A stretch of 63,718 nt of DNA, counting the filler, from Candidatus Coatesbacteria bacterium (GTDB taxonomy: Bacteria; JAFGND01): the NCBI GenBank assembly GCA_016927185.1. It is 6 parts of 6 records of this genome, joined end to end, with 100 filler letters (N's around TTAATTAATTAA, not from the genome) between each part and the next. Parts side by side here need not be neighbours in the genome. Positions count along the whole stretch, not along the records: positions 1 to 16,069 come from JAFGND010000019.1; 5 more parts are not named here. One strand, written 5' to 3'. Of the stretch, positions 1 to 63,718 are shown piece by piece (positions within the stretch are counted from its first letter, which is position 1; every line of letters begins with the position of its first letter). The notes under the pieces were generated by a model, which did no database searches, was not told the origin of the DNA, and saw only the letters and a program-made list of their open reading frames with translations. The position numbers were made by a program, and so were the translations under genes.

Positions 1-85
1 ATGGCTCCTCAAATATCCTGCGCATTTTGAGATCAAAAGTCCTCAAATATCCTGCGCATTGCCTTGTTTTTCTCTTATCTCGACA
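1..85. mobile_element. Terminal end of a multicopy transposable element (ends in ACA; two 21-bp internal direct repeats)
   Basis: Exact reverse complement of 48137-48221. TCCTCAAATATCCTGCGCATT occurs at 6-26 and 40-60. The copies lie at the window start and at a contig break. Confidence 0.7.
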
Positions 86-168
86 GAATGAGTTCATCAG
101 GAAAGATGGTCATACTTCAGTTGATTATCCTCTTGCCAAAAAACTGCATTATATTGACTTGAATCTAC

Positions 169-2781
169 ATGAATACTTTAATACTTATTATTATCGGGAG
201 CCTTATGGGCTCGCTTGAACCATGGATTGAAAACGCACCGCCTGATTACAAACCTGCATTCGAGAAAGCCAATAATGATTATGGAGATCCTGCATCACTT
301 CTGTCAGATACATATGCAATGATGCAGACTGCAGAGGAGAAAGAAGCTTTCTATTTTCTTGCATCCAATATAACACCAGGTGATCGGGTAAGAATGACAC
401 CTCAGGAGTTTGCAACACAGATAAAAGTTGCTGTTGATGCAAGAAACAAGTTTCCCTGGTGCAGGGAGCTCTCGAAAGAAATGTTCCAGCATTATGTTCT
501 TCCATACAGGGCTACCCAGGAACCTTTCGAGGATTTCAGGGGGGAATACTCCAGAGAACTTTTCAAGTTGCTTGAGAATACGAATGATTCTGAGGAAGCA
601 GTATATCTTGTAAATGAGTGGGTTGCATCAAAAATGACATACAAACCTACTGAAAGATATGATCAGGGACCATTATCTACAATCAAGAGAGGCTATGGAA
701 GATGCGAAGAAGAAACAATTCTTTTCATAGCGGCAGCAAGAACAGTTGGTATTCCAACAAGGCAATGCTATACTCCATACTGGACATTCACTGATTCAAA
801 TCATTCCTGGGTTCAGGTTTATGTAAAAGGGAGATGGTATGACCTGGGTCCTGGAGAGCTTACGTCGCTGAACAAGGCATGGTTCAGTGAAAGCAGGAAG
901 AGAGCTGCAGTTCTTGTAACACCAGTTTTCGGCAAGTACAAGGAAATGGAAAATGAAAAGGTTATAGAGAAGGGTCTTACATATTCAATACTTGCATCAC
1001 CTGATTACAAGCAGCCACTTAAAATAAAGATTCTTGATGAAAAGGGCAAAGCTGCTACTGGTTTCAAGATTTCAATAAATGTATACAATTTTGCAAACAT
1101 AAGGCTTTTGTATTCCCAGAAAACTGATGCAAATGGGGAAGCACAATTCTATGTAAATCAAGGAGATTACTATCTTCTTATATGGGATGATAAAATGCCA
1201 AATCTTTATGACTGGAAGAAAATTTCACAACCTTCAAGGGAAAACCCGATTGTAATAAAATACAAACCCAAACCTCTCCGAGATGAAGGATGGTTAAGGG
1301 TAATAAGAGTTAAACCTGAAAAAACCTCCCCTGATAATCGTTACACTCAGGGAGATATAAAAAATATTGAAAACAAAAGGAAACTGAAAGAGCAAGACTG
1401 GCAATCGTACAGAACAACTCTTGGGAAAGAGTTCACTGAAAAAACGAAAACGTATGATTTGCTTAAGGATTGCGGTGGAAACCTTCCCCTGCTTCTGGAG
1501 ATGTACAGGACATTGAGCCCGGAACAAAGGGAGGAATTCAAGAAAATAATAAACATCATGGCAGACAAGGATATAGCAACAATACAACCAGACGAATTGA
1601 AGGAGCATATAATTCTTTCAATGAAATACACAAGATCTTATCATGACAGCATTTACACTAATTACATTCTGCAGCCAAGGATTTATCTTGAATCCAGCCT
1701 CAGATGGAGAAAGAAATGTCTTGATGCTCAGCAGTCCTTGAAATCCAATACAATTGCCGAGAGAGTGAAGGAAATAAACGAATGGATAAACAGCAACTGC
1801 AAGGAGATAGACCCTGATTATATTTTTGGTGATTTTCCGAATGCAGGTGACATGACACTCCTTAAATGCGGTTCAAAAAAGCAGCTTGCAGTGCTTGCAG
1901 TAGGAATGCTTCGTTCAGCAGGAATTCCAGCGAGACTTTCTGAAAACAAGCAATGGGCTGAATATTATCATAACAATACTTTCAATCCACTTTATCCCAA
2001 AAATCCAGAACTGCTTGGTAAAAAAGAAGATAAGCAGGAAAATATATATAAACCTAAGGCTGCATTGCATATCGAATTTCGGCAGAAAGAGGAGAAACTG
2101 GGGAAATCCCATAGATATTATTATGATTTCACGATTTCACATTTCGAGAAAGGCAATTTTGAAGAGGCAGAGCCTGATACTTTTGATGGCGGGATATACA
2201 ATTTCAATCTCTCCCCATCAGAGCATGTTCTTGTTTACGGGCAAAGAAATGTTCATGGTGATGCATATATAAGAGCAATTCCATTCAAGTACAACCCTTC
2301 TTCGAAAAACAAGATGAATATTGATATAACGTTGCCTGACAAGGCAATAAGCAAGGATGATTTCTGCCTCAAGAGCATGGAGGATTTCAGCTGGCACAAA
2401 AGCAGTCAGATACCTGATATAATAAAAGGTGAATGGAAAAAGAAAGGTTTATTGCTTGTTTTCATAAGAAAGGACAATGAGGCAAGTACTTCTGCAATAA
2501 ACAGCCTCAGGAAAACCTTGCAGGTTCTGCATGAAAAGGGAATTGTAATAAAAATGATTACAAAAAGCAGTGATGCAGATCATTTCAAGAAACTGCTTGG
2601 GGAGATGGCTAACAAGATAATGTGGGTAGGAGAGAATGAAAGATTGAACAAGGATTTTCTTATAAGTTCTTATCCAACATACATTTATTTCACCAAACAG
2701 GGGGAGCTTAATCTCTATGCATCAGGTTTCAGCCTTTCCATTGGAAGCATTATTGAAAAAATAGTTCTTCAGAGCAAGTAA
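169..2781 (+). CDS. Transglutaminase-like domain protein (one intact and one degenerate TGase core), probably exported
   Basis: GRCEE catalytic Cys, NHSWVQV His, WYDL Asp. Second core MLRSAGIPAR lacks the Cys. Hydrophobic N-terminus. Confidence 0.8.
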   Translation: MNTLILIIIGSLMGSLEPWIENAPPDYKPAFEKANNDYGDPASLLSDTYAMMQTAEEKEAFYFLASNITPGDRVRMTPQEFATQIKVAVDARNKFPWCRELSKEMFQHYVLPYRATQEPFEDFRGEYSRELFKLLENTNDSEEAVYLVNEWVASKMTYKPTERYDQGPLSTIKRGYGRCEEETILFIAAARTVGIPTRQCYTPYWTFTDSNHSWVQVYVKGRWYDLGPGELTSLNKAWFSESRKRAAVLVTPVFGKYKEMENEKVIEKGLTYSILASPDYKQPLKIKILDEKGKAATGFKISINVYNFANIRLLYSQKTDANGEAQFYVNQGDYYLLIWDDKMPNLYDWKKISQPSRENPIVIKYKPKPLRDEGWLRVIRVKPEKTSPDNRYTQGDIKNIENKRKLKEQDWQSYRTTLGKEFTEKTKTYDLLKDCGGNLPLLLEMYRTLSPEQREEFKKIINIMADKDIATIQPDELKEHIILSMKYTRSYHDSIYTNYILQPRIYLESSLRWRKKCLDAQQSLKSNTIAERVKEINEWINSNCKEIDPDYIFGDFPNAGDMTLLKCGSKKQLAVLAVGMLRSAGIPARLSENKQWAEYYHNNTFNPLYPKNPELLGKKEDKQENIYKPKAALHIEFRQKEEKLGKSHRYYYDFTISHFEKGNFEEAEPDTFDGGIYNFNLSPSEHVLVYGQRNVHGDAYIRAIPFKYNPSSKNKMNIDITLPDKAISKDDFCLKSMEDFSWHKSSQIPDIIKGEWKKKGLLLVFIRKDNEASTSAINSLRKTLQVLHEKGIVIKMITKSSDADHFKKLLGEMANKIMWVGENERLNKDFLISSYPTYIYFTKQGELNLYASGFSLSIGSIIEKIVLQSK

Positions 2782-4736
2782 TGTTACTGGTACTTGTTTA
2801 TTATCTTGCATTAAGTATTTCTGCAGATATGAACAAGTCGGGGAATTTTTCTGACAATGAGTTATCATATCAGATATTGATACCTGAAAAGAGAGAATCC
2901 CCATCTTATTATATTATTGCAGGATATAAGGATGCAAGAATTTCAAACATCATCTGGCATCTGGAACATTCACCTTTATGGGAAAGTGCATCCATGTACA
3001 AGATGCTTTCCTGCTTTGCCTTTAACAAGAAATTGACTAACTCTATGGAGACCTTGAATATAATTATCAATCCATATGCCAGTAATGGGATAGTCAGGGA
3101 TGTGAAAGTGAAAAGCAGTGACTACAAGACTGATTTCCTTAAATATTCTGTTGCATTGAGTTTGCAAAGCAAGGAGAAACTGGATACAATTCCTTCATAT
3201 TATAATATGACACTTGAGCTTCCTGTCTGGCTGTCAAGACTTGGAATGTCTCTTGTAAACAAGGATACTCCCTTGCTTGAAGGTAGATACTCGACAATAC
3301 CATTCATTAATGCAATAACTGATCCTTCACTTGCATTAAGGGAAGGTTTCGCATGGGCTAACTATGTATATACATGGGAATCAATGGATTCTGCCTTCAA
3401 GGACAGGGGAATGAAAGATTTCAGGATAAATGACTTTGGAAATCCCAATAAATGGCAGGTGTTTCAGGATTTCAATAAATCTTTCTCTACGTTGAGATTG
3501 GGAGTTTACAGATATGGCTCTTTCATGTGGATGGCTTTTTATCTGAAACCTCTTGTTATTTCAGGAACAAAGAATAATCTTTTCCTTAAGAAAACAGTTA
3601 TTCCAGAAAGAATAAGATCCTCATATTCACCGTCGGAAATTCTTCAGTATCAATGGATTATGCCTCCAGAATACACTGATAAAAACAAGAATCTTCAACA
3701 AGCACTTTCTTCTACAGGTGTTTGTGCGTATTTCTTTCATGAATGCCTTACAGATTCAGTTCTTGCAAGCAATTATGTAGATGCGGACTTTTACAGGAGC
3801 TTTCTTCCGGGAAACAGAAGTCTTGATGAAGACAAACTGAAGGAGGTTTTCAGTAAATACCATAATGTCCGCTTGAAATTATACGCAGCTTTTTATATGC
3901 TTGATTTCAAAGCAGTTAACTCATATCTTTTGCATGAATTTGTCTGGCATTATTCAACTCTTTTCCCTGAAGATGAGAAGAGAATCAAGGAAATTTATCA
4001 TAATGCTACAGGATATGATTTCAGCATTATTCCAGCTCAGCAGATTAAACTTACAAGCGATTGTGTATTAGGAGGTTACGGGCTCTTCTTCCCTGGAACA
4101 AAAACTGTAGGTACTCCACATTCATTCAACCTGAATGCAGCAACTTATGGTGACTTGAAATCAATATCTGGAATAAGGCACGATGAGATAGTCAAATTGC
4201 TTGAAGTCATTGATAACAAGGGAATTAAGGATTTCAAGGAAATAGATAGTCTTGGCTTAAGCAGCAAGACAGTTGAAAACATTAAGTTGATGAAAGACAA
4301 GAAGTTAGAAGAAAAGAAATCTGACAGGAGAATTTCCATTGAGATTCTCAAGCTGTTTTCACTGCTTTATTTGAAATATAACATGCTGCCATTCGCAGTA
4401 TTGCTTCTCTTTTTGTTCCTGATTGATTACACAATAAGGAAATATAAAGCAGATATCGCTTCAGAAGGCTTGAGAATAATTACATTTCCAGTGATGCCAG
4501 TGAAATTTCTCAAATATACTATAACATTCATTTCAGCAGCATTGATACTTCTGCTTCTAAATGTCAAAGTGTTCTCGACGTTTTTCTATCTCTTTGTATC
4601 TCTTAGTATTATACAGTCCGGAATATCATTCATGATTTATTCTTTAAAAAAGAAAACCTATCCATTCAAGTACAAGATATTTCTTGTTGTGCTGGAGAAT
4701 GCTACGATGATATTTCTTATACTACTTTTTATTTAG
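2781..4736 (+). CDS. Hypothetical membrane protein with helix-hairpin-helix-like segment and C-terminal TM helices
   Basis: 651-aa ORF overlapping the upstream stop (TAATG). NLNAATYGDLKSISGI is HhH-like. Hydrophobic C-terminus. Confidence 0.6.
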   Translation: MLLVLVYYLALSISADMNKSGNFSDNELSYQILIPEKRESPSYYIIAGYKDARISNIIWHLEHSPLWESASMYKMLSCFAFNKKLTNSMETLNIIINPYASNGIVRDVKVKSSDYKTDFLKYSVALSLQSKEKLDTIPSYYNMTLELPVWLSRLGMSLVNKDTPLLEGRYSTIPFINAITDPSLALREGFAWANYVYTWESMDSAFKDRGMKDFRINDFGNPNKWQVFQDFNKSFSTLRLGVYRYGSFMWMAFYLKPLVISGTKNNLFLKKTVIPERIRSSYSPSEILQYQWIMPPEYTDKNKNLQQALSSTGVCAYFFHECLTDSVLASNYVDADFYRSFLPGNRSLDEDKLKEVFSKYHNVRLKLYAAFYMLDFKAVNSYLLHEFVWHYSTLFPEDEKRIKEIYHNATGYDFSIIPAQQIKLTSDCVLGGYGLFFPGTKTVGTPHSFNLNAATYGDLKSISGIRHDEIVKLLEVIDNKGIKDFKEIDSLGLSSKTVENIKLMKDKKLEEKKSDRRISIEILKLFSLLYLKYNMLPFAVLLLFLFLIDYTIRKYKADIASEGLRIITFPVMPVKFLKYTITFISAALILLLLNVKVFSTFFYLFVSLSIIQSGISFMIYSLKKKTYPFKYKIFLVVLENATMIFLILLFI

Positions 4737-5252
4737 CTTCTTGATTGCACCCCATGTAGTCTTTGGAATGTCAGTTTCATAGGCTTCAAGGAATTTTGCT
4801 TTCATTGTTTCATAATTCGTACTGTTATCTCTCCAGTAAAGCCTGTGAGCTCCATTGACAATGTAATTCAATGGAATATATTCATTATAAGAGTATCTGT
4901 TCCATGCTTGATCCGCACAATCATTAAGAAAGACAAGATTAGTATATTTTTCCTTGAATGGTTTTACAGAGCTCTTGCTATCGTAGAAAAGACAGAACCA
5001 GATACTTGAGGGATAATTCTGCTTTAGCTCTTTTGCAAGTTTGTCCAGCCAGGGTAACTCCTCGCAGCATGAATTTCAGTAAGGAGAAAACCAGTTCATG
5101 ACAATTACATAACCTTTGTAATCCCTTGACTTATAGAATTTGGTTGAATCAAAGTCCCATAGAGTGAAAGCTGGTGCTTCATCTCCAAGATTAGGTCCTT
5201 TTGCTGCAAGAATGGATGTTATCAAGATAGCAAAGACAATAGCATTTTTCAT
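4722..5252 (-). CDS. Putative selenoprotein: TlpA/ResA-like redoxin with UxxC motif (in-frame TGA at codon 59), signal peptide and C-terminal TWGAIK tail, 176 aa
   Basis: Manual translation MKNAIVFAIL...WFSPY(TGA)NSCCEELPWLDKLA...TTWGAIKKLNKK*. The TGA aligns with the first Cys of WFSPFCVYC in the adjacent paralogue. GGAGGAG RBS. Frame stays open and homologous after the TGA. Confidence 0.85.
5034..5066 (-). promoter_or_regulatory. Candidate bacterial SECIS hairpin
   Basis: mRNA UGCGAG-GAGUUACC-CUGGCU-GGACAAA-CUUGCA starts 9 nt after the UGA, with a G-containing apical loop about 24 nt downstream. The lower stem is absent in the Cys paralogue. Folded by eye. Confidence 0.55.
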
Positions 5253-5265
5253 TGCTCCTCCTTGT

Positions 5266-5733
5266 TTATTTCAGCTCGTCGATAGTTTGCTTCATTTCCT
5301 TCTGGCTTATTGAATTCGTTCTTAGAGAGACTTTTCCTTCCTTGTTTATTATATAATTCACTGGAAGGAATTTGTTGAAAACATAGGATTTCCATGCAAC
5401 ATTGTTTGAATCATCAAGAAAAACAAGGTTTTTGCATTTTTCCTGGAAAGGTTTTACTGATTGCCTGCTATTATAATACAACAGGAAGAAAACTACATTA
5501 GACTTCTTGTAATCAAGGGCTAGCTTGTCCAGCCATTTTATTTCCTGTCTGCAATAGACACAAAAAGGACTGAACCAGGTTAAGACAATGACCTTTCCTT
5601 TGTAATCGCTGAGTTTGTATTCCTTTTTCTTGCCAAAGCAGTGCAGCTTGAAGTCAGGGGCAGGATCTCCTTTCTGGACTGCTGCAAAAACAAGACTAAC
5701 TGCGAATAGAATAAGGATAATTGTATTTCTCAT
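5266..5733 (-). CDS. TlpA/ResA-family thiol-disulfide redoxin (CVYC), exported
   Basis: GDPAPDFKL...LSDYKGKVIVLTWFSPFCVYC...P.NYIINKEG; signal peptide. Confidence 0.88.
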   Translation of the reverse strand: MRNTIILILFAVSLVFAAVQKGDPAPDFKLHCFGKKKEYKLSDYKGKVIVLTWFSPFCVYCRQEIKWLDKLALDYKKSNVVFFLLYYNSRQSVKPFQEKCKNLVFLDDSNNVAWKSYVFNKFLPVNYIINKEGKVSLRTNSISQKEMKQTIDELK

Positions 5734-5803
5734 CTGAACCTCATTTAAAAAAAAATATGAATTCGATATATAAGTTTTTTGTCAAGAAGAGTCTTGCTGT
5801 GAA

Positions 5804-5837
5804 TTTAATATAGCCCATAGACATCATGGACTGACTT
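5804..5837. repeat. Dispersed ~30-bp intergenic motif TAATMTAGCCC.TAGACAT.ATGGACTGA, copy 1
   Basis: Similar copies at ~16293-16322, 52385-52418 and 63401-63432. Confidence 0.65.
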
Positions 5838-5858
5838 ATGGGGAAGTTATATCAAGTT

Positions 5859-5885
5859 GTTATCCTGAACTTGTTTCAGGGTCTC
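5859..5885. repeat. REP-like palindrome GTTATCCTGAACTTGTTTCAGGGTCTC
   Basis: Imperfect inverted repeat CCTGAA..TTCAGG just downstream of a gene end; resembles the widespread GTCATCCTGAACTTGTTTCAGG REP-like family. Confidence 0.55.
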
Positions 5886-5903
5886 ATTCCTTGTTTCCAC
5901 TTA

Positions 5904-6818
5904 CTACCTTACCTTCACCACCCTCTTGCATTCCTTCCCTGTCTTAATAATATAAACTCCCTGTTTCCAGCTGCTTGTATCAAGAGAATGCTTGCCTTTA
6001 TCTAGTTTCATTATTAGTTGCCCAGTCAAAGAATAGATAGCCCCTGAAGATGGCAGGGAGAGTGACAAGCGGGAGGAGAAGGGGTTGGGAGAAATGGAGA
6101 AGGATTTGGATGGAATATAAGATGTTGATTTGTTACTACTGTAACCAGTATTAATATAGGTTTCTATTGCATATAAATAATAATCATCACTTCCAACATA
6201 AACAATTCCAACTGCGATACAGGGAGAAGAATATACCCAACTACCTGTCTTATATTTCCATTTAAGAGTTCCTGTTGAGCAGTTTATTGCATTAAGATAA
6301 TGATCACAACTTCCAACATAGACAACTCCATCTGAAACACAAGGAGAGGACAAGTAAATCCAAAAATCTGTCTTATATCTCCATTTAAGAGTTCCATCAG
6401 AGCAGTTTATTGCATAAAGATAATCATCTCTACTTCCAATATAAACAACTCCATCAGAAACACAAGGAGAAGATTCAACCATTCCACCTGTCTGTTATCT
6501 CCATTTAAGACTTCCATCTGAGCAGTTTATTGCATAAAGATAATCATCCTCACTTCCAACGTAAACAACTCCTTCTGAAACACAAGGAGAAGAGTAAACC
6601 CGATCACCTGTCTTATATCTCCATTTAAGAGTTCCAGCTGAGCTGTTTATTGCATAAAGATAAGAATCATCACTTCCAACATAAACAACTCCATTTGCGA
6701 CACAAGGAGAAGAATGAACACCAGAACCTGTTTGATATCTCCATATCAAATCTCCGGGAGCTGAGAAAAGAAATCCTATTGAAAAAAGAATGAAAATAGA
6801 GATCAATAATGCTTTCAT
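5904..6818 (-). pseudogene. PQQ-like (BamB-type) beta-propeller repeat protein, 5 repeats plus T9SS-type CTD, interrupted by one in-frame TAA
   Basis: ORFs 6495-6818 and 5904-6482 are in the same frame. KWR*QTG has TAA where the other repeats have a Tyr codon. Confidence 0.8.
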
Positions 6819-6828
6819 TTTTACCTCC

Positions 6829-8109
6829 CTACATCTTTATAATTCTTTTTGATTTATTATTGCACTTCACAATATAAACTCCCATTCTCCATTTACTTGT
6901 GTCTATAGAATGCTTTCCTTTATCTAACTTCATAATCAGCTGACCAGTAAGGGAATATACAGCTCCTGAGGATGGTAGAGTTACTGACAGGTGGGAGGAG
7001 AAGGGATTGGGAGATATGGAGAAAGATTTAGCTGGAATTTTAATATCTGTTTTTTTATCCCTAAAGCCATCTTTATAAGTTTCTATGGCATAAAGGTTAT
7101 CATCATTACTTCCGACATATACAACTCCATCTGAAACACAAGGGGAAGAGGAAATACCTATTAAGTTTTCAATGCTATGTATACTTCCAAATCTCCACCT
7201 AAGAGATCCATCTGAGCAGTTTACTGCATAAAGATTATTATCATTACTTCCAACATATACAACTCCATCTGAAACACAAGGAGAAGAACTAATATAAGAT
7301 CCTGTTTGATATCTCCACTTAAGAGTTCCATCAGAGATATTTATTGCATAAAGATAATTATCATCACTCCCAACGTAAACAACTCCATCTAAGACACAAG
7401 GAGAGGAGTAAACATAATGACCTGTCTGATATCTCCATTTAAGAGTTCCATTAGAACAATTTATTGCATAAAGATAATTATCATTACTTCCAATATATAC
7501 AACTCCATCTGAAACACAAGGAGAAGAATTAACCCAAGCGCTTGTCTGATATCTCCATTTACGTTTTCCATTTGAGCTATTTACTGCATAAATCTCGCAA
7601 GACAAACTTCCAATATAAATAACTCCATCTGAGACACAAGGTGATGAAGTAAGAATATATGTCCAATATCTCCATTTAAAAGCTCCATCTGAACAATTTA
7701 TTGCATATAGATACTGGTCTTGACTTCCAACATAAACAACTCCATCTGAAACACAAGGTGAGGAGTAAATAACATTTTTCGTTAAATATCTCCATTTAAG
7801 AGTTCCATCAGAACAGTTTATTGCATAAAGATAACTATCATCACTCCCAACATAAACAACTCCATCTAAGATACAAGGTGAGGAGTCAACTTCATCACCT
7901 GTCCTATATCTCCATTTAAGAGTTCCATCAGAACAGTTTATTGCATAAAGATAATGATCATCACTCCCAAAATAAACAACTCCATCTGAGACACAAGGTG
8001 AGGAGTAAATATTATCACCTGTCTCATACTTCCATATCAAATCCCCTGGCGCTGAAAAGAGAAGATTATTCAAGTATAGCAGAAATAAGATAATTATTAA
8101 AATTCTCAT
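6829..8109 (-). CDS. Secreted PQQ-like beta-propeller protein (8 x 40-aa repeats) with T9SS type A-like CTD
   Basis: Repeats LKWRYxTGxxVxSSPCVSDGVVYVGSxDxxLYAINCSDG; signal peptide; C-terminal SPNPF...GVYIVK...KRIIKM. Confidence 0.9.
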   Translation of the reverse strand: MRILIIILFLLYLNNLLFSAPGDLIWKYETGDNIYSSPCVSDGVVYFGSDDHYLYAINCSDGTLKWRYRTGDEVDSSPCILDGVVYVGSDDSYLYAINCSDGTLKWRYLTKNVIYSSPCVSDGVVYVGSQDQYLYAINCSDGAFKWRYWTYILTSSPCVSDGVIYIGSLSCEIYAVNSSNGKRKWRYQTSAWVNSSPCVSDGVVYIGSNDNYLYAINCSNGTLKWRYQTGHYVYSSPCVLDGVVYVGSDDNYLYAINISDGTLKWRYQTGSYISSSPCVSDGVVYVGSNDNNLYAVNCSDGSLRWRFGSIHSIENLIGISSSPCVSDGVVYVGSNDDNLYAIETYKDGFRDKKTDIKIPAKSFSISPNPFSSHLSVTLPSSGAVYSLTGQLIMKLDKGKHSIDTSKWRMGVYIVKCNNKSKRIIKM

Positions 8110-8487
8110 ATTACCTCCTGCATTTCCTTCAAATCTTTATGAAATATGCATTTTGCATATTTTACATAATTCCGAGATTATTAAATTTCCAAATATTACT
8201 GAGAGGTAGAAAAAAACTAAAAAGTCAAGGAATTTTTATTCTTCTTGCTAAAAAAATATATCCTTGAAGCATGAATGCGGATAAATCAATGTCGATATTG
8301 AAAATCAAACTTAATTCCTTGAACGATATAAATTTTACTTTCTCAATAAAACTTTTTCATGTGAATATTATCACTTTCTTTCAATCCACCATATTAAAAA
8401 GGTTTTTCCACACTTAATTTCAAACAGCTCTTGACAAAAAAAACACAAACTCACTGCATATCTTAATATAAGGAAACAAGGAGTGCA

Positions 8488-10926
8488 ATGAAATCAAGGA
8501 AAAACAGGAATTTTATTCCTCACTTCATCTTGAAGCAATTTATATTAAAACAGTACTTTGGAAATTTCAGGGCAATAATTATATATGCAGATATAACAGG
8601 AATAGCAAAACTCATTGATCACATGCTTCTTGAAGGAAAAGCAGGAGCAGCAGTATTGAGCCAGGAACTTGAATTCCTGTTCGAAGAAATGAATAAGGAG
8701 ATATACACAAGAGGCGGATTTGTTGGGGATTATCATGGTGATGCTTTTGCTGCTTATTTTCCAATCTTGAATGACCAGACTGCAACATGGGAAAGGGCAA
8801 GAACTGCTGCTGATGGCTTGCTTGGTTTTTTTGCCAAAAAGGGAAACAGGCATACAAAATTGGGAATCTATGCCTTGAATGTGAAAATCGGAATGGGTAT
8901 CGGTAATGTGGAATGGGGAATTGTAGGTGAAAACAGGCAGTTCGGATGGTATTTCAGGGGCAATGGACTTGCACAGGCAGTTCAGGCTGAAGGAATGGCT
9001 GAAATAGGCAGAATCTATATTCCGGGGGAGCTTCAGGGACTGGGACCCGCAAGGAATTTCGAGGAAGATGAAATAGAAAGGGAGGATATTGATATTCCAC
9101 TTAATGCAATTACCAGTTTTTATTCACCAGATATACTGAATTTCGAATGGGGAGACATCAGAAATATTGTTGCCTTATCAATAAGATTCATTGGTGCATT
9201 GGATTATGACAAACTGAATGAGTTGTATGCAATTGCATCGAGATTCGGCATTCGCTATGGAGGATACGTAAACAACCTGGAATTCCATGGCAAGCCAAGA
9301 AATCTACTTGTAATTTTCGGATTCCCTTTTGATAACGGTGATATATTAAGAAGGGCATTGAGTTATGTAACAAATTTCAAGGCAGCAATAGAAAGGGGAG
9401 TTCTTCCAGTTCAGCTGAAAGCTGCAATTGCATCATCCAATGCATTCTGCGGTTTCAGGGGAGGAGAACTGAGAGCAGAACCGGTCTGCATAGGTCCTGC
9501 AATTGGTTTTGCTGATATATTACTGAGAGTTACTGAACCTGATAATATTGTAATGCCAGAAGATCTTGCGAATGCAACAAATAATTTCGCAAATGTCAGC
9601 CTTGTTGCAAAGAAGAATTTCAGGGGCATTAAAAATACAGTTGCATATTTCAAGCTTGACAATCTGCAGAATCTTGCTGATGGTCTTGGAATGACTGAGA
9701 AATTAAAGGGAAGATCAAATGAACTGAGTTTTCTCAAAAAAGAGATAAAACAGAAATTCGAGAAAAGGGCATTTGGTGGTGTAATACTTGTAAGAGGTGA
9801 AGCAGGCATAGGGAAATCCCATCTTATCTACTCATTAAGGCAGATACTTGAAGAGGAGAAAACTCCGCATCACTGGGTTTATGTAAGAAATGACCCATTA
9901 TATCCACAGCCTTATGGAGGATTTGTAAGATTTTTTTACAGATATTTCAGGCAGGAAAGATCAAAGAGACAGGCAGAAAACAAAGCCAGTTTTCTTCAGG
10001 TTGCATCTGAACTGATGGCAGCAAGAACAATGCCAGCCAAGCTAAAGGCAGGATTGCAGCATAACCTGTCGTTCTTAAGCGATCTCATAGGTTTGAAATG
10101 GCCTGATTCCGTAGCAGCATTGACTACAGAAGAAGACAAGTACAAGGATTTACTCTACAAGACAATGAAAGCCTTTTTTGTTGCATTATCTTTCAAGATT
10201 CCTGTTATAATACATATAGAGAATGCAGATTCTCTGGACAAGGAGACAAAGGAATTCCTGCCATTTTTGTTACAGAATATGCAGAATGTACCGATCACTA
10301 TAATTGCTACTGCAAGAGGTAATGAATCTCCGGGATGGTACAATGAATTATGCCAGGAATATCAATGCAGGGAGATAGTGCTTAAAACACTGGAAGACAA
10401 ATATATTAACGGTATTGCATATGCAGAGATTGGAAATCATCCTTCAAAAGCATTCATGGAATATTTATATAAAATATCGGAATATAATCCAATGAAGCTT
10501 TTGATAGCTATACAGACATTGAAACTTCTGGATATCATTAAGATGGATCCAGTAAATAATCTGGCTGATCTGCCAGAGGATCCGAAAGCAATTCCTGATA
10601 CTATAGATAAATGTCTGAATATGCAGCTTGAGAAAATCCCCAAGAAGCTCGTTAATATAATAAAACAATCCGCAGTAATAAGTGACTGGTTTCCAGTATT
10701 TCTTTTTAATTATACAAAGGAAGAAACCGAGCTGATAGACAAGGATTTGTTGCTTCTGTGTGAAAGATACAATTACTTCATGTTCGAGAAGATAAGTATT
10801 GCTGATGAGGAAACTTATCTTATATATACTTCCAATATTATAAGGGAATTCCTGCTTTCAAAAATTCCAAAAAAGAAACTTGATGAAATGAGGAATAATC
10901 TGGAGAAGGCTTTAAAAAATCAGTGA
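8488..10926 (+). CDS. Class III nucleotide cyclase domain(s) fused to a STAND/AAA ATPase
   Basis: YADITG and GDAF cyclase motifs; degenerate second cyclase domain; Walker A GEAGIGKS. Confidence 0.8.
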   Translation: MKSRKNRNFIPHFILKQFILKQYFGNFRAIIIYADITGIAKLIDHMLLEGKAGAAVLSQELEFLFEEMNKEIYTRGGFVGDYHGDAFAAYFPILNDQTATWERARTAADGLLGFFAKKGNRHTKLGIYALNVKIGMGIGNVEWGIVGENRQFGWYFRGNGLAQAVQAEGMAEIGRIYIPGELQGLGPARNFEEDEIEREDIDIPLNAITSFYSPDILNFEWGDIRNIVALSIRFIGALDYDKLNELYAIASRFGIRYGGYVNNLEFHGKPRNLLVIFGFPFDNGDILRRALSYVTNFKAAIERGVLPVQLKAAIASSNAFCGFRGGELRAEPVCIGPAIGFADILLRVTEPDNIVMPEDLANATNNFANVSLVAKKNFRGIKNTVAYFKLDNLQNLADGLGMTEKLKGRSNELSFLKKEIKQKFEKRAFGGVILVRGEAGIGKSHLIYSLRQILEEEKTPHHWVYVRNDPLYPQPYGGFVRFFYRYFRQERSKRQAENKASFLQVASELMAARTMPAKLKAGLQHNLSFLSDLIGLKWPDSVAALTTEEDKYKDLLYKTMKAFFVALSFKIPVIIHIENADSLDKETKEFLPFLLQNMQNVPITIIATARGNESPGWYNELCQEYQCREIVLKTLEDKYINGIAYAEIGNHPSKAFMEYLYKISEYNPMKLLIAIQTLKLLDIIKMDPVNNLADLPEDPKAIPDTIDKCLNMQLEKIPKKLVNIIKQSAVISDWFPVFLFNYTKEETELIDKDLLLLCERYNYFMFEKISIADEETYLIYTSNIIREFLLSKIPKKKLDEMRNNLEKALKNQ

Positions 10927-11682
10927 TGCAACTACGAAATCCATTATAAGAATTCCCACTGAAGAAAATACTACTGCTTTTGTTGTAGAAAATCCGACTC
11001 CTTCTGCTCCTCCTTCAGTATAATACCCGAAATAAGTGCCCATGCCTGCAATTATAAGTCCGAAAATGAATGTTTTTATAAGTCCGCCATAAAGATCTCT
11101 TTCCATGTAAAGCATGCGGAGACCTTCAATGAATGTTGCTGAAGGAACACCAAGAAAATAATGTGCAACGAGAAGTCCCCCGATTATTGCGATCAGGTTT
11201 GCATATATGGTGAGCACTGGCAGCATAAAAAAACCAGCAACCATTCTTGACAGGCAAATATATTCGAAGGGATCAAGGCTGAGAGTTTCCATTGCATCTA
11301 TCTGCTCTGTCACTCTCATAGTACCGATTTCAGCAGCAATTCCAGCTCCCACCCTGCCAGCAATAACTAGTGCAGTAAGTACTGGACCAAGTTCTATCAA
11401 GACTGCCTTTCCAACTCCACCTCCTATATATTGAAGAGGCAGCATGTCCCTCATCTGGTATTTCGCCTGGACTGCAGTAACCATTCCAGTGAAAACTGAA
11501 GTTATGCTTACAAGTCCCAGGGATTTAACACCGAAGAATTCCATCTGCTGAAAAATATACTTTCTTATCTTGAAAATGCTTGGTATTCTTGAAAAAACTA
11601 TAAGCTGGAAAAAGAGATATCTTCCCACAAATGCGAATCCATCAAGCACGCCATTCCCGATTTTTTGAAGAAAATCAAGCAT
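10912..11682 (-). CDS. mlaE: MlaE-family ABC transporter permease
   Basis: ELGPVLTALVIAGRVGAGIAAEIGTMRVTEQIDA; GGAEGVG. Confidence 0.93.
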   Translation of the reverse strand: MLDFLQKIGNGVLDGFAFVGRYLFFQLIVFSRIPSIFKIRKYIFQQMEFFGVKSLGLVSITSVFTGMVTAVQAKYQMRDMLPLQYIGGGVGKAVLIELGPVLTALVIAGRVGAGIAAEIGTMRVTEQIDAMETLSLDPFEYICLSRMVAGFFMLPVLTIYANLIAIIGGLLVAHYFLGVPSATFIEGLRMLYMERDLYGGLIKTFIFGLIIAGMGTYFGYYTEGGAEGVGFSTTKAVVFSSVGILIMDFVVASLIF

Positions 11683-12361
11683 AATTCACGCTTTCCAGGA
11701 ATAATCCGCAAGCTGGAGCTACATAAAACCTTGTCTCTCTCTTGCCACACCCTATCTGGTAAAGGTAGCCCATAATAGTTCTTACCATCTTGTGCAGGAA
11801 TCTGTTTGCAGTTATTTCCAGCATGTAATCATGCAGTGTGTTCAGGAAGTTTATTGAATACACTGTACACAAGGGATTATCGTATTTCCCTACAGAATAG
11901 GAAGAGAAATCATTAACTCCAAGGAATTCAGGTAATACCTCTTTTATGGCATTACAATTCAATGCTCTCTTTAACTTCCAGTAAAAACGCTCCTCGAAGA
12001 TATTATCCCTCAATGACATATAATACCTGTAAGTCCTGCTGATGGCTGAAAACCTTGGATGAAAATCATCATCAGTGCAAAATTCAGATGAGATTATCCT
12101 TATGCTTTCAGGAAGCAATGCATTAAGTGCCTTTTTCAAATCGCATGGTTCCATCTGCTTTTTCAGATTTGCCTGAATTGGCAATGCTCTTGCGTGAACT
12201 CCTGCATCAGTTCTTCCTGCTGGAATTACTCTTATGCTTTCTTCAGTGATTTCAAGAAATGCTTTTTCAAGTTCTCCCTGAATTGTCTTGCAGTCAGGTT
12301 GATACTGAAAACCTGAATAGCAGGTCCCGTCATATGAAACAAGAAAATTATACTTCGTCAT
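11675..12361 (-). CDS. truA: tRNA pseudouridine(38-40) synthase
   Basis: YDGT..SGFQ.Q, AGRTDAGVHA, FLHKMVR, APACGLFL. Confidence 0.95.
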   Translation of the reverse strand: MTKYNFLVSYDGTCYSGFQYQPDCKTIQGELEKAFLEITEESIRVIPAGRTDAGVHARALPIQANLKKQMEPCDLKKALNALLPESIRIISSEFCTDDDFHPRFSAISRTYRYYMSLRDNIFEERFYWKLKRALNCNAIKEVLPEFLGVNDFSSYSVGKYDNPLCTVYSINFLNTLHDYMLEITANRFLHKMVRTIMGYLYQIGCGKRETRFYVAPACGLFLESVNYA

Positions 12362-13101
12362 TGCTTCTTGTTCAAAAGAGATCTGAATACCTGCGTCAGT
12401 TTTTCATCAGCTTCACTGTTTTCAACTTTACTGTCTACAGAACAGCTTTTGCATTCAATAGGTTTTTCAGGAGACAGCATCTGAAGCTTGCATACTTCAT
12501 CACTTGTCAGTATTCTCTGGCTTCCAAGCAATTTGCTCACGAGAAAAATCTGTGCATAATGTTCAAGCCTCTCCATCTTGAAATATGCATCCCACAAGTC
12601 CTTGCCTATGGAAATTGCTCCGTGATTAGCAAGAAGCACAACATCATGTTTTTTTATATAGTTTTTGATGCTTTCAGGAACTTCTGAAGTGGATGGAGTT
12701 GCATAATCAGCAAGAGGAATTATTCCTATGGTAAGTACAATCTCTGGCAGTATGCAGCTATCCAGTTGAACTCCAGCAACTGCAAGAGCTGTAGCAACTA
12801 CCGGGTGTGCATGAACAACAGCTATTGCATCATTTCTCTCTTCATAAATGGAGAAATGCATTGGTGCTTCACTTGTTATTTTCTTTTTGCCTGATATTAC
12901 CTTCCTGGATTTCATATCAACAATTAGAATATCAGATGCTGCCATGTCACCCTTGCAAATACCTGTTGGAGTAATAGCTATTTCGTTTTTGTTTATCTTT
13001 ACTGACAGGTTTCCGTCATTGGATGCAACCATCCCTTTTTCATACAATCTCTTGCCAATACTTACAATATCCCTTACTGCCTTATTCCTGTTCATTTTCA
13101 C
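12358..13101 (-). CDS. Class II aldolase/adducin-family protein (fuculose-phosphate aldolase-like)
   Basis: DGNLS, ITPTG, SE..MH, VVHAHP, LLANHG. Confidence 0.9.
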   Translation of the reverse strand: MKMNRNKAVRDIVSIGKRLYEKGMVASNDGNLSVKINKNEIAITPTGICKGDMAASDILIVDMKSRKVISGKKKITSEAPMHFSIYEERNDAIAVVHAHPVVATALAVAGVQLDSCILPEIVLTIGIIPLADYATPSTSEVPESIKNYIKKHDVVLLANHGAISIGKDLWDAYFKMERLEHYAQIFLVSKLLGSQRILTSDEVCKLQMLSPEKPIECKSCSVDSKVENSEADEKLTQVFRSLLNKKQ

Positions 13102-13798
13102 TCCAATCTCTTCCTGATCGGATAATATTCATACTTTCCCTTCCATGATTGAATAATATGTCAACAGCACTTAAATGAGATATAAAAGGTGTCAAGCCCT
13201 GATCATAAACCGGATGCTTGAATTCCTGCCAGTGAAGTTTTATGGCATCGAAGCGCTCCTTTTTCAGGTAATTCCTTGCTCCCTGTCCGCAGAAATAATC
13301 AGTAGCTTGTGTTGCCTCAAGCAATTTCAGCAATCTCTCTGTTTTCTGCTCTTTTATATTGAACTTGGAAGCCTTCGCAAACTCGGTTTTGATTTCAAGG
13401 CATCTGCAAAACCAGTTTATAAGCTCTATATTAAGATCACACAGGAATTTCCACTTCCCGAGCATTATGCTTTCGAATTCAGGAAAATAATCATTAAAAA
13501 AAGGTCTTCCCCTGTAAAGAAGATTAATTGTCTTTGTAATTTTTTCAATCCATTCTTCGTTTTCAGCAATCAATACCTTGTTTATTTCTTCCGGGAAATG
13601 GAAGTGAACAGGGACAGTAAGCCAGATTATGGAATTCTTCTGTCTTATCCTGTTCCTGTTTATGAAATCATTCTTCTTGTATTGTACATCATCAAGAATA
13701 ATGAATAAATCAACCATGTCAATTTTCTCGAAATACCCTATCCATGGAAGGAAATTAGGTTGATGGATTGTTACTGATTTCCTTTTCAATGACATCAT
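13082..13798 (-). CDS. WbqC-family protein
   Basis: IHQPNFLPWIGYF, DDVQY, NRNRI, LS.VD.LFN.G. Confidence 0.9.
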   Translation of the reverse strand: MMSLKRKSVTIHQPNFLPWIGYFEKIDMVDLFIILDDVQYKKNDFINRNRIRQKNSIIWLTVPVHFHFPEEINKVLIAENEEWIEKITKTINLLYRGRPFFNDYFPEFESIMLGKWKFLCDLNIELINWFCRCLEIKTEFAKASKFNIKEQKTERLLKLLEATQATDYFCGQGARNYLKKERFDAIKLHWQEFKHPVYDQGLTPFISHLSAVDILFNHGRESMNIIRSGRDWSENEQE

Positions 13799-13872
13799 GC
13801 AATTTCCTGATTTGATTAATGCTAAATATGGTCAAGAAAAAAGAGTCTTGTCTAATATAGCATAACTTTCTG

Positions 13873-14337
13873 TCAGATTCTTGAGAGAAAGTATCTTGCT
13901 GCAAACCATGAAAGCCATGGAAGAGGAACAAGTACAAACAAGTTGTGCGATAAAAGAGATTCCGGTCTCATGCTTCCATATACTGTAAACAAACCCTTAA
14001 CAAAGTTTTGCTGAATTTCCGGAAGAAAGATGAATGACATTACAATCAAAGGAATCAATGTTGCAGCAATATATAGAGGTAATTGAAACTGCTTCTTCTC
14101 AGTGACCATGTATCTTGTCTTGATATTCTTAAATATTTCATTTGAAAGAGCAACTGGAGCTTCATATTTGACAAGTTGTGCAATTGCCTTATCCTCTTCC
14201 TTGAGTTTTTCATACATTTCCCTGCAATAGTCGCATTCAGAAAGATGCATCATGAATTTCTCTTTTTCAGTGTCATCAAGAAATCCCATTATGCAAGCTT
14301 CAATGAACTTCCTGTCATAAATATCGCATTTTTTCAT
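13873..14337 (-). CDS. Zinc-binding (HxxxCxxC) membrane anti-sigma factor
   Basis: HLSECDYC motif plus TM segments; overlaps the ECF sigma stop. Confidence 0.85.
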   Translation of the reverse strand: MKKCDIYDRKFIEACIMGFLDDTEKEKFMMHLSECDYCREMYEKLKEEDKAIAQLVKYEAPVALSNEIFKNIKTRYMVTEKKQFQLPLYIAATLIPLIVMSFIFLPEIQQNFVKGLFTVYGSMRPESLLSHNLFVLVPLPWLSWFAARYFLSRI

Positions 14338-14906
14338 ATTATCTCCTTCAAGAGAGGATTAAGCTCAATCCTGAGCTGTTCTTTTGCACGATAAAGAATT
14401 GTCTTTGCAGTTCCCAAAGGTATATCCATTATTTCAGCAATCTCCCTGTAATCACGGTCTTCATAGTAATACAAGACAAGTGCAGATTTGTATCTGACAG
14501 GAAGTTTTTCAAGGGCAGTTTTTAGTATATCCTGTCTTTTCTGCAAGTCAAGAATTTCACATGGTTCAGATTGGTCTTCACAGGCAATATTTTCCAGATC
14601 CCCTTCCATATCAGAAGCAGACAGTATTGTATCCTTCCTGCCTCTTGCGAAATTCAGGAGGTGATTGTAAGCAAGCCTGTAAAACCATGTTGTAAGTTTT
14701 GATTCTTCCCTGAATGAGGAAATGTTCTCGAATGCCCTTGAAAATATCTCCATGCATAGATCCTTCTTTTCCTCATCATTTGCAGAAAATGAAGAAGCAA
14801 GTGAGTAAGTCATTCCGTTATTTTCATCAATAAATCTTTTCCACATTCCTGGATTCCCTTGTTTAAGTTTCATGATATCTTCATGTTCCCAACTCTTTTT
14901 AACCAT
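14334..14906 (-). CDS. ECF RNA polymerase sigma factor (sigma-70 family)
   Basis: SFREESKLTTWFYRLAYN; region 4 YREIAEIMDIPLGTAKTILYRAK. Confidence 0.93.
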   Translation of the reverse strand: MVKKSWEHEDIMKLKQGNPGMWKRFIDENNGMTYSLASSFSANDEEKKDLCMEIFSRAFENISSFREESKLTTWFYRLAYNHLLNFARGRKDTILSASDMEGDLENIACEDQSEPCEILDLQKRQDILKTALEKLPVRYKSALVLYYYEDRDYREIAEIMDIPLGTAKTILYRAKEQLRIELNPLLKEII

Positions 14907-15027
14907 TACTTTTCAATCTGTTTTAATATATTTTATGTCAAGCAAGCTTTACAGGCAGAAATAATCATAAATCCATAAGAGCCAGTATAAACCAGCTCTT
15001 AAATAACCTTCTTCTGATAAGTTGGTT

Positions 15028-15606
15028 TTAGTTATCATTTTTAATATCCTTCCTGCCAGCAATGAAATACCAGGCAACAACAGAAGCACCTGATAGCATT
15101 CCTGCCATTCCGATAAGCAGAATGCCCCATTGTGAGCGTGGAATGAAGAAGTATGTAACAAAACAGGCAAGTCCGATTCCAAGAATTACTAATCCTTTTA
15201 ACAATGTTCTTGAAGGATTATAAATTTTTACAGGTTCAACATCCATTGGAATTGATAGTCCTTTTTCCATTGCAAAAATTCTCTCCTTGGTTTTCAAGGA
15301 TTTTGTATACATTCCAGCAATTATTGCGATTATTGGTATTCCCAGGCTCATTATGATTGCTATAATTGGTATTATGTTTTCATCTATTTGCTTGTGATTT
15401 CCATTTATAACTATTTTCCTTCCATCCTTTGAGAGTATTTTATCAATTTCCTCTTCTTCGTCTGCTTCCTTATCAATGTTTTTGACAACTTCAGTTTTCT
15501 TTAAAGTGTCTTCAATTGGAACTATTTCCTTTTTTTCCACTTTCAGAGTGTCAGTTTCAGACAGTGATAAGATAAGAAACAATGCACCTAACACAACATT
15601 CAACAT
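15028..15606 (-). CDS. DUF6249-like membrane protein
   Basis: ERIFAMEKG motif between TM helices; typical ECF-locus neighbour. Confidence 0.65.
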   Translation of the reverse strand: MLNVVLGALFLILSLSETDTLKVEKKEIVPIEDTLKKTEVVKNIDKEADEEEEIDKILSKDGRKIVINGNHKQIDENIIPIIAIIMSLGIPIIAIIAGMYTKSLKTKERIFAMEKGLSIPMDVEPVKIYNPSRTLLKGLVILGIGLACFVTYFFIPRSQWGILLIGMAGMLSGASVVAWYFIAGRKDIKNDN

Positions 15607-15639
15607 TTTAAAACCTCCATTTTTTTCTTTTCTACTCTA

Positions 15640-15668
15640 TTAGACATGGAACACAGAAAAAAGTTTCA
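15640..15668 (-). promoter_or_regulatory. ECF-type promoter TGAAAC-N16-TGTCTA
   Basis: Matches the SigW/RpoE-like consensus, 34 bp upstream of the DUF6249 gene that precedes the sigma/anti-sigma pair. Confidence 0.65.
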
Positions 15669-15879
15669 AACTTTTTTTAGAAATCTCTTTCAATTTATCA
15701 TAAGAGATTGATATATATGATATTAGATTATTAGCAGAAACAGGATGAATATCAGATTTTAATTACATATTTGAAAAAAAAAAGTATTGAATGGAATCTC
15801 TCTCATGCCAATGGTGTAAAACTTGCAAGAATTTATGGCATAGGAATTTGCTGAAGAATATCTTCTTAGTATTAATTCC

Positions 15880-16069
15880 TTACTCTACCTTCACCACCCT
15901 CTTACATTCCTTCCCAGCCTTCACAATATAAACTCCCTCTCTCCATTTGCTTGTGTCAATAGAATGCTTGCCTTTGTTCATCTTCATAATAAGTTGACCA
16001 GTCAGGGAATAGACAGCTCCTGATGATGGAAGGGAAAGAGACAAGCGGGATGAGAAGGGGTTGGGGGAG
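15880..16069 (-). CDS. 3' fragment of a secreted protein: T9SS-type CTD cassette only (cut by the gap)
   Basis: Manual translation SPNPFSSRLSLSLPSSGAVYSLTGQLIMKMNKGKHSIDTSKWREGVYIVKAGKECKRVVKVE*. Confidence 0.85.
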
Positions 16070-16169
16070 NNNNNNNNNNNNNNNNNNNNNNNNNNNNNNN
16101 NNNNNNNNNNNNNTTAATTAATTAANNNNNNNNNNNNNNNNNNNNNNNNNNNNNNNNNNNNNNNNNNNN
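16070..16169. other. Artificial contig linker
   Basis: N44-TTAATTAATTAA-N44 (stops in all six frames). Confidence 0.98.
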
Positions 16170-16170
16170 A

Positions 16171-16262
16171 GACTTTCAGTAATTCCCTTACTATCTTGAA
16201 AGCCATTTTTGTTTCATAGCTGGGATTTGAAAACAAGGTTTTAATAATGTCCCGCCAGGGGT
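16171..16262. repeat. 92-bp direct repeat, copy 1 (upstream of the pho locus)
   Basis: 76/92 identical, ungapped, to 25550-25641 (manual count). Confidence 0.85.
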
Positions 16263-16521
16263 AGGTCTTAAGGACAATAAAATTTGTAAGTCAACCTATC
16301 CCCTAGACATGCTGGATTTAAGCTGGGTGTTAACTTTCATAGCAATAGAATTACTATATAAAAAGTTTTACACGAAAACTTCCATCAATATCATTCCTTC
16401 TTAAGCCATCTCAGCATATCTTGCGGAATGGATTAACTGAGAAACCGTAAAACTATTTGACTTCAATTGGTTTATTTAAATTCCAATCATTGAAAAAACA
16501 GCAAGAGAATGACAAGGATAA

Positions 16522-17208
16522 TTGAAAATGGATAAATTAATAGTAATTCTGGATGACGAAATTGATATCGTAGAGCTTGTTTCAATTCATCTAAAGAAAG
16601 CAGGTTTCAATTCAAGGGGATTCATTTATTCCAAAGACTTCCTTGAATACATAGAAACAGTGATCCCTGACTTGATAATACTTGATTTGATGCTGCCTGA
16701 TGCCGATGGTTTCGAGATCTGCAGAATTCTCAGAAGCAAACCTGATATCAAGGATATTCCAGTGATAATGCTTACTGCCAGAGCAGATGAAATTGACAAG
16801 ATAGTAGGACTTGAACTAGGAGCTGACGATTATATTACAAAACCTTTCTCCCCAAAAGAGCTTATGGCAAGAGTGAAAGCAGTGCTTAGAAGAATGAGAT
16901 TAAAAGAAGATTCTGACAAAATAAAAATTGGAACAAGAATTACATTAGACAATAAAAGATTTGAAGTTGAAATTGATGGTGAAAAAATTGATTTAACTTC
17001 AACTGAATTCAGGATACTGAAAATACTAGCTGAAAAAAAGGGCTGGGTGTTCAGCAGGAATCAGCTGCTGGAAAAATTATGGGGAAATGATAAGTTTGTT
17101 TTAGACAGAACTATAGATGTTCATATAAAAAACCTCAGGGAAAAACTCGGAAGCGAAGGAAAATGCATAAAAAATATCAGGGGAATAGGTTATAAACTGG
17201 AAAAATGA
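16522..17208 (+). CDS. phoB: PhoB/PhoP-type OmpR-family response regulator
   Basis: LDLMLP, GLELGADDYITKPFSP, RTIDVHIKNLREKL; heads the pst locus. Confidence 0.9.
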   Translation: MKMDKLIVILDDEIDIVELVSIHLKKAGFNSRGFIYSKDFLEYIETVIPDLIILDLMLPDADGFEICRILRSKPDIKDIPVIMLTARADEIDKIVGLELGADDYITKPFSPKELMARVKAVLRRMRLKEDSDKIKIGTRITLDNKRFEVEIDGEKIDLTSTEFRILKILAEKKGWVFSRNQLLEKLWGNDKFVLDRTIDVHIKNLREKLGSEGKCIKNIRGIGYKLEK

Positions 17209-18935
17209 AAAAATATTACAGTATAAGGCTTTTCCTGCTTTTTCTGCTTCTTGTGCTTCTATTTTCATTTGCTTATCCATATCTTGTCTTGAGAAAAACA
17301 AGAATAGCACATGAAGATATAACAATAGATGCTCTTTACAAAATGTCCAATATTCTGCTCCAAGAACTCAGTCCAATTCTTGCCAGCAATAACAATGAAC
17401 AAATAAAGTTCTTTATCAGAAACACAAGTTACAATTCACATATTGCGTTACTTGACAAGAATTGCAATATAATAGCTGATAATCTCAAGGAAAACAGAAT
17501 AATAAACCTGAGCAATTACAAAAATGAGATAAATGAAGCATTATCAGGGAAGAAATCTGCCATAATGTATTATGATACAATAAACAAGCAAGAAGCAATA
17601 GGGATATTTGTTCCTGTCACAAGAGAGAATGAGATCATTGGTGTTTTCTATATATCATCCTTGATGGTAGAACTTGACAGACTTAAAACTCATATAATAA
17701 GAAATACATTATATATTTCAATCATTTCAATCATTCTCTCCTTCATAATGTCTTGTCTTGCAGGTGATTATTTCTTGAAACCAATAAATATTATCAGCAA
17801 TGCAGCAAAGGCAGTCATTAAAGGGGATTACAGTACCAGAGTCTTTTTCAGATATGGAGATGAAATAAGCATTCTGGCGTTAAATTTCAATGAGATGGTT
17901 GCCCATATTGAGGAAAAAATTTCCATATTCAGTGAACAGAATGAAGAGCTTAATACAATCTTGTCATCCCTTCAGGAAGGTTTGTTACTCATTGATAAGA
18001 ATGTGAGAATAAAATATGCAAACAGGAGAATTTCAGAAATTCTTGGCCACGAAGTAAGTACAGGTAAGTTCTTATGGGAGACAGTAAAGGATCCTGATAT
18101 CAATATTTATATTAATAGATTGCTCAAGTCTAAAGATGGCGGAATAGATGAGCTCAGAACAGGGGGAGGCATCTTTCTGGTAAGTTTTGCATTTCTTGAG
18201 AAAACTGAGGATATTATAATACTTCTTTATGATATTACAGACAGGAAAAGATTTGATATACTGCGGAAAGATTTCGTGGATAATGTTTCTCATGAGTTGA
18301 GAACCCCCCTTACCGCAATAAAGGGATATGTGGAAACAATAGAAACTACAGAGAATGAAGAAAACAAGCATTATCTTGAGATAATCAGAAAGCATACAGA
18401 TAGACTTATAAATATTGTTAATGACTTGTTGCTTCTTTCAAGCCTGCAAAAAGAGGGCCAGGTTGTTGAGGAGGAAGTAAACTTAAAAGAGCTTATGGAG
18501 TATATGATAAGCTCTTATGAGAAGAAGATTTCAGATGCAGGCTTGAAAATTGAATTCGAATGCTTTACGGAAAATCATGTAATAAAATCAGATGCTTTCA
18601 AGGTTGAGCAGGTTTTCATAAATTTAATTGATAATGCAATCAAGTACACTGAAAAAGGATACATAAGAATCACTATTCATGAAGATGACGAGAACATAAG
18701 TGTATCCATAAAGGATACAGGGATAGGTATTTCACCTGAAAACCAGAAAAGAATATTTGAACGATTTTTTGTTGCAGACAAGTCAAGATCAAGGGAAAAA
18801 GGTGGAACTGGACTGGGTTTATCTATAGTCAAGCATATTATTCACTCATTTAATGGCAATATAGATGTATCAAGCAGTCCCAACAATGGCTCCATTTTTA
18901 CAGTAGTTCTTCCAAAAAAGCAAATAAAATCTTAA
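17205..18935 (+). CDS. phoR: PhoR-type sensor histidine kinase (HAMP, PAS, HisKA, HATPase)
   Basis: DFVDNVSHELRTPLTAIKGY, NLIDNAIKY, DKSRSREKGGTGLGL. Confidence 0.9.
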   Translation: MKKYYSIRLFLLFLLLVLLFSFAYPYLVLRKTRIAHEDITIDALYKMSNILLQELSPILASNNNEQIKFFIRNTSYNSHIALLDKNCNIIADNLKENRIINLSNYKNEINEALSGKKSAIMYYDTINKQEAIGIFVPVTRENEIIGVFYISSLMVELDRLKTHIIRNTLYISIISIILSFIMSCLAGDYFLKPINIISNAAKAVIKGDYSTRVFFRYGDEISILALNFNEMVAHIEEKISIFSEQNEELNTILSSLQEGLLLIDKNVRIKYANRRISEILGHEVSTGKFLWETVKDPDINIYINRLLKSKDGGIDELRTGGGIFLVSFAFLEKTEDIIILLYDITDRKRFDILRKDFVDNVSHELRTPLTAIKGYVETIETTENEENKHYLEIIRKHTDRLINIVNDLLLLSSLQKEGQVVEEEVNLKELMEYMISSYEKKISDAGLKIEFECFTENHVIKSDAFKVEQVFINLIDNAIKYTEKGYIRITIHEDDENISVSIKDTGIGISPENQKRIFERFFVADKSRSREKGGTGLGLSIVKHIIHSFNGNIDVSSSPNNGSIFTVVLPKKQIKS

Positions 18936-18991
18936 CAGTAAATTAATACTTCCCTTATTTCAAATTAATAATTCATTACAAAAATGTAATA
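18932..18991 (+). promoter_or_regulatory. Pho-box array upstream of the metallophosphoesterase
   Basis: TTAACA/TTAATA hexamers at 18932, 18943 and 18965 (11-bp phase), plus ATTACA/GTAATA at 18975 and 18986. Confidence 0.65.
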
Positions 18992-19044
18992 AAAGAATAG
19001 CAGGATTTTGGGCTAGAAATCTTATATTCAAGAAGGGGAAATGA

Positions 19045-19839
19045 TTGGAAGCGGATAGCGCAAAGGAAGAAGTATTTGTAGAAGAGAAGACAAGATATAA
19101 AGCAGTATGGATTTCGGATATTCATCTCGGTACATGGATTTCACAATCAGATAAGGCATTAAAGTTTTTGAAGGGAATTGATTGTGAATACCTCTTTATA
19201 GTTGGAGATTTCATAGATATGTGGGCAATAAGAAGGAAGTTCTACTGGCCTCAGGAACATAACAATATTATAAGGCATCTCTTGAAAAAAGCCAGAACAT
19301 CAAGAGTTATATATATTCCAGGGAATCATGATGATTTTTTCAGGCAGTTTGATGGATACAAGTTTGGAGGAATAGAGATAACAAATCAATCAATCTATAC
19401 TTCTGTAAAGGGAAAGAAATATCTTGTTACACATGGAGATGAGTTTGATGCAGTAGTGAAATATCACAGGTGGCTGGCATTGATTGGAGATAATGCATAT
19501 TCTGTAATTTTATGGATAAATAAATGGTTGAATGTGATAAGAAAATACTTTGGTTATCAATACTGGTCATTCTCGAGCTATCTGAAACAGAAAGTTAAAG
19601 ATGCAGTGAATTATATATCAGATTTCGAGAAACTCGTAGTTCTTGAGGCAAAGCACCTTGAAGTTGATGGCATAATATGCGGACACATTCACAGACCTAA
19701 TATAGTAATGATTGAAGGGATATTATATTGTAACGATGGTGACTGGGTAGATAGTTGTTCAGCTCTTGTAGAAACTCTTGAAGGAGAACTCATGATTTTG
19801 TTTGATTCAGAAGAGAGAAAAACTTTAACAGAAAATTAA
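19045..19839 (+). CDS. Metallophosphoesterase of the PlcP / UDP-2,3-diacylglucosamine hydrolase-like group
   Basis: ISDIHLG, VGDFID, PGNHD, HGDEFD, CGHIH, YCNDGDWVDSC. Confidence 0.85.
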   Translation: MEADSAKEEVFVEEKTRYKAVWISDIHLGTWISQSDKALKFLKGIDCEYLFIVGDFIDMWAIRRKFYWPQEHNNIIRHLLKKARTSRVIYIPGNHDDFFRQFDGYKFGGIEITNQSIYTSVKGKKYLVTHGDEFDAVVKYHRWLALIGDNAYSVILWINKWLNVIRKYFGYQYWSFSSYLKQKVKDAVNYISDFEKLVVLEAKHLEVDGIICGHIHRPNIVMIEGILYCNDGDWVDSCSALVETLEGELMILFDSEERKTLTEN

Positions 19840-19874
19840 CATAATCTTTATAGCATGTTAACATTGCAGCAATA
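19825..19874 (+). promoter_or_regulatory. Pho-box array upstream of the porin-pstSCAB-phoU operon
   Basis: TTAACA (19825), TTAACA (19836), TTTATA (19847), TTAACA (19858), GCAATA (19869): exact 11-bp period. Confidence 0.8.
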
Positions 19875-19959
19875 TTTTATATTGAAAGGAGTGATTTTGA
19901 AAAGCAATGATTAGATGGAAAGGAACACAAGAAATGGAAAAAAGTAAAAGGAGGAAAGG

Positions 19960-21171
19960 ATGAAGACATTTCTAGTATTATTAACAATTCTTGTATTGGC
20001 ATGTTCTGTATTTGCACTTGATATCGATTTTTTTGGCAAGGTGGAAGGAAGGCTGAGATACGAAACCGACAATCAGACTAACAATACTGATAGTGATCCC
20101 AATACTGCAAAAGATGAATCCAAGTATAATGATTTGTCATTTCTGTATGGTGGTTTCATGGGTACAGAAGCAAAATTCAGGAATTCTCTCAAGGCTGTTG
20201 CTATATTAGCTCTGGATAGTGGCTCAAACCTGACAAAAGCTCCTGACAAGGATGATGACAGTAAGTCAACTCCTTTGACACTGGACGAAGCAGCAGTTTA
20301 TTATAAAACAGATCAATTATTCTTTGCAATGGGAAAATACAATGAAAAAGATCATGTTGGAAAAACACTTCATTATAATCCGCAGAAACCTATTGACTCA
20401 TGGTGGAGCGATGAGCACAGACCTTACATGATTGGTATTTCTCCAGGCTTTTTCGTTAGCAAGAATATTATGTTCAAATTGTCGACAGATGTAATAACAA
20501 ATACTCATGGCTCAACAACAAAGACAAAAGGTGGTTCTGAATCAGAAAATCCGAGCAAGGATCAATGGATGATTTCAGGTTCTATTCCAATGACCTTGAT
20601 GGAAAAAGGCGCATTAACATTCGAACCTATATTCCTCTATTCCCTTGAAGGAATTTCTGAATATGAAGATACTTTAGGTGTAAGTTACAACAGGAATGCT
20701 CCAAGATTGACATTTGGTGCAGCTCTCTCATGGAAAATGACTGAAATGATAACTTTCAATCTTGGGGGAGGAATGACTTCAAGCAATATTGACAAGGAAG
20801 CTGATAATGACAAGTCAATAAATGCAGCATTTCACAAGGATAGTGGCATGGCATTGCATGCAGGATTTTCATTCAAGAATATCGGATTTGGAACAATCAA
20901 TCTTATCGGTCATTACGGAACAAACAAGGAAACAAAAAAATCAGGCAATGCAGAGGAAGACCAGACATTGAATTCCATGTTCTTCAAGGTTGAATATCCA
21001 ATAATTCTGGGAAGACTAGACACTGAAAACGAGAAAAAACGCGAAAAAACACAGATATACTTAAATCCAAGACTCAGGGTCTGGATGTTTACCTGGGATC
21101 CGGATGATGCAAAGGAACTTGACAAGGAAACCAAGATTAGACCAGAATTAATAATTGGTGCAAGGTTTTAA
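19960..21171 (+). CDS. Putative outer-membrane beta-barrel (candidate phosphate porin)
   Basis: Signal peptide, alternating beta-strand pattern, C-terminal Phe (ELIIGARF); directly before pstS. Confidence 0.6.
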   Translation: MKTFLVLLTILVLACSVFALDIDFFGKVEGRLRYETDNQTNNTDSDPNTAKDESKYNDLSFLYGGFMGTEAKFRNSLKAVAILALDSGSNLTKAPDKDDDSKSTPLTLDEAAVYYKTDQLFFAMGKYNEKDHVGKTLHYNPQKPIDSWWSDEHRPYMIGISPGFFVSKNIMFKLSTDVITNTHGSTTKTKGGSESENPSKDQWMISGSIPMTLMEKGALTFEPIFLYSLEGISEYEDTLGVSYNRNAPRLTFGAALSWKMTEMITFNLGGGMTSSNIDKEADNDKSINAAFHKDSGMALHAGFSFKNIGFGTINLIGHYGTNKETKKSGNAEEDQTLNSMFFKVEYPIILGRLDTENEKKREKTQIYLNPRLRVWMFTWDPDDAKELDKETKIRPELIIGARF

Positions 21172-21183
21172 ATAGGAGGAGAG

Positions 21184-22287
21184 ATGATTATTAAGACCTT
21201 TCAAAAAAGTGGTATATTATTCAGCTTATTTTTCCTGTTAATGCTGAGCTGCGGACAACAAACACAGGAAACAAAAAAAGAGGGAGTAATTCAGAAACCC
21301 AAGACAGATGCGAGCCAGATATCATTAATGGGAGCAGGAGCAACTTTCCCTCATCCATTATACTCAAAAATGTTTGATGAGTATCATAATCAATTCAAGG
21401 TAAAGATCAATTATCAGGCAATCGGTTCAGGTGGTGGAATAAAGCAGCTTATTGAAAAAACAGTTGACTTTGGGGGAACTGATGCTCCAATGAAGGAAGA
21501 GGATATAAAGAAAGCGGGAGCAGAAATTGTTCATATACCAATATGTATGGGAGCTGTTGTCCTGACCTATAATCTTGAAGGAAATCCTGAGCTGAAATTG
21601 TCTCCTGAAGTGATTGCTGATATCTTCCTAGGCAAGATAAAGAAATGGGATGACAAGAAAATAAAGGAGCTCAATCCATCAGTCAAGCTTCCCTCGAAAG
21701 AGATTGTTGTTGTTCACAGATCAGATGGAAGCGGAACAACATATATTTTCAGTGATTACCTGGCCAAAATCAGTGAAGAATGGAAAAGCAAGGTTGGGGC
21801 AGGAACATCATTAAAATGGCCTTGCGGTCTGGGAGCCAAGGGTAATCCCGGAGTTGCAGGTTTGATAAAGCAAACCCCCAATTCAATTGGCTATGTCGAA
21901 CTGATATATGCACTTTCCAATAACATGACATATGCAATTGTAAAGAACAAGGCAGGAAAAGATATCAAGCCTACAATGGAAAGTGTTACAAAGTCAGCAA
22001 ATATAACGATTCCAGAAGATACAAAGGTTTCTTTGACTAATACTGAAGCTGAAGAAGGATACCCAATAAGTGGATTAACATGGCTGATTGTATATAAGGA
22101 GCAGAAATACGGCAACAGGGATAAGGCAGTTGCTACAGAAATGACAAAAATGTTCCTGTGGATGATAAAGGATGGACAGAAGTATTGTGAACCTCTTCAC
22201 TATGCTCCATTATCAGAGGAAACTGCAAAAAAGGCAGAAAAAATAATAACCTCATTGACATATAATGGTGAAAAAATCCTTCCATAA
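21184..22287 (+). CDS. pstS: Phosphate ABC transporter substrate-binding lipoprotein
   Basis: GAGATFP, GSGGG, HRSDGSGTT; lipobox LMLSC. Confidence 0.96.
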   Translation: MIIKTFQKSGILFSLFFLLMLSCGQQTQETKKEGVIQKPKTDASQISLMGAGATFPHPLYSKMFDEYHNQFKVKINYQAIGSGGGIKQLIEKTVDFGGTDAPMKEEDIKKAGAEIVHIPICMGAVVLTYNLEGNPELKLSPEVIADIFLGKIKKWDDKKIKELNPSVKLPSKEIVVVHRSDGSGTTYIFSDYLAKISEEWKSKVGAGTSLKWPCGLGAKGNPGVAGLIKQTPNSIGYVELIYALSNNMTYAIVKNKAGKDIKPTMESVTKSANITIPEDTKVSLTNTEAEEGYPISGLTWLIVYKEQKYGNRDKAVATEMTKMFLWMIKDGQKYCEPLHYAPLSEETAKKAEKIITSLTYNGEKILP

Positions 22288-22301
22288 CCTCCTAATCTTA
22301 G

Positions 22302-22328
22302 AGAGAGGAGAACTAGCTCCTCTCTTTA
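22302..22328 (+). terminator. Hairpin after pstS (partial terminator or mRNA stabiliser)
   Basis: AGAGAGGAG-AACTAG-CTCCTCTCT-TT. Confidence 0.65.
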
Positions 22329-22331
22329 AAT

Positions 22332-23237
22332 TTGAGAAAAAGTGAAATGATATCAGACAGGATTTTCAGATATTTTCTGTATTGTTCTGCAATAATAGTA
22401 GTATTGCTACTGGTTTCTATATTTATTACCCTTCTTAATGATTCAATGTTATCAATCAGGCATTTTGGAATTGGTTTTGTTACCAGTAAAGAATGGGATC
22501 CTGTAAAGAATGACTTAGGTTCGTTTCCTTTTCTTATAGGAACATTACTTACCTCATTTCTTGCATTGGCAATTACTATGCCTTTTTCATTAGGTATAGC
22601 AATATTTTTGGGAGAATTCTACAGGGAAGGCTTTGTTTCCACTTTCCTGAAAACTGTCATTGAGTTACTGGCTGGAGTTCCGTCTGTTATTTACGGTTTC
22701 TGGGGTTTATTCATCCTGGTTCCAATAATAAGGGAATTTCAAGTCAAGTTTCATGTAACTCCATATGGTGTAGGGATTTTTACATCATCTGTAATACTTG
22801 CAATAATGATAATTCCATATTCCGCTTCCATAATCAGGGAAGTGATAACTCTGGTTCCCAATGATATAAAAGAAGCTGCCTATTCTTTGGGAGCAACTCA
22901 ATATGAAGTAATCAGGTATATTGTAATTCCAAATTCATTAAGTGGCATATTTGCAGGATTTCTATTGTCTCTTGGAAGGGCACTGGGAGAAACAATGGCA
23001 GTAACAATGGTTATTGGTAACAGTAACTTCATTCCAACAAGCATTTTTTCTCCTGCAAATACAATGGCCAGCGTAATTGCAAATGAATTTACTGAAGCAA
23101 CAACTGATTTGTATCTTTCATCACTAATACAGATTGCACTAATACTTTTTATTGTAACCATGATTATAAATATGATTGGAAAATTCGTAATAAGAAAACT
23201 TGGATATTCAGATAAATCAAAGAAGAAGATGAAATGA
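22332..23237 (+). CDS. pstC: Phosphate ABC transporter permease
   Basis: ELLAGVPSVIYGFWG; GRALGETMAVTMVIGN. Confidence 0.96.
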   Translation: MRKSEMISDRIFRYFLYCSAIIVVLLLVSIFITLLNDSMLSIRHFGIGFVTSKEWDPVKNDLGSFPFLIGTLLTSFLALAITMPFSLGIAIFLGEFYREGFVSTFLKTVIELLAGVPSVIYGFWGLFILVPIIREFQVKFHVTPYGVGIFTSSVILAIMIIPYSASIIREVITLVPNDIKEAAYSLGATQYEVIRYIVIPNSLSGIFAGFLLSLGRALGETMAVTMVIGNSNFIPTSIFSPANTMASVIANEFTEATTDLYLSSLIQIALILFIVTMIINMIGKFVIRKLGYSDKSKKKMK

Positions 23238-24079
23238 ATAATGGTATTAAGTTAAGAATAATCAAGAACAGTATATTCAAGATACTTGTTATTCTGGTTT
23301 CATTTATTCTTGTAATACCATTGTTTCTTATATTCTTTTATATTTTCAAGATGGGAATTTCTTCAATTAACATTGACTTCTTGATAAATTTGCCAAAACC
23401 TGTTGGTGAAACAGGAGGTGGAGTGTCTAATGCAATAATAGGTACATTCATGCTCATTATTTTATCATCGATAGTATCCGTTCCTCTTGGAATTGCAGCA
23501 GGGGTATTCCTCTCAGAAAACAGAAGCAGTAAATTGGCAGGAATTACAAGTTCATGTATTGAGATAATTCAAGGGGTACCATCTATCGTCATTGGAATCA
23601 TAGCATATGTCTGGGTAGTTAAACCAATGGGTAGTTTCACTGCATTATCAGGAAGTATCGCGCTAGCCATAATTATGCTTCCGGTTATTGTCAAGTCTAC
23701 TGAAGAAACATTAATTTTAATACCACATTCATTGAAAGAAGCTGCTTTGTCGCTGGGAGTACCATATTACAAAGTGATAATAAGAGTAATACTTCCTTCA
23801 GGATTAAGTGGAATACTGACTGGAATACTTTTGAGTCTGGCTCGAATTTCTGGTGAGACAGCACCTCTTCTTTTCACTGCTTTTGGAAATCCTTTCATGA
23901 ATTTGAACTTGCTGAAACCTGTTAATTCTCTTCCATTATTAATTTTCAATTATGCAGCTAGCCCTTACCCGGAATGGCATAGTATTGCCTGGGGAGCTTC
24001 ATTTGTATTAATAGCATTAGTTCTTGTTTTAAATTTAACTGCCAAAGGAATTGCAAGGAAATGGAAAGTACAGTTCTAG
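23234..24079 (+). CDS. pstA: Phosphate ABC transporter permease
   Basis: [21 protein letters not shown]. Confidence 0.96.
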
Positions 24080-24819
24080 AAGTAAAGAATTTTTCAGCAT
24101 TCTATGACAGGGTAGCAGCAGTAAGGAATATCAGCATGGATTTCTATACAAACAGGATAACTGCAATAATGGGACCTTCGGGATGCGGGAAATCAACTTT
24201 CATAAGATCAATAAACAGGATGCATGAGCTTACTCCAAATGCAGGAGTGTCTGGAGAAATATTGCTAGATAAGGTAAATATATATAGCATGAGTCCTATT
24301 TTGGTAAGAAGGAAAATAGGAATGGTCTTCCAGAGACCTAATCCTTTTCCAACAATGAGTATTTACGAAAATGTAACATCCGGATACAGGCTTAATGGTA
24401 TAAAGCTGAGCAAACATGAGAGAGACAGTATAGTTGAGGATTCTCTCAGGAAGGCATCACTATGGGATGAGGTCAAGGATTACCTTCACCGAAAAGGGAC
24501 TTTCCTGTCTGGAGGTCAGCAGCAAAGGCTATGTATTGCAAGAGCTTTGGCTGTCAAGCCAGAGATTCTTCTTCTTGATGAGCCAACATCAGCACTTGAT
24601 CCCAAGGCAACAAACAGCATAGAGAAGCTTATTGTTGAGCTGAAGCAGACAGTTACTGTCATAATAGTCACTCACAATATTGCACAAGCTGCAAGGGTTT
24701 CGGATTATACGGCTTTCTTGTTTTTGGGTGAATTGATAGAATATGGCTTGACAGATAAGATGTTTACTACTCCAAAGGACAAGCGAACTGAGGAATACCT
24801 TACAGGTAAATTTGGATAG
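24061..24819 (+). CDS. pstB: Phosphate ABC transporter ATP-binding protein
   Basis: [34 protein letters not shown]. Confidence 0.97.
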
Positions 24820-24827
24820 GAGAATTT

Positions 24828-25490
24828 ATGCTTGAAGAGAGAATTAGTCAGATAAAATCAGAAATCATATTTTATGGAAAATTTATTGAAAACATGATAG
24901 ATAAAAGCATCAAGGGATTGCTCCAGAAAAATAAAGAAATGTTAATGGAAGTCATCGAAATTGATGAAGCAAAAGCGAATGAAATAGAAAGCGAGATAGA
25001 AGAGCTTTTAATATCATCAATAGCCCAGTATGAACCAAGAGCAAAAAACCTGAGAATAATAATAATGGCTTTGAAAATCAATAATGATCTTGAAAGAATT
25101 GGAGATCATGCAGTGAATATTTCTGAAAGCGGGATTTATCTTATTGAAAGACCACAAGTAAAGCCATTGCTTGACATACCGAGAATGGCAGAGGAAGCAA
25201 AGAAGGTATTGATAGACTGCATAGAATCTTTCATAACGGAGAATGTTGAACTGGCAAGAAGTGTGTGTGAAAGGGATAATGTGATAGATGATCTGAAGAG
25301 CCAGATTATTCGTGAACTTGTTACATACATATCAGCAAATCCTGATACAATAGAAAGGTCTTTTCACCTGATGAGAATTGCGAACAATCTCGAACGAATA
25401 GCAGATCTTTCCACAAATATAAGCGAAGATGTAATATTCATAGTTGACGGAGTAAATATAAAGCATCACAGACTGGAGGATAACCAGTAA
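24828..25490 (+). CDS. phoU: Phosphate signalling protein PhoU
   Basis: DLERIGDHAVNI and LERIADLSTNI repeats. Confidence 0.96.
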   Translation: MLEERISQIKSEIIFYGKFIENMIDKSIKGLLQKNKEMLMEVIEIDEAKANEIESEIEELLISSIAQYEPRAKNLRIIIMALKINNDLERIGDHAVNISESGIYLIERPQVKPLLDIPRMAEEAKKVLIDCIESFITENVELARSVCERDNVIDDLKSQIIRELVTYISANPDTIERSFHLMRIANNLERIADLSTNISEDVIFIVDGVNIKHHRLEDNQ

Positions 25491-25549
25491 TACCAATAGC
25501 AGGTCCTTTTATTTTTTATCAAGAATCTCAACTTATTCCCTTTTCAGCT

Positions 25550-25641
25550 GACTTTCAGAAGTTCCCTTACTATCTAGAAAGCCATTCTTGTTTTATAACT
25601 GGGAGCTAAAAACAGCTCCTTAACAATGTGCCGCCAGGGGT
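25550..25641. repeat. 92-bp direct repeat, copy 2 (downstream of phoU)
   Basis: 83% identical to 16171-16262. Confidence 0.85.
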
Positions 25642-25734
25642 AAAAATCAAGTTATATAGCCATTTTCCGGAATAGCAATCTTATAATCCTTTATTATGCA
25701 AGGATTTAAAAAATGTATATTCCTGGTTATTTAT

Positions 25735-27375
25735 TTACCTAATTTTTACTATTCGCTTTGTTTCTTTCCCGCTCTTCACTATATAAACTCCCTCTTTCCA
25801 TTTGCTTGTGTCAAGAGAGTGTTTGCCTTTGTCTAACTTCATAATCAATTGACCGCTAAGGGAATAAACAGAAGTTGTATAAGGCAGGAAGAGATACAAA
25901 CGATTGGAAAAGGGAGAAGGACAAACTGAAAATTTTAATGAAGGTATTGAAGTTGTTTCAGTATCATCGAAATCCTGCTGATCAGTAATTGTAAATGACT
26001 GGTCACTGATATCTTCCTTGTAATCATAATCTGCCCAATATCCTTTAACCCAGCAGTCATTTGAAGGATCATCTGGAATTGTCCACATGAAGCTTTTGCT
26101 AGTACCTTGTCCCCTGTAAATCTCTTTATAGTTACCATTTTTACCATTGGATGAGTAGAAAACCATTACTCTTCCATTATCAGGACAATCCCATTGTACA
26201 AGATGCTGTGAGCCTGTCAGCCAGGTTTCCCCGCCATTAGGTGATATCACGCGTATAAATCTTTCTTGTTCCCTCTCCGATTGAACCAGATAACCATAAA
26301 CATCCTTGCCTCCACCAATAAGGTAGGAATTCCCATCAGCAACAATTGCATTCCCTATCTCGCTTCCGGAAGTCCCGATATATTTAGTCCAGAGCGTATT
26401 TCCATCCTTGTCTGTCTTGAGAAGAATAATGTCATTACCGCCTGAACCATAAGATGTTGTATAGCCGCAGAAAACATAACCATCACTTTCAATGCATATA
26501 TCATTGAATTGTTCAAAACCACTTCCTGTAATCCTTTTTGCCCATATATAGTTTCCCGAATTGTTTATTTTTGCATACATTGCGTCATTATTTATTCTGC
26601 CGCATAAAATATAACCATCATCTCCTGTCTTTGCACCAAAGATGATTCCTGGATTATCTGCCTTGATCCATATAACTCTGAATTCAGAATCAACCCTCAT
26701 GTACATACATTGACTTCCGCTATATGATTTAAAACCACCAATAATCATCCCATTGTCGAATGTCATATCCCCTGAATATGCAAAATAATAAGCATCAGAA
26801 GGTGAATAACCGCGTTTAAATACATTGCCGTCTGGATCGAGTTCTGCCATAAAAACCTTGCTTCTATATTTGTGATAATAACTTCCATTATGACCGGTAT
26901 TTCCAATTACATAGAATTTGTCAGCAGCTGGCTTCAGTATTCTCCTCAATTCACTGAATGGTTTGTCTTCTTCCTCTATTTCCATAAGGTGATTTTTTTC
27001 CCATTGTGCATAGCCATAATTATTCAATTTAAACAATACTGATGCTGTAACATAATACAAATGATAACCATCATTCCTGAAGTCTATCTTGTATCCTGCA
27101 ACAAGATATCCACCATCTTCGCATTGAACTGAATATAGAGCTGAATTGTCATTATTCCATCCAAAAGTATAATTGAAAAGAACTGTTCCGTACTGATCAG
27201 TTTTTCCATACCATCCCTTGCTATCAACCTTACCGCAGATCATATTACCGTTATCTGTGCATTTGTTTACTGAATTGATAACAGTCCTGTTTCCGAAATC
27301 ATAAGTCTTCTCCCATGAAAAAAGAGCCGAGGAGCAAATGCAAATAACTGAAACCACTGAAAATAAGGATTTCGT
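25735..27375 (-). CDS. Secreted beta-propeller-like protein with a PNGGE Ig-like domain and T9SS-type CTD; probable start is an ACG at 27375
   Basis: D.G....W.K repeats, ISPNGGETW domain, CTD cassette. In-frame ACG-KSLFS sits 6 nt after AAAGGA (ORF track starts at GTG 27357). Confidence 0.75.
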   Translation of the reverse strand, partial: TKSLFSVVSVICICSSALFSWEKTYDFGNRTVINSVNKCTDNGNMICGKVDSKGWYGKTDQYGTVLFNYTFGWNNDNSALYSVQCEDGGYLVAGYKIDFRNDGYHLYYVTASVLFKLNNYGYAQWEKNHLMEIEEEDKPFSELRRILKPAADKFYVIGNTGHNGSYYHKYRSKVFMAELDPDGNVFKRGYSPSDAYYFAYSGDMTFDNGMIIGGFKSYSGSQCMYMRVDSEFRVIWIKADNPGIIFGAKTGDDGYILCGRINNDAMYAKINNSGNYIWAKRITGSGFEQFNDICIESDGYVFCGYTTSYGSGGNDIILLKTDKDGNTLWTKYIGTSGSEIGNAIVADGNSYLIGGGKDVYGYLVQSEREQERFIRVISPNGGETWLTGSQHLVQWDCPDNGRVMVFYSSNGKNGNYKEIYRGQGTSKSFMWTIPDDPSNDCWVKGYWADYDYKEDISDQSFTITDQQDFDDTETTSIPSLKFSVCPSPFSNRLYLFLPYTTSVYSLSGQLIMKLDKGKHSLDTSKWKEGVYIVKSGKETKRIVKIR

Positions 27376-27628
27376 ATCTTGTCCTTTCTTTTGATTATTG
27401 CAAAAGAGATTTCAACAATTTTTTATGTCAAGGTTTTTTCCGGATTACAAGGACTGGCAACTGTGCAAATGAATGGCATTTCGAAGAGAATCTTTTACTG
27501 TATTACACAATTCTCTTTCAGTCATATTAACATTTTTCAGGAAACAGGAAATTCAATATCCAAGACAATTAGCAGCACACTCTTTTCATATCACTTGACT
27601 CATTTAGCATTTGACGTAGATTTGCTTT

Positions 27629-29071
27629 ATGAAAATATTCCTTGTTATACCACCATGGAATGTCCCTATAATGGCACAGAAAAAGCCCTCTATTTTCAGA
27701 AACTTAAGTATTTACAAGGGATTACCTACTCATGGTTGCTATAATCATATAGGATTTCTCTATATTGCTTCATATCTTGACAGGGACGGTCACAAGATAA
27801 AATATATAGATGGCTTGATTGAAGGAGAGAAAGGTATTTATGATTCAATAAAGAAGGAAAAACCTGATTTAGTAGGTTTCACAGTAGTTACTTCATTATG
27901 GGACAAGGTAAAAGAACTATCTGAAAATATAAAGAGGATAAATCCTTCATGCAAGATAGTTGTTGGAGGTATACATGCAACATTGAAATACAAGGAATGC
28001 CTTGAGGAATGCAGATATATAGATTATGTTGTTATTGGAGAGGGTGAACTTGCAAGCAAAGCCATTGCAAATGCAATTCAGCAGAATGCCAGTATTGAAA
28101 ATATAAAGGGGATAGCTTATAAAGACGGGGATGAGATAAGAATAAACTTGCCTGGAGAAATTATTCAGAATCTGGATGAATTACCATTCCCAGATAGAGA
28201 TCTTGTTCCTATGAAGAAATATATATCTCATCTTGCACTTTTCAAAAACAGGCATGCTGCACATGTTTTTACAAGCAGATCTTGCCCTTATGAATGCTCT
28301 TTCTGCAATATGGGTTCCCTCCTGAACAAGCTGAGAGTGCGTTCCCCTGAAAACATACTTGAAGAGATAAAACTTATATTCAGCAAATATCCATATATAA
28401 AAGATGTCAGTTTCATGGACGAGTTCAATATCTTTTCTGTAAAGCATGATGATGGAAGAAGACTTGCAGAGATGTTCATGAAGCAGTTACCCAGATTCCA
28501 CTGGTCACTGATACACCCAAATTTCTCATGGGATATCGAATTGATGAAGCTATATAGAAAAGCTGGATTATGGAGGATATATCTTCCTATTGATTCTGGC
28601 GTCCAGAGAGTAAGGGATTACACCCATACTCCTCCAAAGTCTGTTGATGAAATCAGGGAATTCACTCATAGACTGCATGAAGCTGGGATAGAATCTGCTG
28701 CCAGATTCACATTCGGACACCCAGTTGAATCCGAGGAGGATATAGAAGCAACAATCGAATTCGCAAAGCAATGCAGAATAAAATATGTGAATTTCCTTCC
28801 AGCTTTGATTGCCCCTTATTCAAGACATTTCAACTATTTAAATGAAAAAAGGCTTATCAATGAAGACATGAAAACATGGAATATATACAATTCCGATTAT
28901 TATGAATCTCATCCTGTATCAAGGAAGAGAGTTGATTTTTTCAGAAGGAAAGCTACAAAGGAATATTATCTGAGATTATCATATTTTAAAGACTATTTAT
29001 GCTGGTCTCTCAAGTCATGGAAAAATTTCACTGAACCATTGCGCTATATCATGAGGATGATCGGGGAATAG
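27629..29071 (+). CDS. Cobalamin-binding radical SAM protein
   Basis: B12-binding region (VVGGIHAT, GEGE) and CPYECSFC CxxxCxxC. Confidence 0.92.
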   Translation: MKIFLVIPPWNVPIMAQKKPSIFRNLSIYKGLPTHGCYNHIGFLYIASYLDRDGHKIKYIDGLIEGEKGIYDSIKKEKPDLVGFTVVTSLWDKVKELSENIKRINPSCKIVVGGIHATLKYKECLEECRYIDYVVIGEGELASKAIANAIQQNASIENIKGIAYKDGDEIRINLPGEIIQNLDELPFPDRDLVPMKKYISHLALFKNRHAAHVFTSRSCPYECSFCNMGSLLNKLRVRSPENILEEIKLIFSKYPYIKDVSFMDEFNIFSVKHDDGRRLAEMFMKQLPRFHWSLIHPNFSWDIELMKLYRKAGLWRIYLPIDSGVQRVRDYTHTPPKSVDEIREFTHRLHEAGIESAARFTFGHPVESEEDIEATIEFAKQCRIKYVNFLPALIAPYSRHFNYLNEKRLINEDMKTWNIYNSDYYESHPVSRKRVDFFRRKATKEYYLRLSYFKDYLCWSLKSWKNFTEPLRYIMRMIGE

Positions 29072-29675
29072 GACTTTTTCGAAGTATCTGCCCCTCCATA
29101 AAACCGTTCAAGAGTCTTATCCTGTTTATTATAATTTGACAGTAATTTTCATTTATTTGCTTATGTATGTACTTCCTGTGATCCGGTTCTTCAACCATTA
29201 TATAATACAATTTCTGGAACAAGGACATGAAAAAACTATCTGGTCTTCCAAAATCAAATATGCCAAGCAAACCATCATCTTTCAAGCAATAAAGAAGATT
29301 ACTTATTATCGGTATCCATTCTTTCTCAGGTGTTTCATGAATAACGAAATTCAGAATTATCCTGTCAAAAAAGCATTTATATGCTTCTTCAGGTTTTTCA
29401 GAGAGTGATTTGAAAAATATTCTGCAGTTGTTATTCTGGATTGCCTCCTGTGCTTGCCCAAGCAGTATCTTGTCAGTATCCCATCCTTCTACATAACCAT
29501 CTTTCCCTGTTCTTTCAAGAATAAAGGGGATCATTCTTCCATATCCACATCCTGCATCAAGAACTCTCTGCCCAGTTCTGATATCAAGCAGCTTAATTAC
29601 CTTGCAAGTGTTCTTGATACCATTTACAGGATGATATTTAAGTGAAATCTTGTGATAGAAACTGCTTTTTATCAA
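29049..29675 (-). CDS. Class I SAM-dependent methyltransferase
   Basis: VLDAGCGYG motif I. Confidence 0.85.
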   Translation of the reverse strand: MIKSSFYHKISLKYHPVNGIKNTCKVIKLLDIRTGQRVLDAGCGYGRMIPFILERTGKDGYVEGWDTDKILLGQAQEAIQNNNCRIFFKSLSEKPEEAYKCFFDRIILNFVIHETPEKEWIPIISNLLYCLKDDGLLGIFDFGRPDSFFMSLFQKLYYIMVEEPDHRKYIHKQINENYCQIIINRIRLLNGFMEGQILRKSPIPRSSS

Positions 29676-29722
29676 GATTCATTCCTTAACTTTTAGTGAA
29701 AATGCAATGATTTTTCATCTAT

Positions 29723-30631
29723 TTAAAGCTCTTCGTTTTTATCAAACCACCTGAAACCTGATTTTTTCATTCCATCAAGAAAATAATCGTTTTCCCCTAT
29801 TATCATGTCAGCCCTGTAATGAAGACCAAAATATCTTTGCACTGGATTAATATACCCTCTTTGTTTTATGCTTTTTATGCAGTTGTCTGCAAAAGCTTCT
29901 CCATGAATAGCTTTGCAAACTTCATACATTGTTTCCATGTTGTCATCATTAATTGGTATCTTCTGTTCCTCATATTTCTCATTAAATGCTTTCAGAAGAT
30001 CTGAGTCAGACAATTCGTTATATTTCTCATTATGTACTATTGCACTCATAGCAAGCTTCCTTCTCGGTTCAGGATATTTGCTGGGATATCCCAGACACAG
30101 CAGCACCACAGGAAAGACTTTTTCTGGCAAGGAAAGCAGTTCTCTAAGCTCATCAAGAAGGCTTGTTATTGTACCTATATAAACCGATCCTAGCCCAAGA
30201 GAATCAGCAGCAGTACATATATTTTGCGCACTTATCAAAGTATCCTGAAATGAAATCCAGAAATGAATCATGGATCTATGGGCACTGAATGGAGCTTTTT
30301 CTAATACAGCCCATCTTTCAAGACGATGCCAGTCAATGCAGAACAGAAGATGAACAGGAGCTCTTGCCATGAATTCCTGCCCACACAGCTCGGCTATCCT
30401 TGCCCTGTTATCCCTTGATTGAATTTTTATTATGGAATATGGCTGTAGATTCCCTCCAGATGGAGTATGTATTCCTGCTTTCAGGATATATTTCTGTACA
30501 TCTTCCTCTATTTCCTTATCCTGGAAATTCCTGCAGCTTGCTCTTCTGTACAAAATCTTCAATACATCGTTCGGCACTTTTTCCTCATTCACTTTCTCGA
30601 ATATGCCATGATGCGATAAATTCTCATCCAT
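29723..30631 (-). CDS. Nitroreductase-family (NfrA/Frp-like) flavoprotein
   Basis: RRASCRNF, PSGGNLQPYS, AADSLGLGSVYIG. Confidence 0.9.
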   Translation of the reverse strand: MDENLSHHGIFEKVNEEKVPNDVLKILYRRASCRNFQDKEIEEDVQKYILKAGIHTPSGGNLQPYSIIKIQSRDNRARIAELCGQEFMARAPVHLLFCIDWHRLERWAVLEKAPFSAHRSMIHFWISFQDTLISAQNICTAADSLGLGSVYIGTITSLLDELRELLSLPEKVFPVVLLCLGYPSKYPEPRRKLAMSAIVHNEKYNELSDSDLLKAFNEKYEEQKIPINDDNMETMYEVCKAIHGEAFADNCIKSIKQRGYINPVQRYFGLHYRADMIIGENDYFLDGMKKSGFRWFDKNEEL

Positions 30632-32444
30632 TCTGCTTCTCCTTGATATCAGATTTCTTGTTTTTAATATATTCCCTGACTATATCTTCAAGCAAATCAA
30701 GAGGCATAGAACCATTCATGAGTATTGCGCTGTGAAATTCCTTTATATTGAAATTACTGCCAAGTTTCTTTTTTGCCATTTCCTTAAGCTCCGTTATTTT
30801 CAATTCTCCTATTTTGTAAGCACAAGCTTGTCCAGGCCAAACTGAATACCTATAAATTTCATATGGAGAACTCCATCCAAGATTTTCAATCATGTAACGA
30901 CTTGCTTCAGCAAAATTCCATCTCTTGTAATGAATACCAGTATCAACTACCAGCCTTACAGCTCGTATAAGTTCTGAATTAAGATAGCTGATCTTTTCAT
31001 AATCTGTCTTGAGCCAGCCATTCTCATAAGCAAGCTTTTCAGCATATAATGCCCAGCCTTCAATATAAGCAGTAAAAAAAGTAAGGCTTCTTGTTATATG
31101 AACCTTTTCTGATTCATTCTGCAATGCCAGTTGAAGATGATGACCTGGAATTGCTTCATGATATGTCAGTGTATTCATTCCTGGCTTGAAGGGAAAGGAA
31201 GCAGTATTTGCGTAAAAAATCCCTTCTGTTTTTCTGTCGAATGAAGGTCTCTGATAATATGTTCCAGCAGTTCCTTCCTTGTATTCAGGTACAGGAAGTA
31301 CAATTACCTTTGTTCTTGGAAGAATTGAAAAAAGATCAGGAAGCTTCTTTTCTGCATCCTTAATAATTGCTTGATAATCTTTCACCACTTCAGTCTTGCT
31401 TCCCTCATCATTATCATAGAAATAGTCTTTTCCGTACAATCCATTTACATGTTTCCAGTATATTTTCATCGTTTCAGGAAAAGTCAGTCCTTCCTGAAGA
31501 CCTAAATGTTTCACAATCTTAGTTATTTCGAGCTGTATCCTTGCAACTTCTTTCAGTCCGATATTATGTATCACTTCTTCAGAAAGCTTTGTTGATGTAT
31601 GGTTTTTGAGGCAGAACTTGTAGAAGTTTTCTCCATTCTTCAGTTTCCATACACCGAGGTTTTCGTCCGTACTTTTCTCTATCTCCTTGATTTCATTGCT
31701 GTATTTGTTGAAAGAAGGATATACACTCTCTCTTATTGCCTGGCTTGCTTTTAAAAGAATCATCTTTCTGGTTTCTTCATCTATCGTTGTTTTCTCCATT
31801 TTCTCTTCGAGACTTGTATACAATATATTCAATGAGGGATCAACGGATACGAATCTATCAACTTCTTTTCTTATAATCTCGCAAACCGGTTTAGATGGAA
31901 TGAACTTTCTTTTTTTCTGGATTTCAAGAAGATGAATAATCTGATCAAATCTCTTTTTGAATTTATCAAGCCTTTCAATATAACCTTCTGCATCCTGAAC
32001 TGTCTCAATTCTCACCTTCTCTGTCATAATTGTCACTAATTCATTGTGGGGGCTCAGAATATGATTGAGAATATATGAATGATACCTGTATTTTTCCTCT
32101 TCTATCTGAAGATCAAGAAAATACTTGAATATCTCTGCATTTATCCTTTGATCCTTGCTTGCCTTTTTCATATCTACCTTGCGGATCTTTTCTCTATATT
32201 TCCTTGCCAATGCATAAATCCTGTCCAGATTCTCTATTGAATAATCAGTGAAATCATTTCTGAGAGGTTTATTACCCATATTAGCACCAATTGAATTGTA
32301 AAGGGCAAAATCCGGATTAAGCTCAATATACTCTTTAAAGTAATCATCCATTATTTGATGTGCAGTTACATGCGAGTCGTGATATTTTCCAATCAAAGAC
32401 AACAAAAAAAGATAAAGCAATACATTTATCATCTTTTTTCCCAT
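30624..32444 (-). CDS. DUF885-family protein
   Basis: HEAIPGHHLQ, EGWALYAE, RAVRLVVDTGIH, PGQACAYKIG. Confidence 0.92.
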   Translation of the reverse strand: MGKKMINVLLYLFLLSLIGKYHDSHVTAHQIMDDYFKEYIELNPDFALYNSIGANMGNKPLRNDFTDYSIENLDRIYALARKYREKIRKVDMKKASKDQRINAEIFKYFLDLQIEEEKYRYHSYILNHILSPHNELVTIMTEKVRIETVQDAEGYIERLDKFKKRFDQIIHLLEIQKKRKFIPSKPVCEIIRKEVDRFVSVDPSLNILYTSLEEKMEKTTIDEETRKMILLKASQAIRESVYPSFNKYSNEIKEIEKSTDENLGVWKLKNGENFYKFCLKNHTSTKLSEEVIHNIGLKEVARIQLEITKIVKHLGLQEGLTFPETMKIYWKHVNGLYGKDYFYDNDEGSKTEVVKDYQAIIKDAEKKLPDLFSILPRTKVIVLPVPEYKEGTAGTYYQRPSFDRKTEGIFYANTASFPFKPGMNTLTYHEAIPGHHLQLALQNESEKVHITRSLTFFTAYIEGWALYAEKLAYENGWLKTDYEKISYLNSELIRAVRLVVDTGIHYKRWNFAEASRYMIENLGWSSPYEIYRYSVWPGQACAYKIGELKITELKEMAKKKLGSNFNIKEFHSAILMNGSMPLDLLEDIVREYIKNKKSDIKEKQNG

Positions 32445-32789
32445 ATATCCACCAATGGATATTCAAGCATTTTTAATGGTTCTCTTTATCCTGACTATAC
32501 TTCTGTCAAGAGAAAGTTGATGTTAGAATAATTTATGATATGTTTCCTGAAAACTGCTAAACAGCTAAGCTGATTTGTTTAAAGAACTCTTTAAAGAATA
32601 TTTGCCTGATAAATTACTTTTTATTTAAATAAAGCTTGACCAACTTCATATTGATTTCTTAAAGGATACTTTCTTTTGGCAAATACAGCTTTTATCATAT
32701 AGACTTGATGAGAAGAAAAAACTTGCTAATGGAATAAATATCAAAAAAGGAATATATTGTTTATAGTGGAAGAGAAATAAGGAGATGAA

Positions 32790-32945
32790 ATGAAAAGACA
32801 CAAATCGTATTTATTGGCTTTAGTAATAGTGATGGTTTTCCCTCTATTAACTTCTTTTAAATGGCAATACAAGTGGCTTCTTGTTGAAGGTATAACAGGA
32901 AGCAATGCATACAGCATACTTGAAGAAGGCAAGAAGGAGTTCAAG
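32790..32945 (+). CDS. 5' fragment of an exported hypothetical protein (cut by the gap)
   Basis: GGAG RBS, signal-peptide-like N-terminus, open to the contig end. Confidence 0.6.
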
Positions 32946-33045
32946 NNNNNNNNNNNNNNNNNNNNNNNNNNNNNNNNNNNNNNNNNNNNTTAATTAATTA
33001 ANNNNNNNNNNNNNNNNNNNNNNNNNNNNNNNNNNNNNNNNNNNN
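32946..33045. other. Artificial contig linker
   Basis: N/TTAATTAATTAA/N. Confidence 0.98.
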
Positions 33046-33046
33046 A

Positions 33047-33259
33047 TTCCTGAAAGATATTAGAAACTATAATCCTGACAAGAGGAATGAAATTTGCTTA
33101 GCTTGTGAGAAAAGGAATTCATGTAATATTTGTATAGCTCAATCATATATAGAAAACAGAGATATTTATGCACCTAGTAAAGCATCATGCCAACTAGCTA
33201 ATTGGACCAAGGAGGTTAAAGAGAATGAAAGAAAAGTACAGCAAGCCTCAAATCATTAA
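33047..33259 (+). CDS. C-terminal SPASM domain fragment of a radical SAM protein (5' part lost at the gap)
   Basis: Manual translation FLKDIRNYNPDKRNEICLACEKRNSCNICIAQSYIENRDIYAPSKASCQLA...* = Cx2Cx5Cx2Cx18C. Confidence 0.8.
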   Translation, partial: FLKDIRNYNPDKRNEICLACEKRNSCNICIAQSYIENRDIYAPSKASCQLANWTKEVKENERKVQQASNH

Positions 33260-33425
33260 CAAGAGTAAAATGAAGCTGGTATTTGCAGGATGTGATTTTG
33301 ATTCACCACATCAGCCATGCTCTCTTGGAGGGCCATGCTCTATTTATCCTGTCTGTCATACAAACGTGGTAGTATCTAATTGTCTTTCTGCAAACCCATG
33401 CGATCCAGGTGGTTATCTAACATAA
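33225..33425 (+). CDS. Putative RiPP precursor peptide (66 aa, YSKPQI leader, six-Cys core)
   Basis: AAGGAGG RBS; basic leader with YxxPxI; core C-x8-C-x5-C-x5-C-x8-C-x5-C; overlaps the SPASM gene end. Confidence 0.72.
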   Translation: MKEKYSKPQIINKSKMKLVFAGCDFDSPHQPCSLGGPCSIYPVCHTNVVVSNCLSANPCDPGGYLT

Positions 33426-33426
33426 G

Positions 33427-33786
33427 ATGAAAGAAAGTATTTTGAAAGTTTCAGGGAATTGCATGTTTCCTGTTTTATCTGAAGGAGATAGCATCATCTA
33501 TAAATATGATGCAGAACCAAGAATTGGTGATTTGATAGTATTTTTAAGGGATGGATTTCTTCAAATCCATAGAGTAATATTTACTTTACCAGGCGGCAAG
33601 ATATTTCAAAAAGCTGACAACCGTTTAAGAGGGAGCTGGATTAAAAAGAATCAAGTCCTTGGCATAGTATCTCACATAATTCAAGATAATAAGACAACAA
33701 CGATTTATAATAGAACAGAAAGATACAAAGGTATTTTAACCTGCCTTTTTATTTTTTCGAAAAGAATGCTTGACAAACTTATATAA
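33427..33786 (+). CDS. S24/S26-family peptidase-like protein (GNCM in place of GxSM)
   Basis: VSGNCMFPVLSEGD...IGDLIVF...IHRV...KADN. Confidence 0.75.
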   Translation: MKESILKVSGNCMFPVLSEGDSIIYKYDAEPRIGDLIVFLRDGFLQIHRVIFTLPGGKIFQKADNRLRGSWIKKNQVLGIVSHIIQDNKTTTIYNRTERYKGILTCLFIFSKRMLDKLI

Positions 33787-33798
33787 ATTATTTATTCT
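33770..33798 (+). promoter_or_regulatory. Sigma-70 promoter TTGACA-N17-TATTCT
   Basis: Near-consensus boxes upstream of the AAGGAGG RBS of the Kelch gene. Confidence 0.6.
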
Positions 33799-33824
33799 GT
33801 TTTAAAATATTAAGGAGGTTTACT

Positions 33825-34895
33825 ATGAGATTTATTATTTTATCTGTACTGGTGTTTTCTTTTTGCCTCTATGCAAAAAGTGGACCCTATAAAAAATCCA
33901 TGCTAAATCCTTATAGCTCCATTTCTGTAAAGGATAAGAATCTCGATTCCAATAAGAATATTGGATATTCCTGGGAACAAAAAACCCCATCTCCAACAGC
34001 TTTTGCAAGAGGTTCATTTGCATTAATAAACGGAAAATTCTATGTCTTTTCTAGAACAAATAATATAAGACATGCTTATGATTATTCAGCTAATTCCTGG
34101 ACAGAGGTTACAAATGATCCTGGACCAAATCTATATTCAACATTTGGAGATAATGGTACCAAATTATACTGCTGGGGTGGGGCAAATCCAATGACTGCAG
34201 TATTGAGGATATATGATACTACTTCAGACAAATGGGATAGTTTCTCTGATCCTCATCCATTTGGTTCATATATATATGCAGGAAGAGCTTTCCCTTTGGA
34301 TAGCAACAGAATGTTCATTATACCAGGATCCACTTCAACCACGATGGATGTAGCATCCAACAAGTGCTATATATATAATATTTCTACTGCTACTTATACT
34401 CAAGCACCAGATATGCCCTTCGCACTATATGGTTTTGCTGCAATAAAAGATGGTAATCAAATAGTTGTCCTGGGAGGAAAAAATACCGCTCAAGCCAGGA
34501 CAAAGTACTGCCTGATATATTACATCAGCAGTTCAACCTGGGTAAATCTTGCGGGTGCTTATTTACCTGAGGATACATGGCAGGGAGCTGTTGTAAAAAC
34601 TGGAAATAGCTATTATTATATAGGTGGAGGTAATGGAAATTCATCTGATCCTTGTTCAAACAAGGTATATAGATGGAATGGTTCAACCTGGGCACAAGAT
34701 ACAAATTTGCCTTATTATGGAGGAACGATTGCTGCTGTTTCTCCTGATAACAACAGAATATTGATTTTTGGTGGTCTGGGAAGCCCTTCCAATCCAAATA
34801 ATGGCTATCCACTTAACCTATGTTATATGTCTTCAAACACTGGAATAAGAAAACTTACATGGGGAGAAATAAAACAAACCTTCATAGATAAATAA
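33825..34895 (+). CDS. Secreted Kelch-repeat beta-propeller protein with C-terminal TWGEIK tail
   Basis: GG/Y/W Kelch pattern; signal peptide; TGIRKLTWGEIKQTF. Confidence 0.8.
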   Translation: MRFIILSVLVFSFCLYAKSGPYKKSMLNPYSSISVKDKNLDSNKNIGYSWEQKTPSPTAFARGSFALINGKFYVFSRTNNIRHAYDYSANSWTEVTNDPGPNLYSTFGDNGTKLYCWGGANPMTAVLRIYDTTSDKWDSFSDPHPFGSYIYAGRAFPLDSNRMFIIPGSTSTTMDVASNKCYIYNISTATYTQAPDMPFALYGFAAIKDGNQIVVLGGKNTAQARTKYCLIYYISSSTWVNLAGAYLPEDTWQGAVVKTGNSYYYIGGGNGNSSDPCSNKVYRWNGSTWAQDTNLPYYGGTIAAVSPDNNRILIFGGLGSPSNPNNGYPLNLCYMSSNTGIRKLTWGEIKQTFIDK

Positions 34896-34900
34896 GTAAT

Positions 34901-34927
34901 AAAAGGTGCTTTTAAAGCACCTTTTTT
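34901..34927. terminator. Bidirectional intrinsic terminator
   Basis: AAAAGGTGCTTT-T-AAAGCACCTTTTTT between convergent genes. Confidence 0.8.
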
Positions 34928-35570
34928 ATTTAATCTCTTTTCTTTTTTCCCTTCTCCACTTTTCTATTTCCTGAAAATTACCATTTAATAAAATCTGGGG
35001 TACTTCAAAGCCTCTAAAGACTCTAGGTCTTGTGTAATGTGGATAATCAGTCATTTCCGAAATATATGCATCTTCAAATATACTGCTGCTATTCTCTATA
35101 ACTCCCGGGATTAACCTTATAACAGTTTCAATCAAGGTAATGGCAGCGATCTCACCCCCTGAAAGAACAAATTTGCCTAATGAAAAAAATTCCGGATTCA
35201 ATATTTCCATTACTCTATTATCAATTCCTCTATACCTTCCACAGATTATCAATAAATGTTCTTCAAGAGAAAGCTCTATTGCATAATCCTGATCTAATAT
35301 TCTTCCAACAGGTGATGTTATCATTAATCTGGTATTCTCAAGTCTGAGATTTTCAACTGCAGAAACAATAGGTTCTGGTTTCATTATCATTCCATCCCCT
35401 CCACCATATGGATAATCATCTACTTGTTTATGGTTTCCTTCAGTGAAATCTCTAAGATCATGAGCAGCTAACTTTACCTTGCCTTTTTTTATTGATTGAT
35501 TTACTATCCCGAGTGAAAAGAATGGTTCAAAAAGCTTTGGGAAAATTGTTAAAACATCAATTATCATCAA
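34926..35570 (-). CDS. trmD: tRNA (guanine37-N1)-methyltransferase
   Basis: VDDYPYGGGDGM, ICGRY.GID, VLSGGE, PHYTRP. Confidence 0.96.
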   Translation of the reverse strand: MMIIDVLTIFPKLFEPFFSLGIVNQSIKKGKVKLAAHDLRDFTEGNHKQVDDYPYGGGDGMIMKPEPIVSAVENLRLENTRLMITSPVGRILDQDYAIELSLEEHLLIICGRYRGIDNRVMEILNPEFFSLGKFVLSGGEIAAITLIETVIRLIPGVIENSSSIFEDAYISEMTDYPHYTRPRVFRGFEVPQILLNGNFQEIEKWRREKRKEIK

Positions 35571-36580
35571 AAAAGCTCACCATAATTAGTTTCTATAAAA
35601 AGATTGAATTCCTCAGTAAAACATCCTTTTATCCATTCATAGTTATTCATGTACCATTCTATTGTTGTATCTATTCCTTCTTCCAGATCAATCTCGGGTT
35701 TCCAGTTGAATTCCTTCTTTATCTTATTGGAGTTCATGGCATATCTCTTATCGTGATTAATCCTGTCTTTAACAAATCTTATCAGACTTTCAGGCTTATT
35801 AAGTCTTTTTAGCAATATCCTTACAAGATCAATATTTGAAATTCCAATTCCAGTACTTACATTATAAATTTCCCCCGCCTTTCCTTTTTCAAGTAAAACC
35901 AGGATAGCCCTTATATTATCTTCTACATGAATTCTCTCCCTTATGTTACTTCCATTGCCATATACGGGCAGGTATTTGTTATTCATAGCTCTATATATCA
36001 TCAAAGGTATTTGCTTTTCAATGAACTGGTATGGACCATAATTATTACAACTTCTTGTTATAACAACAGGCAAATTGTAGGATCTAAAATATGATAAACA
36101 GATCAAGTCTGCAGAAGCTTTTGATATGGCATATGGATTAGATGGTTTCAGGCATGCTGCTTCATTAAGTCTGTGAGGATAGTCAACCGGACCATATACT
36201 TCATCTGTTGATATTTGAAGAAATTTCTTTATATTGAAATCATTTGATATTTGAAGTAGTATTTGTGTTCCAAGAATATTTGTTTTGATAAACTGGTCAC
36301 AACAAATCAGGGATTTATCTACATGTGTTTCTGCAGCAAAGTTTATAACTGCATCAAAATTCTCCTTGGAAAATATAGCTGTCAATAAATCACAATCAGT
36401 CAAATCTCCTTTTGTGAATTTGATATTGTCATTTACAAGAAGTGGAACCAGATTGCTTAATCTACCTGCATATGTCAGTTTATCATAACAATAGAAAAAA
36501 ATATCCTTATATCTGGGAACTGCATATTTCAAGAAATTAGTTCCAATAAAACCTGCTGCACCTGTTATTAAAATCTTCAT
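35567..36580 (-). CDS. rfbB: dTDP-glucose 4,6-dehydratase
   Basis: TGAAGFIG, DKLTYAG, AAETHVD, STDEVYG, NNYGPYQ. Confidence 0.94.
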   Translation of the reverse strand: MKILITGAAGFIGTNFLKYAVPRYKDIFFYCYDKLTYAGRLSNLVPLLVNDNIKFTKGDLTDCDLLTAIFSKENFDAVINFAAETHVDKSLICCDQFIKTNILGTQILLQISNDFNIKKFLQISTDEVYGPVDYPHRLNEAACLKPSNPYAISKASADLICLSYFRSYNLPVVITRSCNNYGPYQFIEKQIPLMIYRAMNNKYLPVYGNGSNIRERIHVEDNIRAILVLLEKGKAGEIYNVSTGIGISNIDLVRILLKRLNKPESLIRFVKDRINHDKRYAMNSNKIKKEFNWKPEIDLEEGIDTTIEWYMNNYEWIKGCFTEEFNLFIETNYGELF

Positions 36581-36589
36581 GCTGACAAT

Positions 36590-37246
36590 CTACTCCTGCT
36601 TAATTTTTGTTTTCCAGAAACTCTCAATTCCATTCTGCATTTTATAAGCAGATTCATAAATATTATCAGAAGAAAGAACGCTAGTTACAACAGCAAGAAT
36701 TCTTGCTCCTGCCTCAAGCAATATCTCCATATTTTCTTGTTTTATTCCACCCATAACTGTTATATGAGTATCTGTTTCTTTTAATGCTCTCTTTAACAAA
36801 TCTACACCAACCGGTCCATTTATATGCTTTTTTGTATTTGTCTTAAATATTGGTCCAATATTTATATAGCCCGGATTGCATGAAACTGCTTTTCTTACTT
36901 CATCAATACCGTGAGTTGAAATACCTAATATATGATCAGGCCATATCCTGCTTACTTGTTCAAAAGGAAAGTCATCTTGACCGAGATGAATTCCATCAGC
37001 ATCTACTGAAATAGCAATATCCAGATGATCATTCATAATGAAGCAAGATTTATATTTCAATGTTTCTTTTCGGTAATACTGGGCAACTTCATGTAATTCT
37101 CTTTTTGAAAGGTTTTTCTCTCTAAGCTGGATTAACTTCACACCAGCATCAAGCAAAGCAGGAAGAATTTCACTGTGTTTTTTCCCATTTGCAAATTCCT
37201 CAGTTACTACAACATAAAGTCCATATTCTGGTAATTTTGCTTTCAA
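36590..37246 (-). CDS. thiE: Thiamine-phosphate synthase
   Basis: QLREK, MND, DGIHLGQDD, GISTH, GPIF.T.TK. Confidence 0.93.
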   Translation of the reverse strand: MKAKLPEYGLYVVVTEEFANGKKHSEILPALLDAGVKLIQLREKNLSKRELHEVAQYYRKETLKYKSCFIMNDHLDIAISVDADGIHLGQDDFPFEQVSRIWPDHILGISTHGIDEVRKAVSCNPGYINIGPIFKTNTKKHINGPVGVDLLKRALKETDTHITVMGGIKQENMEILLEAGARILAVVTSVLSSDNIYESAYKMQNGIESFWKTKIKQE

Positions 37247-37444
37247 CTATCCACCTCCAACAATGCTTACTATCTCAAGAATATCATTGTCTTTTAACAT
37301 AATTTCGTTCCAGTTATCTTTTTTTATGATTTCTCCATTCAATTCAATAATAATATTCTGGGTAATTCCTAAACCAGATAACAGGTCTATTATTCCCATA
37401 TTTTTTTCGAATTCCTTTGTTTCACCATTTATCCTTAATAACAT
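37247..37444 (-). CDS. thiS: Sulfur carrier protein ThiS
   Basis: 65 aa, ING..., ends EIVSIVGGG. Confidence 0.93.
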   Translation of the reverse strand: MLLRINGETKEFEKNMGIIDLLSGLGITQNIIIELNGEIIKKDNWNEIMLKDNDILEIVSIVGGG

Positions 37445-38443
37445 TACTTTTTTCCTTCTGCTTTTTCTTTCAACAAAATTGCATCAGGCTTCTCTAGTTG
37501 ATTATAAATCAGTCTGATATCTGGTCTTTTTCTTTCTGCAAGTGAATATTTTTCCTTTATCTGCCTGATTCTAGTTATTGATTCATCAAGTCTTTCATGA
37601 GATATTTTTTCAGTCTTTATAGCATTGTATAGTGCATTATAGGATCTTTCCCAGTAATCATCGCCTTCGCAAATCAATAGAATATCTACTCCTGCATTAA
37701 AGGCTTTTACAATTGCATCTTCAAAGGAATAGTACTTCATCAAAGCATTCATGAGTATGTCATCAGTTATTATAAGCCCTTTGTAACCCCATTTCTTTCT
37801 CAAGATATTTGTAACGAATTCCTTTGATAATGATGCAGGAAGACTGTCTATTGTTTCTACTAATAAATGACCAATCATTAAACAATCAATTTTATCTTCT
37901 TTGATTAATTCTCTGAAAGGCATTAAATCTGTTTTTTTTAACTGATCCAGATTCCTTTTTATCCTGGGTAAATCTTTATGAGAATCAGTTGATGTACTTC
38001 CATGCCCAGGAAAGTGTTTGGGAACAGCTATCAGTTTCTTTTCTAAATGTCCTTCAATAAATTTCCTTCCATAACTTAGTACCACATCTGGATCAGAACT
38101 ATAACTTCTACTCTCTATTACTTTGTTTTTCTTATTCGTATATACATCCAAGACAGGTGCGAAATTCATGTTAATGCCAAGTGATAAAAGCTCATGAGCC
38201 ATGAATCTTGAACAATCCTTTATTTCGAATAAATCTAATTCCCTGCTTATCTGCTTCGCAGAAGGAAAATGGGTTATGCTATTCGAAAATCGATGAACTC
38301 TCCCCCCTTCATGATCAATTGCAATAAAAGGTGGAATATTATTATTTGCTTCTTCTGATAGATTTCTTAAGGAAGTTGTTAAATTGACGATTTGTTCAGG
38401 ATTGCTAAGATCCTTTGAAAATAAAACAAAATTCCCAATATGG
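37444..38443 (-). CDS. nagZ: Beta-N-acetylhexosaminidase (GH3), 5'-truncated at the gap
   Basis: Frame is open to the gap with IAIDHEGGRV; KHFPGHG...DSH; ITDD. Confidence 0.88.
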
Positions 38444-38543
38444 NNNNNNNNNNNNNNNNNNNNNNNNNNNNNNNNNNNNNNNNNNNNTTAATTAATTAAN
38501 NNNNNNNNNNNNNNNNNNNNNNNNNNNNNNNNNNNNNNNNNNN
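38444..38543. other. Artificial contig linker
   Basis: N/TTAATTAATTAA/N. Confidence 0.98.
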
Positions 38544-38728
38544 ATAATTGACCACCAAACTGCATAAAGTAATGTATTAAAAATGTACAATATAGCAAAC
38601 ACTCTATCTTCTATATATCACTTCTTCAACTGCCCAAGCATCTTTAAATAATAAAAAGTTTTATATTGACACAAAAAGTCTGGATTCATTCCTCTTCTTT
38701 ATAAAAGACTTAGGAAAAGGAGTAGACA

Positions 38729-38896
38729 ATGGCTTACAAGATTTCAAATGAATGCGTTTCTTGTGGTACTTGCATTTCAGAATGTCCAGTAGAAGCAATT
38801 TCAGAGGGTGAACCGTATGTCATAGATCCAGATAAATGCACAGATTGTGGATCTTGTGCTGCAGTATGCCCTGTTGAAGCGATTTCACAGGCATAA
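38729..38896 (+). CDS. fdx: 2[4Fe-4S] clostridial-type ferredoxin (55 aa; below the ORF-track cutoff)
   Basis: MAYKISNECVSCGTCISECPVEAISEGEPYVIDPDKCTDCGSCAAVCPVEAISQA*; AAGGAG RBS. Confidence 0.95.
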   Translation: MAYKISNECVSCGTCISECPVEAISEGEPYVIDPDKCTDCGSCAAVCPVEAISQA

Positions 38897-38910
38897 TTCA
38901 GAAGTAATTG

Positions 38911-38934
38911 AAACCCGCTTAAGCGGGTTTTTTT
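38911..38934 (+). terminator. Intrinsic terminator
   Basis: AAACCCGCTTAAGCGGGTTTTTTT. Confidence 0.85.
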
Positions 38935-38967
38935 ATTCAATTTTGTTAAACTAGCGAGAGGAGGGAT

Positions 38968-39840
38968 ATGCAAAACGATCTAACAGCTCAAGTATTTGAG
39001 TTAATAAGAAGTGCATCAGTTGATTTATCACCTGATGTAGAAAAAGCATTGATTGCTGCCAGAGATAAGGAAACCGAAGGAAGCACTGAAAGAGGAACAT
39101 TCGATGTAATCCTTCAAAATAACAAGATGGCAAGAGACAATAATACTCCCATATGCCAGGATACAGGTACTTTGATTTTCTATATTGATATTCCCAGAAA
39201 AACAGATACTATGCCTATAGAAGAAGCAATCAAGGAAGCTGCCAGACAGGCAACAAAAAACTTCCTGCTTCGACCTAATGCTGTTGATCCAATAACCCAA
39301 AAGAACACAAAAAATAATGTGGGAGAAAAAGCTCCATATATTCACTTTGAGCAATGGGATAAGGATTATTTCCGATACAAATTAATGCTGAAAGGTGGAG
39401 GAAGCGAGAATGTAGGAACACAATATACACTGCCAAATACGCCACTTAATGCAGGAAGAGATATAAACGGGATAAAAAAATGTGTTGTAGATGCAGTATT
39501 TCAGGCTCAGGGAAAAGGTTGTTCACCTGGTATTATTGGAATTGGGATTGGTGGAGACAGATGTGTCAGCTACTTGACTTCGAAAGAACAGTTTTTCAGG
39601 AAATTTGGTGAAAGAAGTCCGGATCCTGTATTAGCAGAAATGGAAATTGATCTGTATAATACCTTGAATAAACTTGGCATAGGACCAATGGGTTTCGGCG
39701 GGAAAACAACAGTTCTGGAAGTATTTGCAGCTAAAGCTTGCAGACATCCTGCTTCTTTCTTTGTTTCCATATCATATATGTGCTGGGCTTGCAGACGTAA
39801 AACTATGATAATAAAGAATGGGGAGGTTCAATATGATTAA
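38968..39840 (+). CDS. Fe-S fumarate/tartrate hydratase alpha subunit
   Basis: PICQDTG, KGGGSEN, GIGPMGFGG.TT, HPAS, CWA.R. Confidence 0.93.
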   Translation: MQNDLTAQVFELIRSASVDLSPDVEKALIAARDKETEGSTERGTFDVILQNNKMARDNNTPICQDTGTLIFYIDIPRKTDTMPIEEAIKEAARQATKNFLLRPNAVDPITQKNTKNNVGEKAPYIHFEQWDKDYFRYKLMLKGGGSENVGTQYTLPNTPLNAGRDINGIKKCVVDAVFQAQGKGCSPGIIGIGIGGDRCVSYLTSKEQFFRKFGERSPDPVLAEMEIDLYNTLNKLGIGPMGFGGKTTVLEVFAAKACRHPASFFVSISYMCWACRRKTMIIKNGEVQYD

Positions 39841-40423
39841 ACTCACAACCCCAATTTCGGAAGAGGTTATAAGAAACCTCAAGGTAGGAGATATTTGTGC
39901 AATAACAGGCATAATCGTAACCGCTAGAGATGCAGGACATAAATTGATGGTAGAGGAAAGACCTGGTTTCCTTGATGAATATCTTAATGGTGGAGTAATT
40001 TATCATTGCGGTCCAGTAGTGAAAAAAGAGGGAGAAAAGTGGTCTTTTGTCGCTGCAGGTCCCACAACTTCTGCAAGGGAAGAACCATATCAGGCCAAAG
40101 TTATTGAATCATATACAGTCAGGGGAGTTATTGGCAAGGGTGGAATGGGAGAGAAAACACTTGAAGCCTGCAAAAACTATGGTGCTGTTTATTTTCATGC
40201 TGTTGGTGGCTGTGGAACATTACTGGCAAAATCAGTTATTGAAGTAATCACCGTTTTCAAACTGGAGGAATTTGGTGCACCAGAAGCTTTCTGGGTATGC
40301 AAGGCAGTTGATTTTCCAGTTATCGTAACCATGGATTCTCATGGAAAAAGCATTCATGCAGATGTCAAGAAGGCAAGCAATGAAGTCTATACTAAAATAA
40401 TGACAGAGCTTTCAGCAAAATAG
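39833..40423 (+). CDS. Fe-S fumarate/tartrate hydratase beta subunit
   Basis: TARDAGH, YHCGP, GPTTSAR, IGKGGM, MDSHG; ATG at 39833 after GGAGG. Confidence 0.93.
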   Translation: MIKLTTPISEEVIRNLKVGDICAITGIIVTARDAGHKLMVEERPGFLDEYLNGGVIYHCGPVVKKEGEKWSFVAAGPTTSAREEPYQAKVIESYTVRGVIGKGGMGEKTLEACKNYGAVYFHAVGGCGTLLAKSVIEVITVFKLEEFGAPEAFWVCKAVDFPVIVTMDSHGKSIHADVKKASNEVYTKIMTELSAK

Positions 40424-40445
40424 TTTCAAAAGATTGATATTATAT

Positions 40446-40475
40446 AAAGGCGTCCGGCATTATCTAGACGCCTTT
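40446..40475 (+). terminator. Intrinsic terminator-like hairpin
   Basis: AAAGGCGTC...GACGCCTTT. Confidence 0.6.
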
Positions 40476-40476
40476 A

Positions 40477-41877
40477 TTGCAGAATTGGAGTGCCTTGTTC
40501 AAGATAATAGTCAGATATGCACTTGGTCTTTACATAATAATGATACTTAATGCATTAGTTAAACTCATTATAAGACCACTATTATCGCAGATGGGAGGAG
40601 ACGAGCTACTAGGGGGATATGAATATTTCTTAAGCATTGCCTTGATTGGAAGCACTATTGTTTCATTTGGCGGCAAGAGAGCATGGGTTCAATGGGGCTC
40701 CAGAAAAGGAAATATAAAACAGCTTTATCTTAACCTTACAAAATATCTATTAGTATTAGCTTCTGGCTCACTTATAGTTCTTCTTGCATCATATATATAT
40801 GGAGTTACAAAATATATATTGATTGCCTGGTTCTCAGTTGGAGTTATATCAGAGACAATTGTACTTGCAGGAACAGCAATAGCAAAGAGCATTCTTAAAC
40901 TCAAGTTTGAAGCCAGATTGCTTCTGATAAGACTGGGATTACTTCTTGTATCAATAATAGTCTACTGGCTCTATATTGATCATACCTTGCAAAACCTGTA
41001 CATAACTCTTGGTACATATTACCTGGTTGTAGCACTAATTAGTTTCCTGATTTTCAAAATGATTTCACTGGAAAAAGAATCTACACAAAATAGTAATTTC
41101 AAATCATTCCTTAAATTCAGTGCCATTTTATGGATAATAGATCTTGCATCTGTCGCTCATACAGGACTGGACAGGATTGTACTGAAGAATTTCTTTGATA
41201 TAGGAACACTTGGAAAATATGGAGTAATTCTCACTTTCCTGCTGGTAATTGAACAGCCGTGTTCCGTTATAAACGAAATAATACTCCCCTATTTCACAAA
41301 GAAAATCCCTGATCCAAAAGAATTCAGAAAACTGGCTTTTTTCAATATTTTCCTTTTCATGCTATTGGGTCAGATAATGATATTGCTATATCCCAGAATA
41401 GCACCTTTAGTTTTCAAGACAGATACTGAGAGCTTGAAATGGGTTTTGTTTATAGGCCTTGTGATGTATATATTAAAGGGATTTGAGCTTTTGCAGACAA
41501 ATCTGACAATCTCAGCTGGATTTGTGGAAATAAACAGAAAAGCAATAATCTATTCAATAATGCTTTATATTCCAATACTGATGTTCGGTGTCATCTATTT
41601 TAAACTTGAAGGAACGGCATTAGCAAGACTTCTCTATTTCATGTTTTATATCATGATTCACTATTTTCTTGCCAGGAAGCATTTTGGGGAAATGTTGAGA
41701 AAAGGATTATTAGCAATATACGCAGGAGTACCCTTGAGTCTTTTAAGCTTTTATTTTTGTCAACAATATTCTGTTACCTATATTATATGGCTAATACCAG
41801 TAATAACATTTCTCACTGGTTACTATTACAAGATAATACCTGACTATAAAACCTTAATGGATATTGCAAAGCAATAG
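40477..41877 (+). CDS. Wzx/MOP-type polysaccharide flippase-like membrane protein
   Basis: About 12-14 TM segments; LG.Y motifs; DRIVL...LGKY. Confidence 0.72.
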   Translation: MQNWSALFKIIVRYALGLYIIMILNALVKLIIRPLLSQMGGDELLGGYEYFLSIALIGSTIVSFGGKRAWVQWGSRKGNIKQLYLNLTKYLLVLASGSLIVLLASYIYGVTKYILIAWFSVGVISETIVLAGTAIAKSILKLKFEARLLLIRLGLLLVSIIVYWLYIDHTLQNLYITLGTYYLVVALISFLIFKMISLEKESTQNSNFKSFLKFSAILWIIDLASVAHTGLDRIVLKNFFDIGTLGKYGVILTFLLVIEQPCSVINEIILPYFTKKIPDPKEFRKLAFFNIFLFMLLGQIMILLYPRIAPLVFKTDTESLKWVLFIGLVMYILKGFELLQTNLTISAGFVEINRKAIIYSIMLYIPILMFGVIYFKLEGTALARLLYFMFYIMIHYFLARKHFGEMLRKGLLAIYAGVPLSLLSFYFCQQYSVTYIIWLIPVITFLTGYYYKIIPDYKTLMDIAKQ

Positions 41878-41932
41878 TCAAGCAAAACTCTTGACTTTAT
41901 AATAACACTATATAGTTTCTGCATCAATTCAT

Positions 41933-42007
41933 GGTGGGTGTAGTTCAGCGGTCTAGAGCACCAGACTGTGGATCTGGTTGTCGTCGGTTCAAATCCGATC
42001 ACCCACC
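41933..42007 (+). tRNA. tRNA-His (GTG), with G-1; CCA not encoded
   Basis: 8-bp acceptor GGTGGGTG/CACCCACC; anticodon arm CCAGA-CTGTGGA-TCTGG; T-loop GTTCAAATC. Confidence 0.96.
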
Positions 42008-42316
42008 CTGTTCAAAAAACGCTTTTTTCGACCCTTCACAAATGATATTTTGATTCTCGTTATTGGAAACCACCAAGGTAGTTATAGTACATTCCTACAC
42101 TTTGATTCAGAGGGGATCATTGAATTCGAATTAAGTTTTTTATACCTTTAAGCTGAATCGTCAAAAACGGCTGAAACAAGCAATCCGTATTTTCTAATAA
42201 TTCAATCCAGCATATCAAAGGCTATATAAAATTCTTGGAAATACAAAACTTGACAAGATAGCTAAACTATCAAGGCTTTTCTCAAGTGAATTCTGAGGAG
42301 AAAGGATCGTACACTC

Positions 42317-42946
42317 TTGAAAAACAATGAAATTCCAGGTATTATTATAAATAGATTTGCAGAATATCTTTGTTGCCTGGCAATTCATGAAGAAATAGGA
42401 GACTCAGTTTTCATTCAATCAAAGGATCTGGCAAGTGTCTGCAAAATCAAGGCTTCCCTTGTAAGGAAAGATCTATCAATTCTTGGTGAGTTGGGAACAA
42501 AAGGCAAAGGATATAATGTAAGAGAACTTAAATCATGTCTCATTAAAATATTGAATCTTGATACTCCATCCGGTATTTTCCTGATTGGATTGGATTTCCT
42601 GGGAAGATATATCTTGAAACAAAAACTCCATTCCGGTTTCCTGAAGATAACCGCTGCGTTTGATAAACCAGAAAGAATAAATGAGAAAGAATTGAACGGG
42701 GTTCCAGTTTATTCAATTAGTCAGATGCTTGAGATTGCAGAGAATTTAAAACCTCTTGTTGGAATAATTTGTGTGGATCTCCATGAATCTCAGCATGCTG
42801 CTGATTTAATGATAAAAGCTGGAATAAGGGGAATAATTACCTATGTTGAATATCCCCTGGAATTGCCAGAAAATATTTTGTTGAAAAGAATTTCTCTCAG
42901 TTGTGAACTATCTAGCCTATCCTACAATCTAAAATTGATGAAATAG
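42317..42946 (+). CDS. rex: Rex-family redox-sensing repressor (divergent)
   Basis: S..LA......VRKDLS..GE.G.KGKGY.V winged helix plus Rossmann-like domain. Confidence 0.85.
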   Translation: MKNNEIPGIIINRFAEYLCCLAIHEEIGDSVFIQSKDLASVCKIKASLVRKDLSILGELGTKGKGYNVRELKSCLIKILNLDTPSGIFLIGLDFLGRYILKQKLHSGFLKITAAFDKPERINEKELNGVPVYSISQMLEIAENLKPLVGIICVDLHESQHAADLMIKAGIRGIITYVEYPLELPENILLKRISLSCELSSLSYNLKLMK

Positions 42947-42951
42947 TTACC

Positions 42952-43725
42952 TTATCTTCTTGCCTGGTTGAACAATCTCCCTTTATCATCCCATTGTTTA
43001 ATTGCAGTCATTTTCCCATGATCATATTCAGCTTCTTCTTTTAATTTCCCGTTTTCATAATAAACGAACCATTTACCATGCTTGTTACCATCCTCATCGT
43101 ATTGTGCTGTCCAGGAAAGCTGCTTGGGTGTATACCATTCTTTCCATTCTCCAACAGGTTTTCCATTCTTGTATTGACCTATCCTTGAGATAACTCCATC
43201 TTTAAACAATTGCTTGTGAACTCCATCAAATATATTATTTTTGTAAGTAAAGACCGATTTTGCACCTGATGGCCATATATGTGTCCATTCTCCATCCTTT
43301 TTCTCATTTTTGTACTGACCTTTGTGTTGTCCATCAGCTTTATCTTCAAAGTATGGTCCCTCAAGTTTGTCTTCCTTATAACTAGCTTCTTTTATCAATT
43401 TGCCTTTTGTGTTATATTCCTTCAGAATACCATCTTTTTTATCATCTTTATAATTTGCTTCAAGAATTTTTTGGTTGTTTGGTCCATAAACAACTGATAA
43501 GCCATTCCTCTTGCCCATTTTGTATTCGGTTTCCCCAATAACTCTTTTGCTGCTATCCATTTTTATCCATTTCCCGTCTCTTACAGAAGCTCCCTTCTCA
43601 TCTTTCTTCAGCATCCCCTTATTTATATAACCATCAACAATCTGTTCAGCCTCTTTAGAATTCTCACAACTTATTAAAATTAAAGCACTTAAAATTACAA
43701 GAATGGATTTAAATCTATTGATCAT
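42952..43725 (-). CDS. MORN-variant (YwqK-like) repeat lipoprotein
   Basis: Y.NG...G.W repeats; lipobox ILISC; ATG at 43725 after AGGAGG. Confidence 0.85.
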   Translation of the reverse strand: MINRFKSILVILSALILISCENSKEAEQIVDGYINKGMLKKDEKGASVRDGKWIKMDSSKRVIGETEYKMGKRNGLSVVYGPNNQKILEANYKDDKKDGILKEYNTKGKLIKEASYKEDKLEGPYFEDKADGQHKGQYKNEKKDGEWTHIWPSGAKSVFTYKNNIFDGVHKQLFKDGVISRIGQYKNGKPVGEWKEWYTPKQLSWTAQYDEDGNKHGKWFVYYENGKLKEEAEYDHGKMTAIKQWDDKGRLFNQARR

Positions 43726-43859
43726 TACCAAACCTCCTATTAACTGACTCCTTAAAACTAAGTATTTAAAATAGATGGTCTTTGTCAAGAAGATATAGTT
43801 TTTTAAGTAAAATTCTTCTTAAATCATAATGATTAAAGAGCAAGTAGTTTATTGGATAC

Positions 43860-44810
43860 TTATTGAATTGTTTTTCTGAAGAACTTAGGCAAAATTCTGT
43901 TAGGATGTCCTCCCCATGTTCTGAAATTATGCCCATAACCTTTCAGAAAAACATGCTTGAATCTTATATTGTTGCTGGCTAGATATCTCTCCATCTTCAG
44001 GCATGAACCGTACATATCTTCTCCAGTGCCAACATCGAAAAAAATCCCCCTGAATGTCCTAAGGATTTCGATATTTTCCCTGGTTTGCATTCTTGGAAAA
44101 AACCCTGAGCTTGAACCAACATAATCAAATAACTCTGGTCTCTGGATTGCAATTCTCCATGCACTATGACCACCATTACATAATCCTGTAACCATTCTTA
44201 CTTTATTTGAGGCAAAATTGCCATCTATATAAGGTATGAGCTCGTTGCAAATAACATCTCCCCATTTTGAGCGACCTTCATTGTGGAAATAGCCTACTTT
44301 AGCTCTATCAGGAGATACAAGTATCAAATCAATAGTTGATCCAAGGGAAGACAGGAAATCCTCAGTTAATTCAGCATGCGCTGATGCAACACCCCTTCTG
44401 TCGGTTACCCAATTATCAAGATATCCTTTATCGCCACCATGAAAAAAATAACAGGTTGGAAAGCTTTTTCCCTCAGAGACTTTTCTTTGATAATCCTCAG
44501 GCAAATATACATTAAAAAGAAGTTTTCTTCCAAGAATAACAGAATTAAGTGATAACCTTCTTACTTCCCCTTTCAATTTCCAATTCCTTGGGGCTGATGG
44601 ATATATATTATCAACCGCTTTTTTCCCCTGCAAATTTTTTCTTGAATTGTCAGGAATAGGTTCTCTTAATTTTATGTCTGAAATTTTTATTGTTTCCGAA
44701 GTATTGATTAGGTATCTCTCTGAAAAAATACCTGATAAATAAGAAATTACCATGATAATTGAGATTATTGAAATATAAATAGCTATCCTGCTTTTTGCAA
44801 CATTAATCAT
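43860..44810 (-). CDS. Putative esterase-family alpha/beta hydrolase with Cys at the nucleophile elbow
   Basis: VYLPEDY, FHGG, ELIPYID, GLCNGG, D.G..ED, GH.F..W; N-terminal anchor. Confidence 0.8.
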   Translation of the reverse strand: MINVAKSRIAIYISIISIIMVISYLSGIFSERYLINTSETIKISDIKLREPIPDNSRKNLQGKKAVDNIYPSAPRNWKLKGEVRRLSLNSVILGRKLLFNVYLPEDYQRKVSEGKSFPTCYFFHGGDKGYLDNWVTDRRGVASAHAELTEDFLSSLGSTIDLILVSPDRAKVGYFHNEGRSKWGDVICNELIPYIDGNFASNKVRMVTGLCNGGHSAWRIAIQRPELFDYVGSSSGFFPRMQTRENIEILRTFRGIFFDVGTGEDMYGSCLKMERYLASNNIRFKHVFLKGYGHNFRTWGGHPNRILPKFFRKTIQ

Positions 44811-44891
44811 TATACTTTGCCTAATCTTATATAGAAATTAGTCAAGCAAGAAGTGCTTGACATAATAGTTTGTAATAGGCAGTTTTCTTTC

Positions 44892-46436
44892 ATGAAATTT
44901 CCCAAACATCTTGAGTCAATAAGCCATACAAGAATCTATCCATTGTTTTTTTTCATAATGGGATCTCTTGCACGACTATACAAACTTACCTTCTATAGTC
45001 TTACAGGAGATGAAATGCTTACAATCAAGCATGGAAGATGGGATTTTATTACCTTAATCAATAGAGTGGCATATGTTAATATTCCTGATGCAGATATCGC
45101 TCCTCCATTATACTACCTGGTACTCTTTACCTGGTTCAGGCTTTTTGGCTCAACTGATTTCACTGGAAGATTGTTATCAGCTTTTTTAGGTATTGGTGCT
45201 TTAGTAGCGTTATATTATTGGTCAAAAAGCATTTTCTCAAAAAATGAAAGATTAATAGCATTAATAATATTTTCTATACATCCATTTCATGTCTGGTACT
45301 CACAGGAAATAAGGATGTATGCCTTGATATCATTTCTTGTTATCGGATCCTGCTTTTTTCAACTGAAATACCTTAATTCTATGGAGAGAAAAGACCTATT
45401 CATCTATTTCTTTTTCACCCTGGCATCTGTTTTTACACAGTACTACTACTTCTTTGTCTTGTTTGCCCAGAATTTATGCTTTTTCATTTTCCTGATATTC
45501 TACCACAAGGAAGACAATAAACGAAGGATTTTATTCAGCTGGCTTCTTGGGCAAATACTTCTGGCAACTTGCTTCCTGTTCTGGTTGAAGCCCTTTCTGA
45601 ATGATTTAAAAGTGCTTGGTACTTCAACCGGATTTCAATATGGCTTCTCTTTGGCAAATATACCATTTACCTTTTTAAAGGTAGGCTTTTATGCAGTCAG
45701 AACATATGTATTGGCAAATTTACCTCTTTATTCTGTTCTTGTTGCTGCAACATTGTTCTCTATAATTGGTTTTTATCTTCATTATAAAAAAGAGAAAATT
45801 GTTCCTTTCAAGATACTTTACTTAGCAATCGTAATTCTATTTCCCATAGTAAGTTTGTTATCAATTGCTGCGATAAAGAGATTTGCATTCAGACCTCATG
45901 CTCTTGTTCTTCTTACTCCTCTTTTCTCATTATTTATCGCCTGTGGAATAAGCTGCTGGACTAAAAAAATACAATCGGTTTTGATTGTAATTTTCCTGAT
46001 TTCCTTTTCATATATTTTAATAACCTTGAATTTCGGAAATGAATATACAAAACCGAAAATCAAAGATGCCTGTAATTATATCAAAACAAAAGCAGGGAAA
46101 GATGCCTTAATAATCAATCTGCCCTTCATGCTTCCGCTTCCATCTATAGTTAATTTGCCTGGCTCTTATCAAGTTTGGACTTATTACTTACCTGAATACA
46201 AGAATAATTATCTTCCAACTGGAGAGAATGAAATAGAAATAATAGATCATATAAGATCTAAATCAGATAAGAGTAATGATTTTTTTGTAACATATCATGA
46301 TTTCATTTTTGCGAGACCTTATTTAAATAAGGTTCTCTTCAATCTGGAAAAAGATCATGATATTGTAGATAAGAAAACATTCGCATCAAAAATTGATGAT
46401 TTTGATATAATTGTGATTCGTTACAAGAAGAAATAA
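44892..46436 (+). CDS. GT-C fold (GT39/GT83, PMT/ArnT-like) glycosyltransferase
   Basis: SLTGDE, PPLYY, R..SA..G, WYSQEIRMY; many TMs. ATG 44892 preferred over GTG 44853, which overlaps the -35 box. Confidence 0.82.
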   Translation: MKFPKHLESISHTRIYPLFFFIMGSLARLYKLTFYSLTGDEMLTIKHGRWDFITLINRVAYVNIPDADIAPPLYYLVLFTWFRLFGSTDFTGRLLSAFLGIGALVALYYWSKSIFSKNERLIALIIFSIHPFHVWYSQEIRMYALISFLVIGSCFFQLKYLNSMERKDLFIYFFFTLASVFTQYYYFFVLFAQNLCFFIFLIFYHKEDNKRRILFSWLLGQILLATCFLFWLKPFLNDLKVLGTSTGFQYGFSLANIPFTFLKVGFYAVRTYVLANLPLYSVLVAATLFSIIGFYLHYKKEKIVPFKILYLAIVILFPIVSLLSIAAIKRFAFRPHALVLLTPLFSLFIACGISCWTKKIQSVLIVIFLISFSYILITLNFGNEYTKPKIKDACNYIKTKAGKDALIINLPFMLPLPSIVNLPGSYQVWTYYLPEYKNNYLPTGENEIEIIDHIRSKSDKSNDFFVTYHDFIFARPYLNKVLFNLEKDHDIVDKKTFASKIDDFDIIVIRYKKK

Positions 46437-46451
46437 AATCTGGCAATTCTC

Positions 46452-46480
46452 TTGACAAAAAGCTGGCAAGAGATGATAAT
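46452..46480 (+). promoter_or_regulatory. Sigma-70 promoter TTGACA-N17-GATAAT, 6 nt before the ATG (probably leaderless)
   Basis: Box spacing and absence of an SD before ATG 46487. Confidence 0.6.
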
Positions 46481-46486
46481 AAGTGC

Positions 46487-47986
46487 ATGAAAAATAAAGG
46501 AATCACCCTACTTGCTTCTACTATTTTTTTAATGATTTGCATGTTTTCATGTGATAATGAATTAGCCGATCCTGATAGGTACGAGACTTCTACTGGGGAT
46601 AGCGATTCTTTCAAAACAAATCTTGTAATAATAACTCCTCCTGATTCAGGAGCATTTGCAGGATATACTTATACGGTAAACTGGGATTACATAAATGTTG
46701 ACACAGGCAAATACCTCTTGAATCTTTATTATGATGAAGATAATAACAAGGAAGAATATAATGGAATAATAGCAGAAAACCTGGATTTGAGAAATAAGAC
46801 TTTTAAATGGGATATTAGTAATGTCAAACCTGGTTATTATTATGTTCTAGGGATCTTGAAACCTAAGACACAATCTACAAATCATGAATTAATGATAAAA
46901 GAGATATCAAGACATTGTTCCTTTTTCATGGATGAGTATGATTATAGTCCAGGAAAACTGCTGATAACTCGCAATGATGCACCTGTAATAGAGATAACTC
47001 ATCCAGATACTGGTGCGACAGAAGCAGATATTGAATTCCAAATCAGATGGCGCAGCTATGATAAAGAAGCAAATAAATGCCTGGTAGATCTCTACTATGA
47101 TCTGGACACAAACTCAACAAATGGCTTTATTGATAAAATTGCAATGGAAGTGCCTGATACAGGTTCTTTCCTCTGGGATGTTTATAATCTAGCTGAAAGC
47201 GATTATTATATTTATGGAGAAATTTACGACAAGGATTTAGGTACAAGAAGAAGAATACATAACAATAGAATAAGTTTTGGAAGATCATCGGATTATAGCA
47301 CTGGAGTAGTAAGGGTTAGGCATGGTTCATCTTCAAGGATCAAGATTCTTACTCCTCCTGCTGAAGGAGACTATGCAAAGGATTTTTATGAAATACTATG
47401 GGAAACTTATCCTGCTAAATATCCTGAATTCTTGATATCACTCTATTATGATACTGATCAGGATCAATCTAATGGTGTCTCTGGTACAATAGCAGAACTT
47501 TTACCAGATACAGGAATGTTCAGGTGGAATTTAGCAAGTATTGCTAGAGGTAATTATTTCATATTAGGGGTACTTATTGAAGCAAGAACTGGTAAGGTCA
47601 GGGAAATAATAAATACGAGATTGAAAGCTGATTTTTCATATAGTGATGGTATGCTTTATGTTGTTGATAATATGCCACCTACCATGACTTTTATAGCTCC
47701 TCCTGAAGAAGGGGCAAGTGCTAGCGAGACATATAGACTGGCATGGAGTGCATATGATGAAGAGAGTGATCCTTTTAATATATCATTATACTATGATTTA
47801 GATACGCTATCATGGAATGGATTGGGAGATTTGATAGTAGAAAACCTGAAAGATGTAGATTACTATGACTGGGATCTAACTGGTGTCCCATGTGGAGTAT
47901 ATTATATTGTTGGCGTCATAGATGATAGTCATTATAGAGCTATAGTACATTCAAAAGGAACGCTAACAGTGCTTCCTCTGAAATAA
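46487..47986 (+). CDS. Lipoprotein with four tandem Ig-like repeats
   Basis: Lipobox MFSC; four repeats I..P..G....Y...W...LYYD.D...G.I.......F.WD......G.YY..G. Confidence 0.75.
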   Translation: MKNKGITLLASTIFLMICMFSCDNELADPDRYETSTGDSDSFKTNLVIITPPDSGAFAGYTYTVNWDYINVDTGKYLLNLYYDEDNNKEEYNGIIAENLDLRNKTFKWDISNVKPGYYYVLGILKPKTQSTNHELMIKEISRHCSFFMDEYDYSPGKLLITRNDAPVIEITHPDTGATEADIEFQIRWRSYDKEANKCLVDLYYDLDTNSTNGFIDKIAMEVPDTGSFLWDVYNLAESDYYIYGEIYDKDLGTRRRIHNNRISFGRSSDYSTGVVRVRHGSSSRIKILTPPAEGDYAKDFYEILWETYPAKYPEFLISLYYDTDQDQSNGVSGTIAELLPDTGMFRWNLASIARGNYFILGVLIEARTGKVREIINTRLKADFSYSDGMLYVVDNMPPTMTFIAPPEEGASASETYRLAWSAYDEESDPFNISLYYDLDTLSWNGLGDLIVENLKDVDYYDWDLTGVPCGVYYIVGVIDDSHYRAIVHSKGTLTVLPLK

Positions 47987-47987
47987 A

Positions 47988-48015
47988 AGAGCCGATATCC
48001 CCCAATATCGGCTCT
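47988..48015. terminator. Strong hairpin; U-tract is on the minus strand
   Basis: AGAGCCGATAT-CCCCCA-ATATCGGCTCT preceded by AAAA. Confidence 0.7.
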
Positions 48016-48136
48016 ATGACAGAAACATCCTCCTATCGCATCAATCAATTATCGAAACATAAATCATTCATCATAGGAGGCACCTTATATATTAATATCA
48101 AAAACTTAAGCATCTTAGTTAAAGCTGATAGCTAAG

Positions 48137-48223
48137 TGTCGAGATAAGAGAAAAACAAGGCAATGCGCAGGATATTTGAGGACTTTTGATCTCAAAATGC
48201 GCAGGATATTTGAGGAGCCATGC
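48137..48223. mobile_element. Second copy of the transposon end (starts TGT) at a contig break
   Basis: 48137-48221 is the reverse complement of 1-85; flanks differ. Confidence 0.7.
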
Positions 48224-48323
48224 NNNNNNNNNNNNNNNNNNNNNNNNNNNNNNNNNNNNNNNNNNNNTTAATTAATTAANNNNNNNNNNNNNNNNNNNNN
48301 NNNNNNNNNNNNNNNNNNNNNNN
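48224..48323. other. Artificial contig linker
   Basis: N/TTAATTAATTAA/N. Confidence 0.98.
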
Positions 48324-49315
48324 CCTATATTTATATTTATCCTGTCCAGTGCTGAGCATAACGGACTTTTTGCGAAACTAAGTCCTGCCCTTGCATTGAA
48401 AATTTCATTAAAGAAGTGGGTTACTCCCATTCTTGCTACCAGGGCATTCTTCAGGGAGTCAGCAGTAGTTTTCCCCGGGAATTCATAATTCTTGTAGAAA
48501 ACATAATCAGCACCAACATCAAGGCTTGACTTGAAATAACTGGCAGGTGAATAAATTAATGTGAATGATGCTTTTGCTGGAAGCTTGAAAGTCTGGTCAG
48601 AAAGCACAGTATCTGTCCTGTTTGGTTCCTTTTTTGTCCATTCAGCCTTCAATGGGGCAAGGAAATATCCCAGTCTTGCATGGAATGCATTATTGAGATG
48701 ACCATTTATTACTGCATTTACTGCAATCCCTTTTGCCTTGTAAGCATCCTCGAAAGTCTGTTCATCTTCCCCTGTCTGCATGTAATGATAAGTCTTTGTC
48801 AAGGTTCCCATTACATAACCGGGTTTCAACTCTATATCAACATACTGGTTGGCTTTTGCATAAAGAAGAAGACCATTCTGGTACAAGTCACCAGTCATTA
48901 TCCATTCCCTGCTTGAGGTAACCTGATAACTTGCATCTCTCTGATATTCTATTGCCCTGTATGCTCCCTGCCAGATGCGATTTACTGATATTCCTGCATA
49001 GATATTTGCTGAATTCTCAGATCCATACACTCTGTAAGCAGCATCAATATTCTTTGGTCTTAGCCACATTTTTGTGCTTGTTGCAAAAGTGTTTTCCCCC
49101 ATGCGGTTATCATATGAATCATATACGACTGACGATCTATCCTCAGATTGCTGGATTATTGAAAAAGATGCGCTTATATCAAGCATTTTCATATATTTTC
49201 CATTGTTTTCAATTGAAGGCGTATAGGAAAAATCGCCAAGCAATAAATAGTCTTCAATGCCTATTGAAAAAGCAATGCCTGAGAAAAACAATAATATAAA
49301 AATCGCTGATTTCAT
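48324..49315 (-). CDS. Putative outer-membrane beta-barrel protein, 3'-truncated at the gap
   Basis: Signal peptide MKSAIFILLFFSGIAFS after AAGGAG; amphipathic strands (ARMGVTHF..NARAGLSF). Confidence 0.6.
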
Positions 49316-49480
49316 ATCCTGCTCCTTGAGACTCATTTTTGTTTCAGGCTCAGCTCGTTTTTATTAGCAGTATTTGTCAACAAAGAAGTTGACATAAAAT
49401 AATTGCTGCTTTCAGGGCAACTTGGATGAAGTCTGGGGAACAAGAGAAATTCTTTGACCATGCAGAAACAGTATGAACAG

Positions 49481-49507
49481 AAAGCACAGGTGTATACCTG
49501 TGCTTTT
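49481..49507 (-). terminator. Intrinsic terminator-like hairpin after the WD40 gene
   Basis: AAAGCACAGGT-GTAT-ACCTGTGCTTTT. Confidence 0.7.
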
Positions 49508-49511
49508 CAAT

Positions 49512-50717
49512 CTAGTTAATTTTCACTATTCTTTTTGTTTCTTTCCCAGACTTAACTATATAGACTCCCTGTTTCCATTTGCTTGTATCAAGAGAATGCT
49601 TGCCTTTGGGAAGGTTCATTATCAGTTGCCCTGTTATTGAATAGATAGCCCCTGATGATGGAAGGGAGAGAGACAAGTGGGAAGAGAAGGGGTTGGGAGA
49701 GGAGGAGAAGGAGGGTGATGGAAGGGAGTAAGAGGAAGTATCGTTATTAAAACCAGTCCAATCTACAGGATTAAAACAGATACTTTTAATCCTGTTAGGA
49801 TGGTTCATTGTTAAAATGCAAACCCCGTCTGAAATGCGCCAGTATTTTACATTTTTATCATCTGATCCTGACAATGCAAAATTACCATCTGGACTTATTG
49901 CAACAGAATTTACAATATCCGTATGCTCATAAAACGTTCTAATACATTCTCCTGTAGACAAATCCCAATACTTTAAGGAGCTAGCAACTCCAGATAAAGC
50001 ATATTTCCCATCTCTGGATATAGCTACTGAAGATACTCTACCTTCTGCATTCAAAGATCTTATACAAACTCCAGTTTCAATATCCCAGTATTTAATAGTA
50101 TGATCATTGCTTCCTGATAATGCATATTTTCCATCTCTTGAGATAACTACTGAATATATATTGTCCATATGTCCTGTAAATGTCCTCCTGCAATTTCCAG
50201 TTGCAACTTCCCAATATTTGAGTGTTCTATCCCAGCTCCCTGAAAGAATATAATTCCCGTCACTGGAAACAACAACAGATGTAACTCCTGAAGTATGTCC
50301 TGTAAATGTTTTAACGCATGTTCTGTTAGATACTAACCATTGCTTAATAGTAGAGTCCTGACTGCTGGAAAATACATTCAGATTATCTGGGCTGAAACAA
50401 ACTGATAGAATATTATTCTTATGTCCATTTAATGTCCCTACTGTGCTTCCATCTGATACTAATCCCAGGTAAACGGTAGAATCAGGCCAATCGTAGGTTC
50501 CATCACCACAAAGATAATAAATTCCGTTATCGCTTATAGAAACACAATTAATTCCTTCATTATGTCTTGCATTTCCCCATACAATATTCCCATCGGACAA
50601 GCGTCTGTACTGAACATCTTTTCCCCAGTCTCCTGATATAACATATCTTTCCGAGAATAGAAAAGTTGAGTAAGCAGTCATGCAAATCATCAAGAAATAG
50701 AATAAGCCTCTTTTCAT
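49512..50717 (-). CDS. Secreted WD40-repeat protein with T9SS-type CTD
   Basis: GH...V.SV..S.DG...LSGS.D.T.K.W repeats; signal peptide; CTD cassette. Confidence 0.9.
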   Translation of the reverse strand: MKRGLFYFLMICMTAYSTFLFSERYVISGDWGKDVQYRRLSDGNIVWGNARHNEGINCVSISDNGIYYLCGDGTYDWPDSTVYLGLVSDGSTVGTLNGHKNNILSVCFSPDNLNVFSSSQDSTIKQWLVSNRTCVKTFTGHTSGVTSVVVSSDGNYILSGSWDRTLKYWEVATGNCRRTFTGHMDNIYSVVISRDGKYALSGSNDHTIKYWDIETGVCIRSLNAEGRVSSVAISRDGKYALSGVASSLKYWDLSTGECIRTFYEHTDIVNSVAISPDGNFALSGSDDKNVKYWRISDGVCILTMNHPNRIKSICFNPVDWTGFNNDTSSYSLPSPSFSSSPNPFSSHLSLSLPSSGAIYSITGQLIMNLPKGKHSLDTSKWKQGVYIVKSGKETKRIVKIN

Positions 50718-50747
50718 TTTTGCCTCCTTAGATAACCTATTTTTTAC

Positions 50748-50957
50748 CTATGTTTCTTCTCCATTACAAGAATTGCCCAAGGATGTAAAAGAGAAAACCA
50801 GATTTGCTGGTTGAGTATACGTAGACATGGAATCGCAATACCCATCCGTAGAATAGTGACAGTAAGTATTGTGACTACCACATTGACAAGAACAATGGCA
50901 TGTACAGATAGACTCTTTTTTATCTGGTTTTTTCCCACCAAAACAAGAATCTTTCAT
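50748..50957 (-). CDS. Small Cys-rich peptide (69 aa, CTCHCSCQC); possible RiPP precursor or metal-binding peptide
   Basis: GGAGG RBS 6 nt before ATG 50957; 9 Cys; same strand as and between two WD40 genes. Confidence 0.6.
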   Translation of the reverse strand: MKDSCFGGKKPDKKESICTCHCSCQCGSHNTYCHYSTDGYCDSMSTYTQPANLVFSFTSLGNSCNGEET

Positions 50958-51024
50958 GATTAGCCTCCAAATTCTAAAATTGTACATTTATATGGTTTCT
51001 CATACGAGAATAATGTTATTTATC

Positions 51025-52227
51025 TTACTCTATCTTCACTACCTTCTTGCATTCCTTCCCTGCCTTCAATATATAAACTCCCTGTTTCCATTTGCTAGTA
51101 TCAAGAGTATGCTTGCCCTTGGAGAGGTTCATAATCAATTGACCAGTCAGGGAATAGATAGCTCCTGAGGACGGCATGGAAACCGACAATCTGGTGGAGA
51201 AGGGGTTGGGGGAGGCTGCGAAGGATTTGGCTGGAAGGGAGTAAGAGGAAGTATCGTTATTAAATCCAGTCCAATTGTATGTATTGAAACAAACGTCAGT
51301 TACTGAAAGACCATGCCTCATCGTTTGCAGGCAAATACCATCAGATACTCGCCAATATTTTATGCAATAGTCATTAGAGCCTGATAAAGCATTTCTATCA
51401 TCAGGACTGATTACTACTGAATTAACACTTGATGTATGTCCGGAAAAGGTTCTTATACATTCCCCTGTTGACAAATCCCAATATTTCAACTGAGAGCTTG
51501 AACCGGATAAGGCATATTTTCCACTATTTGAAATAGAAATCGAATTTACAGATCCATCATTATTTGTTATTGTTCTTAAGCAACTTCCTGTCTGCAAATC
51601 CCAGTATTTTATTTCTTCTCCACCTGCAGATAAACCATATCTTCCATCTTTGGAAATTGATACTGAGCTCACTTTATCTGAATGAGTGAAGGTCCTTATG
51701 CAACTGTTAGTTGTAATATTCCAGTATTTCATTGTATGATCCCAGCTTCCTGATAATAAGTATTTTCCATCATCAGAACATACTAGTGAAGTTACGCCAT
51801 CCTGATGACCTGTAAATGTCAGAGTACATTTCCTGTCTGAGATTTGCCATTCTTTTATTGTCAAATCCCAGCTTCCTGAATAACAATGGTTATTATCTGG
51901 ATTGAAACAAGCTGATAAAACAAGATTTTGATGCCCTTTGAAACTTCCGATACAACTTCCATCAGATGTATAATGCAAATTCAGTACAGAATCAATACTG
52001 CTATAGTAGCCATCAGTTGATAGACAATAGTTCCCATTATTACTTACTGCTACAAACATAGCTGAAGTACTATAACCTGTATATCTCCACATTAAATTAC
52101 CATCTGATAAACGCCAATATGATATATATCTGTTAAGACCTCCTGATAATGCATAATTCTCTGAAAATAAATAGCTAGTTGAAACAAGAGAGAGTAGCAG
52201 AGTTAATATAAACATATATATTTTCAT
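51025..52227 (-). CDS. Secreted WD40-repeat protein with T9SS-type CTD (paralogue of 49512-50717)
   Basis: WD40 repeats; ATG 52227 after AAGGAGG; same WTGFNNDTSSYSLP linker. Confidence 0.9.
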   Translation of the reverse strand: MKIYMFILTLLLSLVSTSYLFSENYALSGGLNRYISYWRLSDGNLMWRYTGYSTSAMFVAVSNNGNYCLSTDGYYSSIDSVLNLHYTSDGSCIGSFKGHQNLVLSACFNPDNNHCYSGSWDLTIKEWQISDRKCTLTFTGHQDGVTSLVCSDDGKYLLSGSWDHTMKYWNITTNSCIRTFTHSDKVSSVSISKDGRYGLSAGGEEIKYWDLQTGSCLRTITNNDGSVNSISISNSGKYALSGSSSQLKYWDLSTGECIRTFSGHTSSVNSVVISPDDRNALSGSNDYCIKYWRVSDGICLQTMRHGLSVTDVCFNTYNWTGFNNDTSSYSLPAKSFAASPNPFSTRLSVSMPSSGAIYSLTGQLIMNLSKGKHTLDTSKWKQGVYILKAGKECKKVVKIE

Positions 52228-52384
52228 TTTTGCCTCCTTGAATTTATTCCTGATTTTTGGCAATACTTTTATAAAATCTATACCCAATAACATTCTAGTA
52301 GATTTTATATTATCTTTCTTTGTAAATTTCCTTAATAGTCAAAAAAAAAAAAGAAATAGATTGTCAAGGATTTTTATTCTCTTT

Positions 52385-52418
52385 TTTAATATAGCCCTAA
52401 AGACTAATGGACTGACTT
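52385..52418. repeat. Dispersed ~30-bp intergenic motif, copy
   Basis: TTTAATATAGCCCTAAAGACTAATGGACTGACTT versus 5804-5837. Confidence 0.65.
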
Positions 52419-52498
52419 TTCATACAACAAAATATTTGCCTTGAATATCTGCACATCTTTTATTTTCCTTGAGAATTTAAAAAAACCTGTGGACAAAA

Positions 52499-55400
52499 AT
52501 GAGTGTCATTTGTGACTTGAAATATATGGATGAAGAGAAGCTTCTGAAGAACAAATCCGCTTTTCTTATGGAAGTGGAGAGTTACATAACTGAAATTCTT
52601 CCAGAAAAGCTGCCCAGTAATTTCTGTTCAATTGCAGGATCTTCAGACATATTTCTTCTTAGCCATATTTTCAGGAAATCGAAAGACAATGTCTTTGTCG
52701 TTACAAAAGATGAACTGGAAGCTGACAGGATTTACCTGGAATACAAGAGTCTGTATGGAGACATGGAACTTGCGATATTCCCGTCATGGGATATACTGCC
52801 ATATGAGGATGCATCACCTTCTAAAAGCGTGATAAAAGAGCGTCTTGAAACCATGCACAGGCTTCTGAGAGCTGAAAAATCAATGATAATAATTTCTGTG
52901 GAAGCATTGATGCAGGTAACCATTCCTCCCGACATACTTCTTGAGAATCTGGTGGAGATAAGGAAAGACCAGGAAACCGAGCCCCAGAAGTTCATAAACA
53001 TACTTATATCAAAAGGTTACATAAGAACATTTCTCGTGCAGAATCCAGGTGAATGCTCGCTCAAGGGTGACGTATTAGACGTTTTCCCATTCGGTCACCG
53101 TCTGCCGAAGAGGATTGAGTTCTTTGATAACAAGGTTGAAAGCATCAGGGCATTCTCTCCATCAACCCAGCGTTCAATAGAAAAACATGATGAAGTGATT
53201 TTCCTGCCTGTAGAGGAAGCTATACTTACAGAAGAGCATCATGGAAGAATTCAGGAAAATGAGCTTTTCGAGAGAAGATTCGAATTCTATCTGCCCCTGC
53301 TCTACAATCAAAGCTCATTCATATTTGATTATCTCAACAGCAATTGCACAATAATCTTGCATAGCAAGTTTGATCTTCAAAGAAGAGCTGACAGGAAAAT
53401 CAAGCAAGCCATTGAAAGATATGAACTTGAGGGGATTTCTCGCAAAATGTGCAAGCCTGAAGAGATTTTCCTGACATTCGAGAAGATTGAAGAGAAACTG
53501 AAGACTATGAAAATCTCCCCGATAATAATAGAGCCTCTTCTTGATCTGGAAGATGGCTTCAATCTTGGCTTTCTTGAGCCTGGATCCCTTTATCTGAATT
53601 TCGAGGAATTCCAGCAGAAGGCATTCAAGGAGCAGGAAGCAGGAAAGAGGATTTTCATTACTGGTCATACACTTACGCAGCTGAGAAGACTTAACAGCCT
53701 TCTTTCAGATGGACTGGAGGCATCCTATTTCCAGAGCGGTCTTGACAGGGGATTCGAGATAAAGGGCAGGAACATACTGCTGTTTGCTGACAGTGATATT
53801 ACACAGAAAACCTCAAGGAAAAGACACAGGATTGGATGGGACGGAATCTCGGAAGTCATTGAATCCCTTCCTGATATAGCACTGCTTAATGATGGTGATT
53901 ATATTGTGCATTTCGATTTCGGTATAGGATATTACAGGGGAATGTCATCAGTGAAAACCTCCCTTCAATCGATAGACTGCATTATAATTGAATATGCAAA
54001 GGGAGATAAGATATATGTGCCTGTAGATCAGCTAGACAAGGTGTTCAAGTATATCGGGGGAGAAGCAAGTATTGACAGGATTGGCTCAACAAGATGGCCT
54101 AAAGCAAAGCAGAAGGCATATGAAGCAACAAGGGAGATAGCAGAAGAGCTTCTGAACATCTATGCTGCAAGAAAGGCAAATCCAGGATTCAACTACACTC
54201 CAGACAGTCAGCTTATGCATGTCCTTGAAAGCAGGTTCCCGTTCATAGAAACAGAGGATCAGATTCAGGCAATACATGAAGTCAAGAAGGATATGGAAAT
54301 GGCAGAACCCATGGACAGGCTTATTTGCGGGGATGTCGGTTTCGGGAAGACTGAGGTGGCACTTAGAGCCGCTTTCAAGGCAGCACTGGATGGCAAGCAG
54401 GTGGCAATCCTTGCTCCAACGACAATACTTACAGAGCAGCATTATAATACCTTCTACAAGAGGCTTGAGGGAATGCCAATAAAGGTAGAGAGTATTTCAA
54501 GATTCAAGACTTCAAGGGAGCAGAAGCTTATACTGAATTCGCTCAAGAAAGGTGAGATTGATATAATAATAGGTACTCACAGGCTTCTGTCAGAAGATGT
54601 TGAATTCAGGGACTTAGGTCTTGTGATAATAGATGAAGAGCAGAAGTTCGGAGTGGTTCACAAGGAAAGGTTGAAGAAATTCAGGCTGGAAGTTGATGTA
54701 TTGACACTTACAGCCACTCCAATTCCAAGAACCCTGTATATGAGCATAATGGGGGCAAAGGATATTTCAAAGATCAATACACCCCCAATAGGACGTCAAT
54801 CCATTGATACAAGGATAGTTGCATTCAAGGATGACATAATAAAAAATGCAATCTACAGGGAAGTGGAAAGAGGTGGGCAGGTTTTCTTTGTTCATAATCG
54901 CGTGCAGACAATACTGTCTGTTTCAAACAAGGTAAAAGAGCTTGTTCCTGATTTGTCAATTGCTGTTGCTCATGGTCAGATGCGCTCTCAGCAGCTTGAA
55001 AAAGTCATGTCGGACTTTTCTGAAGGATTCTATGATGTGCTTGTTTCTACAATGATAATTGAAAGCGGTCTGGATATGCCAAATGTAAATACAATAATAA
55101 TAAATCAGGCTGACAGGTTTGGTTTATCACAGTTGTATCAGCTAAGGGGCAGGGTAGGGAGGTCGAAGAGAAAAGCGTATGCTTATTTTATTGTTTCCCA
55201 TAAAGATAAGCTGACTGACATCGCGAACAAGCGTCTTCAGGCAATAAAGAAATACTATGATTTAGGATCTGGTTTCAATATTGCAATGAAGGATCTTGAG
55301 ATAAGAGGTACTGGGGACATTCTTGGAGCAAAGCAGAGTGGACATATTGCTGCAATAGGATATGAACTTTATTGCAAGATGCTCAAAGAAAGCATTGAAG

Positions 55401-55885
55401 AGATGAAAACAAACAAACCCTTTGTTGCATCAAAAGAAACAAAGATAAATGCAAATTTCTCTGCATATTTCCCTTCTGATTACATTGAAGATGAAAATGA
55501 AAGGCTCAAGTTGTACAGGAATCTGGCTTTATCACTTAAGATTGAGGAAATTGACACTATTGAAGATGAGATAAGAGACAGATTCGGAAGAATTCCCAAA
55601 CCTTCGCAGAATCTCATATTACTCTCAAGGATAAAGCTTCTTGCAAATAAACTGGAGATTGAAGAGATAAAGCTCAGTACAGAAAGAGCTTGTATTTATA
55701 TTTCGATGGAGGATGCACCTAAGGGGCAGGATCTTTCGAAGTTTATACAATCTGCACCAGTCATTATTGAATTCAGGCAGGAACATGGCAGATTTCTCCT
55801 GAATTTCAAGGATCCTTTTCCTCTCAAGACAACAGTCAAGGTTCTTTCTGAACTCCTGAAACTCAAGGGACAATTAGCTAAGTAG
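52499..55885 (+). CDS. mfd: Transcription-repair coupling factor
   Basis: GDVGFGKTEVA, DEEQKFGV, TATPIPRTL, QLRGRVGRS, DLEIRG; start may be ATG 52526. Confidence 0.97.
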   Translation: MSVICDLKYMDEEKLLKNKSAFLMEVESYITEILPEKLPSNFCSIAGSSDIFLLSHIFRKSKDNVFVVTKDELEADRIYLEYKSLYGDMELAIFPSWDILPYEDASPSKSVIKERLETMHRLLRAEKSMIIISVEALMQVTIPPDILLENLVEIRKDQETEPQKFINILISKGYIRTFLVQNPGECSLKGDVLDVFPFGHRLPKRIEFFDNKVESIRAFSPSTQRSIEKHDEVIFLPVEEAILTEEHHGRIQENELFERRFEFYLPLLYNQSSFIFDYLNSNCTIILHSKFDLQRRADRKIKQAIERYELEGISRKMCKPEEIFLTFEKIEEKLKTMKISPIIIEPLLDLEDGFNLGFLEPGSLYLNFEEFQQKAFKEQEAGKRIFITGHTLTQLRRLNSLLSDGLEASYFQSGLDRGFEIKGRNILLFADSDITQKTSRKRHRIGWDGISEVIESLPDIALLNDGDYIVHFDFGIGYYRGMSSVKTSLQSIDCIIIEYAKGDKIYVPVDQLDKVFKYIGGEASIDRIGSTRWPKAKQKAYEATREIAEELLNIYAARKANPGFNYTPDSQLMHVLESRFPFIETEDQIQAIHEVKKDMEMAEPMDRLICGDVGFGKTEVALRAAFKAALDGKQVAILAPTTILTEQHYNTFYKRLEGMPIKVESISRFKTSREQKLILNSLKKGEIDIIIGTHRLLSEDVEFRDLGLVIIDEEQKFGVVHKERLKKFRLEVDVLTLTATPIPRTLYMSIMGAKDISKINTPPIGRQSIDTRIVAFKDDIIKNAIYREVERGGQVFFVHNRVQTILSVSNKVKELVPDLSIAVAHGQMRSQQLEKVMSDFSEGFYDVLVSTMIIESGLDMPNVNTIIINQADRFGLSQLYQLRGRVGRSKRKAYAYFIVSHKDKLTDIANKRLQAIKKYYDLGSGFNIAMKDLEIRGTGDILGAKQSGHIAAIGYELYCKMLKESIEEMKTNKPFVASKETKINANFSAYFPSDYIEDENERLKLYRNLALSLKIEEIDTIEDEIRDRFGRIPKPSQNLILLSRIKLLANKLEIEEIKLSTERACIYISMEDAPKGQDLSKFIQSAPVIIEFRQEHGRFLLNFKDPFPLKTTVKVLSELLKLKGQLAK

Positions 55886-55943
55886 TTTTTTCTTGACTAA
55901 ATATTCTTGCTTCTGAGTAATTATTTGAAAGACAGGAGGAAAA

Positions 55944-56210
55944 ATGAAGTATTTAGTCTTCATATGCTTATGCCTTTCTATCATTTATTTGCATTCAGCA
56001 CCTGGTGATTTGATATGGAAATATAAGACAGGTGATTATATAGTATCCTCTCCTTGTGTCTCAGATGGAGTCGTTTATGTTGCTAGTGGCTTATATCTTT
56101 ATGCGATAAAAACTGCCAGTTATAAATACCTATCGAGGAATAAAACAACACAATTCAAGCCTGTTTCATCTAAATCCAGTTTTTCATTACCAACCAAACC
56201 AGAGGAATAG
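55944..56210 (+). CDS. Single-repeat PQQ-propeller mini-gene (collapsed or chimeric paralogue)
   Basis: AGGAGG RBS; signal peptide, SAPGDLIWKY, one repeat, KSSFSLPTKPEE tail. Confidence 0.7.
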   Translation: MKYLVFICLCLSIIYLHSAPGDLIWKYKTGDYIVSSPCVSDGVVYVASGLYLYAIKTASYKYLSRNKTTQFKPVSSKSSFSLPTKPEE

Positions 56211-56345
56211 GATTTTTTTGTGCAACTAAATGGAGAGAACAGGTTTACTTTATTAAGTCCAATAAGGAGTACAAGAGGATAATAAAGATATAGAATTTTT
56301 AGAAGTATTGTTCCTATTTAATATTTTTGAGAGAAAGGAAATGCA

Positions 56346-57524
56346 ATGAAACTAGGATCTGCAGTAATTATAAGTCTTATAATTTCACTTTCATTGATTG
56401 CATTCTCTTGTGGTGATGAAGATGAAGATAATAATGACTCAGGAACTGGTACTGGAAGCGGGACTAGTTTTATTAGTTTACTTTTATGGAGATATAAGAC
56501 AGGTGGAGATATTAACTCTTCTCCTTGTGTCTCTGATGGAGTTGTTTATGTTGGAAGTAATGATTCTTATCTTTATGGAATAAACTGTTCAGATGGAACT
56601 ATTAAATGGAGATATAGGACAGGTAATTGGATTTTGTCCTCTCCTTGTGTCTCTGATGGAGTTGTTTTTGTTGGAAGTAATGATAATTATCTTTATGCAA
56701 TAAACTGTTCAGATGGTACTTTGAAATGGAGATATGAGACTGGTAATTATGTTTATTCCTCTCCTTGTGTCTCAAATGGAGTTGCTTATGTTGGTAGTTG
56801 GGATGCTTATCTTTATGCAATAAACTGCTCAGATGGAACACTAAAATGGAGATATTATATATTTAGTAGAGTTGACTCATCTCCTTTTGTCTCAGATGGA
56901 GTTGTTTTTGTTGGAAGTCAGGATGATTATCTTTATGCAATAAACTGCTCAAATGGAACTCTTAAATGGAGATATAAGACAGATGATTATGTTTACTCCT
57001 CTCCTTGTGTCTATGATGGAATTGTTTATGTTGGAAGTTTTGATAGTTATCTTTATGCAATAAACATTACTGATGGAACTCTTAAATGGAGATATAGGAC
57101 AGGTAATTGGATTTTGTCCTCTCCTTTTGTCTCTGATGGAGTTGTTTATGTTGGAAGTCATGATGCTTATATTTTTGCAATAAACTGCTCAGATGGAACT
57201 CTAAAATGGAGATATCTTACTGGTAATAGTGTTGACTCCTCTCCTTGTGTTTCTGAAGGAGTTGTTTATGTTGGAAGCTGGGATGATTATCTTTATGGAA
57301 TAAACTGTGCAGATGGAACTCTAAAATGGGAGTTTAAGACAGGTCTTGATGTTCAATCTTCCCCTTGTGTTTCAGATGGAGTTGTTTATGTTGGAAGTTA
57401 TGATAGTTATCTTTATGCAGTAAAAGCTGGCAGTTATAAAAGATTATCAAAGAGCAAGTTTCCTGAAAAGAGACAGAGTTCGTTTAAATCCAGTTTTTCA
57501 TTGCCAACCAATCCAGAGGAATAG
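56346..57524 (+). CDS. PQQ-like beta-propeller lipoprotein (8 repeats)
   Basis: Lipobox AFSC, acidic/Gly-Thr linker, eight 120-bp repeats, KSSFSLPTNPEE tail. Confidence 0.9.
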   Translation: MKLGSAVIISLIISLSLIAFSCGDEDEDNNDSGTGTGSGTSFISLLLWRYKTGGDINSSPCVSDGVVYVGSNDSYLYGINCSDGTIKWRYRTGNWILSSPCVSDGVVFVGSNDNYLYAINCSDGTLKWRYETGNYVYSSPCVSNGVAYVGSWDAYLYAINCSDGTLKWRYYIFSRVDSSPFVSDGVVFVGSQDDYLYAINCSNGTLKWRYKTDDYVYSSPCVYDGIVYVGSFDSYLYAINITDGTLKWRYRTGNWILSSPFVSDGVVYVGSHDAYIFAINCSDGTLKWRYLTGNSVDSSPCVSEGVVYVGSWDDYLYGINCADGTLKWEFKTGLDVQSSPCVSDGVVYVGSYDSYLYAVKAGSYKRLSKSKFPEKRQSSFKSSFSLPTNPEE

Positions 57525-57552
57525 GATTTTTTTATGCAACCAAATGGAGAGA

Positions 57553-57652
57553 NNNNNNNNNNNNNNNNNNNNNNNNNNNNNNNNNNNNNNNNNNNNTTAA
57601 TTAATTAANNNNNNNNNNNNNNNNNNNNNNNNNNNNNNNNNNNNNNNNNNNN
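57553..57652. other. Artificial contig linker
   Basis: N/TTAATTAATTAA/N. Confidence 0.98.
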
Positions 57653-57746
57653 ATTTTATTCATTGACAAAAGATTATGATTTTCAGAAATAAATATTTGA
57701 AGGAAAACAATCATGCAAATAATATTAAATATTATGGGAGGTTGAA

Positions 57747-58661
57747 ATGAGTGCATTTTTAATACTTCTGATTGCTATAACTTATTTTTCACCTGCTATC
57801 ACCTTGATTATTCCCAACGGAGGAGAGAAATGGAGAGTTGGTTCGACACAGAAAGTGAAATGGCAAGCAGATAGTCAGGATTTATGGTGGATTGGATATA
57901 CTACCCAGGGTTACGGCAACTGGAAACAGATTGCATATGGTTACAACAGCAGCAGAGAATATGACTGGCTGATCCCAGACACTCCTTCAGATAACTGCCG
58001 AGTTGAGCTTATTGTAGATTGGTACTATTATACCTATTTTGATCAAAGTGATAATCCGTTCAGTATATACAAAGGATCATTAAATGTGACTTCCCCAAAT
58101 GGAGGTGAGAGATGGGCAGCTGGATCAAGTCATGATATTACCTGGGAAACAACAGGTAATATTCCTTTTGTAAGACTTGCATATTCAACAAATGGAGGGC
58201 TTGTATGGCATGCCATTGCTTTCAACATTGATCCAAAGACATGTCTATATTCATGGCAGCTTCCAGATGTAAATTCAGATTATTGCTATGTAAAAATTGC
58301 TGATGATATAGACGAATACTATAACGATAGAAGTGATAATTATTTTACTATTTACAGTACAGGTTTTAATGCAAAAAATAATACAATTACTTTACCATCA
58401 AAGATTGATTTGACTGTCTCTCCCAATCCTGTGAGAAAAACCGCGAAAATATCCTTCTTTTTGCCCAAAACATCATCTGTAGATTTTTGCATTTATAATA
58501 TGAAAGGAGAAAAAATACTAGTTGAAAATCCAGGGATTTTTCAGAAAGGGCTTAACGATTTCTATTTAAGGAATTTAAGTATTATTAGTGATGGCATATA
58601 TTTGTTGCATATCAAGACTCCATATGCTTCAAATAGCTGCAGATTTATAAAACTTAAATGA
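57747..58661 (+). CDS. Secreted protein with two PNGGE Ig-like domains and T9SS type A-like CTD
   Basis: PNGGE.W..GS...I.W...D.SDN.F.I twice; VSPNP...IYN.KG...G.Y... Confidence 0.8.
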   Translation: MSAFLILLIAITYFSPAITLIIPNGGEKWRVGSTQKVKWQADSQDLWWIGYTTQGYGNWKQIAYGYNSSREYDWLIPDTPSDNCRVELIVDWYYYTYFDQSDNPFSIYKGSLNVTSPNGGERWAAGSSHDITWETTGNIPFVRLAYSTNGGLVWHAIAFNIDPKTCLYSWQLPDVNSDYCYVKIADDIDEYYNDRSDNYFTIYSTGFNAKNNTITLPSKIDLTVSPNPVRKTAKISFFLPKTSSVDFCIYNMKGEKILVENPGIFQKGLNDFYLRNLSIISDGIYLLHIKTPYASNSCRFIKLK

Positions 58662-58688
58662 TCCGGGTTACTTTACATAAGGATTATT

Positions 58689-59105
58689 ATGATTAGTACA
58701 AAAGAAATGAAATTGGAAACTGCTCCTGGATTTCAGATTGTAGATATTACCAGGAAAGCAGAGGACGAGTTATCAAACACAGGCTTGAATTCTGGGATAC
58801 TAGTGTTGTTTGTTCCAGGTGCAACTGGAGCATTAACAACCATTGAGTATGAGAGTGGATTGATTCAAGATTTGAAAGATTTGTTTCAAAAGATAATCCC
58901 TGAAGGTTTGAATTACAATCATGACAGGAAATGGCATGACGGGAATGGTCATTCTCATCTCAGAGCTAGTCTCATCGGTCCATCTCTGTCAATTCCTTTC
59001 TCCAAGGGGAATCTTCTTCTAGGCACATGGCAACAGATTATTTTCATTGATTTTGATCCTCCAGCAAGATCAAGAAAGATAATACTGCAATTTATGGGGG
59101 AGTGA
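58689..59105 (+). CDS. yjbQ: YjbQ/UPF0047-family protein
   Basis: NGHSHLRASLIGPS, LGTWQQI. Confidence 0.92.
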   Translation: MISTKEMKLETAPGFQIVDITRKAEDELSNTGLNSGILVLFVPGATGALTTIEYESGLIQDLKDLFQKIIPEGLNYNHDRKWHDGNGHSHLRASLIGPSLSIPFSKGNLLLGTWQQIIFIDFDPPARSRKIILQFMGE

Positions 59106-59131
59106 AGGAGCAATAGTATGCTCCCTCAGTT

Positions 59132-60220
59132 TTAATCTTGTTCAGGTGAATATTGCTGATTCTGTTGCGTGTTGTTGGGAATATTTATTTGTCTTTGTCT
59201 GTTATTTTTTTCAGGAACGTTCTTGATGTCCTTCCTTGCGAAAATACTTGCATGAACGAAATCTGAGTTAAGGAAAGTCACAAATCCTGAAATACTGGTG
59301 TTTTCCAAGGTAAAAACCCTGCCAATTCCAGGTAGTTTGACTTGCTTAGAGCTTTCTCCATTCAGGGCATTAAGGAATTCCTTTGGATCGTCTATTTTCT
59401 TGTTATTTGCAAGAGCTGATGGATGGATTGCGTCTTGAATATATGAATTGAGAAGTTTATCATAATAATTGATTAGCATATTATTACTATTGAAAACGTC
59501 AATAACAAGACCTTTATCATCTATGAAAACAATCATTCCTATCATTCTTTTATCATCTTGTGGCATAGATGCGAATACTTTCAAGTATTCCTCAGATGAT
59601 TCCTTGAATTTCTTGCTTGAATAGCTTTCCTTGTAAGCATCTGATTCATTTGATGAACCCAGATCCTTGTTCTTCATGCTTACTTCATTCCATATAGCAT
59701 TTTGATTACTGCCGGTAGGAGAAGCACTTCTTGAAGCGAATTGTCTGATATTTGAGGCTCCTACCATTTTAGCATCAGAAAATTGCTGACTTTTGTATGT
59801 CCATCTGCCGTGTTCAACACAATAAGCATTGGTTGAATAGGTTCCATCTTTTCCGCCAAAAATAAGGTCATATGCAATTACCCTGTCCTGCTTTGCCCCC
59901 TGAACGATCTCTCCAGACATAATAAAAATCTGATCCTTCGTAACTTGTTTTGATAGCTTGAGAGTATTTACACTCCCTCCACTTGATACTTCCTCTATCT
60001 GAATCTGTTTTTTTTCTATTGCCTTATTCATGAAAACGAAATCCAGTTTCTTGAAGTCTGCGTAAACTGGGTAGATTTTTAAGTTCTTGTATTCCTTAGG
60101 CTTGCCAAGAGTAAATTCCTTTGCAAAATTACCTTTATACGGAATTTCTTCAGGAGTGTCAATATCCTGTCCAGATTCGGCTAGAAGCAAACATATCAGC
60201 ATCAAACAAATACTTTTCAT
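59132..60220 (-). CDS. DUF6569 / ARPP-1-like domain protein, probably exported
   Basis: GEIVQGAKQDRV, CVEHGRW, Q.AIW.EV motifs; ATG 60220 after GGAGG. Confidence 0.7.
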   Translation of the reverse strand: MKSICLMLICLLLAESGQDIDTPEEIPYKGNFAKEFTLGKPKEYKNLKIYPVYADFKKLDFVFMNKAIEKKQIQIEEVSSGGSVNTLKLSKQVTKDQIFIMSGEIVQGAKQDRVIAYDLIFGGKDGTYSTNAYCVEHGRWTYKSQQFSDAKMVGASNIRQFASRSASPTGSNQNAIWNEVSMKNKDLGSSNESDAYKESYSSKKFKESSEEYLKVFASMPQDDKRMIGMIVFIDDKGLVIDVFNSNNMLINYYDKLLNSYIQDAIHPSALANNKKIDDPKEFLNALNGESSKQVKLPGIGRVFTLENTSISGFVTFLNSDFVHASIFARKDIKNVPEKNNRQRQINIPNNTQQNQQYSPEQD

Positions 60221-60314
60221 AAAACCTCCATTCATTATCTATAATTATCTATAAAAAAAAACCATAAATATTCCCGAATAAGTTAGACGTTTTTTTTAAA
60301 GAAAATCCCGGAAT

Positions 60315-60342
60315 AAAAAAAGGCAGGATTTCCTGCCTTTTT
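60315..60342 (-). terminator. Intrinsic terminator
   Basis: A-tract-GGCAGGA-TT-TCCTGCC-T-tract. Confidence 0.8.
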
Positions 60343-60343
60343 A

Positions 60344-61069
60344 TTATCTTCTTCTTCCTCCAAATATTCGCAGGAGAAACAAAAACAGGTTTATGAAATC
60401 TAGATACAACGCTAAAGCACCTATTATTGAAGCCTTCTTGCTAGTCTCCTGTTCTGCATCTTCAAAGCCCAGAGCTATTCTCTTAAGTTTTTGGGTATCA
60501 TAGGCAGTTAAGCCAATAAAAATCAATACTCCAGCATAAGTAATCATCCAGTACATGAAACTGCTTGCAAGGAAGATATTAACAATGCTGGCTAATATTA
60601 GCCCAATCAAGGCCATGAAAAAAATGCTGCCAAACCTGCTTAAGTCCATTTTAGTTACAAAGCCAAAGAATGACATTATGCCAAACATTCCTGCTGTTAT
60701 CAAGAAAGTAAATCCTATTGCAGGAAGTGAGTATATAAGAAAAATGGTACTGAGTGTCATCCCGTTTACAGCGCTATAAAGCAGAAACAGACCAGCTGCA
60801 ATGAATGAAGGAATCTTGTTTATCAAGCCAACAAGAGCAAACACCAGGATGAGCTCTCCAAGAAATAAAGCCCAGAAAAGTATGCTGTTGGTTGCTATAA
60901 TTCTACCTATCGAAAGTGATGTTCCAGGAATAATTATTGAATGAACAGCTACTGAAACAAATGCTGTTAACAGAAGCCCAAGGAACATCCATGCATAAAC
61001 ACCTGCAAAGAAGGATCTGACAAGAGACTGCTCTCTTATGGCATCAACAGGATATGTTCTATCAAACAT
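60344..61069 (-). CDS. Bax inhibitor-1/YccA-family membrane protein
   Basis: LTAYDTQKLK, GALALYLDFINLFLFLLRIFG. Confidence 0.95.
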   Translation of the reverse strand: MFDRTYPVDAIREQSLVRSFFAGVYAWMFLGLLLTAFVSVAVHSIIIPGTSLSIGRIIATNSILFWALFLGELILVFALVGLINKIPSFIAAGLFLLYSAVNGMTLSTIFLIYSLPAIGFTFLITAGMFGIMSFFGFVTKMDLSRFGSIFFMALIGLILASIVNIFLASSFMYWMITYAGVLIFIGLTAYDTQKLKRIALGFEDAEQETSKKASIIGALALYLDFINLFLFLLRIFGGRRR

Positions 61070-61073
61070 CCAT

Positions 61074-63326
61074 CTACCTCATTATTACTAGTCTCTTGCT
61101 TACTTTCAAATCATTTGCTTCAATAGTATAGATATAAACCCCATTTGGAACGGAATTATAACCCACATTCCATGCTATACTCTTAAAACCAGAATTCAGC
61201 GTGTTTTCATAAACTGTTTTCACCAGTTTTCCAGTCAAGTCATAGACTTTTATAAGGATTTTTGTCTTGACTGGCAAGTTGATCTTGAAAATCGCTTTTT
61301 CTCTAACCGGATTAGGGAAAATACCGAGGAATTCAGTTTTTCCAGGTATTTTGACAGCACTTTTATTAACTGCAAAGCCAGATTTTTCTTCAACCCTTAT
61401 GCTGTCAAGTGCAGGGACAGTATTAACAAAACTTGCTGTTGCTTGTATCCATCCGGTTTTCTGTTCTGAAACAAAGAATAATACTGTACCGGAGGTATTG
61501 GTTGTATCAACTCTATAGAGGTTTGGTTCATTCAAATTATAATCATGTTGCCACAAGCAGACTTTTGAACCTGAAACAGGTACATTGTCTCTTGTTACAT
61601 TTATTGTCAGCACTGTTCCTTCTCCCTGAACTACTGTATCTTTATCAGAAGCTAAAGCCAGTATCCCAGGATCCTTTGTTCTTATCTCAGCAGCTGGATC
61701 AGCATTATACCAGTACATGTATATTATATCTCTTCCGTAACTGCCTTCCTGGTTGAGTTTTACATCAGCAAACATCTTGCATAATGACATTCGGTGTATT
61801 CCTTCATTGAAGGTAGCTTTTATTATTTCCTTGGCAAGTGTATGATTATTGTTTGTCCATGAAGGATCTGATGATCCGAGACTCGAGACAGCTCCCCCTG
61901 GATATTTATTCAGTAATGCTTCCTGGAAAGTGTAGTTATTATATCTTAGATCAGCATTATCACAACATATATTGTATACAACAGGATATCTGTCTTCATT
62001 ATTAAGCTGATTTACGTCACTGGTACTATAGCATTGGGATACATTCCAGTAATACCAGCTTATAGCATCTCCATGACCTCTGTATAATACAACTCCCGAG
62101 CCTATATTAATAGAATTAGAAACGTTTTGATTGTTTTTCTGTCCCTGGCTTCCTGAGCCATAAATTTTCTCGAAATTAGGTTGCTGCTTTGTATAAGAAA
62201 AACCAGCGATTTGTTCACAACATCCTTCATATTTACCAGGTGCTTCCTGGTAATGAGCTACCAGTGGAAGATGGCTATACCATGTTCCAAAAGCAGGAGT
62301 CAGGATATAATATAATGTCCTGCTTATATGAACTCCAAGTTCATCATTATTCTTTATAGCAAAACGTCCAATTCCGAATTCACATAAAGCATCATTACCA
62401 TCCACCATTGCATAATAAGTATCACTTAATGCACTATATGCAGAATATCGATGGGTATACATCGGAATATCAACATAGTCACCAATTATCAGCACGTATT
62501 TTATGCCATAGCTATGATAGGCATTAGCAAGATAGTTTTTTACATTGTCAACTGAAGCCCCAATCTGGGATATGGGAACAGTCATAACATAAAATCCGCT
62601 ACGAATATACCAGGTAACAAGTGGAGCGAAAACATTTTCTGTTCCATCTTTATATATAATAAGGTATTCAGGGTTTGGAGGTGCATCAGTGTATCCAACA
62701 TTCTTGCTTTGATAGTTAATTATCCTGTTCCTGTACATTTTATCCCAATCAGGATCAACCTTTTTCACTGGACAAGAAGGAAATTTGGGATCAGGATTAT
62801 CAACAAAACTGATTACTATTTTTGCCTTCTTGAAGATTGCAAGAGTTTTATTATTCCTGTCATATCTGAAAGGTATGAAATTTAAACCCGACACAACCAG
62901 GTGACGCCATATGGAATTTTCTTCCATGACCGCAGAAGTTGCTGGAAAATATCCCTTGTAATCTTTTGCAATTGGTTTTGCTGGTTCTTGTGTGTCCACT
63001 GTAGGTTCAGGAGTTGGCAGAACATCAATATTTTTAATATATATCATTTCTGCATCCTTGACTGTAGCTATTGCTTTCTTGTTTCCAGGCAAAGTTATCA
63101 AGGTTGTGAATTTAGGCAAATAAGGGAAACCGGTTTCATCAGTATAACTGCAATCATTTACTACAATTTTTGAATAACCACTTTTATCCTTTGCTATATT
63201 ATATTCAGGCATCTCGAATTCCAGAATGACTTTGCTTGCATCGCTTCTAATTAATTTGAATGGCGCATTTGCATTAAGCAAAGAAAATGCAAATAGCAGA
63301 ATTGAAAATGAAATGAGAAATTTCAT
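61074..63326 (-). CDS. Gingipain-like C25 cysteine peptidase with propeptide and T9SS type A-like CTD
   Basis: G.P.LP propeptide, YVLIIGD, SD.YY, IGR, YRGHG (His), NICCD (Cys); FPNP...VYDLTGKLV...GVY...KRLVIMR. Confidence 0.9.
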   Translation of the reverse strand: MKFLISFSILLFAFSLLNANAPFKLIRSDASKVILEFEMPEYNIAKDKSGYSKIVVNDCSYTDETGFPYLPKFTTLITLPGNKKAIATVKDAEMIYIKNIDVLPTPEPTVDTQEPAKPIAKDYKGYFPATSAVMEENSIWRHLVVSGLNFIPFRYDRNNKTLAIFKKAKIVISFVDNPDPKFPSCPVKKVDPDWDKMYRNRIINYQSKNVGYTDAPPNPEYLIIYKDGTENVFAPLVTWYIRSGFYVMTVPISQIGASVDNVKNYLANAYHSYGIKYVLIIGDYVDIPMYTHRYSAYSALSDTYYAMVDGNDALCEFGIGRFAIKNNDELGVHISRTLYYILTPAFGTWYSHLPLVAHYQEAPGKYEGCCEQIAGFSYTKQQPNFEKIYGSGSQGQKNNQNVSNSINIGSGVVLYRGHGDAISWYYWNVSQCYSTSDVNQLNNEDRYPVVYNICCDNADLRYNNYTFQEALLNKYPGGAVSSLGSSDPSWTNNNHTLAKEIIKATFNEGIHRMSLCKMFADVKLNQEGSYGRDIIYMYWYNADPAAEIRTKDPGILALASDKDTVVQGEGTVLTINVTRDNVPVSGSKVCLWQHDYNLNEPNLYRVDTTNTSGTVLFFVSEQKTGWIQATASFVNTVPALDSIRVEEKSGFAVNKSAVKIPGKTEFLGIFPNPVREKAIFKINLPVKTKILIKVYDLTGKLVKTVYENTLNSGFKSIAWNVGYNSVPNGVYIYTIEANDLKVSKRLVIMR

Positions 63327-63400
63327 GAAAAACCTCCTTCTAATTTTTTTAGCAGTATAGTTATTTTAATAAAAATGTCAAGCTATAGTTTATAAAATTA

Positions 63401-63432
63401 TAATCTAGCCCCTAGACATGATGGACTGAGTT
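63401..63432. repeat. Dispersed ~30-bp intergenic motif, copy
   Basis: TAATCTAGCCCCTAGACATGATGGACTGAGTT. Confidence 0.65.
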
Positions 63433-63718
63433 AAGAGGAAGCTACTAAATCCTTATTCTCTTTGTTTAAACCTTCATCAGAAATCGCTTCTTAGATGACA
63501 CCTTACTTCCTAGCCCCTCTCCTGCTAGTAGAGAAGGGACTTCTATATATAGTTTTTTCCCTGAAATAATTATATGGAAAACCTTAGATAAGGATTTACT
63601 GATAAGAGTCTGATTTTAATATGAATCAAAGGAATTATATAAAACATAGCTTCTCACTATTGTTTATTGATGCATACAGGAGATATGAATCTCAGTATAT
63701 AATTATAAAGAAAAGGTC

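What the first reader, a model, noticed from the sequence alone, without database searches (positions are those of the whole stretch)
4722..5252. Hidden secreted selenoprotein (UxxC redoxin) in tandem with its Cys paralogue
Seen: an ORF absent from the track, with strong RBS and signal peptide, has one in-frame TGA (5076-5078) exactly where the neighbouring paralogue has the attacking Cys (WFSPY-U-NSC versus WFSPF-C-VYC). It continues 117 sense codons with clear homology (WLDKLA, SVKPF.EK..NLVFL, P.NYI). A hairpin with a G-containing loop follows the UGA and is not kept in the paralogue. Established: UxxC thioredoxin-fold proteins and 3'-adjacent SECIS elements are hallmarks of bacterial selenoproteins. 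Inference: an exported Sec/Cys redoxin pair. Only the Sec copy has the TWGxIK tail, so it may be a surface-displayed or secreted selenoenzyme, which is unusual.
Basis: partly seen in the sequence, partly recalled or inferred. Interest (0 to 1): 0.85.

Follow-up and report, generated by a model that had tools for sequence, protein, structure and literature searches.

The report
Unannotated exported selenocysteine redoxin gene
A gene that public annotation splits at a TGA "stop" most likely encodes one exported thiol-disulfide redox enzyme with selenocysteine at its active site, a new but unsurprising member of a known class of bacterial selenoproteins.

Summary
Window 4722-5252 (-) is a 176-codon frame with a strong RBS, an N-terminal signal-like segment and one TGA (5076-5078). 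That TGA aligns with the first Cys of the CxxC site of the tandem paralogue (5266-5733) and of 62 other redoxins.

It is not an error or a fresh nonsense mutation. Contigs from two other studies keep the TGA. Two divergent metagenome homologues (36-39% identity downstream of the site) carry TGA at the same codon, and the sequence after it is under purifying selection. TGA is an ordinary stop in 12 of 50 window ORFs.

All three TGA-bearing genes place a hairpin with loop AGUUA 16 nt after the TGA, which fits the published bacterial SECIS model. Its statistics are weak, and for the window copy alone it is not beyond chance.

The AlphaFold2 model (pLDDT 90.6) is a ResA/TlpA-type thioredoxin fold.

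Sec machinery could not be checked, because no genome or close relative is held.

[quoted passage not shown] The short C-terminal TWGxIK tail also occurs on an unrelated exported protein in the window and remains unexplained.

Verdict: very probably real; a new member of a known kind.

The parts
4722..5252 (-). Whole selenoprotein candidate gene: 176 codons plus a TAG stop, a TlpA/ResA-like redoxin with a U-N-S-C active site
   Evidence: Searches give the frame. Pfam AhpC-TSA scores 30.4 bits against a cutoff of 26. The AF2 model has pLDDT 90.6 and its top PDB match is ResA 1su9, TM 0.88 by target length.
5076..5078 (-). In-frame TGA (codon 59), the proposed selenocysteine codon at the position of the first Cys of CxxC
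   Evidence: It aligns with Cys in the paralogue and with a column that is Cys in at least 90% of 63 aligned redoxins. TGA sits at the same column in L001 and L002. It is unchanged in contigs of runs X2 and X4.
5046..5067 (-). SECIS-like hairpin; the apical loop AGUUA is at 5055-5059 and starts 16 nt after the TGA
   Evidence: GGAGUUACC is invariant in 3 of 3 TGA-bearing genes, 19 of 24 cells pair, and 3 of 8 pairs change on both sides. In the window copy the stem is interrupted and is not better than synonymous recodings.
5067..5069 (-). Codon of Cys62, the second (resolving) Cys of the UxxC motif
   Evidence: Invariant in all 63 aligned sequences.
5199..5252 (-). N-terminal signal-like segment (about residues 1-18)
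   Evidence: Sequence read. It is the most variable part between strains: 8 of the 9 nonsynonymous codon changes in the X2 variant fall in codons 3-12. No predictor was available, so this was judged by eye.
5257..5263 (-). Ribosome-binding site AAGGAGG, 4 nt upstream of the ATG
   Evidence: Read directly.
4725..4766 (-). C-terminal tail with the motif TWGAIKKLNKK; function unknown, possibly sorting or anchoring
   Evidence: The same motif sits 9-11 residues from the C-terminus in P0005, P0018, P0020, L001 and the window's Kelch protein. In the model this region has low confidence, pLDDT 57-60.
5266..5733 (-). Tandem Cys paralogue (155 aa, CVYC), 13 nt upstream of the Sec gene on the same strand
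   Evidence: Pfam AhpC-TSA E 1.7e-17.

Best explanation
The frame 4722-5252 (-) is one gene for an exported TlpA/ResA-type thiol-disulfide oxidoreductase.

Inferred mechanism:
1. The UGA at codon 59 is decoded as selenocysteine. A SelB-type factor would be recruited by the small hairpin (loop AGUUA) that begins 16 nt after the UGA.
2. The product carries a U-x-x-C active site at the N-terminus of the first long helix of a thioredoxin fold.
3. Sec59 is the attacking nucleophile and Cys62 resolves the mixed selenenylsulfide.
4. The N-terminal signal-like segment sends the unfolded chain through the Sec translocon, so the enzyme works outside the cytoplasm on disulfides or oxidised thiols.
5. The upstream Cys paralogue is probably co-transcribed and may act as a selenium-independent twin.

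Shown: the frame, the Cys/Sec alignment, conservation of the TGA and of the downstream sequence in other organisms, the fold, and the conserved hairpin position.

Inferred: Sec insertion itself, export, the reaction, co-transcription, and any role of the C-terminal TWGxIK tail.
For: 1. Cys/Sec pair. U59 aligns with the first Cys of the paralogue's CVYC. In the 63-sequence alignment that column is Cys in at least 90% of rows, and Cys62 is invariant. It also aligns with the CxxC of PDB 3hdc.

2. TGA kept across divergence. L001 371-910 (WFWTG-U-PTC) and L002 566-1147 (WFWSG-U-GSC) carry TGA in the same alignment column.

3. Both halves conserved. Downstream of the TGA, window vs L001 is 39% identical (E 4e-28), window vs L002 36% (E 6e-22), and L001 vs L002 68%. 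Upstream, window vs L001 is 48% identical. Downstream of the TGA, L001 vs L002 gives pN 0.22 against pS 0.74.

4. Not an error. X2 and X4 contigs from other studies cover 5076-5078 with no change. All 25 differences of the X2 contig and all 5 of the X4 contig are listed, and none lies in the codon. In the mature part of the X2 variant, 5 codon changes are synonymous and 1 is K46R.

5. TGA is otherwise a stop. It ends 12 of 50 ORFs. No other long frame in the window is split by a TGA into two sizeable halves (homology of the halves was not tested).

6. Hairpin. Loop AGUUA lies 16 nt after the UGA in 3 of 3 genes, and 19 of 24 cells pair against 29-54% when the partners are slid. L001's fold is reached by 0.7% of 2000 synonymous recodings. 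For L002, 1.8% of recodings have a compliant hairpin at least as stable. These features match the bSECIS rules read in PMC13188914, Fig. 2 legend.

7. Fold. pLDDT is 90.6, residue 59 sits just before helix 60-79, and ResA is the top PDB match.

8. Truncated gene calls. Gene callers elsewhere cut relatives at this site. P0003 (58 aa) ends at the site. P0043 and P0275 are the C-terminal parts of L002 and L001. P0005 has W at the site.
Against: - No Sec machinery was seen, and none could be looked for. No genome is held. The window has only tRNA-His, and none of the 49 ORFs scanned against Pfam is SelA, SelB or SelD. No close relative's genome was reached.
- The window's own hairpin is weak. It has no run of 4 or more contiguous pairs, its MFE is -8.0 kcal/mol, and 33.7% of synonymous recodings fold as well.
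- The Cys paralogue has an unrelated hairpin that passes the same loose rules, so the criterion has low specificity.
- With 3 sequences the covariation statistics are weak: 25 of 500 shuffles reach the observed percentage paired, and 70 of 500 reach the covariation score.
- Part of the invariant GGAGUUACC encodes E-L-P, which Cys homologues also keep at protein level.
- No Rfam family matches.
- L001 and L002 come from one metagenome.
- There is no RNA or protein evidence.
Confidence: 0.8

Rival explanations
1. The UGA is read through, but not as selenocysteine. Trp, Cys or Gly would be inserted by a suppressor or near-cognate tRNA, or by a local recoding signal.
For: P0005, a predicted protein from another collection, shows W at this position. 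No Sec machinery could be shown.
Against: - The site is the catalytic Cys of a CxxC, where Trp or Gly would abolish the chemistry.
- The W in P0005 is more simply a gene caller using a TGA=Trp table on an 890-base contig (inference; its DNA could not be fetched).
- TGA ends 12 of 50 ORFs, and no other long window frame is split by an internal TGA into two sizeable halves.
- The conserved hairpin at SECIS spacing is what Sec insertion needs.
Confidence: 0.08
2. The TGA is a true stop. The gene would be a decaying pseudogene, or only a 58-residue exported peptide would be made.
For: Table 11 reading and public annotation give fragments. A nearby PQQ-repeat gene does carry an in-frame TAA, so broken genes exist in this contig.
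Against: - The same TGA is kept in homologues whose synonymous sites are saturated, while the 117 codons after it stay under purifying selection.
- The one change downstream of the TGA in the X2 strain is synonymous.
- A 58-residue piece would end just before the active site and lack most of the fold.
Confidence: 0.05
3. The TGA is a sequencing or assembly error for TGT or TGC.
For: None found.
Against: Contigs assembled from runs of two other studies (X2, X4) carry the same three bases. L001 and L002 have TGA at the same column.
Confidence: 0.01

Closest known systems
Prx-like thiol:disulfide oxidoreductase selenoproteins (pfam00578 AhpC-TSA, UxxC/UxxU), as tabulated in PMC13188914 and PMC9312934 (passages and tables read)
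   Same: The Pfam domain scores above its cutoff. Sec sits at the first position of a UxxC motif, and Cys-containing homologues are abundant.
   Different: It is very divergent: the exhaustive search found only about half a dozen close relatives among 1.84 billion representatives. It carries a signal-like N-terminus and a C-terminal TWGxIK tail. No sequence of the named reference members was compared here.
ResA / TlpA / CcmG(DsbE) extracytoplasmic thiol-disulfide oxidoreductases (PDB 1su9, 3gl3, 4nmu)
   Same: The fold matches (TM 0.84-0.89 by target length, rmsd 1.5-2.6 A). The CxxC position matches, and the location is predicted to be outside the cytoplasm.
   Different: It has Sec instead of the first Cys. 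The NCBIfam ResA subfamily score is 43.6 bits against a cutoff of 170. No cytochrome c maturation genes are nearby; the link of ResA to cytochrome c maturation is recalled, not from a call.
[quoted passage not shown]
   Same: These are TlpA/redoxin-type folds with Sec in the active-site motif.
   Different: The scores are far below cutoff: 15.1 against 300 and 14.8 against 100. The motif here is U-x-x-C with W-F-x-x-x before it, not WAxxUGC or TUGYCR.
Exported selenoproteins of the SAO system (SaoB, SaoC, SaoX), bioRxiv 10.1101/2022.07.06.499078 (passages read)
   Same: They are selenoproteins with signal or lipoprotein signal peptides, and databases truncate them at the TGA.
   Different: The folds and gene context are unrelated. 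Those are substrate-binding or CC-COOH proteins of Firmicutes.
Etrx2, surface-exposed lipoprotein thioredoxin of Streptococcus pneumoniae (PDB 2yp6, 4hqz)
   Same: The structural match is TM 0.81-0.85 by target length. It is a lipid-anchored extracytoplasmic redoxin, like the L002 homologue, which has a lipobox-like IASC.
   Different: It is a Cys enzyme. The window protein has no lipobox and has a C-terminal tail instead.

Membership tests
Bacterial selenoprotein (Sec-decoded UGA) | In-frame UGA aligned with a conserved, redox-active Cys of homologues (Cys/Sec pair) | tested here: met
   The column is Cys in at least 90% of 63 sequences, and the partner Cys62 is invariant.
Bacterial selenoprotein (Sec-decoded UGA) | TGA-containing homologues in other organisms, with conserved sequence on both sides of the TGA | tested here: met
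   L001 and L002. Strain variants in runs X2 and X4.
Bacterial selenoprotein (Sec-decoded UGA) | bSECIS hairpin. The rules, from PMC13188914, are: apical loop of 3-9 nt, upper stem of 4-16 bp, G in the first two loop positions, 16-37 nt from the UGA, MFE <= -7.5 kcal/mol | tested here: inconclusive
   Loop AGUUA with G second, 16 nt from the UGA, is present in 3 of 3 genes.
- L001: 8 pairs with one bulge, -10.4 kcal/mol.
- L002: 5 contiguous pairs, -6.6 kcal/mol over 45 nt and -9.1 over 60 nt.
- Window: 3+2 pairs around a mismatch, -8.0 kcal/mol, not better than recodings.
The Cys paralogue also has a compliant hairpin elsewhere.
Bacterial selenoprotein (Sec-decoded UGA) | selA, selB, selC (tRNA-Sec) and selD in the same genome | not testable with these tools
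   No genome is held. None is in the 63.7-kb window. The genome-contig scans reached no relative.
Prx-like thiol:disulfide oxidoreductase selenoprotein (pfam00578, UxxC/UxxU) | pfam00578 domain together with a UxxC or UxxU motif, the criterion as worded in PMC9312934 | tested here: met
   PF00578 scores 30.4 bits against a cutoff of 26. The motif is U-N-S-C.
ResA/TlpA-type thiol-disulfide oxidoreductase | Thioredoxin fold with the CxxC at the N-terminus of the first long helix | tested here: met
   The model has pLDDT 90.6 and residue 59 sits just before helix 60-79. ResA chains are the top PDB matches.
ResA/TlpA-type thiol-disulfide oxidoreductase | Score above the NCBIfam ResA subfamily cutoff | tested here: not met
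   NF002854 scores 43.6 bits against 170. The protein is ResA-like in fold but not a member of that curated subfamily.
NF041054 WAxxUGC / NF053656 TUGYCR selenoprotein families | Model score above cutoff, and the named motif | tested here: not met
   Scores are 15.1 against 300 and 14.8 against 100. The motifs are absent.
T9SS cargo (Por_Secre_tail C-terminal domain) | C-terminal domain of about 70-80 residues matching PF18962 / TIGR04183 | tested here: not met
   P0001 has no such hit, and its tail is only about 12 residues. A homologue, P0010, does carry TIGR04183 in that place.

The most novel reading that the evidence does not exclude
The short C-terminal motif TWGxIK(K/R), ending 4-6 residues before the C-terminus, would be an undescribed sorting or anchoring signal of an uncultured, T9SS-bearing lineage. 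It would place a selenoenzyme at the cell surface.

Three alternative attachment devices would then exist on one redoxin scaffold: the tail (window, L001, P0005, P0018, P0020), an N-terminal lipobox without the tail (L002), and a T9SS C-terminal domain (P0010). The adjacent Cys twin would serve when selenium is scarce.
Probability: 0.2. Interest if true: 0.6.

Novelty: new member of a known kind. Interest (0 to 1): 0.38.

Why it matters
It corrects an annotation. A public record holds this gene as a 58-aa and a 49-aa hypothetical fragment. Relatives in other collections are likewise cut at the TGA or read with W there.

It adds a rare, very divergent clade to the UxxC redoxin selenoproteins. 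It also implies that an uncultured low-GC lineage from sediment, wetland and biogas samples uses selenocysteine.

A Sec/Cys tandem pair is a natural system for asking what Sec buys a thiol-disulfide oxidoreductase outside the cytoplasm.

The unexplained C-terminal motif, shared with an unrelated exported Kelch protein, is a small separate lead on protein sorting.

Tried and rejected
Searches that found nothing or could not run
- Own-genome search for SelA: no genome is held.
- Word-indexed protein search with P0001 found nothing of near length. With the L001 protein it found only that protein's own 111-aa C-terminal fragment.
- The genome-contig scan with P0001 found no relative.
- Alignment A2 was too divergent for either collection. 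I then used the closer alignment A3 for the metagenome scan.
- The last genome-contig scan, with the window's Mfd, returned 61 loci. Nearly all were Clostridia MAGs at 21-51% identity, so no relative's handle was gained. Mfd's best database relatives are only 65% identical in the helicase core. The lineage stays unplaced, apart from four window proteins with Por_Secre_tail domains above Pfam's cutoff.
- Rfam showed only tRNA-His at gathering thresholds. At E <= 10 around the TGA and on L001 and L002 it gave only chance-level matches and no SECIS family.
- The promoter and terminator scan was not above shuffles.
- No RNA holder was listed among the sequencing runs.
- Runs X5 and X9 did not cover the TGA.
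- A literature search for the tail motif (WGxIK, TWGxIK, WGxIKxxY, SWGxIK) found 0 papers.

Readings considered and rejected
- An alternative genetic code (TGA as Trp or Gly) is rejected, because TGA ends 12 of 50 ORFs and is internal to no other credible gene.
- A motif search for TGA-N14-GGAGTTACC with up to 1 mismatch hit the site itself plus one 1-mismatch site inside mfd at 52711. I take the second as chance.

Supplementary files of the papers were not opened. They may list family members that bear on novelty.
Full report
OBSERVATION

On the minus strand, 4722-5252 is a single frame of 176 sense positions. It is interrupted only by a TGA at 5076-5078 (codon 59) and ends in TAG. Under table 11 it breaks into a 58-aa ORF (5076-5252) and a 49-aa ORF (4722-4871). 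An NCBI-sourced record holds exactly these two pieces.

AAGGAGG lies 4 nt before the ATG. The first 17 or so residues look like a signal peptide: basic, then hydrophobic, then small residues. This was judged by eye, as no predictor was available.

Thirteen bases upstream on the same strand lies a 155-aa paralogue (5266-5733). It is 44% identical (67 of 151, E 6e-45). Its C-V-Y-C aligns with U-N-S-C, and it lacks the last 20 or so residues of the TGA copy.

WHAT THE PROTEIN IS

- Pfam places both copies in AhpC-TSA/Redoxin. The TGA copy scores 30.4 bits against a cutoff of 26.
- The best NCBIfam match is the ResA subfamily, far below its cutoff at 43.6 against 170. The two curated Sec-redoxin models, WAxxUGC and TUGYCR, score 15 bits against cutoffs of 300 and 100.
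- An AlphaFold2 model built on 63 aligned homologues has mean pLDDT 90.6. It is a thioredoxin fold in which residue 59 sits immediately before helix 60-79.
- The best PDB matches are ResA (1su9, TM 0.88 by target length, rmsd 1.7 A), a Chlorobium DsbE-like protein, and the pneumococcal surface lipoprotein thioredoxin Etrx2. Sequence search of the PDB agrees, and it aligns the site with the CxxC of 3hdc.
- In the 63-sequence alignment Cys62 is invariant, and the column of residue 59 is Cys in at least 90% of rows.

IS THE TGA REAL AND MEANINGFUL?

Contigs from other studies. Logan contigs of two runs from other studies cover 5076-5078. X2 is a biogas fermenter metagenome and X4 another metagenome. 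The single X2 contig across the gene differs from the window at 25 places and the X4 contig at 5. All of these are listed, and none lies in the TGA. In the X2 strain, 8 of the 9 nonsynonymous codon changes fall in codons 3-12, the signal segment. The mature part has 5 synonymous changes and one K-to-R change.

Exhaustive protein search. A profile-free search of 1.84 billion representatives gave 827 hits at E <= 0.001, but very few close ones:
- the paralogue;
- a 58-aa fragment from another contig, 86% identical, that ends at the same residue;
- the window's own 49-aa fragment;
- P0005, a 216-aa protein with W where U stands;
- two C-terminal fragments, P0020 and P0043.

Metagenome scan. A JGI metagenome scan returned two loci. 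L001 371-910 encodes a 179-aa protein with WFWTG-U-PTC and the tail TWGGIKKLYQH. L002 566-1147 encodes WFWSG-U-GSC. Each has one TGA, in the same alignment column as the window's. P0043 is the C-terminal part of L002 by sight. P0275 is that of L001 (100% identity). Gene callers therefore cut these genes at the TGA.

Conservation around the TGA.
- Downstream, window vs L001: 39% identity, E 4e-28.
- Downstream, window vs L002: 36% identity, E 6e-22.
- Downstream, L001 vs L002: 68% identity.
- Upstream, window vs L001: 48% identity.
- Nei-Gojobori counts for L001 vs L002 downstream of the TGA give pN 0.22 against pS 0.74. Window pairs are saturated at synonymous sites.

A codon kept as TGA while synonymous sites have turned over, with purifying selection on both sides, is not a nonsense mutation.

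Genetic code. TGA ends 12 of 50 ORFs in the window. No other long frame is split by a TGA into two sizeable halves. A TGA-sense code is therefore excluded.

THE RNA ELEMENT

The bacterial SECIS model, as read in PMC13188914 (section 5 and the Fig. 2 legend), has four rules:
- an apical loop of 3-9 nt on a stem of 4-16 bp;
- a G in the first two loop positions, often followed by G or U;
- 16-37 nt between the UGA and the loop;
- MFE <= -7.5 kcal/mol.

All three TGA-bearing genes have the invariant stretch GGAGUUACC. It forms two G-C pairs around the loop AGUUA, starting 16 nt after the UGA. On the common structure 19 of 24 cells pair, against 29-54% when the partners are slid. Three of the 8 pairs change on both sides.

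The three copies differ in strength:
- L001's fold is -10.4 kcal/mol, reached by 0.7% of 2000 synonymous recodings.
- L002 has a 5-bp compliant hairpin; 1.8% of recodings have one at least as stable.
- The window copy has an interrupted stem (3+2 pairs) at -8.0 kcal/mol. That is no better than 33.7% of recodings.

The Cys paralogue has an unrelated hairpin 30 nt downstream that passes the same rules, so those rules are not specific.

Codon identity gives weak support. Among columns with the same amino acid in all three genes, 3 of 4 at +3 to +8 have identical codons, against 9 of 40 elsewhere. E-L-P is also kept at protein level in Cys homologues.

No Rfam family matches.

The hairpin is therefore consistent with a SECIS and positionally conserved, but it is not proof.

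WHAT COULD NOT BE TESTED

No genome is held for the window. The window has one tRNA, His. None of the 49 ORFs scanned against Pfam belongs to the Sec pathway.

Both genome-contig scans failed to reach a relative. The closest Mfd in 5.8 billion proteins is 65% identical in the helicase core.

No RNA run holding the gene was listed.

MECHANISM (INFERRED)

The protein is an exported ResA/TlpA-like reductase in which Sec59 attacks a substrate disulfide or an oxidised thiol. Cys62 then resolves the selenenylsulfide. The chemistry is inferred from Cys homologues and from general knowledge of CxxC redoxins (recalled). The tandem Cys copy may act as a selenium-independent twin.

THE TAIL

The motif W-G-x-I-K, 9-11 residues from the C-terminus, occurs in several proteins:
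- the window protein, L001, P0005 and P0020;
- the CxxC homologue P0018;
- an unrelated Kelch-repeat protein of the window with a signal-like N-terminus (33825-34895).

Among the 153 proteins of the search it is never internal. L002 lacks the tail but has a lipobox-like IASC after its hydrophobic N-terminus. P0010 carries a T9SS sorting domain in that place. This suggests, but does not show, a sorting or anchoring role. No paper uses the motif strings I searched. The model is unsure there, with pLDDT 57-60.

COMPARISON WITH WHAT IS KNOWN

Two reviews (PMC13188914 and PMC9312934; passages and tables read) list these predicted bacterial selenoproteins:
- "Redoxin family protein (PF08534; UxxC)";
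- thiol:disulfide interchange, DsbA-like and DsbG-like proteins.

By the domain-plus-motif criterion quoted in PMC9312934, this protein belongs to the first class. Selenoproteins with signal or lipoprotein signal peptides are described for the SAO system (bioRxiv 10.1101/2022.07.06.499078, passages read).

The finding is thus a new, rare and divergent member of a known kind, not a new kind. Supplements of these papers were closed and might list closer members.

VERDICT

The gene is real and mis-annotated, and selenocysteine decoding is the best explanation (about 0.8). Interest is moderate.

Noticed in passing
window 33825-34895 (+): A 356-aa Kelch-repeat protein with a signal-like N-terminus ends in ...LTWGEIKQTFIDK. 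This is the same C-terminal WGxIK motif as on the Sec redoxin, although the two proteins are unrelated.
   Followed up: partly
window 5904-6818 (-), stop at 6495-6497: Two adjacent PQQ-like beta-propeller ORFs (107 aa and 192 aa) look like one repeat gene interrupted by an in-frame TAA. The TAA stands where the other repeats have a Tyr codon (R-Y-K/Q-T; here R-stop-Q-T). This may be a pseudogene, a split gene or an assembly error.
   Followed up: no
window 5904-8109 (-), 56346-58661 (+), 61074-63326 (-): Several exported proteins carry Por_Secre_tail (T9SS) C-terminal domains: PQQ-like propellers and a C25 (gingipain-type) peptidase, plus a weaker match just below Pfam's cutoff on 57747-58661. 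This points to an FCB-type lineage. Mfd has no relative above 65% identity in the helicase core.
   Followed up: partly
L002 566-1147 (+): This Sec homologue has a lipobox-like IASC after its hydrophobic N-terminus and no WGxIK tail. A likelier start is the second Met cluster (MKKRN...), which would make it a lipoprotein form of the same selenoprotein.
   Followed up: no
window 37444-38202 (-): This ORF matches only positions 107-315 of the glycoside hydrolase family 3 N-terminal domain, and the 38203-38967 gap upstream has no long ORF. The gene may be truncated or frameshifted at its 5' end.
   Followed up: no
window 5264 (intergenic, between the paralogue's stop and the Sec gene's RBS): The X2 strain variant has a 2-base insertion (TA) here, and most of its amino-acid changes fall in the signal segment. 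The mature enzyme is almost unchanged.
   Followed up: yes

What the first reader, a model, noticed from the sequence alone, without database searches (positions are those of the whole stretch)
5904..8109. Repeat-built beta-propeller repertoire with fixed scaffold and hypervariable positions
Seen: 22 copies of a 120-bp/40-aa unit in four genes (8, 5, 1 and 8 repeats; the others at 55944-57524). Scaffold codons are nearly invariant, including usually two Cys per repeat. Variation concentrates in the loop after WRYxT, the residue before SSP, and GSxDxx (x = D, N, Q, L, E, R, C, W, F, H, Y; aromatic-rich). Inference: the variable residues form one binding face, giving an antibody- or VLR-like diversified family of secreted binders (adhesion, prey or host recognition, phage decoys) generated by repeat shuffling. 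Many variant codons are NNT, reachable from AAT by A-to-N change as in DGRs, but no RT or template repeat is in the window, so that link is speculative.
Basis: partly seen in the sequence, partly recalled or inferred. Interest (0 to 1): 0.75.

Follow-up and report, generated by a model that had tools for sequence, protein, structure and literature searches.

The report
Hypervariable secreted propeller gene family
These genes belong to a family of some 60-80 exported eight-bladed propeller proteins in one uncultured sediment bacterium; the blade scaffold is kept alike across genes while seven loop positions per blade on one face change fast, so the family looks like an inherited set of surface binders with unknown targets.

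Summary
There are 22 copies of a 120-bp/40-aa unit in four ORF sets, with variation concentrated at unit positions 4, 6-8, 10, 25 and 27.

Corrections:
- The window is several contigs joined by N runs, so the two gene pairs are not shown to be linked.
- Gene B carries an in-frame TAA.
- Scaffold codons are similar (77-86% same codon), not invariant.

The proteins are PQQ-like (BamB-type, non-catalytic) eight-bladed beta-propellers. Most have a signal peptide and a type IX secretion (T9SS) sorting tail. The four genes are a sample of a genome-wide family: 84 ORF pieces, 464 blades, 3% of a 3-Mb assembly.

Main results:
- All hypervariable positions lie in the D-A and B-C loops, which is one face by propeller topology.
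- Their dN is about 2-2.5 times the scaffold dS.
- They are rich in Tyr, Trp, Asn, Asp and Gly.
- In the young subset, blades are as alike between genes as within genes, with no blade-position register, while the flanking tails are near synonymous saturation. This indicates exchange of blades between loci.
- No reverse transcriptase and no DGR codon signature were found.

The closest analogue is the fungal HNWD WD-repeat family. I read this as an inherited multigene repertoire, not somatic diversification. The scan's index held no look-alike.

The parts
6829..8109 (-). Gene A, 426 aa: signal peptide, eight-bladed PQQ-like propeller, linker, T9SS type A sorting domain
   Evidence: ORF. PF13570 231 bits (cut-off 133), PF13360 179.7 bits, PF18962 31.7 bits (cut-off 27). 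AF2 mean pLDDT 92.
8050..8109 (-). Signal peptide of A (residues 1-20, ending ...LLFS/APGD)
   Evidence: Read from the sequence. Helix 2-17 in the model. The same N-terminus recurs in the paralogues. No signal-peptide predictor was run.
7081..8040 (-). Propeller of A (residues 24-343). The N-terminal strand 24-29 supplies strand D of blade 8, closing the ring ('velcro'). Seven hypervariable positions per blade lie in the D-A and B-C loops.
   Evidence: DSSP strand list of the model; entropy profile.
6832..7017 (-). T9SS C-terminal sorting domain of A (residues 365-426)
   Evidence: PF18962 and TIGR04183 over their cut-offs. Genome scan places it at C47:6838-7017.
5904..6818 (-). Gene B: signal peptide, five blades and sorting domain, broken into 107-aa and 192-aa ORFs by one in-frame stop
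   Evidence: ORFs; sequence. Read through the stop: PF13570 150.3 bits, PF18962 28.0 bits.
6495..6497 (-). In-frame TAA in gene B, at the Tyr position of the WRY motif of blade 3
   Evidence: Sequence. The genome search reports '1 TAA' inside the match. TAA is the commonest stop codon in the genome.
55944..56210 (+). Gene C, 88 aa: family-type signal peptide, one blade with a shortened B-C turn, and the same C-terminal tail as gene D. It looks like a collapsed array.
   Evidence: ORF; unit C1; tails compared; PF13570 only 28.1 bits.
56346..57524 (+). Gene D, 392 aa: lipoprotein-like signal (..AFSC) with an Asp/Gly/Thr-rich linker, eight blades, and a short basic tail ending SFSLPTNPEE. It has no T9SS domain. 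Contig C53 ends 28 nt downstream.
   Evidence: ORF. PF13570 260.2 bits and no PF18962 match. Contig map.
15886..16068 (-). Sorting-domain fragment of a further family member, cut by the end of contig C47
   Evidence: 77% identical to residues 366-426 of A; PF18962 match at C47:15892-16065.

Best explanation
The four ORF sets belong to a lineage-specific multigene family of exported, non-catalytic PQQ-like (BamB-type) eight-bladed beta-propellers.

Architecture. A typical member has a Sec signal peptide, eight 40-residue blades closed by an N-terminal 'velcro' strand, a short linker and a type A T9SS sorting domain. It is therefore probably carried across the outer membrane and released or fixed to the cell surface (inferred from Bacteroidota). 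A minority, gene D among them, carry a lipoprotein signal instead.

Variable face. Each blade puts two loops (D-A and B-C) on one face of the disc. Seven positions in these loops, 56 per propeller, are hypervariable. They are rich in Tyr, Trp, Asn, Asp and Gly and change faster than synonymous sites, while the rest of the blade is under strong purifying selection.

Exchange. In the younger part of the family, blades are exchanged or homogenised between loci without regard to blade position. They are also duplicated and deleted within arrays, giving members with 1-9 blades, chimeras and pseudogenes.

The result is an inherited repertoire of binders on one scaffold with different binding faces. 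It is made by ordinary mutation, homologous recombination or gene conversion, and diversifying selection, as in the fungal HNWD WD-repeat family. It is not made by a DGR.

Shown here: fold, export signals, family size, position of the variable sites in the loops, rate ratios, lack of blade register, and flanks older than blades. Inferred: surface display, binding as the function, and selection rather than targeted mutation. Unknown: the ligands.
For: Family identity: PF13570 and PF13360 far above their cut-offs; PF18962/TIGR04183 above cut-off in A and B. The AF2 model has mean pLDDT 92 and pTM 0.76, with eight four-stranded blades and a C-terminal beta-sandwich. The Foldseek top natural matches are BamB (24-27% identity) and YxaL 7dxn (31%). 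The top match overall is the designed Cake8 6tjg (45% identity, TM 0.95 on the target).

Secretion: an SprA homologue (406 bits, cut-off 200) and a PorV homologue (76.6 bits, cut-off 27) are in the genome, along with 150 CTD matches.

Family size: 84 stop-to-stop ORF pieces with 464 blades on 56 of 109 contigs, 89,490 bp or 2.99% of the assembly, in 11 tandem groups. 36 look intact (24 of them with 8 blades; the rest have 1-7 or 9 by HMM count). Gene A gives 81 match places in its own genome against at most 14 in any of 30 other genomes.

Variable face: entropy is 2.5-3.9 bits at positions 4, 6, 7, 8, 10, 25 and 27. All of them lie in the D-A loop or the B-C turn. 345 of 346 blades have a distinct signature. 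Enrichment over the proteome is Y 2.5x, W 3.2x, N 2.2x, G 2.3x and D 1.8x.

Rates: parsimony counts on 82 young blades give dN/mean dS of 1.0-2.1 at the seven sites. Core scaffold sites give 0.03-0.3. The exposed loops of the other face (17, 18, 34-38) give 0.23-0.88. Disjoint nearest pairs, chosen on half of the scaffold columns and measured on the other half, give hypervariable dN/dS of 2.10 (1.70-2.57) and 2.47 (1.86-3.36).

Exchange between loci: only 26 of 312 blades have their best match in their own gene. 71 of 312 have it at the same blade index (39 expected), and 24 of those are blade 8. The A-versus-paralogue matrices are flat. The same-codon fraction is 0.773 within A, 0.767 for A x D and 0.791 for A x C34, against 0.49 expected; old members sit at 0.46-0.50. 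Pooled over the 21 pairs among seven young genes, blades score 0.725, sorting tails 0.578 and signal peptides 0.447. For gene A the tails are at 0.44-0.54, with saturation at 0.405. Gene D has unrelated ends but blades of the same young pool.
Against: - No coordinates of the model could be read, so 'one face' rests on strand order and propeller topology, not on measured distances.
- Site by site, using each site's own synonymous count, the excess of non-synonymous changes is weak: p = 0.08, 0.06 and 0.02 at positions 7, 25 and 27, and not significant at 4, 6, 8 and 10.
- The rate tests use Nei-Gojobori counts on short, recombining, AT-rich repeats. No codon-model or recombination-aware test was run.
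- A flat blade matrix can also come from a star-like burst. The argument against that rests on the flank comparison, which has only 40-60 informative codons per pair.
- The blades of one young gene (C19) are no more alike to the others than the flanks are (0.57-0.62).
- There is no expression, localisation or ligand evidence.
- The assembly is a fragmented metagenome bin. 22 of 84 pieces lie at contig ends, so counts are uncertain and more identical copies may have collapsed.
- Five members (B, C38, C6, C10, C35) contain in-frame stops, so part of the family is decaying.
Confidence: 0.6

Rival explanations
1. An ordinary, recently amplified propeller family with relaxed loops. The blades were amplified and the genes duplicated in a burst. 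The top-face loops are simply free to drift, and there is no selection for diversity and no recognition repertoire. The proteins could serve one bulk role such as a surface coat or polymer binding.
For: New propellers are continually amplified from single blades and often decay, PQQ-type ones included (Pereira and Lupas 2022, passages). Site-by-site tests are mostly not significant. Over all 346 blades the ratios at positions 7, 8, 10, 25 and 27 are only 1.2-1.4. The same scaffold/variable-loop pattern occurs in homologues from many other organisms: in the 41 of 120 listed homologues with at least 5 near-complete blades, median scaffold identity is 0.71 against 0.23 at the variable positions. 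Several members are pseudogenes.
Against: Hypervariable dN exceeds held-out scaffold dS about twofold, with bootstrap intervals above 1. The exposed loops of the other face stay below 1. The composition is skewed to Tyr/Trp/Asn/Asp/Gly rather than random. Blades are younger than their flanks, which a single burst does not give.
Confidence: 0.22
2. Targeted hypermutation. A diversity-generating retroelement or another programmed mutator rewrites the loop codons.
Against: No RVT_1 match was found in the 93.4%-complete genome, where 2 candidates were scored and neither matched. Overall the NNY fraction is 62.4% at hypervariable codons and 62.7% in the scaffold. 522 of 2408 hypervariable residues are W, E, Q, K or M. 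N, D, Y and H are encoded only by NNY codons, so their enrichment explains the excess. The variable sites are spread over 464 blades in about 80 ORF pieces, not in one C-terminal variable region beside a template.
Confidence: 0.03
3. Assembly artefact. The arrays are chimeras or collapsed consensus of many near-identical repeats in a metagenome bin, so blade order, blade number and the apparent lack of register are not biological.
For: The assembly has 109 contigs and 22 of 84 family pieces touch a contig end. Contig C53 ends 28 nt after gene D. An independent assembly of the likely source run is shattered into 74-157-nt pieces here, and none bridges an array.
Against: The longest exact words shared with any other place are 49 and 57 nt, shorter than usual reads. 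24 intact-looking members keep one open frame through eight blades with both end modules. The model folds at pLDDT 92. Several pieces from run X1 match the window without a difference. The hypervariable/scaffold contrast does not depend on blade order.
Confidence: 0.07
4. These are enzymes or housekeeping factors: PQQ-dependent dehydrogenases, or BamB proper.
For: The best-scoring named models include BamB and the PQQ alcohol dehydrogenase family. BamB is the top natural fold match. Gene D has a lipoprotein signal, as BamB does.
Against: All equivalog cut-offs are missed by far: TIGR03300 188.7 against 285.2, NF008351 164.4 against 423, TIGR03075 127.8 against 480. There are 60-80 copies. Most carry a T9SS tail that would send them out of the periplasm, where BamB works. 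The propeller is about 320 residues without the inserts of the dehydrogenases.
Confidence: 0.03

Closest known systems
Podospora anserina HNWD/NWD family (het-d, het-e): WD40 repeats in concerted evolution with positively selected top-face positions (Paoletti, Saupe and Clave 2007, PMC1805685; abstract and sections 7 and 10 read)
   Same: - A beta-propeller built of very similar ~40-residue repeats.
- Repeats exchanged within and between loci of a multigene family.
- Variable repeat number and pseudogenes.
- Selected positions in the D-A loop and the B-C turn on the interaction face.
- Non-repeat parts of the genes older than the repeats.
   Different: - WD40, not PQQ-like.
- 10 genes and 69 repeats there, against about 80 ORF pieces and 464 blades here.
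- Cytosolic NACHT-WD (NLR) proteins that trigger cell death there; exported proteins with T9SS or lipoprotein signals and no signalling domain here.
- Fungal against bacterial.
- Repeat identity reaches 100% there; here the best is about 91% at the nucleotide level in the window genes.
Highly repetitive, recently amplified beta-propellers, including PQQ-type (Pereira and Lupas 2022, PMC9218822; passages only)
   Same: Blades of near-consensus sequence, a continuum from repetitive to diverged members, blade-number variation, and disruption by in-frame stops and frameshifts. PQQ-type propellers made up 1.7% of their repetitive set.
   Different: The passages I read treat single proteins across databases. 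They do not describe a family of tens of paralogues in one genome, a T9SS tail, hypervariable loop positions or rate tests; 'hypervariable' does not occur in the main text. I did not see their supplements, which may list such proteins.
BamB (YfgL) and YxaL, solved eight-bladed PQQ-like propellers without cofactor (3q7m, 3prw, 7dxn and others)
   Same: The same fold and blade motif, protein-binding and non-catalytic. Foldseek E 1e-20 to 1e-23, TM 0.77-0.84 on the target.
   Different: 24-31% identity. The BamB model cut-offs are not reached. BamB is one copy per genome, a periplasmic lipoprotein, and has no T9SS tail.
T9SS type A CTD cargo proteins (TIGR04183 / PF18962)
   Same: Signal peptide plus a C-terminal sorting domain over both curated cut-offs in A and B. 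SprA and PorV homologues are in the genome.
   Different: The organism lies outside Bacteroidota. Earlier notes of this scan call it Ca. Coatesbacteria; I did not test that. GldK is not found above its cut-off. Surface attachment is not shown. Genes C and D lack the domain.
DGR variable proteins
   Same: A fixed scaffold with a patch of hypervariable, Tyr/Asn/Asp-rich ligand-binding positions.
   Different: No reverse transcriptase, no template repeat and no adenine-specific codon pattern were found. The fold is a propeller rather than C-type lectin or Ig. The variable sites are spread over hundreds of repeats.
Designed symmetric eight-bladed propellers (Cake8, 6tjg)
   Same: The best structural match: 45% identity, rmsd 1.1 A, TM 0.95 on the target. 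The natural blades are close to an idealised consensus.
   Different: It is artificial, with identical blades and no variable face.

Membership tests
PQQ-like beta-propeller repeat proteins (Pfam PF13360 PQQ_2 / PF13570) | Profile match above the curated cut-off | tested here: met
   A: PF13570 231 bits (cut-off 133), PF13360 179.7 (27.6). D: 260.2 and 177.8. B read through: 150.3 and 110.2. C: only 28.1 for PF13570, below the cut-off.
PQQ-like beta-propeller repeat proteins (Pfam PF13360 PQQ_2 / PF13570) | Eight four-stranded blades closing into a ring | tested here: met
   AF2 model of A: mean pLDDT 92, 8 x (A, B, C, D) strands, with N-terminal strand 24-29 completing blade 8. Foldseek matches BamB and Cake8. 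Genes B (5 blades) and C (1 blade) cannot close such a ring alone.
T9SS type A cargo (TIGR04183 / PF18962) | C-terminal sorting domain above the cut-off | tested here: met
   A: TIGR04183 28.3 (cut-off 23), PF18962 31.7 (27). B: 27.7 and 28.0. Not met for C and D, which have no match.
T9SS type A cargo (TIGR04183 / PF18962) | N-terminal Sec signal peptide | tested here: inconclusive
   A basic start, a hydrophobic stretch and ..LFS/APGD are seen in the sequence and shared by the paralogues. Helix 2-17 in the model. No signal-peptide predictor was available.
T9SS type A cargo (TIGR04183 / PF18962) | T9SS machinery encoded in the same genome | tested here: met
   SprA at 406 bits summed in one 1925-aa frame (cut-off 200). 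PorV at 76.6 and 40.1 bits (cut-off 27). GldK has only partial matches below its cut-off. PorU, GldL, GldM and GldN were not searched.
BamB (TIGR03300 / NF008351) | Equivalog score cut-off | tested here: not met
   188.7 against 285.2, and 164.4 against 423.
PQQ-dependent alcohol/glucose dehydrogenases (TIGR03075, TIGR03074) | Family score cut-off | tested here: not met
   127.8 against 480, and 37.6 against 833. Cofactor-binding residues were not examined.
DGR target (variable) protein | Reverse transcriptase in the genome | tested here: not met
   0 matches to PF00078 at E <= 0.01 in the genome, which is 93.38% complete. Absence from the unassembled part cannot be excluded.
DGR target (variable) protein | Variable codons consistent with adenine-specific mutagenesis of AAY template codons | tested here: not met
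   The NNY fraction equals the scaffold's (62.4% against 62.7%). 21.7% of hypervariable residues need NNR codons.
DGR target (variable) protein | Non-coding template repeat near the variable region | not tested
   With 464 similar blades a similarity search cannot single out a template, and without a reverse transcriptase there was no place to look.
Concertedly evolving hypervariable propeller repeats (HNWD-type behaviour; 'works like', not a sequence family) | Repeats as alike between loci as within, while non-repeat parts are older | tested here: met
   Same-codon fraction 0.773 within A, 0.767-0.791 between genes, 0.49 expected. Gene A's tails at 0.44-0.54 against blades at 0.74-0.79 for five of its six young paralogues. 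This holds for the young subset only; old members are saturated.
Concertedly evolving hypervariable propeller repeats (HNWD-type behaviour; 'works like', not a sequence family) | Positive selection at positions of the D-A loop and B-C turn | tested here: met
   Pooled dN/dS 2.1-2.5 with bootstrap intervals above 1. Single-site tests are weak. No codon-model test was run.
Concertedly evolving hypervariable propeller repeats (HNWD-type behaviour; 'works like', not a sequence family) | NACHT/STAND ATPase joined to the repeats (membership in the NLR family proper) | tested here: not met
   No such domain is present in A, B, C or D.
Somatically diversified receptors (antibody, VLR) | Programmed assembly or mutation within an individual lineage | not testable with these tools
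   Only assembled contigs of public runs were available, with no raw or long reads.

The most novel reading that the evidence does not exclude
Bacteria of several uncultured lineages may keep an inherited, extracellular recognition repertoire. It would consist of tens of T9SS-exported propellers on one consensus scaffold, whose 56-position binding faces are diversified by selection. Blade cassettes would be pooled across loci by gene conversion, so that every blade in the genome feeds variation to every gene. This would be a prokaryotic, secreted counterpart of the fungal HNWD/NLR repeat system. Candidate uses are telling apart particles, neighbours or phages. Homologues in WOR-3, Chloroflexi and Thermoplasmatota metagenome proteins show the same scaffold/variable-loop contrast, which would make it a general strategy rather than a curiosity of one genome.
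Probability: 0.3. Interest if true: 0.75.

Novelty: new variant of a known kind. Interest (0 to 1): 0.55.

Why it matters
Repeat proteins with a fixed scaffold and a selected variable face are the usual way cells build recognition repertoires (LRR, WD40, ankyrin).

In prokaryotes this has been described mainly for intracellular STAND/NLR-like proteins and for DGR targets. Here a 3-Mb genome of a little-known candidate phylum spends 3% of its DNA on exported propellers that show the same evolutionary signature without a mutator.

If the faces bind different targets, the family would give three things:
- a natural library of stable, near-consensus eight-bladed binders, 45% identical to a designed propeller;
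- a handle on what an uncultured sediment anaerobe senses or sticks to;
- a bacterial case of exchange of repeat units between loci that can be followed in metagenomes.

If the loops merely drift, it remains a clear example of the propeller amplification and decay cycle.

Tried and rejected
DGR: rejected.

TAA recoding in gene B: rejected, because TAA is the commonest stop codon.

Read-level check of assembly, repeat number and the TAA: only Logan contigs were served.
- The likely source run X1 (0.68 of the sampled words) gives short pieces of 74-157 nt, several without a difference.
- None bridges an array or was shown to cover 6495-6497.
- Many 'joints' are cross-matches between paralogous blades.
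- Nothing can be concluded on mis-assembly or copy-number variation.
- Runs X2 and X3 laid 877 and 592 contigs at 90% likeness or more onto parts of the arrays. These are short conserved pieces, and I draw no conclusion about habitat from them.

Orthologous loci in other samples: the metagenome scan returned 4 loci of 63 candidate stretches, all at 34-43% identity. Strain-level comparison was not possible.

Close relatives: the held collection has no other genome of the same phylum, and the 30 'relatives' are kin only at domain level.

Exposure, clustering in Angstroms and Cys-Cys distances were not measured.

A disulfide between the two conserved Cys: they co-occur (odds ratio 5, p = 2e-9). 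However, one sits in strand A and the other after strand C, two strands apart, so a bond within a blade looks unlikely. Not tested.

Positional orthology of blades between paralogues: looked for and not found, except for blade 8.

Loop cassette sharing: only 8 D-A loop strings recur among 346 blades. Of the 12 pairs sharing one, 1 also shares positions 25+27. This is too few to show recombination inside a blade.

Literature: searches found no paper on a PQQ-type T9SS paralogue expansion or on hypervariable PQQ blades. PMC9425974 was opened and is irrelevant.

Scan index: no look-alike by sequence and none by the full word set. 65 notes mention PQQ propeller repeats; the 8 shown were in other contexts.
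Full report
WHAT IS THERE

The window is not one stretch of chromosome. It is six contigs of a 109-contig, 2.99-Mb assembly joined by N runs. The finding at 5904-8109 lies on contig C47. The 'other' genes at 55944-57524 lie at the very end of contig C53, which stops 28 nt after the last stop codon. Their distance in the window therefore means nothing.

On C47, minus strand:
- Gene A (6829-8109) encodes 426 aa.
- Directly downstream lies a second gene, B (5904-6818). It is split into ORFs of 107 and 192 aa by a single in-frame TAA at 6495-6497, at the place where all other repeats read W-R-Y.
- TAA is the commonest stop in this genome (694 of 1446 ORFs of 300 aa or more), so the stop is real as assembled.

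On C53, plus strand:
- Gene C (55944-56210) encodes 88 aa.
- Gene D (56346-57524) encodes 392 aa.

Tandem Repeats Finder reports period-120 arrays with 77-81% matches in A, B and D. Cutting at the SSP motif gives 8, 5, 1 and 8 units, 22 in all.

WHAT THE PROTEINS ARE

- A, B (read through the stop) and D match the PQQ-like propeller families PF13570 and PF13360 far above their cut-offs.
- A and B also match the T9SS sorting domain (PF18962, TIGR04183) above cut-off. C and D do not.
- The named equivalogs are missed by a wide margin: BamB 188.7 against 285.2 bits, PQQ alcohol dehydrogenases 127.8 against 480.
- An AlphaFold2 model of A, built on an alignment of 20 paralogues and 15 outside homologues, has mean pLDDT 92 and pTM 0.76. 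It shows a signal-peptide helix, eight four-stranded blades, a disordered linker (347-356) and a C-terminal beta-sandwich.
- The N-terminal strand (residues 24-29) precedes the first A strand, and blade 8 ends after its C strand. The ring is therefore closed by the usual 'velcro' arrangement. This explains why the sequence repeat starts at strand D and why the last unit differs.
- Foldseek's best match is the designed eight-bladed Cake8 (6tjg: 45% identity, rmsd 1.1 A, TM 0.95 on the target). The best natural matches are BamB (24-27% identity) and YxaL (31%).
- The genome encodes an SprA translocon homologue and PorV homologues above their cut-offs. GldK was found only below its cut-off.

THE FOUR GENES ARE A SAMPLE OF A VERY LARGE FAMILY

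An HMM of the 22 units finds 464 units in 84 stop-to-stop ORF pieces.
- They lie on 56 of 109 contigs and total 89,490 bp, or 2.99% of the assembly, in 11 tandem groups.
- 61 pieces carry the family's own type of sorting tail.
- 36 look intact (signal-peptide motif, tail, not at a contig end). 24 of these have eight blades; the rest have 1-7 or 9 by HMM count.
- 22 pieces are cut by contig ends. The repeats break the assembly, so all counts are approximate.
- Members share a stereotyped signal peptide (..LLFSAPGDLIW..) and tail (..GKHSLDTSKWREGVYIVK..).
- Gene A finds 81 places in its own genome against at most 14 in any of 30 other genomes. All 30 are related only at domain level.
- The held collection has no second genome of this phylum. 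Earlier notes of this scan call the organism Ca. Coatesbacteria; I did not test that.
- The genome has at least 150 T9SS-tail matches in all.

THE VARIABLE POSITIONS

I number the unit from the Trp of WRY. Over 346 near-complete units of the 464:
- Positions 4, 6, 7, 8, 10, 25 and 27 carry 2.5-3.9 bits of entropy.
- W1, S11, S12, P13, G23, S24, D26, Y30, G37 and K40 stay at 1 bit or less.

In the model each blade reads as follows:
- strand D: 39-4
- D-A loop: 5-13
- strand A: 14-16
- A-B turn: 17-18
- strand B: 19-23
- B-C turn: 24-27
- strand C: 28-33
- C-D turn: 34-38

Every hypervariable position lies at the end of strand D, in the D-A loop or in the B-C turn. In an antiparallel four-stranded meander these two connections open on the same face. 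Paoletti et al. place them on the 'top' interaction platform of WD40 propellers (section 10). I could not read coordinates, so this is topology and not measurement.

345 of 346 blades have a distinct seven-residue signature. The positions are enriched over the proteome in Trp (3.2x), Tyr (2.5x), Gly (2.3x), Asn (2.2x) and Asp (1.8x), and depleted in Ile, Val, Leu and Pro.

RATES

A parsimony count on a tree of 82 blades from the most repetitive members gives the following dN over mean dS:
- 1.0-2.1 at the seven sites
- 0.03-0.3 at core scaffold sites
- 0.23-0.88 at the exposed turns of the opposite face (17, 18, 34-38)

Exposure alone therefore does not explain the excess. Tested site by site against each site's own synonymous count, the excess is weak: p = 0.08, 0.06 and 0.02 at positions 7, 25 and 27, and not significant elsewhere.

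In disjoint nearest-neighbour pairs whose scaffolds are at least 90% identical (27 pairs), hypervariable dN is 0.71 against scaffold dS 0.165. That choice of pairs biases dS downward. I therefore chose pairs on half of the scaffold columns and measured dS on the other half. The ratio is 2.10 (bootstrap 1.70-2.57) and 2.47 (1.86-3.36) for the two splits.

These are Nei-Gojobori counts on short, recombining repeats. A codon-model test is still needed.

BLADES ARE POOLED ACROSS GENES

Among 312 blades of 39 eight-blade ORFs:
- Only 26 have their closest relative in their own gene.
- 71 have it at the same blade index, where 39 are expected by chance. 24 of those 71 are blade 8, which has a special end.

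Blade-by-blade matrices of A against six paralogues are flat: diagonal 0.71-0.80, off-diagonal 0.70-0.78.

Is this only amino-acid conservation plus codon bias? I tested the fraction of identical codons at sites with the same amino acid:
- 0.773 within A, 0.864 within D
- 0.767 for A x D, 0.791 for A x C34:24252
- 0.49 expected from family codon usage
- 0.46-0.50 in six old, diverged members, which are saturated

The family therefore spans young to old propellers. In the young set, blades are equally related within and between genes.

The flanks of the same genes are much older:
- For A against its six young paralogues, the linker plus sorting tail scores 0.44-0.54, with saturation at 0.405.
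- The blades score 0.74-0.79 against five of them and 0.61 against the sixth (C19).
- Pooled over the 21 pairs among seven young genes, blades score 0.725, tails 0.578 and signal peptides 0.447.
- C19's blades are an exception, being no younger than its flanks.

Gene D has unrelated ends (a lipoprotein-type signal with a Gly/Thr-rich linker and a short basic tail) but blades of the same pool. Gene C joins the family-type signal peptide to one blade and D's tail, as expected from a deletion between blades.

Short in-frame members with 1, 2, 3 and 5 blades and both end modules exist. Five members carry in-frame stops.

This is the logic by which Paoletti et al. inferred concerted evolution within and between loci in the fungal NWD family (section 7). 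I infer exchange of blade sequence between loci by gene conversion or unequal recombination. No exchange event was observed directly.

NOT A DGR

- No reverse-transcriptase match was found in the 93.4%-complete genome.
- Overall, however, the NNY share at hypervariable codons equals that of the scaffold (62.4% against 62.7%).
- 522 of 2408 hypervariable residues are W, E, Q, K or M, which no NNY codon encodes.
- Asn, Asp, Tyr and His have only NNY codons, so their enrichment explains the pattern.

ASSEMBLY

- The longest exact words that the arrays share with any other place are 49 and 57 nt. Reads of usual length can place them.
- The likely source run holds 0.68 of the sampled words. Only its Logan contigs were available, and they are shattered here. 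Some pieces match without a difference, but none bridges an array.
- Mis-assembly and read-level variation remain untested.

HOW GENERAL

Of 8000 scored candidates, 6498 pass E <= 1e-10. The family 'PQQ-binding-like beta-propeller repeat protein' is therefore huge and well known as an annotation.

Among the 120 listed proteins, 41 had at least five near-complete blades. They show the same contrast: median blade-to-blade identity is 0.71 at scaffold columns against 0.23 at the seven columns, with extremes such as 0.93 against 0.35. The entropy peaks are the same. This set is biased towards consensus-like proteins by the query.

COMPARISON WITH PRINT

Pereira and Lupas 2022 (passages read) describe continual amplification of propellers from single blades. 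They include PQQ-type ones (1.7% of their repetitive set) and frequent disruption by stops and frameshifts. In the passages I read they do not treat hypervariable positions, T9SS cargo or large paralogue sets. I did not see their supplements.

Paoletti et al. 2007 (abstract and two sections read) describe the same evolutionary mode in fungal cytosolic NLR-type WD40 proteins.

Afanasieva et al. 2019 I saw only in the search listing. It reports that propeller fragments with fewer blades were tested for folding as oligomers, which bears on the short members here.

Five searches found no description of a PQQ-type T9SS expansion with hypervariable blades.

VERDICT

This is a real, very large and fast-turning-over family of exported propellers. 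One face is diversified and the blades are pooled across loci. It is a new variant of a known kind.

Binding is the most likely function, at about 0.6 for the whole reading. The ligands are unknown. Somatic or DGR-type diversification is not supported.

Noticed in passing
window 1-63718 (N runs at 16070-16169, 32946-33045, 38444-38543, 48224-48323, 57553-57652): The window is six contigs joined by paired 44-N runs with 12 letters between them. Its first 60 bases also occur at the ends of contigs C46 and C52, a repeat at contig junctions.
   Followed up: partly
window 5266-5733 (-): A small AhpC/TSA-redoxin protein with a hydrophobic N-terminus lies directly downstream of gene B on the same strand. 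Given one or two conserved Cys per blade, a link to thiol chemistry of the exported propellers is conceivable. It is untested.
   Followed up: no
window 56346-56470 (+); also G000 C74:32144-32632 and C15:2258-3934: A sub-family replaces the Sec signal and T9SS tail by a lipoprotein-like signal (..SC/NC) followed by an Asp/Asn- and Gly-Thr-rich low-complexity linker. The blades come from the same young pool.
   Followed up: partly
unit positions 14 and 34 in all blades, e.g. window gene A residues C39 and C59: The two conserved Cys co-occur across 346 blades (93 both, 119 first only, 18 second only, 116 neither; odds ratio 5, p = 2e-9). Strand order makes a disulfide within a blade unlikely. 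The first Cys opens strand A, next to the central channel.
   Followed up: partly
G000, whole genome; in the window e.g. 57747-58661 (+), 61083-61322 (-), 25741-25998 (-): There are at least 150 T9SS sorting-domain matches in a 3-Mb genome. 110 ORFs carry the family-type tail, and 49 of these have no PQQ blade. One example is a 304-aa protein with a weak Kre9/KNH-like match and a borderline PF18962 score of 26.3 (cut-off 27), though TIGR04183 scores 29.8 (cut-off 23).
   Followed up: partly
window 8488-10926 (+): An 812-aa protein with an AAA_16 (STAND-type) ATPase domain at residues 405-606 and an unassigned N-terminal half is divergently placed next to gene A.
   Followed up: no
window 5700-8300 laid on runs X2, X3: Two runs labelled biogas fermenter metagenome laid 877 and 592 short contigs at 90% likeness or more on parts of the arrays. 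Very similar blade sequences therefore occur in other samples. Which organisms carry them was not examined.
   Followed up: no
model of gene A against PDB: The closest solved structure to this natural protein is a computationally designed symmetric propeller (Cake8, 6tjg, 45% identity), ahead of every natural structure.
   Followed up: no
G000 C38:14815-16305, C6:1984-3261, C10:1-999, C35:9477-9704: Further family members or tails have a single in-frame TGA or TAA inside the match. They were not examined for sequencing error against true decay.
   Followed up: no

Follow-up and report, generated by a model that had tools for sequence, protein, structure and literature searches.

The stretch of DNA analyzed here (the window, 63,718 nucleotides) carries one half of a gene cluster whose other half lies on a separate contig of the same genome. 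The joined locus (C107/C50) is probably a RiPP-type maturation cluster, in which PqqD-guided thioether linking of a 66-aa precursor by a radical SAM (rSAM) enzyme would be combined with C-terminal phosphorylation and leader removal. Its most likely role is to cross-link and trim a small Cys-rich peptide. The locus is a divergent relative of a widespread cassette. RRE-dependent rSAM peptide maturation is well known; here the rSAM enzyme is accompanied by a protein of kinase fold and a miniature enzyme resembling signal peptidases. The focal locus adds a six-Cys core that appears doubled, a terminal Thr, a further gene for a nucleotidyltransferase and a Ser-to-Cys swap of the peptidase nucleophile. 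The features discussed below, in window coordinates, were as follows.

32946..33045, no strand: contig junction, with N at 32946-32989 and 33002-33045 and the TTAATTAATTAA linker between them; outside the locus.
33047..33259, + strand: 3' end of the rSAM/SPASM maturase, last 70 codons and stop, encoding the last five of the seven SPASM Cys.
33209..33216, + strand: Shine-Dalgarno-like AAGGAGGT, with AGGAGG at 33210-33215, 9 nt upstream of the ATG at 33225.
33225..33425, + strand: 66-aa candidate precursor, with leader MKEKYSKPQIINKSKMKLVFAG, six-Cys core and C-terminal Thr.
33427..33786, + strand: 119-aa S24/S26-fold peptidase, probable leader peptidase, with Cys12, His48-Arg49 and a C-terminal helix (residues 95-118).
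33770-33798: promoter-like site, matching 10 of 12 positions.
33825..34895, + strand: Kelch-repeat beta-propeller protein of 356 aa, with a signal-like segment at its N-terminus (Kelch_6 58.4 bits, PF24681 60.6 bits).
34901..34925, no strand: two-way terminator-like hairpin, with a stem of 11 pairs and a T run after it on either strand.

The window is a chain of six contigs, with N runs and a TTAATTAATTAA linker between each and the next. The last letter of C49 is at 32945 and the first of C50 at 33046; the gap thus marks a contig junction, and the ORF to its left belongs to a different contig. An earlier note on this DNA had the upstream part of the cluster lost at the gap. The upstream half is indeed absent from C50, but no assembly hole within one sequence is involved. 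It was found at the 3' end of C107 in the same genome (G000), which encodes an NTP_transf_5 protein (PF14907, 106.7 bits, above cut-off), a P-loop protein of HprK/PEPCK fold, PqqD (PF05402, 63.1 bits, cut-off 23.4) and, after PqqD, a radical SAM core; both the rSAM core and the PqqD/RRE that the earlier note expected upstream were thus borne out. C107 terminates in an open 289-aa ORF (C107:5436-6302, the first 289 codons of the maturase) that contains CNQHCKYC and matches PF04055 (74.8 bits, cut-off 29.5) and the first half of the SPASM domain; the SPASM part scored 28.5 bits with PF13186 (cut-off 21.5). A full-length homologue of 364 aa, P0004, shows 86% identity with the C107 part and 90% with the C50 tail (63 of 70 residues, aligned to P0004 residues 295-364). 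C107 ends in ...GNVRNDDILDIF, C50 starts with FLKDIRNYN, and P0004 reads ...DDILDIFKNHSFLKEIRNY across the join, bridging the two contigs with only KNHS between the parts (~10 nt missing). The rSAM gene was split by assembly, and C107 and C50 are the two halves of a single cluster. C105, which also ends in a broken rSAM gene, was rejected as the upstream partner, as it breaks after only 170 residues and matches only ScmF (E 0.0045), whereas C107 fits to the residue. When the genome contigs were scanned with the rSAM N-terminal part as a single protein, no match was returned; among sixty GTDB genomes compared, all kin at the 'same domain' level only, a match at E<=1e-30 was obtained in G014 alone.

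After the join, the gene order is NTP_transf_5, HprK/PEPCK-fold P-loop protein, PqqD, 364-aa rSAM/SPASM enzyme, 66-aa precursor, S24/S26-fold peptidase and, possibly, the Kelch propeller. Cassette HMMs applied to all ORFs of the genome gave C107/C50 as the sole complete cassette; outside it, PqqD turned up alone on C21, and HprK-like genes stood alone on C38 and C54. No transporter was seen in the C107/C50 cluster.

Translation of 33047-33259 gives a 70-aa C-terminal fragment (FLKDIRNYNPDKRNEICLACEKRNSCNICIAQSYIENRDIYAPSKASCQ...NH*), and direct reading reproduced the Cys spacing C-x2-C-x5-C-x2-C-x18-C attributed earlier to a SPASM tail. The seven SPASM Cys are divided between the contigs: C107 ends with two of them (CSAG..., ...SPCAMFF), and the C50 tail carries the other five. 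In P0004 all seven are contiguous. Searched alone, the C50 tail matched no Pfam family and its best NCBIfam match was weak (ScmF, 21.6 bits, cut-off 400); the N-terminal part on C107 scored 92.6 bits with ScmE. P0004 scored 109 bits with StsB, 88.7 with PapB, 75.4 with AlbA and 61.2 with the SCIFF maturase (cut-offs 625, 340, 850 and 425, respectively), and no cassette protein scored above cut-off with any NCBIfam model. In the phylogenetic tree, the focal enzyme lay inside the same supported clade (97/98) yet outside the cassette subclades. The cassette rSAM of G014 scored 171 bits with a paralogue on C99 but only 126 bits with the truncated gene on C107.

The focal PqqD scored below the cut-offs of the lasso and PQQ PqqD models and matched ScmD at E 1.2e-7. 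Complex prediction for PqqD with the focal precursor gave weak support (score 0.52, best control 0.32; contact agreement between runs at least 65%, partner pLDDT at least 44). Among 157 solved complexes 116 reached the mark, against 2 among 215 mismatched pairs, but in the range up to 0.60 the figures were only 18 of the solved complexes and both mismatched pairs. RRE-leader complexes have already been solved, so the support may come from structures that the predictor has learned. The kinase-fold protein has the P-loop GKSGSGKST and matched TIGR04352 (HprK_rel_A) at E 2.6e-5 (23.4 bits, cut-off 200) and ScmC weakly (E 0.0094); PF07475 (Hpr_kinase_C) was absent from its Pfam matches at E<=0.01, and a PDB sequence-profile search with the family matched only P-loops and PEPCK. 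Its model (mean pLDDT 70.7, residues 1-59 unstructured) retrieved PEPCK (4.7e-6) and HPr kinase/phosphatase (1knx, 2.9e-4; 3tqf, 1.7e-3) in Foldseek. The predicted structure is thus an HprK/PEPCK-like fold with a P-loop, and homology to HprK is at the fold level only. For the nucleotidyltransferase family, PF14907, we take PsmN to be a member.

The 66-aa ORF starts 35 nt ahead of the rSAM stop codon, with AGGAGG 9 nt upstream of its ATG, in agreement with the earlier description of an ORF with a strong ribosome-binding site overlapping the SPASM tail. Its leader and its core spacing (C-x8-C-x5-C-x5-C-x8-C-x5-C, equal to two C-x8-C-x5-C modules) also read as previously stated. The leader segment KYSKPQI meets the family pattern Y-x-K-P-x-(I/L/V); YxxPxL is the RRE leader motif of lasso peptides. 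The Y.KP.[ILV] motif occurred 82 times in 3.08 million six-frame residues of the genome, or ~0.002 expected per 66-aa ORF. By itself the Y-x-K-P motif is weak; the motif, the position and the conserved neighbours together are not chance. The peptide has the family traits of a Y-x-K-P-x-I leader, cassette position and a C…C-x-x-G-x-P…C skeleton, and Y5, K7, P8, C23, C32, G35, P37 and C38 were invariant in a 16-row precursor alignment, in which the aligner can force Cys, Gly and Pro columns. A profile of 120 family precursors run against 46,090 ORFs gave 149 rows at E<=100, among which the focal ORF was absent, and searched alone it scored -0.1 bits; a word-based search of 5.8 billion proteins with the focal peptide as query returned only the focal ORF itself. 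The link between the focal ORF and the family therefore rests on position, the short leader motif and the alignable Cys/Gly/Pro columns. It differs from the three-Cys family in having six Cys, a C-terminal Thr in place of Ser, F-A-G in place of Ala-x-Ala before the first core Cys, and a leader without the SEKIFETAALA half. The six-Cys core appears to be a doubled copy of the relatives' three-Cys module; a duplication of the two modules at the DNA level was rejected, with only short P-C codon repeats found. A Cys-rich look-alike ORF on C10 was also discarded as a precursor, being antisense within a 630-aa M1-peptidase-like gene.

The peptidase ORF starts 1 nt past the precursor stop codon. Its earlier assignment as an S24/S26-like peptidase was upheld by the model and Foldseek: the model (pLDDT 87.3) retrieved SipA (4n31, 7.2e-5) and then LexA, SpsB and human SEC11, and PF00717 (Peptidase_S24) matched at E 8.4e-5, with 22.7 bits just under the cut-off of 23.3. 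Matches to TIGR02227 (24.7 bits, cut-off 47) and to TIGR02228, the archaeal-type signal peptidase I (E 1.4e-4), were also obtained; relatives P0009, P0016 and P0017 pass the S24/S26 family cut-off that the focal protein falls below. Cys12 (GNCMFP) stands at the nucleophile position, where clan SF S24/S26 peptidases are defined by Ser, acting with a Lys (or His) general base, and His48-Arg49 stands at the general-base position. Among the best 150 profile matches of the peptidase, His and Arg were invariant (150 of 150) and the nucleophile column comprised 129 Ser, 17 Cys and 4 gaps. An initial reading that all cassette peptidases carry Cys was discarded, as it came from loci fetched with a Cys-containing pattern; in loci anchored on the precursor, and hence unbiased (n=71), the nucleophile was Ser in 68 and Cys in 2, and 1 had no motif. 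Ser/Cys exchange within one column is expected if the residue is the working nucleophile. Automatic gene calls of the cassette peptidases P0007 and P0008 start one residue past the nucleophile, so the active site is missing from those database entries.

By its model, the peptidase shares the fold of S. pyogenes SipA, a small signal-peptidase-like protein (TM 0.62-0.64, normalised to the query). Ser/His-type S26 peptidases comprise SipW and the archaeal and ER types, and the focal peptidase likewise has His at the base position. It differs from SipA and the Ser/His types in having Cys for the Ser nucleophile and no N-terminal membrane anchor, in its length of only 119 residues, and in that its gene sits within a peptide-maturation cassette. 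The natural Ser-to-Cys swap provides a ready-made probe of the enzyme mechanism.

An HprK-like protein, PqqD, an rSAM/SPASM enzyme, a small peptide and an S24/S26-fold peptidase also occur as a set in Elusimicrobiota, Sumerlaeota and Armatimonadota. Of 24 loci fetched via the rSAM enzyme or the peptidase, 15 had all five genes in order and 7 more were cut by contig ends yet consistent; a small Cys-bearing ORF with a Y-x-K-P leader was found next to the rSAM, PqqD and peptidase genes in 21 of these 24, so the refuting case named earlier, a small ORF not conserved beside homologous SPASM genes, was not seen. Among 80 loci anchored on the precursor only, the order was HprK-PqqD-precursor-peptidase-rSAM in 38 and HprK-PqqD-rSAM-precursor-peptidase in 8. 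Eight Armatimonadota loci combined the precursor with a peptidase and PqqD but lacked any rSAM or HprK-like gene within 5 kb, two loci had only the HprK-like gene and the peptidase, and 10 of the 80 had the precursor only, with stand-alone copies in Armatimonadota. The gene set of the cassette is kept while its order changes.

The precursor family comprises at least 589 clusters (90% identity) at E<=1e-3 from several poorly cultured phyla, labeled solely "hypothetical protein" in public sources, and no NCBIfam model matched any precursor. Among the 120 family matches listed, all ended in Ser, 115 had exactly three Cys and 118 had [YF]x[KR]P. In the 80 anchored loci, three Cys and a final Ser were found in 80 of 80, and Ala stood at -3 and at -1 of the first core Cys in 79 of 80 each. 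Type I signal peptidases follow an Ala-x-Ala rule, which the family Ala pair matches. The Y-x-K-P leader, Ala-x-Ala ahead of the core and the invariant C-terminal Ser are testable family rules. The strings ALACGKC and LACGKC had no literature match (subscription journals and bioRxiv supplements lay outside the scope), and ETAALAC matched only an unrelated hearing-aid paper.

The analysis directly established what the genes encode, that the two contigs join and that other phyla conserve the five-part set; for the mechanism, we infer the following steps. PqqD would bind the leader around K-Y-S-K-P-Q-I and present the peptide to the rSAM/SPASM enzyme, which would form sulfur-to-carbon (thioether) links from the six Cys. 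The kinase-fold protein would phosphorylate the hydroxyl of the C-terminal Thr (Ser in all relatives), the nucleotidyltransferase may decorate the C-terminal phosphate, and the small peptidase would cleave the leader with Cys12 and His48 replacing the usual Ser and His. The proposed Thr phosphorylation mirrors HPr-kinase homologues acting on lasso precursors; in the part of the source available, these phosphorylate the C-terminal Ser on its side chain, and a nucleotidyltransferase attaches hexose to the C-terminal phosphate (PMC8498205). Whether the Kelch propeller is part of the cluster is uncertain; the hairpin at 34901..34925 is likely the 3' end of the transcription unit.

The same genome also encodes dispersed peptides of this family. 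The 120-member profile detected 10 ORFs (E 5e-8 to 2e-4), the focal ORF not among them; nine of the 10 are clean ORFs of 54-56 aa with three Cys (C-terminal Ser in 8, Thr in 1), and at least nine dispersed peptides carry the canonical leader MKxYxKPxIxSExxxEKTALxC and a different three-Cys core. In an Atlas search, a dispersed peptide gave a best score of 0.85, below the lead level of 0.9, and a pattern scan for the type gave a single spurious 9-residue match. The preference of the profile for these ORFs over the focal one, the presence of only one complete cassette in the genome, and the stand-alone precursors of Armatimonadota (10 of 80 loci) would fit a cassette whose main substrates are encoded elsewhere, with the 66-aa ORF a secondary substrate or none. 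We regard this as unlikely: the focal ORF spans the rSAM stop codon, follows a strong ribosome-binding site and adjoins the peptidase gene, a slot held by the precursor in 8 of 80 unbiased and 15 of 24 biased loci, and the residue before the first Cys of the dispersed peptides (A, K, T, S, D or N) is a poor fit to an Ala-x-Ala peptidase. On C106, the dispersed copy follows rSAM/SPASM and GT2 genes of its own; other maturases therefore exist. It is far harder to credit that the 66-aa ORF is a chance open frame and that the rSAM enzyme acts on a substrate that is not a ribosomal peptide. Neither a sequence homologue nor a profile match was found for the ORF, and the antisense look-alike on C10 indicates that such patterns can arise by chance in an AT-rich genome. 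The focal ORF, however, is intergenic and antisense to no gene, is spaced -35 nt and +1 nt from its neighbours with AGGAGG 9 nt upstream, and combines regularly patterned Cys with a Y-x-K-P-x-I motif of ~0.002 chance expectation; a PqqD gene implies a peptide substrate, and precursors hold the same slot in related cassettes.

A maturation cluster for the 66-aa precursor remains our preferred reading, and the fate of the product was considered separately. PQQ, mycofactocin and the small subunit of quinohemoprotein amine dehydrogenase are precedents for a cross-linked peptide that is kept with a protein partner or made into a cofactor, with no secreted natural product. No exporter was present in any cassette examined, a Kelch propeller with a signal-like segment follows the focal cluster, large secreted or Ig-like proteins lie downstream of the cassette in L015, L022, L033 and L037, and the mycofactocin maturase model was the first or second NCBIfam match of two cassette rSAMs, below cut-off. 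Dispersed peptides also adjoin T9SS-tailed PQQ-like beta-propellers on C6, C90, C100 and C16, but in inconsistent orientation (the two genes share a strand on C90 and C6 but converge on C100 and C16). Since both gene families are multi-copy and interrupt contigs, their closeness may be incidental. With no sequence link found to QhpC, PqqA or MftA, and no NCBIfam model matching any peptide, such a fate is rather doubtful for the focal product. An equally speculative extension is that the C107/C50 enzymes mature both the six-Cys peptide and the at least nine dispersed peptides, giving cross-linked products whose C-terminus bears a phosphate or a sugar on that phosphate, and which would be partners of propellers and not antibiotics. 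If true, the products would be subunits, cofactor carriers or ligands of the secreted beta-propellers encoded alongside, and the leader peptidase would be a Cys/His enzyme on a signal-peptidase fold.

The product had been proposed to be an undescribed ranthi/sactipeptide-like peptide. The peptide-maturation reading is supported and the thioether chemistry is inferred, but the wider cassette is not wholly undescribed. In the available parts of Precord et al. 2023 and its supplement (PMC10288494), six cassette precursors are listed as SSN group 16, 'Other Uncharacterized', consisting of Elusimicrobia peptides such as ...KTEKVFETAALACGKC...; sactisynthase function is predicted there for all six new precursor groups, among which group 16 may or may not be counted. 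Group 16 and the relatives found here share the cassette family, the Y-x-K-P leader and the rSAM-associated RRE, although that listing holds only 6 sequences and no experiment. Neither the kinase-fold protein nor the peptidase nor the invariant Ser at the C-terminus comes up in the parts examined, and none of four 6-letter motifs taken from the focal peptide occurs in the supplementary dataset (PMC10288494).

Of the annotated systems, SynChlorMet (TIGR04248 ScmD, TIGR04249 ScmC, TIGR04250 ScmE, TIGR04251 ScmF) likewise has rSAM/SPASM enzymes together with a PqqD homologue and a ScmC-like P-loop protein. P0004 scored 119 bits with ScmE and 83 with ScmF, far below the equivalog cut-off of 400; the focal cluster has one rSAM instead of two, and has an S24/S26-fold peptidase and an identified candidate precursor. 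A literature search on SynChlorMet/ScmC found only unrelated uses of 'SCMC'. Sacti- and ranthipeptide maturases (AlbA, StsB, PapB, SCIFF maturase) would be comparable by sequence in being full-SPASM rSAM enzymes that act RRE-dependently on a Cys-rich core, but the focal RRE is a separate PqqD protein, and scores were far below the model cut-offs. The RRE-Finder paper mentions none of HPr, kinase, S24, signal peptidase or YxxP, and no lasso paper mentioning PF14907 was found in the literature search. The phosphorylated and glycosylated lasso sets (paeninodin, pseudomycoidin), as far as the available parts of their descriptions extend, likewise place a PqqD-type RRE, an HPr-kinase homologue and a nucleotidyltransferase in one cluster; their precursors end in a hydroxyl amino acid, as does the focal peptide, and the lasso kinase acts on the linear precursor. 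C107/C50 differs from them in having neither a lasso cyclase (Asn-synthetase-like) nor a B2 transglutaminase-like protease; in place of the cyclase and B2 protease it has the rSAM/SPASM enzyme and the S24/S26-fold peptidase.

The locus lies at the start of contig C50, one of six contigs that make up the window, separated by N runs and TTAATTAATTAA linkers.

33046-38443: contig C50, with the locus at its very start
33047-33259, plus strand: C-terminal 70 residues of an rSAM/SPASM protein (C-x2-C-x5-C-x2-C-x18-C, read from the frame)
33225-33425, plus strand: 66-aa ORF (candidate precursor), overlapping the end of the SPASM-tail frame by 35 nt
33427-33786, plus strand: 119-aa ORF (peptidase), starting 1 base past the precursor stop codon
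33825-34895, plus strand: Kelch-repeat protein, preceded by a promoter-like site
34901-34925: two-way terminator-like hairpin, 3' of the Kelch-repeat gene

AGGAGG lies 9 nt upstream of the ATG of the 66-aa ORF, and convergent housekeeping genes follow beyond the hairpin. The SPASM tail, its overlap with a small ORF with a strong RBS, and the peptidase 1 bp downstream had been described in the earlier note; every item of that observation was correct, and its interpretation as an rSAM/SPASM RiPP-like cluster is supported.

To recover the upstream half, all contig ends of this genome (G000) were translated and open frames with CxxxCxxC were sought. An open 289-aa ORF with CNQHCKYC at the end of contig C107 matched the Radical_SAM domain at 74.8 bits, contained the first two SPASM Cys and broke off at ...GNVRNDDILDIF. 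A 364-aa homologue from an unrelated 1537-bp contig (P0004), identified by protein search, was 86% identical to the C107 part and 90% identical to the C50 tail (63/70 residues), and reads ...DDILDIF-KNHS-FLKEIRNY across the join. As P0004 spans both parts with KNHS between them, ~10 nt are missing between C107 and C50. Upstream of the rSAM gene, C107 encodes a PqqD protein (PF05402, 63.1 bits), an NTP_transf_5 protein (PF14907, 106.7 bits) and a 222-aa P-loop protein, whose model (mean pLDDT 70.7, residues 1-59 disordered) matched the folds of PEP carboxykinases and HPr kinase/phosphatase. The rSAM core and PqqD/RRE expected upstream were therefore present, and the gene joined through P0004 is a radical SAM gene.

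Among 60 comparison genomes, kin of G000 at the 'same domain' level only, one (G014) has an rSAM at 32% identity. Its gene order is HprK-like, PqqD, rSAM/SPASM, a 49-aa ORF (MENKKKKSKYIKPQIKSEKIIETAALSCGKC...ERS) and a 113-aa peptidase carrying GGCMRP and IHRII. Peptidase-seeded pattern scans returned 1 Sumerlaeota locus, 7 Elusimicrobiota/Endomicrobia loci and 15 metagenome loci, and 24 non-duplicate loci (a sample biased by peptidase seeding) were scanned with HMMs from three seed cassettes. All five genes in the focal order were found in 15/24, 7 were interrupted by contig ends and consistent with the cassette, and two (L022, L035) held the HprK-like gene and peptidase only. A precursor was present in 21/24 loci, with a C-terminal Ser in 21/21; these small Cys-bearing ORFs have a Y-x-K-P leader and adjoin homologous rSAM, PqqD and peptidase genes. 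To remove the seeding bias, a genome scan anchored on the precursor only was run, yielding 80 loci, most of them from Elusimicrobiota and some from Armatimonadota. Orders were HprK-PqqD-precursor-peptidase-rSAM (38), HprK-PqqD-rSAM-precursor-peptidase (8), PqqD-precursor-peptidase-rSAM (8), peptidase-PqqD-precursor (8), lone precursor (10) and smaller variants (8). The cassette type is widespread and so far only catalogued, never characterised; the focal locus is a variant of this RRE-dependent rSAM/SPASM RiPP cassette.

The eight peptidase-PqqD-precursor loci (L079, L085, L092, L095, L096, L099, L104, L116), from Armatimonadota and unclassified-bacterium MAGs, lacked rSAM and HprK-like genes within 5 kb, and were flanked by SpoIID-like and unrelated genes. 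Stand-alone precursor copies occurred in Armatimonadota (L086, L100, L103, L110, L114). In L022:1525-3131 and L035:5339-6357 (metagenome or MAG), the HprK-like gene adjoins a Cys-type peptidase, with PqqD, rSAM and precursor absent; in L022, ~440 bp of non-coding-looking DNA takes their place. An HD-GYP-type (HD_5) gene directly preceded the HprK-like gene in 6/9 loci scanned (L017, L022, L024, L025, L033, L037) and, by eye, the cassette in L012 and L015. None of the cassettes examined contained a transporter. An AAA_22 ATPase lies 3' of the cassette in L017, L022 and L033, and very large proteins in L022, L033, L035 and L037 (Ig-like domain matches in 3/4). In L015, precursor and peptidase are separated by an 835-aa T9SS protein.

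A profile of 16 precursors matched 589 clusters at E<=1e-3 (5.8 billion proteins searched), none informatively named; sources that name them give 'hypothetical protein' only. Among the 120 matches listed, 115 had three Cys, 4 had four and 1 had six; the extra Cys fall, by eye, upstream of the Y-x-K-P leader, in stretches that are probably mis-called N-termini. C-terminal Ser was found in 120/120 and [YF]x[KR]P in 118/120 of the matches listed. In the precursor-anchored loci, all 80 precursors had three core Cys and C-terminal Ser, and 79 had Ala at -3 and -1 relative to the first core Cys, matching the Ala-x-Ala rule of type I signal peptidases.

Membership of the focal peptide in this three-Cys family is favored by its place in the precursor slot, its leader K-Y-S-K-P-Q-I, and the invariant residues of the 16-row precursor alignment (Y5, K7, P8, C23, C32, G35, P37, C38). 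Against it, a 120-member family profile, built without the focal peptide, did not find it among 46,090 G000 ORFs and scored it alone at -0.1 bits; the short leader motif turns up 82 times among the 3.08 million six-frame residues of G000; and the G014 rSAM matched a C99 paralogue better than the truncated C107 gene. The focal peptide also differs from the family in lacking SEKIFETAALA in its leader, in its six core Cys and in its C-terminal Thr. In a 27-row tree, a 97/98-supported clade of 20 rows held the focal-type rSAM (P0004, with P0005), all cassette rSAMs, P0006 and the C99 paralogue, and the focal type fell outside the cassette subclades. On this evidence, the focal peptide was called a divergent variant and placed outside the three-Cys family. 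The C99 paralogue (L013, C99:14957-16150; 380 aa), the closest in G000 to cassette rSAMs, is flanked by a sugar nucleotidyltransferase-like and a chain-length-determinant-looking gene, with no small peptide nearby. G000 (3.0 Mb) has 25 ScmF-model rSAM matches at E<=10, and T9SS sorting domains.

A HMMER search of 1.84 billion representatives with the peptidase profile gave 1927 matches at E<=0.001. In the best 150 of these, both residues of the HR motif (His and Arg) were invariant and the nucleophile column held Ser (129), Cys (17) or a gap (4); the 71 peptidases of precursor-anchored loci had Ser (68), Cys (2) or no motif (1). As Ser predominates in these loci (68/71) and HR is invariant in the best 150, the family is assigned to Ser/His peptidases with an S24/S26 fold, and the focal peptidase is in the minority carrying Cys. 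Public gene calls P0007 (window 33463-33786, focal) and P0008 (L012:2651-2953, G014) start at the Met right after this Cys, which leaves the predicted proteins without their active-site residue. Conservation of K-(V/L)-x-G-x-C-M-x-P upstream of the called Met supports the longer ORF.

Ten other G000 ORFs were matched by the 120-member profile (E 5e-8 to 2e-4).

C6:130-670 (L123): three dispersed peptides in tandem
C18:31181-31623 (L122): two dispersed peptides
C16:31855-32016 (L126): dispersed peptide
C70:1117-1278 (L127): dispersed peptide
C100:774-935 (L124): dispersed peptide
C106:9949-10113 (L121): dispersed peptide
C90:1960-2163 (L125): tenth profile match

Nine were clean 54-56-aa peptides, MKxYxKPxIxSExxxEKTALxC-(D/E)(D/E)YxYYxKxYEGCx(D/E)EYLGRGK-x4-C-x4-S, joining the canonical cassette leader to a new three-Cys core (DYxYYxKxYEGC...LGRGK...C...S), with C-terminal Ser in 8/9. 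NCBIfam models did not match them, and pattern scans of other representative genomes turned up no relatives. The focal cassette is the only complete one in G000, which feeds alternative, less likely readings in which its enzymes would serve these peptides. On C106 (L121:3184-5272), an rSAM/SPASM gene (359 aa), a family-2 glycosyltransferase (GT2) gene and a dispersed-type precursor lie in this order, operon-like, on one strand. T9SS-tailed PQQ-like beta-propellers adjoin dispersed peptide genes (L123:839-3330, L124:1-618, L125:270-1817, L126:4176-4559) and, on C21 (L128:1-387), a further PqqD-like gene (L128:570-869), after which comes a 1246-aa cyclase/AAA/TPR protein; many propeller-bearing contigs end inside propeller genes. 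Two further lone HprK-like P-loop genes occur (L040:4079-4990 on C38; C54:39548-40465), that on C38 adjoining a 550-aa protein with an N-terminus J-domain-like by eye. A protein with a Pfam DnaJ-domain match precedes the C70 peptide.

In the proposed pathway, PqqD would present the leader to the rSAM/SPASM enzyme. The predicted PqqD-precursor complex scored 0.52 vs. 0.32 for the best control (contact agreement at least 65%, partner pLDDT at least 44), which is weak support. The mark was reached by 116/157 solved complexes and 2/215 mismatched pairs; only 18 of the 157 solved complexes, and both mismatched pairs, did so with a score no higher than 0.60. The pass may reflect prior exposure of the predictor to solved RRE complexes. 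The SPASM enzyme would then modify the peptide, thioether linkage being its most likely chemistry, and the peptidase would remove the leader. The supplementary dataset of Precord et al. 2023 (PMC10288494) places six family members in group 16, 'Other Uncharacterized', and the text of the paper predicts sactisynthase function for all six of its new groups, which are named in figures and may or may not include group 16. In lasso peptide biosynthesis, according to a review (PMC8498205), the linear precursor receives a phosphate on its C-terminal Ser from an HPr-kinase homologue, and hexose is attached to that phosphate by a nucleotidyltransferase. The cassette's invariant C-terminal Ser and kinase-fold protein mirror this set, and that Ser (Thr in the focal peptide) could likewise be the kinase-fold protein's target. 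The focal cluster has both the kinase-fold protein and the nucleotidyltransferase, and its precursor ends in Thr.
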